From Promethearchaeota archaeon (GTDB lineage: Archaea > Asgardarchaeota > Lokiarchaeia > Sigyniarchaeales > SOKP01), in the NCBI GenBank assembly GCA_048937405.1, contig JBHLNF010000009.1:203196-223093 (forward strand): 19,898 bases of DNA. Reading direction: 5' to 3'. Each line of letters begins with the position of its first letter. Position 1 is the stretch's first letter. Position numbers and translations under genes: made by a program. The notes beneath the pieces are model-generated. The model searched no databases, was not told the DNA's origin, and was given only the letters and a program-made list of their open reading frames with translations. Below, in pieces: positions 1-19,898 of the stretch.

Positions 1-1
1 A

Positions 2-328
2 AAGGAAAAAGAAAAAGAGAAGGAAAAAGAAAAAAAGGATAAAGACAAAAAAGACAAAGATAAAAAAGATAAAGATAAGGAAAAAGATAAAAAAGATAAA
101 GATAAAAAAGCTGTAGATCAAGAATGGAAATTATCTATAAGTAAGGATCTTGATACATTAACTCATGCCTATGAAAAAATCACAAATAAATTTAGAGATA
201 TTGATAATTACGTTCTGAAGGATGCTAATTCAAAGGAAGAATTTATTGAAAAAGTCAAAAAGTATGTTGAAGATTTACCAGATGCATCCAAACAAATATT
301 CCTCGCATTTTTACAATCTATTCAATAA
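2..328 (+). CDS. 3' end of a gene truncated by the window edge; Lys/Asp/Glu low-complexity tract followed by a short helical C-terminal domain; function unknown
   Basis: Frame +2 is open from the window start to TAA at 326-328: KEKEKEKEKEKKDKDKKDKDKKDKDKEKDKKDKDKKAVDQEWKLSISKDLD...KQIFLAFLQSIQ*. It is not in the ORF track because the start lies outside the window. Confidence 0.8.
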   Translation, partial: KEKEKEKEKEKKDKDKKDKDKKDKDKEKDKKDKDKKAVDQEWKLSISKDLDTLTHAYEKITNKFRDIDNYVLKDANSKEEFIEKVKKYVEDLPDASKQIFLAFLQSIQ

Positions 329-356
329 TTTAAATAATTTTATTTTAACCTTTATT

Positions 357-1121
357 TTATTCGAATTTCTTACCGATAACTCCAACATATATTGCAGTTT
401 CATTAATTCCATCAATTTCTAATAACTGGTTAAGTTCATCATCGTATATTGCCCCTATTGTACATGCTCCTAACCCTAGCGCCTCAGCTATAAGATAAAA
501 ATTTTGCCCTATATGTCCCGCGTCTAAATAAATATAACGATAGCATCTTTGAAGATATTTCCACTTAGATCTTTCAATTACTGCTGTCCACACGAAATTC
601 ACAGCTGAATTGAATGCCATTTGTTGATCTAAACACCCTTTAACAATCTCTGTTCGAAAATCACCCTCTTTTAGTAATTCAAGCATATGTTGAGCTATGT
701 TATAGTGATATATTCCTTTTTCTAATTGTTCTACATCATTAATTATTGGATATATTTCAATAGGAAATAAACCTCCCGCTGAAGGAATGGTCCGAAATGC
801 AACCTGGCGTGAAATTCGTGTTAATCCTGTCATTCCATATAATAATAAACTTACCTGTAACTGCGTCAATGGCTCTTGTTTAAATTTACGAGTTGATTTT
901 CTATTTAAAACTACATTCCAAAACTTTATTTGATTATCAAAAACAGGTTCCACCAATTTTATAGTTTTAATAGCATTTTGATATGTCTTAAACGTTTCTG
1001 GTTTACTTTCCCAATCCAATCGATGATTTGGTAGATTATTTCTAATGTATTTAGATTTTTGTTGAAAATTATCTCCATAATTCTCTGGTTGAATATTCAT
1101 ATTGAAAAGAGAGTAAGACAT
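357..1121 (-). CDS. SagB/ThcOx-family FMN-dependent dehydrogenase (nitroreductase superfamily)
   Basis: Motifs RKSTRKF, FRTIPSAGGLFPIEIY, GIYHY, RSKWKY..RCYRYIYLDAGHIGQNFYLIAEALGLGACTIGA are typical of this family. Confidence 0.9.
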   Translation of the reverse strand: MSYSLFNMNIQPENYGDNFQQKSKYIRNNLPNHRLDWESKPETFKTYQNAIKTIKLVEPVFDNQIKFWNVVLNRKSTRKFKQEPLTQLQVSLLLYGMTGLTRISRQVAFRTIPSAGGLFPIEIYPIINDVEQLEKGIYHYNIAQHMLELLKEGDFRTEIVKGCLDQQMAFNSAVNFVWTAVIERSKWKYLQRCYRYIYLDAGHIGQNFYLIAEALGLGACTIGAIYDDELNQLLEIDGINETAIYVGVIGKKFE

Positions 1122-1175
1122 GCTTAAAAGTTTTGATTTAATAATTTAAAAGATTAGATTTATAATTCTTAGCAA

Positions 1176-1227
1176 AAAATCAAATCGCTCTTTTGATTTT
1201 AAATTATTTCTTAGAAATAGTTTCTAA
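1176..1227. promoter_or_regulatory. Inverted repeats in a divergent intergenic region; candidate transcription-factor sites
   Basis: AAAATCAAA-N7-TTTGATTTT (1176-1200) and TTAGAAA-TAG-TTTCTAA (1211-1227). Confidence 0.35.
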
Positions 1228-1289
1228 ATTAAAATCAATATATATTTCTATTAACTCTTCTAACTAGAATCAATAATACATTCATTTTT

Positions 1290-2471
1290 ATGGTGTTTTT
1301 CTTGGAAAAGAAATCGATTTTATCAATTGCAATTATATTTGGTACAATTTTAGGACTTGGAATTAGTTTTGGAACGATTATTCTTTTAGATACTCGAAAA
1401 AATCCCCCAATTAATTATGAATATGATATTCAAAATGCATTTCCAAATATTACATTTACTAGACCTCTAGGAATTTATGATTCAGAAGATGGAACTAATC
1501 GTTTATTCGTTGTTGAGCAAGGAGGCAGAATTTTACTGATTGAAAACAATAAAAATATAACTAAATATGAAATTTTCCTTGATATTGGAGATAAGATTTA
1601 TTTTGGAGGAGAGAGGGGTTTATTAGGTTTTGCTCTCCATCCTAATGATACAATAAATGGCTATTTTTTTGTATATTATTCTGAAAAAGGGACAGGTGAT
1701 TCAGTTCTCTCACGGTTCAAAGTTAATTCTACAAATCCGAATATAGCAAATAAAACCAGTGAAAAAGTTTTATTAAAAATCACACAACCCTATTCCAATC
1801 ATAATGGAGGGCAAATTGGTTTTGGACCAGATAATTTTTTATATATTGGTTTAGGAGATGGAGGTTCAGGTGGTGATCCCTTGAATAATGGACAAAATCG
1901 CCAAACTTTATTAGGAACGATACTTAGAATTGATATTGATGCTGGAGATCCTTATGCTATTCCCAATGATAATCCCTTTTATGGAAATTTAAATGGATGG
2001 GCTGAAGAAATATATGCGTTTGGTTTTCGAAATCCATGGCGTTTTAGTTTTGATCCAGTTACGGGTTTTCTTTGGGTTGCGGATGTAGGACAAGATCACT
2101 GGGAAGAGATTGATATTGTTGAAAATGGCAACAATTATGGATGGAATACAAGAGAAGGATCTCATGATTATAAACCAGGTACAAATGTAACCATTATTCA
2201 AGATCCGATATTTGAATATAGCCATAGTGTTGGGGATTCAATCACTGGTGGATATGTTTATAGAGGTTCGATTCTGACTGATCTAATTGGAAAATATGTG
2301 TATGGTGATTATGTTTCTGGTCGAATTTGGGCGTTGGAATATGCGGGGGATGTAGTTCTTAATAACACATTACTAATAGATACTAATTTGAAAATCTCTT
2401 CTTTTGGAATAGATTCTAATAATGAACTGCTAATTTGCGCTTTTGATGGAAATATATATAAATTAATATAG
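1290..2471 (+). CDS. PQQ-dependent sugar (glucose/sorbosone) dehydrogenase family beta-propeller with an N-terminal membrane anchor
   Basis: Motifs RLFVVEQGG, GERGLLGFALHP, NHNGGQIGFGPD..LYIGLGDGG, G.ILRID, EIYAFGFRNPWRFSFD, DVGQ..WEEID, GNNYGW; hydrophobic segment at about residues 10-34. Confidence 0.9.
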   Translation: MVFFLEKKSILSIAIIFGTILGLGISFGTIILLDTRKNPPINYEYDIQNAFPNITFTRPLGIYDSEDGTNRLFVVEQGGRILLIENNKNITKYEIFLDIGDKIYFGGERGLLGFALHPNDTINGYFFVYYSEKGTGDSVLSRFKVNSTNPNIANKTSEKVLLKITQPYSNHNGGQIGFGPDNFLYIGLGDGGSGGDPLNNGQNRQTLLGTILRIDIDAGDPYAIPNDNPFYGNLNGWAEEIYAFGFRNPWRFSFDPVTGFLWVADVGQDHWEEIDIVENGNNYGWNTREGSHDYKPGTNVTIIQDPIFEYSHSVGDSITGGYVYRGSILTDLIGKYVYGDYVSGRIWALEYAGDVVLNNTLLIDTNLKISSFGIDSNNELLICAFDGNIYKLI

Positions 2472-2604
2472 AATCAAAAAACTACTATTTTCACTCGTTA
2501 ATTATTAATAGTGCCATCCTTTTTATTTTTCCAAAAATATATTCGATATTAAATATTAAATTAAACTTCAATTAAAAAAAGCAAGAAAAGGTTTTTGAAT
2601 ACAG

Positions 2605-3444
2605 ATGAATTCAATTTTTGGCTTTCTAATGATTTTTATTATAGGGTGTATCAGTTTAGTTGGTGTATTCATGATTTCAATAAAAGAAAAAACTTTAGAC
2701 AAAGTATTATTTATACTTGTAGCTTTTGCTACTGGAACGATTCTTGCTACAGCTTTTTTTGATTTAATTCCAGAAGCGCTTCACCATCTTGAAGAGTTGA
2801 ATACAAAAGGGGCAAGCATAAATGAAAACCTTCTCTTTACTTTTATTATAATGGGTTTTGTAATATTTTTTATACTAGAACGATTCATCTATTGGTTTCA
2901 TGGGCATGCTCACGAAAAAGAAAATGAATTAGTTTGTTATGATTCTCGAATAGAGAGTAAAAACGTAATTATAAAAAAGGGAACTGTCATAGAAAATTTC
3001 GCAATTCTAAATCTAATTGGTGATGGATTGCATAATTTTTTAGATGGTATCGTTATAATGGTGGGATTTTTAAGTGGATTTAGTAATGGGATAATTATCA
3101 CTCTTGCTGTTGCATTCCATGAATTACCGCAGGAAATTGGTGATTTCGGAATTCTTTTATATGGTGGTTTTACAAAGAAAAAAGCTCTCTTTTATAACTT
3201 TTTAAGCGCAATGGTAGCTCTACTAGGGGGTGTTTTGGCATTATTTTTATCAATGACGGTAGACATATTTAACTTATTCTTTTTAGCCTTTTCTGGTGGT
3301 GGTTTTTTATATATTGCTGCTGTTGAACTCATGCCTGAACTTATAAAGGAGAAACATCTAAAAAAATCTATTCTTCAGGCATTAATTTTTATAGGTGGTA
3401 TATTGCTTATTATATTATTAGTGGGGCTCTTACCACATGAATGA
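2605..3444 (+). CDS. ZIP-family (ZupT-like) divalent metal transporter
   Basis: Multiple TM helices, His-rich loop HGHAHE, and TM4/TM5 signatures GDGLHNFLDG and HELPQEIGDFG, plus LYIA.VELMPE. Confidence 0.93.
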   Translation: MNSIFGFLMIFIIGCISLVGVFMISIKEKTLDKVLFILVAFATGTILATAFFDLIPEALHHLEELNTKGASINENLLFTFIIMGFVIFFILERFIYWFHGHAHEKENELVCYDSRIESKNVIIKKGTVIENFAILNLIGDGLHNFLDGIVIMVGFLSGFSNGIIITLAVAFHELPQEIGDFGILLYGGFTKKKALFYNFLSAMVALLGGVLALFLSMTVDIFNLFFLAFSGGGFLYIAAVELMPELIKEKHLKKSILQALIFIGGILLIILLVGLLPHE

Positions 3445-3546
3445 TTTCTTTGACCCTTAAGTTTTTTAGCCGGAATAAAAGATATAATGAATAAATTAAT
3501 ATAATATAATCAAATTTATTATAATTCATACGTATTTTTTGTTCTT

Positions 3547-4917
3547 ATGAAAAAAATATCTAAAGAAGAGCTTTTAAGAAAATCAAAGATTCCTGGAATT
3601 AATGCTATTAAAATGCATAAATTCTATAAAGGTAAAATTCAGATACTTCCTAGGTGTCAAATTCGAGATTATAAAGACTTTGCAATATGGTACTCTCCTG
3701 GAGTATCTGTTCCTTCTTCTGAAATTTTCAAGGATAAACAAAAAATATATGAATATACGAATAAATCGAACTCTATAGCAGTTGTAAGTGATGGAACAAG
3801 AGTCTTAGGCCTTGGAGCTATTGGACCTGAAGCAGCATTACCAGTAATGGAAGGAAAAGCTCTATTATTCAAATATTTAGGTGGAATTGATGCGTTTCCC
3901 TTATGTATAGGTAAAAAAGCATGTTGTGACGCAGAGCATATAATAGAATTTGTAAAAATGATACAACCTTCATTTGGAGGCATTAATTTAGAAGATATTG
4001 AGAAACCTAAATGTTTTACTGTTTTAGACGGATTACGTGCTGACCCAGAAGTGGAAATACCTGTATGGCATGACGATCAACAAGGAACGGCATGTGTTAC
4101 TCTAGCGGGATTAATAAATTCATTAAAAATAATAGGAAAGAAAAAAAATGAAGTAAAAGTAGTTTTTAATGGAATTGGTGCAGCAAATTTCGGTATTTAT
4201 CGATTATTAAAAGCAGATAGATTTGATATAAAAAAATTTATTTTTGTTGATTCAAGAGGAATTTTATATCAAGGTAGGTCAGATTTAAAAGATCCTAACG
4301 ATTATAAACATGAATTGCTTAATACTAGTAATCCTGAGCATCTTCAAGGTGATTGTGGAGTAGCGATGGAAGGTGCCGATATCCTTATATCTTCTAGCAT
4401 TCCGGGTCCTGATATCATTAAGAAAGAATGGATTTCAAAAATGGCGGATGATGCTATAGTTTTTGTATTAGCTAATCCTATTCCTGAAATATTTCCTTGG
4501 GATGCAAAAGATGCTGGTGCGAGAATTATAGGAACAGGAAGATCCGATTTTCCAAATCAAGTAAATAATTCTCTATGTTTTCCGGGAGTTTTTAGAGGAA
4601 CCTTAGATGTACATGCAAAAACTATTACAGATGAGATGTGTATTGCAGCTTCGTATGCTCTAGCAAATTTAGTTGAGGAGATTAAAGGATGTTTAATAGA
4701 ATCATGTATCCTTCCGACTATGGAATATGAAGAACTTTTTATTAGAGAAGCTGTTGCTACAGGGTTGAAAGCAATTGAACAAGGATTGGCTCGTCTTAAA
4801 CTTACTGAAGAAGAGTTATATTCTAATGCTAAAAAAGTAATTGAAGAATCTCATTCAATATCGAGATTACTCATGAAAAAAGGTTTGATACCCGAATTTA
4901 ATGATTATATAAAATAA
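3547..4917 (+). CDS. NAD(P)-dependent malic enzyme (short prokaryotic type)
   Basis: Motifs YSPGV, AVVSDGTRVLGLG.IGPEAALPVMEGKALLFK, FGGINLEDI..P.CF, HDDQQGTA, G.GAA, LANP.PEI, GTGRSDFPNQVNN.L.FPG.FRG. Confidence 0.95.
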   Translation: MKKISKEELLRKSKIPGINAIKMHKFYKGKIQILPRCQIRDYKDFAIWYSPGVSVPSSEIFKDKQKIYEYTNKSNSIAVVSDGTRVLGLGAIGPEAALPVMEGKALLFKYLGGIDAFPLCIGKKACCDAEHIIEFVKMIQPSFGGINLEDIEKPKCFTVLDGLRADPEVEIPVWHDDQQGTACVTLAGLINSLKIIGKKKNEVKVVFNGIGAANFGIYRLLKADRFDIKKFIFVDSRGILYQGRSDLKDPNDYKHELLNTSNPEHLQGDCGVAMEGADILISSSIPGPDIIKKEWISKMADDAIVFVLANPIPEIFPWDAKDAGARIIGTGRSDFPNQVNNSLCFPGVFRGTLDVHAKTITDEMCIAASYALANLVEEIKGCLIESCILPTMEYEELFIREAVATGLKAIEQGLARLKLTEEELYSNAKKVIEESHSISRLLMKKGLIPEFNDYIK

Positions 4918-4965
4918 TCCTAGATATTATGAATTCTTAAAAAGTAAAATATTACCTCTAATTCT

Positions 4966-6393
4966 TTATTTTTTTTGCTTAAAATTATTTATCCGTGTTA
5001 AAATTCTAAGAGCTGAAACGGCTTGCACTGCTTCTTCAATGCTATGAAACACAGGGATATTTGAAAGTTCTAAAGCTTCGATAATCATTCCATATTTCTG
5101 AACATATGGTATAAAACAAATTAATGGTTTTTTTTCTACTGACACTGTATTCGCTATTCTCCTCCCAATCTGAAAAGAAATTGAAGGCGTATAAGGTAAA
5201 ATAAGTACTATAATACATTCAATCCGTTCAATTTTGGAAAGATATTGGATTAAGTTTTCAATATCTTCATCTTTAGCAGAACCAGTAAGATCTATTGGAT
5301 TATCAAATGAAGCAATATTACGAGCGACAGGGTTTACTAATTCTTTCATTTCTTCTTTTTCTTTTTCATTAAATTCAACACCAAATAATTCATACTTCTT
5401 GAGTAGATCTGCACATAATACACCATGTCCTCCAGAAATTGATAAAATGGCAATTTTCCCATATATTATTGTATTTGAATCAAATAACTTTCTTTTATGA
5501 GATAATATATCAAATAATTTCAAGTACGTAAGCAACTCAAGTTCTGTTCGAGGTTGAACTATTAAATTTTGTTTTAATACTGCTGAAATAATTTTATCAC
5601 TTCCTGATAAACTTGCGGTATGAGATTTAGTAGCTCTCCTTCCTTGCTCAGATAAACCTCCGAAATATGTAACTACAGTATCTTCAGATTCCCTTGCCAA
5701 TTCAAGAAATTTTTGACTCTTGTTTGATTTAAATCCTTCCAAATAAAAAGCAATATTACAGGTTTCTTTATCATATTTACTAAAGTATTCTAATAACATA
5801 GTTTCATCTACTACTGCGCGATTTCCAATCGAAACAGCAGTAGATACTCCTATTTTTATTTCATTAAATTTATGGAAGAATTGATCTACTAAAACTCCTC
5901 CTGATTGACTAATTAATGCCACTGTGCCTTTAGGTGGACGTGTTAATCTCTCTGTAGGCATAAAGATTGTATCAAGTAGGGGTGGGGAATATACCCCTAT
6001 ACAATTAGGCCCCAATACAGCGATGTTATTATCAAAAGCAATTCTCTCTAATTTTTTTTGTCTGACAATTCCTTCATTACCTATTTCTGCGAATCCCCCT
6101 CCAATAATTATACAAGCGGGAATATTTAAGTCTGCGCAAGATTGCACATAATCTAAAGTCTGATCCGCTGAGATCGCAATTACTAATAGATCAGGTATTT
6201 CAGGTAATTCATCTAATCGAGTATGTAAGGGTGCACCTTCAATATTGCCGCCCTCTGGATGAATTCCATACGTTTCTACTTGCATTTCAAAAACATTCTT
6301 TACGAAAATTATTCTCCCAGGGCTTAATGGATTTTTTTTACTAACCCCTACTACTGCCATTGATTTTGGTTTAAATAATTTTTCTAATTGCAT
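4966..6393 (-). CDS. ADP-forming acyl-CoA synthetase alpha subunit (acetate-CoA ligase family, CoA-binding protein)
   Basis: LFKPKSMAVVG, GGFAE, GPNCIG, ISQSGG, SIGN, YLEG, phospho-His motif SHTASLSG, SGGHGVLCAD, NPIDLTG. Confidence 0.88.
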   Translation of the reverse strand: MQLEKLFKPKSMAVVGVSKKNPLSPGRIIFVKNVFEMQVETYGIHPEGGNIEGAPLHTRLDELPEIPDLLVIAISADQTLDYVQSCADLNIPACIIIGGGFAEIGNEGIVRQKKLERIAFDNNIAVLGPNCIGVYSPPLLDTIFMPTERLTRPPKGTVALISQSGGVLVDQFFHKFNEIKIGVSTAVSIGNRAVVDETMLLEYFSKYDKETCNIAFYLEGFKSNKSQKFLELARESEDTVVTYFGGLSEQGRRATKSHTASLSGSDKIISAVLKQNLIVQPRTELELLTYLKLFDILSHKRKLFDSNTIIYGKIAILSISGGHGVLCADLLKKYELFGVEFNEKEKEEMKELVNPVARNIASFDNPIDLTGSAKDEDIENLIQYLSKIERIECIIVLILPYTPSISFQIGRRIANTVSVEKKPLICFIPYVQKYGMIIEALELSNIPVFHSIEEAVQAVSALRILTRINNFKQKK

Positions 6394-6577
6394 AATAATT
6401 AGTCCTTTCCATACTTTTTTTTATTATATGTTTAATTTAATTTATCTTTTACATATTTTTTTTATTTCTACTTGAGAATTTGTTATCATTTTTAACTTTT
6501 TTATAGATAAATTAAAAAAAAATAAAGTTAAAAATCAACAGATTTGAGCTTAATTTTATATAAAAGAATTACACAAT

Positions 6578-7843
6578 TCAGACTCTATAATCTTTATAAG
6601 GAAGTTTTTCAATATCATATGGTAGTGTGGAATCATCTGGTATTGGTTCAATATAAAGCCTTCTAAAGTTTGGATGTTGCATTCTACATGAAGTATCTCT
6701 ATGTCTATAGGCAGGATGGTGCACCATTTTATTCCAGATCTCCTTTAGAGATTTACTTCTTACATTTCCAAATGATAAAGGTGTAAAATCACAAGGGGAT
6801 ACTTCCCCATAAGCTGAAACGTAATATTGAAGATTAACAGCTAAACACCCAATACCCCCAAGATATCCTTCTATAGAGTTCTGCCATGATTGAGAATTGA
6901 ATTGGGGTACTTTACGTTGTCTAAAAACATTAGAAGAAAATTTGCGTATTTCTTCGTGCTGTTCTGGAGTAAGCATCTCATTGGTATCTTTCAACATATT
7001 TCCTGTTGGCACTCCATCAAAAGAAATCAAATTCTGTACACCAAGTTTTCTTGCTAATAAATATAACTTTTTATACATTCCCTTTTCAGTTGTTGAACGA
7101 GTTGCATACGAAGATATTCCAACAAATCCTCCTTTAGATTGCATTCTTTTTATTCCTTGAATGGCAGACTCAAATAAACCGGTAAAACCTCGTAATTTAT
7201 CATGTTCCTCACGAATAGGGCTGTCAATACTTACAAAAAGTGAATATAATCCAGCATTAACTAATTTATCAATATTTTCTTCAGTAAGCAAAAGACCATT
7301 TGTAAAAAGAATAGGCAGTGCTTTCCTTTTATCCACATATGAAATTAATTCATAAATATCATCACGTAATAAGGGTTCTCCTCCAGTGAACGCAATAAGG
7401 GAAACACCAAGATTTTGACTTTGATCTATCAAAGCTTTCGCCTCTTTTGTTGAAAGTTCTTTCATATCTTCTCTCAAGTGTCTTCCCGCACTACAATGTT
7501 TACAATTGCATTGACATTTATATGTAACTGCGAATGTCATGGCAACAGGGAATGTATGGCGAAAAATCCTACTCATTATACTGGCTCTTAGTACCCGTAA
7601 CATCGGACTACTTCCAACTGGGGGTGCAAATGTGTTTGCAACTCTCTTGCCTCTCCATCTTCCTAAATTCTTATATTGTCTATAGAAATTAGCTTGGAAG
7701 ACTATCATAATAAGAAAACGCAATTTATCAAAAATTGGATTTAAGAGCCCTGTTCCAATAACTTCTCCTGTATCTAATTTCTTAAAACTTACTAATTTTT
7801 TACCAAAGAGACTCAGCAATATTCTTTCTCGTACCATCTTCAA
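6578..7843 (-). CDS. Radical SAM enzyme with a C-terminal SPASM/twitch-type domain (start may be the ATG at 7837)
   Basis: CxxxCxxC motif (CQCNCKHC), FTGGEPLL, FTNG, VSID, HD..RG, and the auxiliary-cluster region CLAVNLQYYVSAYGEVSPCDF...GNV...L.EIW...C. Confidence 0.92.
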   Translation of the reverse strand: MKMVRERILLSLFGKKLVSFKKLDTGEVIGTGLLNPIFDKLRFLIMIVFQANFYRQYKNLGRWRGKRVANTFAPPVGSSPMLRVLRASIMSRIFRHTFPVAMTFAVTYKCQCNCKHCSAGRHLREDMKELSTKEAKALIDQSQNLGVSLIAFTGGEPLLRDDIYELISYVDKRKALPILFTNGLLLTEENIDKLVNAGLYSLFVSIDSPIREEHDKLRGFTGLFESAIQGIKRMQSKGGFVGISSYATRSTTEKGMYKKLYLLARKLGVQNLISFDGVPTGNMLKDTNEMLTPEQHEEIRKFSSNVFRQRKVPQFNSQSWQNSIEGYLGGIGCLAVNLQYYVSAYGEVSPCDFTPLSFGNVRSKSLKEIWNKMVHHPAYRHRDTSCRMQHPNFRRLYIEPIPDDSTLPYDIEKLPYKDYRV

Positions 7844-7897
7844 TTCAAAGGAAAAATATGTATTAATTTAATTTCTAATAAATTAATTTGTGGAATA

Positions 7898-8110
7898 TTA
7901 CTTTTTATATTTCTTATAAATATTATATCCAACGATGCCTATAGTTAGACCCGATAAAGTTGATAAAAGTGGAATAGGATTATAATTTACAAAAAATAGT
8001 ATTAAATCAACTGTGATAAGAATATCCAGACAAAAGAATGAAAAGATTAACCATTTAAGTTTCTCTAAAATCTCTTTTTTGGTAAAATATTCTTCTTCTT
8101 TTATTTCCAT
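7898..8110 (-). CDS. Small two-TM hypothetical membrane protein
   Basis: 70-aa ORF with a charged N-terminus, two hydrophobic segments and a Lys-rich tail; co-oriented 54 nt upstream of the radical SAM gene. Confidence 0.6.
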   Translation of the reverse strand: MEIKEEEYFTKKEILEKLKWLIFSFFCLDILITVDLILFFVNYNPIPLLSTLSGLTIGIVGYNIYKKYKK

Positions 8111-8330
8111 TTTATTTTCTTACTCTTTTTATCTTGAACTTTTTTAAGAAACATTTGAATATAGATTTTTTCCTCTAATAGTTGACTTGAATCTTATCAA
8201 ATCTCATAATATCAATATATCTAATTTTTTAAAAAATTAATGAATTAATAAAAAATAGACTAAAAGTATAAAGGAAAAGAAATTTTTATTATAACAATAA
8301 TAAAAATTTAGGTTGAAGAATATACATCCA

Positions 8331-8483
8331 ATGACAGATATTAATTTACTTGAGTGTCCTTTCTCTCACACTTGTACTCTTCCAGTTAAATTGGATTCAT
8401 GTAATTTTCCTAAATTCAAAGTGTGTGCAGAATATCAAATAAGATTAAATAAACTTAAGTCTCCTTCAAAGATTATTCCTTAA
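8331..8483 (+). CDS. Uncalled 50-aa Cys-rich microprotein (C-x5-C-x8-C-x7-C); putative metal-binding peptide
   Basis: ATG at 8331 to TAA at 8483: MTDINLLECPFSHTCTLPVKLDSCNFPKFKVCAEYQIRLNKLKSPSKIIP. It has higher GC than the flanking spacer and an AT-rich promoter-like tract upstream. Confidence 0.65.
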   Translation: MTDINLLECPFSHTCTLPVKLDSCNFPKFKVCAEYQIRLNKLKSPSKIIP

Positions 8484-8655
8484 AAGAAATGAATGTAATT
8501 TTAGTATAATTTTTCTATATTACTTTCTCTGCTTTTTATATTCTTTTATTTTTATTAAGAAATGTAGATCTTTGAATTATTCAAGTTATAAATAATAATG
8601 AAAATATAATTAAATTCCATTGAATCTATTTTTATAAAGAAAAGGAGTATTTAAA

Positions 8656-10173
8656 ATGATGATTGACATACTTGAAAACATCCCTGATTCCACTATAATG
8701 AGAGACAATTTAGATTTTAAATATTTTTCAGCAGGAAAATGGAAAAAATCATCTTCTGAAAAAAAAATTGAATTAAAAAATCCCTATAACCAAGAATTAA
8801 TAGGAACTGTATCTGCGTGTTCTATTGAAGAAGCTGATCAGGTTATAACCGTAGCAAGAGAAAATTTAGAATGTTGGATTGAAAAAACGCAGAGAAAAAG
8901 AGCGGATATATTAAGAAAAGCAGCTAAATTGATGAAAGAATGGGCAGATCCCTTAGGTTATATTTTAATGAAAGAAATAGGCAAACCTCTAAAAAGTGCT
9001 AAATCAGAAATAATCAGAACATCCGAATTATTTGAAGCTACCGCTGAAGCAGGATTGCAACAAGAAGGAGAGGCAATATATGGAGACGCCTTTAAGGGTT
9101 TTGGTAAAGATAAGCTTTCAATGACCTATAGAGTTCCATTAGGTGTGATTCTCTGTATTGGTCCTTTTAATTATCCATTTAATCTTACAGGGTCTAAAAT
9201 CGCACCAGCATTAATGGCAGGAAACACAGTTGTTGTAAAACCTCCATCTCAAGGAGCAATTACTCCATTATTTTTTGGATTAATTTTAGAAAAAGCAGGT
9301 CTTCCTCCTGGTGTCATGAATATAATAACGGGAAGAGGATCTGAAATTGGAGATTATTTGGTTCAACATCCTCTAGTTAATATGGTGAGTTTCACCGGAT
9401 CCTCAGAAACAGGAAAACATCTCGCTAGTGTTGCTGGAATGAAACCATTATTACTGGAATTAGGTGGAAAAGATGCTGCTATCGTACTAGATGATGCTGA
9501 TTTAGAATTAACTGCTGATGCTATTGTTTCAGGGGCTTTTTCATATAGTGGACAAAGATGTACCGCTGTAAAAAGAGTTCTTCCAATGCCAGGAATTGCT
9601 GATCAATTAATAGAATTGGTTAAAAAGAAAATATTAGCTTTAAAGGTGGGGAATCCCGAAGAAAATGCAACTATCGGACCCCTTATAAATTCAAATCAAT
9701 GTGATTATGTTCAAGGTCTGATAAATGATGCTTTAGAGAAAGGTGGCACCTTAATTTGTGGCAATAAAAGGGAAAATAGCATTATGTGGCCAACATTACT
9801 GGATAATGTTACTACTGAAATGAGAATAGCATGGGAGGAACCATTTGGTCCTGTTTTACCTTTCATACGAGTCCATAGTGCCGAAGAAGCCATAGAAATT
9901 TCAAATAAATCGGAATATGGTCTTCAAGGAATGATTTTCACAGAAAATATCGATTTAGCTTTTAATATTGCACAAGAATTAGAAGTGGGAACTGTTCAGA
10001 TAAATGGAAAAAGCGAAAGAGGTCCTGATCATTTTCCATTTTTAGGAACCAAATCTTCAGGCTTAGGAACTCAAGGAATAAAATATTCGATTGAAGCAAT
10101 GAGCAGACCGAAAGTCATTGTTATGAATTTATCTGAAAAAGGAAAATTAGTAAAACAATGTAAATATGACTGA
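8656..10173 (+). CDS. gapN: Non-phosphorylating NADP-dependent glyceraldehyde-3-phosphate dehydrogenase (ALDH superfamily)
   Basis: PLGVILCIGPFNYPFNLTGSKIAPAL, KPPSQG, ELGGKDAAIVL, GAFSYSGQRCTAVKRV, MRIAWEEPFGPVLP, RGPDHFPFLGTKSSGLGTQGI; AGGAG Shine-Dalgarno upstream. Confidence 0.9.
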   Translation: MMIDILENIPDSTIMRDNLDFKYFSAGKWKKSSSEKKIELKNPYNQELIGTVSACSIEEADQVITVARENLECWIEKTQRKRADILRKAAKLMKEWADPLGYILMKEIGKPLKSAKSEIIRTSELFEATAEAGLQQEGEAIYGDAFKGFGKDKLSMTYRVPLGVILCIGPFNYPFNLTGSKIAPALMAGNTVVVKPPSQGAITPLFFGLILEKAGLPPGVMNIITGRGSEIGDYLVQHPLVNMVSFTGSSETGKHLASVAGMKPLLLELGGKDAAIVLDDADLELTADAIVSGAFSYSGQRCTAVKRVLPMPGIADQLIELVKKKILALKVGNPEENATIGPLINSNQCDYVQGLINDALEKGGTLICGNKRENSIMWPTLLDNVTTEMRIAWEEPFGPVLPFIRVHSAEEAIEISNKSEYGLQGMIFTENIDLAFNIAQELEVGTVQINGKSERGPDHFPFLGTKSSGLGTQGIKYSIEAMSRPKVIVMNLSEKGKLVKQCKYD

Positions 10174-10189
10174 TTTTTCTTTAAATCTT

Positions 10190-10241
10190 CAATTCATCCC
10201 ATTCCTAAAGGGAGGGGATTTTTTAGAGCTATTATGATAAA
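10190..10241 (-). mobile_element. Solo IS200/IS605-family end remnant (subterminal hairpin); may also act as a gapN terminator
   Basis: The minus strand reads TTTATCATAATAGCTCTAAAAAATCCCCTCCCTTTAGGAATGGGATGAATTG. It contains an imperfect GC-rich hairpin (10196-10219, TAAA loop) followed by GATGAATTG, with TTTAT about 20 nt 5' of the stem. No tnpA/tnpB is nearby. Confidence 0.55.
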
Positions 10242-10276
10242 CTTTTTCTTAAAATCACGATTTTTAAATCTATTAT

Positions 10277-11044
10277 ATGCCAGCAAAAAATTCTGAATTA
10301 TTTATATTTTTTGACGATGGTAATGTTCTCAATGATAATAAAATTCGAGGAAGACAATGGCATCAGTTAATTGGTGAATATTTTTCACCGAGATATGGTG
10401 GAGAACCAAAAAAATGGGGTATTGCGAATGATAGGATAGTCGAGAATTTCAGGAGTAAAGAAGTTCCAAAATTGATATTTGAAAATAGAGATAGATCTTT
10501 CAATACTTTTATAGAATTATTTATTGAAAAATGGATAAATGATTTGTTTGATTTTGTTGGAATTAAACGTCCTGAAAAAAAATTATATAAGGAAATCTAT
10601 TATAATGCCTCTAAGTCTATTGATCTCAAAGTTAAAGCAGCATTTCCAGGAGTTATTAAAAGTATTATAAATCTCTATAATAATGGATTCAATCTATATA
10701 CTGCTTCAGGAACAGAGTCCATCGAATTGGGGTACTATTTAGAAGGTATGGCTATTAAAAAATACTTTAAAAGGTTATATGGTCCAGATCTAATTAATAT
10801 TCTGAAAGTTAATGATACTTTCTATAAAGCTATTTTTAAAGATATTGGAATTTTACCAGAACAAGCAATTATTATTGATGATAAACCATATTACTTGAAT
10901 ATTGCTGAAAAATTAGGTGCTAATGTTATTCAAGCTTGTTTGACTCGAGAATTTGATCCCCAATTCCCATATATTATTACTGATATGAAAAAAATTTCTC
11001 TCATTATTGAGGAAGTAAAAGAGAATGAGACAAATATTGATTAA
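10277..11044 (+). CDS. HAD-superfamily hydrolase
   Basis: Motif I FFDDGNVL, FPGV...L, motif II ASG, motif III Lys (ILK), motif IV IIDD, then A..LG. Confidence 0.85.
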   Translation: MPAKNSELFIFFDDGNVLNDNKIRGRQWHQLIGEYFSPRYGGEPKKWGIANDRIVENFRSKEVPKLIFENRDRSFNTFIELFIEKWINDLFDFVGIKRPEKKLYKEIYYNASKSIDLKVKAAFPGVIKSIINLYNNGFNLYTASGTESIELGYYLEGMAIKKYFKRLYGPDLINILKVNDTFYKAIFKDIGILPEQAIIIDDKPYYLNIAEKLGANVIQACLTREFDPQFPYIITDMKKISLIIEEVKENETNID

Positions 11045-11129
11045 AACAAAATCTAAAAAGAACACCATAACAAACGCTATCTTTTCAAGATTACCAAAAT
11101 AAAATATTTTAGATCGGCTGAACTCAATT

Positions 11130-11657
11130 TTAATTTGTTAGTTGAATTTCAAGAATTTTTCTAATTAATTCACGAAGAGCCTCATTTACAGTGCCAACAC
11201 TCTTCGGAGATGTTTCAATGTAGATTCCCCCTTCATCTCTGACAAATTCACGGGCTTTCTCTCGAACATCTCTTTTTTCTTTTTTTTTTAACAATTGAAC
11301 ATTGTTTCCAATTAAGATAAAAGGAATAAATCCAATATATTTTGTAATATCAATTAACCACTTTATTGCTTCAGTATACATCCCCTCTTTGGTTAAATCA
11401 AAATTTATTATTGCTCCAGAAGCTCCTTTGTAGAATAAATGGCGATAGAAATTAAATCTAGGTTGGTCAGCAATATCCCATATGCTTAAAGTTGCGGTTT
11501 CTCCATGTATATACTCTATATTTTTTGTGAGAATATCAACGCCTACAGTTAATTTGTAGTTTTTTTCAAACCTATCTTCAACTACCCTTTCAATTAAACT
11601 TCTTTTCCTTAAATTATAATTCCCCCGTAGTATTACCTTTAGTTTAAAACCCGTCAT
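11130..11657 (-). CDS. Rab-like small GTPase fold with degenerate nucleotide-binding motifs (probable pseudo-GTPase)
   Basis: The scaffold is retained (FKLKVIL, F...YKLTVGVD, LSIWDIA.Q.RF, FYKGASGAII.FDLT, IPFILIGN, YIETS.K, VNEA). G1, G3, G4 and G5 are altered. Confidence 0.88.
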   Translation of the reverse strand: MTGFKLKVILRGNYNLRKRSLIERVVEDRFEKNYKLTVGVDILTKNIEYIHGETATLSIWDIADQPRFNFYRHLFYKGASGAIINFDLTKEGMYTEAIKWLIDITKYIGFIPFILIGNNVQLLKKKEKRDVREKAREFVRDEGGIYIETSPKSVGTVNEALRELIRKILEIQLTN

Positions 11658-12068
11658 ATTTACCTAAATATAAAGTTGGTTTTATCCCATTATTAAATAT
11701 GAAAACCTTAGTATATAAATCTAATTTTCTAATTTGTTTCTTATTTTTAAAAATAACTTTGAATTCAATTCTCAGAAATCTAAATTAGTTTTTTAGAAGT
11801 AATAAAGTTCAATTAATATAAAGATCAAAGCATATAAACCATATATCCCAAATATAATTATAAGCTATAGAAAAATAAAATCTAAGTTAAGGATACCAAC
11901 ATATCCGATTACCATCAAGTCAATTTTTTTCATACTTAAATTTATTTAGATCTAGATCATATTATATTAGAGTTTCACAAATATGTTTAATCTTTTTTCT
12001 TTGTTTAAACCATTATTTAGTCGTGTGCATAAATTATTCTAAAAGTTATTTAAATAGAGAAGGAGTGA

Positions 12069-13055
12069 ATGAAGTTGGTTAAATTATCTTCAACAAAATA
12101 TAAAAGAAACAAAATAAAGGGCATTATTCTTGTTGGAATAATTGAATTTATTGCTATAGAATTATTTAGATATATGTTCCAGATCCCCCCTTCTTTTTTT
12201 TATTACTTGATATTAGTAGCTCTTTATATTCCACAAATTGGTTTTTTTACTTTTTTTGATTATTTATCGAAAAGAAAACCACGTCCTAAAAAAGAATATC
12301 AAGTCAATGAATATCTTACATTAAAACTTGAAGGCAAGGCAACCAATATATATGTTAAAGGAAAAGAGTTCATTCAATGTAAATTCTTGCTATTGAATAT
12401 TCCTATTGATAAGGTTAGAGATTTTGATGATATTAAGTCAATTGATGAAGCCGCTGAAAAATTAAATCGTGAATTAGAATTTCAAAATAAGTATAAACCT
12501 AAAATTTCACCTGAAACAGAATTTTGGGCTCATTGCTCTAATTTGCAGGTATGGGTTGAACATAATTATAATCCTCGACTGCTACATAGTAATTTAGCTT
12601 TTCCTTTATTAAATGTCTTAACCGATGCTGGAGATCCTATTGCAAAAGAAGTATTTAAACAGGAGATTAAATTACGATTTGAAAGTTTCAATCCTTCTAC
12701 GCAACAATGCTTAATAGAAATTGGATATTTAGATTATTTCAATCACGAGGAAAGAGAAGAATTATTCAAATTAATTTTAGATGAAAATATATGGATTAAA
12801 TTTGGTTATAACTATTTGAATGCTGATAGATTAGTGAAAGCTCTCGACTCATTTCACCGCGCAATAAATATTAATCCAATAAATTTAGAATCACTACTAG
12901 GTATTGCCCAAGTGTATATTAGAAAATGTGAAAATGATAGAGCTTTGCAAATTTATAAAGAAATATTGGGATATTATCCAGAAAACCCAAAAGCTCTGAG
13001 AGGTAAATATTTTTTGAAAAAAAAAATAGAGATAGATCTGAATAAAGAATTCTAA
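12069..13055 (+). CDS. Membrane protein with two N-terminal TM helices, a Lokiarchaeal-type conserved domain and C-terminal TPR repeats
   Basis: Hydrophobic residues about 18-37 and 43-63; central VNEYLTLKLE..TNIYV.G.EFIQCKFLLLNIP..SIDEAAE..PETEFWAHCSNLQVW.E.NY..RLLHSNLAFPLL..L...GDP.A; two TPR-like units ending INPIN and YYPEN; AGGAG upstream. Confidence 0.75.
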   Translation: MKLVKLSSTKYKRNKIKGIILVGIIEFIAIELFRYMFQIPPSFFYYLILVALYIPQIGFFTFFDYLSKRKPRPKKEYQVNEYLTLKLEGKATNIYVKGKEFIQCKFLLLNIPIDKVRDFDDIKSIDEAAEKLNRELEFQNKYKPKISPETEFWAHCSNLQVWVEHNYNPRLLHSNLAFPLLNVLTDAGDPIAKEVFKQEIKLRFESFNPSTQQCLIEIGYLDYFNHEEREELFKLILDENIWIKFGYNYLNADRLVKALDSFHRAININPINLESLLGIAQVYIRKCENDRALQIYKEILGYYPENPKALRGKYFLKKKIEIDLNKEF

Positions 13056-13259
13056 AATAAGATAAAATTAGATTTTTATTAATCCTCCATTCATTCTATA
13101 TAGAAATAATCTTATAAATAAAATTATTTAATATTTCTTTTTTTTTTAAAAAGTATCTTTAAATCACTTCGAGATGAAAAAATCATAAATTATATGCAGG
13201 AAAATATATAAAATAACGATATTTTTTTTAGGAATAAAAAAGTTATTAAGGTTAATATT

Positions 13260-15218
13260 ATGGGAATGGAAAATATAGATCCGGAACAATTAGAAAAGGA
13301 AAGGTTAGAAAAAGAAAGAATTGAAAGAGAACAGTTTGAAAGAGAAAGAATTGAAAAACAGAAAATGGAGAATAAGCTGTTTCCTAATAATTCACTATTT
13401 ATGATCCCTAGTTGGAGTGATTTACTAGGGTATCCTACGTTAGGAACTTATGTTCATCACCCAGTATCAAAAATAATCTCAGATCCAGTTATATTTTTAA
13501 GTGGTTACGATTATTCAATTGAGACCGCAAAAGGAACACTTCATTACCTTTTTGGTTTAGGATATTATTTCCTCAAATTTGAATTAGAATCTGGTAAGTA
13601 TATTACTGATAATAGAATACTAACTGGACTAGTGCTAACAGACTTTGTTTATGACCACATGGCTACTTCAGGAAATATTACTTTAGAAGAAGATCGAGAT
13701 GTTATCATAGCAGAAAAAGTGATTAAAGTTCCAGTCGATTTGTCTTATAAATCAGAAGAACATTTGACTTTCATAAAGGGTGCAGTAATGAGAAATGTTT
13801 TCATACCTAATAAAGATATATTTTTGGAGTTGATGGAAACAGTCCGTAAAGATGATTCTTATCAAATAGCTGAACTTGGACATATGATTTTGAGTACACA
13901 TTGGGATTTTTTCAATCAAATATTAGTTTCTGATAAAATGGGAGAAAAACCTGGATCTTCATATCTTAACTCAACAGCGGGATTAGATGGGATTATCTTA
14001 GGAGCAGATCAACATTTACAAGAAACCATCTCTGAGGAAAATCTTAGTATTATTGAATATAATATCAACTCATTGAAAAATATTTATTCTAATCTTGAGT
14101 TTGATCCAATGGACCTATTCTCCATATTTGAAAAAGCAGCAATAATGTTGAATTCCAGCATCCCAGAACGCTCTCTGAAACAGGGAGACTCAACTACTGG
14201 AAAGACATCTAAACATTCAATTTTTGGTTCTGCTGAAGATCGCCTATATGGATTTATCAGTTGGTCGGTACAATTCCAGAGAAAAGCAAAAAAAGAACCA
14301 TCAGTTGTACCTAAAATAGTAGAACAACCCACATACCTTCACAAAAATAATATTCAAATTTCCGATATTGGATCCACGGAATTACCGGACTACAAACCAG
14401 AAAAATTTGAATTAGATACATTAAAATCTGAAAAGGTTCAATTTAAATCGTTACCCACTCCACCTAAAGCTGATACTAAAGAAATTCTATTATATTTAAA
14501 AAAATTGATCGAAGAAAATTACGAAATGAGATTGATCGGACAAGCGTTTGAAATTGCTAGGGAAACTATGAGGCAAATTGGTGTTAACTCTACTAAAACG
14601 CATCAAGCAAAAATATGGGAAATGAGCAAATATGCTAATATTTACCTAAAAAAAGAACCTACCTTTGGATTGCCAATAAAAGAAAAACAAGAATTAATTA
14701 AAAAAATAGATAGTTGGCTTTTTGAAATCGAAGAAATTGAAAGAAATGAAAAAGAAAGATTAGAAAGAATTCTTTTGGAAAGAAAGAGATTAGCAAGGTT
14801 AGAGGAGGAACGAAAAGAAAGAGAAAGACAAGAAAAGGAGAGGCAAGAAAAAGAACGTCTGGAACGAATTCGAAAAGAAGAGGAAAGAATAAAGCAAGAA
14901 CAATTAGAAAAACAACGCCTAGAGAAAATAGAAAGAAAAAAGCAGGAGAAGGATAGAAAAGAAAAGGAACGATTAAAAAAAATCGAAAAAGAAAAGCAGG
15001 AGAAAATCAAAAAAGAGATGGAACGTCTAGAAAAAGAGAAAGAAGTTATTAAGGCTATTGAAAAACAAAAACAAGAACTTGAAAAGCTAAAACAAGAAAG
15101 AAAACAAAAAGAAAAGAAGTCAAAACGGGAAGCTAAAAAGCGAAAAAAACTTGAAAAACAAAAAAGAAAAATAGAAAAAAAGATACAGGAAGAACAACAA
15201 AAGTTAGAGGATCTATAA
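13260..15218 (+). CDS. Hypothetical protein with a globular core flanked by E/R/K-rich charged helical (SAH or coiled-coil) segments
   Basis: 652-aa ORF with N-terminal EKERL/ERERI pentads and about 165 C-terminal residues dominated by E, K, R and Q. Confidence 0.8.
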   Translation: MGMENIDPEQLEKERLEKERIEREQFERERIEKQKMENKLFPNNSLFMIPSWSDLLGYPTLGTYVHHPVSKIISDPVIFLSGYDYSIETAKGTLHYLFGLGYYFLKFELESGKYITDNRILTGLVLTDFVYDHMATSGNITLEEDRDVIIAEKVIKVPVDLSYKSEEHLTFIKGAVMRNVFIPNKDIFLELMETVRKDDSYQIAELGHMILSTHWDFFNQILVSDKMGEKPGSSYLNSTAGLDGIILGADQHLQETISEENLSIIEYNINSLKNIYSNLEFDPMDLFSIFEKAAIMLNSSIPERSLKQGDSTTGKTSKHSIFGSAEDRLYGFISWSVQFQRKAKKEPSVVPKIVEQPTYLHKNNIQISDIGSTELPDYKPEKFELDTLKSEKVQFKSLPTPPKADTKEILLYLKKLIEENYEMRLIGQAFEIARETMRQIGVNSTKTHQAKIWEMSKYANIYLKKEPTFGLPIKEKQELIKKIDSWLFEIEEIERNEKERLERILLERKRLARLEEERKERERQEKERQEKERLERIRKEEERIKQEQLEKQRLEKIERKKQEKDRKEKERLKKIEKEKQEKIKKEMERLEKEKEVIKAIEKQKQELEKLKQERKQKEKKSKREAKKRKKLEKQKRKIEKKIQEEQQKLEDL

Positions 15219-15243
15219 ATTATTCCATAAAAATCCCTACCTT

Positions 15244-15954
15244 TCACTTAATTTTAATGCTAAGATCAAAAAAAGACTCCCCCTTGTTATCAGAGATATA
15301 AATTTGATCAATTTTACATAAAACTTCTCTATTTAATGCTTTTTCTAATATTCCTTCAGAAATTCCGCACATTATATGAAGATGATATACAAAATCATGA
15401 GAATTTTCTAGAAAAACTGAATTTTTAAATCTATATGTAGCATTTTGACCTTCATGATCTATATTTAAAATTGTTATATTGATATTTGGCTGAAAAATAT
15501 CATAAGAAGAGTATAAATTTTTAAAACTATCTAAAATTATTCTGGAGAGAGGATGAGATTTTAGAGTCCTCAATTGTTTTTGAACATTCGGGCCAAAAGG
15601 AAATTTAATATAATTGGCGGCTTCTTTTCCCATTAAATGTATCAATTCCTCGCTATTTGGAAAGTATTTTTTAAATTTCGATAAAAGAGCTTTATAATAG
15701 GTAATCGCAGTCTCAAAGGGTATATATTTTTCATTCTTAGCAAAAAATAGTTTATATGCTCCGACCTTCTTACTAAAGATTTGGTTTGTGCGATCAAGAG
15801 TAAGAACATATTTGGAAACCGTGTTTCTTGAAAAATTTGTAAGATTGGCGATGTCTGAAGATGTAACTCCTCCAGGGTTATCTCTTATACATTCCAAAAT
15901 CACATATTCATGGTTAATTGCGTTTTTTCTGTCAGACGTAATTCTTATCACCAA
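15244..15954 (-). CDS. Winged-HTH transcriptional regulator with a C-terminal V4R/Bet3-like ligand-binding domain
   Basis: N-terminal ILECIRDNPGGVTSSDIANLTNFSRNTVSKYV..L....I...KVGAYKLF (wHTH). C-terminal MGKEAA...YRFKN...HIMCGISEGILEKAL...V resembles V4R-type domains; that part is inference. Confidence 0.75.
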   Translation of the reverse strand: MVIRITSDRKNAINHEYVILECIRDNPGGVTSSDIANLTNFSRNTVSKYVLTLDRTNQIFSKKVGAYKLFFAKNEKYIPFETAITYYKALLSKFKKYFPNSEELIHLMGKEAANYIKFPFGPNVQKQLRTLKSHPLSRIILDSFKNLYSSYDIFQPNINITILNIDHEGQNATYRFKNSVFLENSHDFVYHLHIMCGISEGILEKALNREVLCKIDQIYISDNKGESFFDLSIKIK

Positions 15955-15994
15955 AAAATTAAGTTTAGATCTCTTTCGGTAATTAGCAAAGGAA

Positions 15995-16036
15995 ATATTT
16001 ATATATTAATTTATCAAAAATTTAATATATAAATAT
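15995..16036. promoter_or_regulatory. Back-to-back divergent archaeal TATA boxes forming a perfect 15-bp inverted repeat
   Basis: ATATTTATATATTAA (15995-16009), a 12-nt spacer, then TTAATATATAAATAT (16022-16036). Each strand has an A-rich BRE-like tract immediately upstream. Confidence 0.65.
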
Positions 16037-16055
16037 GATCACTATTCATGATCAT
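16035..16055. promoter_or_regulatory. Candidate operator palindrome
   Basis: ATGATCA-N7-TGATCAT is a perfect inverted repeat between the + strand TATA box and the start codon. Confidence 0.6.
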
Positions 16056-16075
16056 TAATTATCAAGGTGCATAAA

Positions 16076-18718
16076 ATGTCAAAAAAATTATTAATTGTTT
16101 CTGTTATATTACTTGGGTTAGGTTCAGGTTTGATACCTGGAGGTATCATAATAGAGAATTATATTAATCAGAGAGTAGCAAATTCTGTTGATGAAGGACT
16201 ATTAGGAATTGAAGAAGAAGCGATTCCATTAATCGTGCCAATGATTAAAGATAAAGGAATTCCAAGAACACTCAGAAAAATTAGAGATGGAACAATTCCT
16301 ATAATTGAACAGACGATTAAAGAGAAGGGTATCCCACAGACACTAAGAGGCATAAGAGATGCAGCTATTCCAATCATTGAACCGATGATTAAAGAAAAGG
16401 GCATCCCACAGGTGTTAAGGGGCATTAGAGATACAGGAATTTTGTTTGTAGAAGATATGGTTGAAGCTACATTTGTAGCCGTGTTATTTGAAGTAATTGC
16501 TATAACTGGTGGTAATGTTTCAGGAACCCCTTTTGGACCTATAGGTATGGAGGCCTTCTTTAATGATCCTAATGCAGCTTGGGTCCTTGTATTTTCCAGT
16601 ATTTCAAAATTTCATGGCGAAAATCTTAGTTATACAGTAGATGCTCAAAATAGGATCTTATATGGAAACAGCACTACAGTCCCTGGTTATATTCCTGGTA
16701 TTCAAGGATTTCTTAATGATACATCAACAGGTGCAGGTGTGACAAAATTTTTAGAACAATATTACGCTGCTAATTCAAGTAGTACTCCTGATTTAAATAT
16801 GACAATGCAAGAAAAGTATAATTGTACTTGGTATCAACTTACTAAACTTGAAGAGTATGTAATGGATTTTATGATCAATTATGCAATCCCCCTTGTTATT
16901 GAGAATAATCTTCATGTTGAGTATATGCCCGAATTAGCAGGACTTCTTTCAGTTAATGCTATTGCAAGAGCTATGTTCATGGAACAATGGGCTAATGGTA
17001 CAATATTAGGTGATGTATTATATCCAGGAGGAATTGATTTTAGTGAAATGCTCGAAAGTGTAAATGAAAGTCTTGTTGGATTTGAGGTAGGACACCCATT
17101 CCCATCTAACATTACTCGAAAAGTAGCTTATGCGCTCTTCAATGATTCTTTATACTCAAATGCATTAACCAACGACACGGGAATTGAAATTTGGATTGAA
17201 GCTTATACAAATAATATAGTTAAAGAAATATTAAGAAATGAATTTAATCTGACCCAGACTCAAATGGAAATGATCCTCTCTTGGTTATTCGAAGAGTCAT
17301 TTAAGGATAATGTTGTTCCTGAACTCATGAAACTACCTCCTCCAGATGGAGTAGGTATGGGTGTAACTGAATATGCGAGAGTTCTTCTTTTAGAACAATG
17401 GACTAATGGCACAATATTAGGTGAAGTTATGTACCCGGGTGGAATTGATTTTAGTGAAATGCTTAAAGGAGTAACTCAAACTCTCGTTGGATTTGAAATA
17501 GGTCGTGAATCACCCTCAAACATAACACTGGATTCCGCTTTGGCACTCTTTGATGAAATCAACTACCCACATGCCTTAACTAATGATGATGGGATTGAAA
17601 CATGGATCTCTGCTTATACAAACGATACTACTAAAGATACATTGATAAATGAATTTAATCTGACCCTAACTCAGATGGATTTAATTCTCTATTGGCTATT
17701 CGATGAATCTTTTAAAGAGAATATCGTTCCTGAACTCATGAAATTACCCCCTCCGGATGGAGTTGGTAAAAATATAACAGAATACGCATTAGAACTTTTA
17801 ATGGAACAATGGGCTAATGGCACAATATTAGGTGAAGTTATGTACCCGGGTGGAATTGATTTTAGTGAGATGCGTGAAGAAATAACTCAAACTCTCGTTG
17901 GATTTGAAGTAGGGCGAACTTTTCCTTCTAATATTACACTTAAAATAGCTTTAGCACTCTTTGATGAAATTAATTACCCACATGCCTTAACTAATAAGAC
18001 AGGGATTATATCTTGGATCTCTGCTTATACAAACGATACTACTAAAGATACATTGATAAGTGAATTCAATCTGACTCAAGCTCAGATGGATTTAATCCTT
18101 TATTGGCTATTCGATGAATCTTTTAAAGAGAATATGGTTCCTGAGCTCATGAAATTACCTCCTCCCGATGGAGTTAGTATGAACATCACAGAATATGCAA
18201 GAGTTCTATTTTTAGAACAGTGGGCAAATGGTACGTCAGAAGGAGAAATTCTCTATCCTTATGGATATCCACTTTCATTAAAAGCTGGTATAATTTATGG
18301 CCTTGAAGTAGGATATCAGGGTAAGGACATGGCAGTATTGCCTACTAATATGTCATTAAAATCAGCTGAAAAACTATGGAATAATTCAAACGAATATTCA
18401 ATAGTGAATAAAGTAGGTCTTAAAAAATGGTTTACAGCAGTAAATAGTCCTAATTCATCAATAGCTAATGATTTGCAATCTACCAATTACTTAGAAAAAG
18501 ATGAAATGAATATGATTTTAAATTGGTTACCAAAGTTCAGAAATAATGTTATGCCATATCTCGCTCAAGAAGAAATGAATTTACCTTCAGATTCAAATAC
18601 ATATGCTAATTCAATCAAACTTGGAATGGGAATTCCCGGAGGGATTTCTATTGGCCTTGGTTTAGCAGGTATTACTAGTTTTGTAATTGTAAGAAAAAAA
18701 TCTAAAATAGTTCAATAA
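16076..18718 (+). CDS. Large repeat-containing cell-surface glycoprotein anchored by N- and C-terminal TM helices
   Basis: The ATG at 16076 follows an AGGTG SD (the track starts at GTG 16067). Hydrophobic termini carry Lys-rich short tails; there are more than 25 N-x-S/T sequons and internal 24-aa and 137-aa repeats. Confidence 0.85.
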   Translation: MSKKLLIVSVILLGLGSGLIPGGIIIENYINQRVANSVDEGLLGIEEEAIPLIVPMIKDKGIPRTLRKIRDGTIPIIEQTIKEKGIPQTLRGIRDAAIPIIEPMIKEKGIPQVLRGIRDTGILFVEDMVEATFVAVLFEVIAITGGNVSGTPFGPIGMEAFFNDPNAAWVLVFSSISKFHGENLSYTVDAQNRILYGNSTTVPGYIPGIQGFLNDTSTGAGVTKFLEQYYAANSSSTPDLNMTMQEKYNCTWYQLTKLEEYVMDFMINYAIPLVIENNLHVEYMPELAGLLSVNAIARAMFMEQWANGTILGDVLYPGGIDFSEMLESVNESLVGFEVGHPFPSNITRKVAYALFNDSLYSNALTNDTGIEIWIEAYTNNIVKEILRNEFNLTQTQMEMILSWLFEESFKDNVVPELMKLPPPDGVGMGVTEYARVLLLEQWTNGTILGEVMYPGGIDFSEMLKGVTQTLVGFEIGRESPSNITLDSALALFDEINYPHALTNDDGIETWISAYTNDTTKDTLINEFNLTLTQMDLILYWLFDESFKENIVPELMKLPPPDGVGKNITEYALELLMEQWANGTILGEVMYPGGIDFSEMREEITQTLVGFEVGRTFPSNITLKIALALFDEINYPHALTNKTGIISWISAYTNDTTKDTLISEFNLTQAQMDLILYWLFDESFKENMVPELMKLPPPDGVSMNITEYARVLFLEQWANGTSEGEILYPYGYPLSLKAGIIYGLEVGYQGKDMAVLPTNMSLKSAEKLWNNSNEYSIVNKVGLKKWFTAVNSPNSSIANDLQSTNYLEKDEMNMILNWLPKFRNNVMPYLAQEEMNLPSDSNTYANSIKLGMGIPGGISIGLGLAGITSFVIVRKKSKIVQ
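16220..16435 (+). repeat. Three tandem 72-nt (24-aa) coding repeats
   Basis: AIPLIVPMIKDKGIPRTLRKIRDG / TIPIIEQTIKEKGIPQTLRGIRDA / AIPIIEPMIKEKGIPQVLRGIRDT, starting at 16220, 16292 and 16364. Confidence 0.92.
16982..18560 (+). repeat. 411-nt (137-aa) tandem coding repeats: three well-conserved copies plus a diverged fourth
   Basis: EQW(A/T)NGT codons start at 16982, 17393, 17804 and 18215, an exact 411-nt period. Confidence 0.95.
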
Positions 18719-18949
18719 ATCTCTAATTTTTTTATTTAATATACAAAAAATAGATATCCCTTCATTTTTTGTAGATATTGAATATATTAACATTATCGAA
18801 TTACCTATATTAAAGATAACCGACTAAGTATAATTTCATTCAAATTGGATTAAATAAATATAAAAATCTTCAATTAAACTTGAGAGTTAAATCGAAAGTA
18901 ACATATAAATTCTTAATGAATAGTCTTTTAAAAGTGGTATTTTTAAAAA

Positions 18950-19609
18950 ATGTCTTATGTTTATATGAAAGCATTGGAAACTAAAGCAGAAAAATATGAT
19001 AAAGGAATAAAGAATATAACATTAGGACGTTTACCAAAAATTAAAAAATATATTGCAGATAATTTAGTTTATGAGAATGAGAATCTTTTAGATATTGGTA
19101 TGGGAACGGGAACGTTCGCTATTTTATGTGCTAAAAAAGGAATAAATATTACTGGCATTGACTATTCAGAAAAAATGCTTGAAGTTGCAAAGAAAAATAT
19201 TGAACAAGAAGGCTTAACTGAAAGTATTCAAATTATTGAAATGCCAGTTATTGAATTAGATGAGAAATTTGCTGAAAAATCTTTTGATAAAATAACAGCT
19301 ATACTATCATTCAGTGAGTTATACCAAAAAGAACAAGATTATACTTTAAGTCAAATATATCGGATTCTAAAAGAAAATGGCGAATTTATACTTGTAGATG
19401 AAGTAAAACCCAAAAAACTTTGGAAAAAAATTATTTATTTTATTATTAGAATACCACTTGTGCTAATTACATTTTTAAAATCTCAGTTAACAACAAAGAG
19501 ATTAAAGGACATTGAAAAAAGATTAGAAGCACATAATTTTAAAATTATTGAAGAAAAATTATACCTATTAGATACATTAAAATTATTTAGAACTAAAAAA
19601 ATGGATTGA
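18950..19609 (+). CDS. cpaM: Class I SAM-dependent methyltransferase resembling the corrinoid protein-associated methyltransferase (CpaM) family
   Basis: SAM motif LLDIGMGTG, GIDYSEKML.VAKK, FDKI, LKENGEFILVDE. The N-terminus MSYVYMKALE....YDKGI..ITLG and LSFSEL resemble CpaM as I recall it, and the gene overlaps a corrinoid-protein gene. Confidence 0.72.
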   Translation: MSYVYMKALETKAEKYDKGIKNITLGRLPKIKKYIADNLVYENENLLDIGMGTGTFAILCAKKGINITGIDYSEKMLEVAKKNIEQEGLTESIQIIEMPVIELDEKFAEKSFDKITAILSFSELYQKEQDYTLSQIYRILKENGEFILVDEVKPKKLWKKIIYFIIRIPLVLITFLKSQLTTKRLKDIEKRLEAHNFKIIEEKLYLLDTLKLFRTKKMD

Positions 19610-19898
19610 AACTAAAATTGATAATAAAAAAAGCATTAAATTTATTTGGAGGATATTTCTTTCGATGGGTAGGGTTTTCTACCGAACCAGATCTTATTAA
19701 GATTGGAAATCCAGATAAGAAAAGCCCTGTATTTTTGACATGTAACTTCAGTATTACTGTAAAAAGAGTTCTAAAAGCATTAAAGGGTCTTGACTGTTAT
19801 TTACTCATTGCTCCTTCAAAGGGAATAAATGTTTGGTGTGGAGCTTGCGGGGATGATTTTACGACAGATTCTGTCATTTCTATAATTAAAATCAGTGG
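19606..19898 (+). CDS. 5' part of an HgcA-like (CdhD/CFeSP-family) corrinoid-binding protein, possibly an HgcAB-like fusion; truncated by the window edge
   Basis: Frame +1 is open from TTG at 19606 to the end: MKLKLIIKKALNLFGGYFFRWVGFSTEPDLIKIGNPDKKSPVFLTCNFSITVKRVLKALKGLDCYLLIAPSKGINVWCGACGDDFTTDSVISIIKIS. It matches the HgcA pattern G.PD..SPVL.T.N......L...L....LL...+GINVWC. Confidence 0.88.
   Translation, partial: MKLKLIIKKALNLFGGYFFRWVGFSTEPDLIKIGNPDKKSPVFLTCNFSITVKRVLKALKGLDCYLLIAPSKGINVWCGACGDDFTTDSVISIIKIS

Follow-up and report, generated by a model that had tools for sequence, protein, structure and literature searches.

A CpaM methyltransferase gene next to an assembly-cut HgcAB-like fusion gene in a Promethearchaeota genome

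What do the last two reading frames of a 19,898-nt stretch of Promethearchaeota DNA (the window) encode, and what could their products do together? An earlier note had read them as a class I SAM methyltransferase translationally coupled to an uncalled HgcA-like corrinoid protein, and had proposed a newly spotted, uncharacterised metal(loid)-methylation system in an Asgard-type archaeon. Based on family models, a near-identical contig, a tree and two surveys of related loci, we identify the genes, with near certainty, as those of the corrinoid protein-associated methyltransferase CpaM and of an HgcAB-like fusion protein. The pair in the window is an ordinary, contig-cut copy of an already catalogued two-gene module.

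The first gene, cpaM, lies on the forward strand at 18950..19609 (ATG at 18950, TGA at 19607-19609) and encodes 219 aa. The second frame, on the same strand at 19606..19898, comprises 97 codons of the 5′ part of the HgcAB-like fusion protein gene, contains both the IGNPDKKSPVFLTCN and the GINVWCGACGDDF motifs and stays open through the final base of the window. The window corresponds to C27:203196-223093 (contig JBHLNF010000009.1, here C27) and contig C27 is 223093 nt long, so that the end of the window coincides with the end of the contig. The HgcAB-like gene is therefore cut by the assembly and is neither overlooked nor broken, and its frame received no gene call because it runs into the assembly end. 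The uncalled frame of the earlier note is thus real, but it is simply a contig-end fragment. A search with the NF043039 profile did not find the 3′ part of the gene on other contigs of the genome: at profile positions 88-215 the only genomic matches came from a paralogue (C27:129146) and from CdhE, whose gene is on contig C7.

If translation of the second gene starts at the first TTG, the two genes share the 4 nt TTGA (19606..19609, forward strand), read in the sequence ...ATGGATTGA..., and this overlap would point to translational coupling. The overlap that the earlier note described is present in the sequence, but the start may instead be the second in-frame TTG at window position 19618, which leaves an 8-nt gap after the CpaM stop. 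On L118, a contig with 99.96% identity, the gene caller chose this start, and ATG-started HgcAB-like orthologues align at the same codon. From the sequence, we regard the start codon as uncertain, with TTG 19618 as good a candidate as TTG 19606. Under either start the two genes are closely packed, with a 4-nt overlap or an 8-nt gap. Among relatives, −4 is the most frequent spacing between cpaM and the HgcAB-like gene.

The product of the first gene matches NF043040, the NCBIfam model for CpaM (hypothetical equivalog type), at 256 bits against a cut-off of 180 and over profile positions 1-215 of 216. It also matches Pfam Methyltransf_31/25/11 (E about 1e-18), and these matches bear out the earlier assignment to the class I SAM methyltransferases. 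Database proteins 86-90% identical to it bear the NCBI name CpaM and come from Promethearchaeota and other Asgard MAGs. The Asgard archaeal host that had been proposed from the sequence agrees with these closest relatives.

SAM-binding motif I reads LLDIGMGTG (residues 46-54, 19085..19111, forward strand). In an alignment of 56 CpaM sequences (A3), its residues G50, G52, T53 and G54 are invariant and D71, in the GID of motif II, is nearly so; the class I SAM-binding motifs of the window copy are intact. Conservation in the same 56 sequences further extends to an N-terminal segment, SYVxMKxLE...RYDxGI, to D113, S122, E123, E128 and E151 alongside D71, and to a moderately hydrophobic insertion at about 160-182 (RxPL...TQTTT). 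This insertion might, speculatively, be a docking or membrane-facing element. A PDB sequence search with CpaM returned only generic class I methyltransferases. Our literature search found no paper on CpaM or on a corrinoid protein-associated methyltransferase, and none that links a fused HgcAB-like protein with a methyltransferase.

Against NF043039 (HgcAB-like fusion protein; 350 profile positions), the 97-aa fragment of the second protein aligns at positions 6-87 and scores 141 bits, a value limited by the contig end relative to the cut-off of 285 bits. With E = 7e-41 this match is well above chance. The cap-helix region GINVWCGACGDDF is encoded at 19822-19860 of the forward strand, with GINVWC at 19822-19839 and the codon of Cys78 at 19837-19839. 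G73 to C78 (GINVWC) are invariant in an alignment of 59 HgcAB-like sequences (A4), and Cys78 is the presumed cobalt-ligating thiolate. A second cap-helix cysteine, C81, is confined to sub-clades. From homology, we infer that the protein binds a cobamide.

The rest of the gene can be read from contig JBHLNB010000043.1 of another assembly (L118, 28 kb), which encodes an identical CpaM sequence. L118 matches the last 6949 nt of the window with 99.957% identity (3 mismatches) and extends past the break. There the HgcAB-like gene encodes 363 aa without a frameshift, and its first 93 residues are 100% identical to the window fragment. In L118 the frame is thus intact downstream, where the earlier note had allowed for a frameshift. 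The 363-aa protein consists, in order, of a corrinoid domain, a hydrophobic membrane domain and a C-terminal fused ferredoxin with two CX2CX2CX3C motifs; the membrane and ferredoxin parts lie beyond the 97 codons of the window assembly and are deduced from this near-identical strain. It scores 374.6 bits against NF043039 (cut-off 285). Same-genus orthologues score 362-375 bits. One of these, L019, is 88% identical to the window fragment, and proteins 85-99% identical to L019 bear the NCBI name HgcAB-like fusion protein and come from Promethearchaeota and other Asgard MAGs.

Upstream of the pair, the gene of an 883-aa membrane protein (16067-18718) contains internal repeats with a 411-nt period at window positions 16982-18231. 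In the BLAST comparison of the window tail with L118, secondary matches are offset by 411 nt, with 79.8% identity over 843 nt. The orthologue of this membrane protein in L118 is called as 880 aa.

An AlphaFold2 model of the 88% identical orthologue L019 (pLDDT 93.6, pTM 0.89) has four long helices, at 162-190, 196-219, 225-246 and 251-269, between the corrinoid domain and the ferredoxin. The model replaces crude hydropathy helix counts, which were inconsistent. Canonical HgcA is usually given five membrane helices, compared to the four of this model. An even number of membrane helices would place the ferredoxin and the corrinoid domain on the same side of the membrane. Structurally, the model comes closest to a published model of HgcAB (314 columns) and to the CFeSP large subunit, whose B12 domain aligns with an rmsd of 2.1-2.5 Å over about 127 columns. 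No solved HgcA or HgcAB-like protein was found in a PDB sequence search. Together, the L118 gene and the L019 model contain the membrane helices and 2x[4Fe-4S] ferredoxin that the earlier note had envisaged downstream, in fused form.

To place the fragment we used a quick maximum-likelihood tree of 96 HgcA 'heads', with the CdhE of the same genome as root; the search was short, the single outgroup sits on a long branch and the window fragment fills 31% of the columns. Canonical HgcA forms one clade (21 rows, SH-aLRT 98) and the fused HgcAB-like sequences another (67 rows, SH-aLRT 95), while Asgard methyltransferase-HgcA fusions form a long-stemmed clade (7 rows, SH-aLRT 100). The window fragment falls within an Asgard sub-clade of the fused clade (17 rows, SH-aLRT 100), next to Hadarchaeota and Bathyarchaeota sequences. 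The CdhE of contig C7 is placed outside the HgcA and HgcAB-like clades.

Is the pairing a feature of this locus or of the family? Applying the NF043040 and NF043039 cut-offs to 41 genomes of the same order, we found CpaM in 10 genomes and the HgcAB-like protein in 9 of those 10; the tenth is the window's own genome, with its copy cut by the contig end. The two genes are adjacent on the same contig in all ten, and the remaining 31 genomes have neither. The sole interruption among the ten is in L027 (G040:C78), where a 308-aa gene separates cpaM (1003-1659) from the HgcAB-like gene (2649 onwards).

A wider survey took one genome per species and covered 80 loci from many bacterial and archaeal phyla, which we sorted by cap-helix motif, ferredoxin fusion and tree into 59 HgcAB-like and 21 canonical HgcA loci. 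Based on a CpaM HMM built from database relatives of the window CpaM, a CpaM-like methyltransferase is adjacent or N-terminally fused at 56 of the 59 HgcAB-like loci, compared to none of the 21 canonical hgcA loci. A separate CpaM-like gene lies directly upstream at 44 of these loci, often with a spacing of −4; one is at a distance of 1.8 kb and another is truncated where its contig ends. At 12 further loci the corrinoid protein itself begins with the methyltransferase, and these fusions are 567-629 aa long. The cap helix reads NVWCA(A/S)GK in all canonical HgcA sequences (21/21), followed by GTFG in 19 of them, and none of the 21 has a fused ferredoxin. The pairing that the earlier note reported at a single locus is thus conserved elsewhere, and the name CpaM presumably records it. 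The HgcAB-like loci with no CpaM nearby are L061 (Thorarchaeota), L069 (Heimdallarchaeota) and L079 (FCB group bacterium). L061 and L069 pair together in the tree and both have an extra hydrophobic N-terminus, and in L079 an ArsR-type regulator gene is immediately upstream of the HgcAB-like gene.

The triple fusions, with methyltransferase, corrinoid, membrane and ferredoxin domains in one protein (L058, L062, L063, L064, L066, L068, L072, L073, L075, L076, L080 and L081), come from bacterial MAGs, including the Olavius symbiont Delta 1, and form one clade (SH-aLRT 99). This clade spans Desulfobacterota, Bacteroidota, Calditrichota, Spirochaetota, Lentisphaerota and Bacillota, which suggests horizontal spread.

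A second module is found on the same contig 93 kb upstream, at G000:C27:128384-130072 and 130125-130430 (L003:739-2427 and 2480-2785). Its first gene encodes a 562-aa protein that joins three parts: a methyltransferase resembling CpaM, which at 130 bits stays under the cut-off, a corrinoid domain of HgcA type with the motif NVWCAARGNNF, and a membrane domain. This protein lacks a ferredoxin. Downstream is a gene for a separate 101-aa HgcB-like 2x[4Fe-4S] ferredoxin ending in SCCG, and a MarR gene lies upstream. The genome thereby holds two paralogous arrangements, CpaM plus a corrinoid-membrane-ferredoxin protein and a methyltransferase-corrinoid-membrane protein plus a ferredoxin. The second module occurs in most genomes of the genus, is widespread in Asgard MAGs and, in the tree, makes up a long-stemmed clade of its own. 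It is less catalogued than the CpaM/HgcAB-like pair: NCBI labels fusions of the 562-aa type only 'methyltransferase domain-containing protein'. As judged from its domain make-up, this fusion also argues for a functional tie between the CpaM-like domain and an HgcA-type corrinoid protein.

Clustering of the flanking ORFs at the 59 HgcAB-like loci did not find a universal third partner. The largest extra clusters are antisense shadow ORFs of high-GC genomes, and the genuine neighbours (ArsR, TetR, ABC-2 permease and ABC ATPase) are lineage-specific. With their ArsR and TetR regulators and ABC-2 exporters, these lineage-specific neighbours may point to a toxic-compound response. Four genes lie downstream of the pair in L118 (L118:7879-11183). 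One is an ORF of 105 aa that runs on the opposite strand and matched no family; the others encode a PEMT-like membrane methyltransferase (243 aa, 27 bits), a protein of 187 aa resembling deazaflavin-dependent nitroreductases (PF04075) and a CLC channel. A PF04075-like gene adjoins the pair also in L019-L022, and a 212-aa hydrophobic ORF lies upstream of it in L024.

What could the two proteins do together? The best explanation, very probable as a whole in our view, is that the window ends within a CpaM/HgcAB-like operon, whose most likely mechanism would move a methyl group from SAM via a Cys-ligated cobamide to an acceptor. CpaM is a soluble Rossmann-fold SAM methyltransferase and its partner a membrane corrinoid/ferredoxin protein. 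The fused ferredoxin domain would reduce the cobamide to Co(I); CpaM would then dock at the corrinoid domain and pass the SAM methyl group to cobalt; and the Cys-ligated methyl-Co(III) would hand it to an acceptor at the membrane domain. For the loading step itself, from SAM through CpaM to cobalt, the balance tips only slightly in favour. Purified canonical HgcAB provides a precedent for the chemistry: once reduced at low potential to Co(I), its cobalamin accepts the methyl group of SAM, and the methyl carrier is a Cys-ligated methylcob(III)alamin (PMC11588087).

Co-folding of CpaM with the full orthologous partner, an approach that the earlier note had suggested for the pair, gave a weak score: an ipSAE of 0.43 (runs at 0.63, 0.43 and 0.43), compared to 0.01 for the best control. 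The partner has a pLDDT of at least 75 and at least 53% of contacts are common to the runs. The mark used is attained by 58 of 80 solved complexes and by 2 of 110 mismatched pairs, and scores at or below 0.60 account for 7 of the 80 solved complexes plus both mismatches. The co-fold lends weak support to a direct contact between CpaM and its partner and, given the high prior from the natural fusions, we take it as mildly confirmatory.

The two proteins could also form one unit in which CpaM is not the cobalt loader. The corrinoid and ferredoxin domains would carry out reductive chemistry at the membrane, such as halomethane dehalogenation, and CpaM would use SAM to methylate the substrate or the product directly. 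Canonical HgcAB uses SAM without a separate methyltransferase (PMC11588087), and CpaM could accordingly serve some such other purpose. A 2026 preprint reports that heterologously expressed canonical HgcAB dechlorinates CCl4, and the ArsR or TetR regulators and ABC-2 exporters next to the bacterial pairs would suit a toxic-compound response. Against this, the methyltransferase is directly N-terminal of the corrinoid domain in the 12 natural fusions, the co-fold weakly favours direct contact, and we found neither a dehalogenase-type signature nor a conserved third gene across the loci. We consider a non-loading CpaM improbable.

The remaining alternatives concern the identity of the second gene. 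That it encodes a true mercury methylase, an HgcA with HgcB fused to it, would fit the corrinoid domain, N-V-W-C cap helix, membrane domain and ferredoxin that are all common with HgcAB. Yet the canonical HgcA model (NF040863, cut-off 275) gives the 97-aa fragment 71.6 bits and the L118 full-length protein 170.1 bits, NVWCGACG is absent from the accepted cap-helix motifs N(V/I)WC(A/S)(A/G/S)GK (PMC10087281), and the fused HgcAB-like clade is separate from canonical HgcA in the tree. Moreover, Pyrococcus furiosus and Methanococcoides methylutens, which carry fused HgcAB, made methylmercury at or below the level of controls. A mercury methylase is therefore very unlikely. The assays of these two cultured organisms also speak against mercury as acceptor, and the metal(loid) acceptor of the earlier note was pure speculation. 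The Pfam result, with CdhD (PF03599) at 39.8 bits as the only match of the fragment, would suggest an ordinary Wood-Ljungdahl CFeSP subunit (CdhE/AcsC). However, NF003195, which models the gamma subunit of acetyl-CoA synthase (cut-off 306), gives 45.9 bits for the fragment and 79.3 bits for the L118 protein, in both cases over the C-terminal B12 domain only; the complete protein contains membrane helices and ends in a ferredoxin, and the Fe-S and TIM-barrel parts that CdhE has at its N-terminus are missing from it; and the genome already has a separate 485-aa CdhE on contig C7. Family scores and tree rule this identity out, with a vanishingly small residual chance, and they sustain the earlier view of a corrinoid protein that is related to HgcA and resembles the fused HgcAB proteins, as opposed to an ordinary CdhD/AcsC. 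A broken remnant in the window genome would explain why only 97 codons are present and the missing part is on no other contig, but the frame stops exactly at the contig end and the 99.957% identical contig has an intact 363-aa gene, which makes a remnant hardly credible. The canonical HgcA and pseudogene readings were thus also considered and rejected.

How does the pair compare with known systems? The proteins treated as 'fused HgcAB' by Podar et al. 2015, Gilmour et al. 2018, Capo et al. 2022 and Lin et al. 2023 are those of the NF043039 family. Domain order, clade and family score (of the near-identical full-length copy) agree with it, and nothing substantial sets the window copy apart except its truncation at the contig end; the cap helix of its Asgard sub-clade is the variant NVWCGACGDD, which includes a second Cys. 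CpaM likewise conforms to its family in score, intact SAM motifs and position immediately upstream of the HgcAB-like gene, with no difference. The claim of a newly spotted system is not supported, since both families are curated by NCBIfam, the genes are named in Asgard MAGs and fused HgcAB has already been published for Lokiarchaeota and Thorarchaeota. Surveys leave such fused sequences out of 'true' hgcA (PMC10087281).

With canonical HgcA/HgcB (NF040863, NF040864) the system has in common a homologous corrinoid domain, the Cys of the cap helix, anchoring in the membrane and a ferredoxin as partner. It differs in scoring below the HgcA cut-off, in a cap helix without GK, in a ferredoxin that is fused in L118 and orthologues with no separate hgcB, in the dedicated SAM methyltransferase at the locus and in the absence of mercury methylation by the two cultured organisms with the fused form. 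For canonical HgcAB, SAM is the shown methyl donor. The pair also resembles CFeSP with its methyltransferase MeTr (AcsCD/AcsE, PDB 4DJD), where a separate methyltransferase loads a protein-bound corrinoid, as CpaM would do here, and where the B12 domain is homologous. In the CFeSP/MeTr system a TIM-barrel enzyme transfers the methyl group of methyl-tetrahydrofolate to a soluble corrinoid protein, which passes it on to the Ni site of acetyl-CoA synthase; the CpaM/HgcAB-like pair has, in contrast, a Rossmann-fold SAM enzyme and a corrinoid protein in the membrane.

The acceptor is probably other than Hg(II), and any one particular acceptor is at best an unlikely guess. Tentatively, the pair may carry out SAM-driven, cobamide-mediated methyl transfer to a natural acceptor other than mercury, for instance a metalloid, a C1 compound that carries halogen or a molecule associated with the membrane, with the two paralogous versions in this genome perhaps specialised for different acceptors; this is a possibility that we do not hold firmly. 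The identification and the mechanism proposed in the earlier note were, in themselves, reasonable.

The window copy adds little to what is known; its value is modest and lies first in confirming the pairing rule on independent loci. The near-identical contig L118 provides a complete operon for cloning, and the differently fused paralogue in the same genome allows a side-by-side comparison. The ancestral role of the HgcAB superfamily is a question in mercury biogeochemistry, and the fused branch with its obligatory SAM methyltransferase is an obvious place to look. If the reading of a non-mercury acceptor is true, the pair would be a handle on the pre-mercury function of the HgcAB superfamily.
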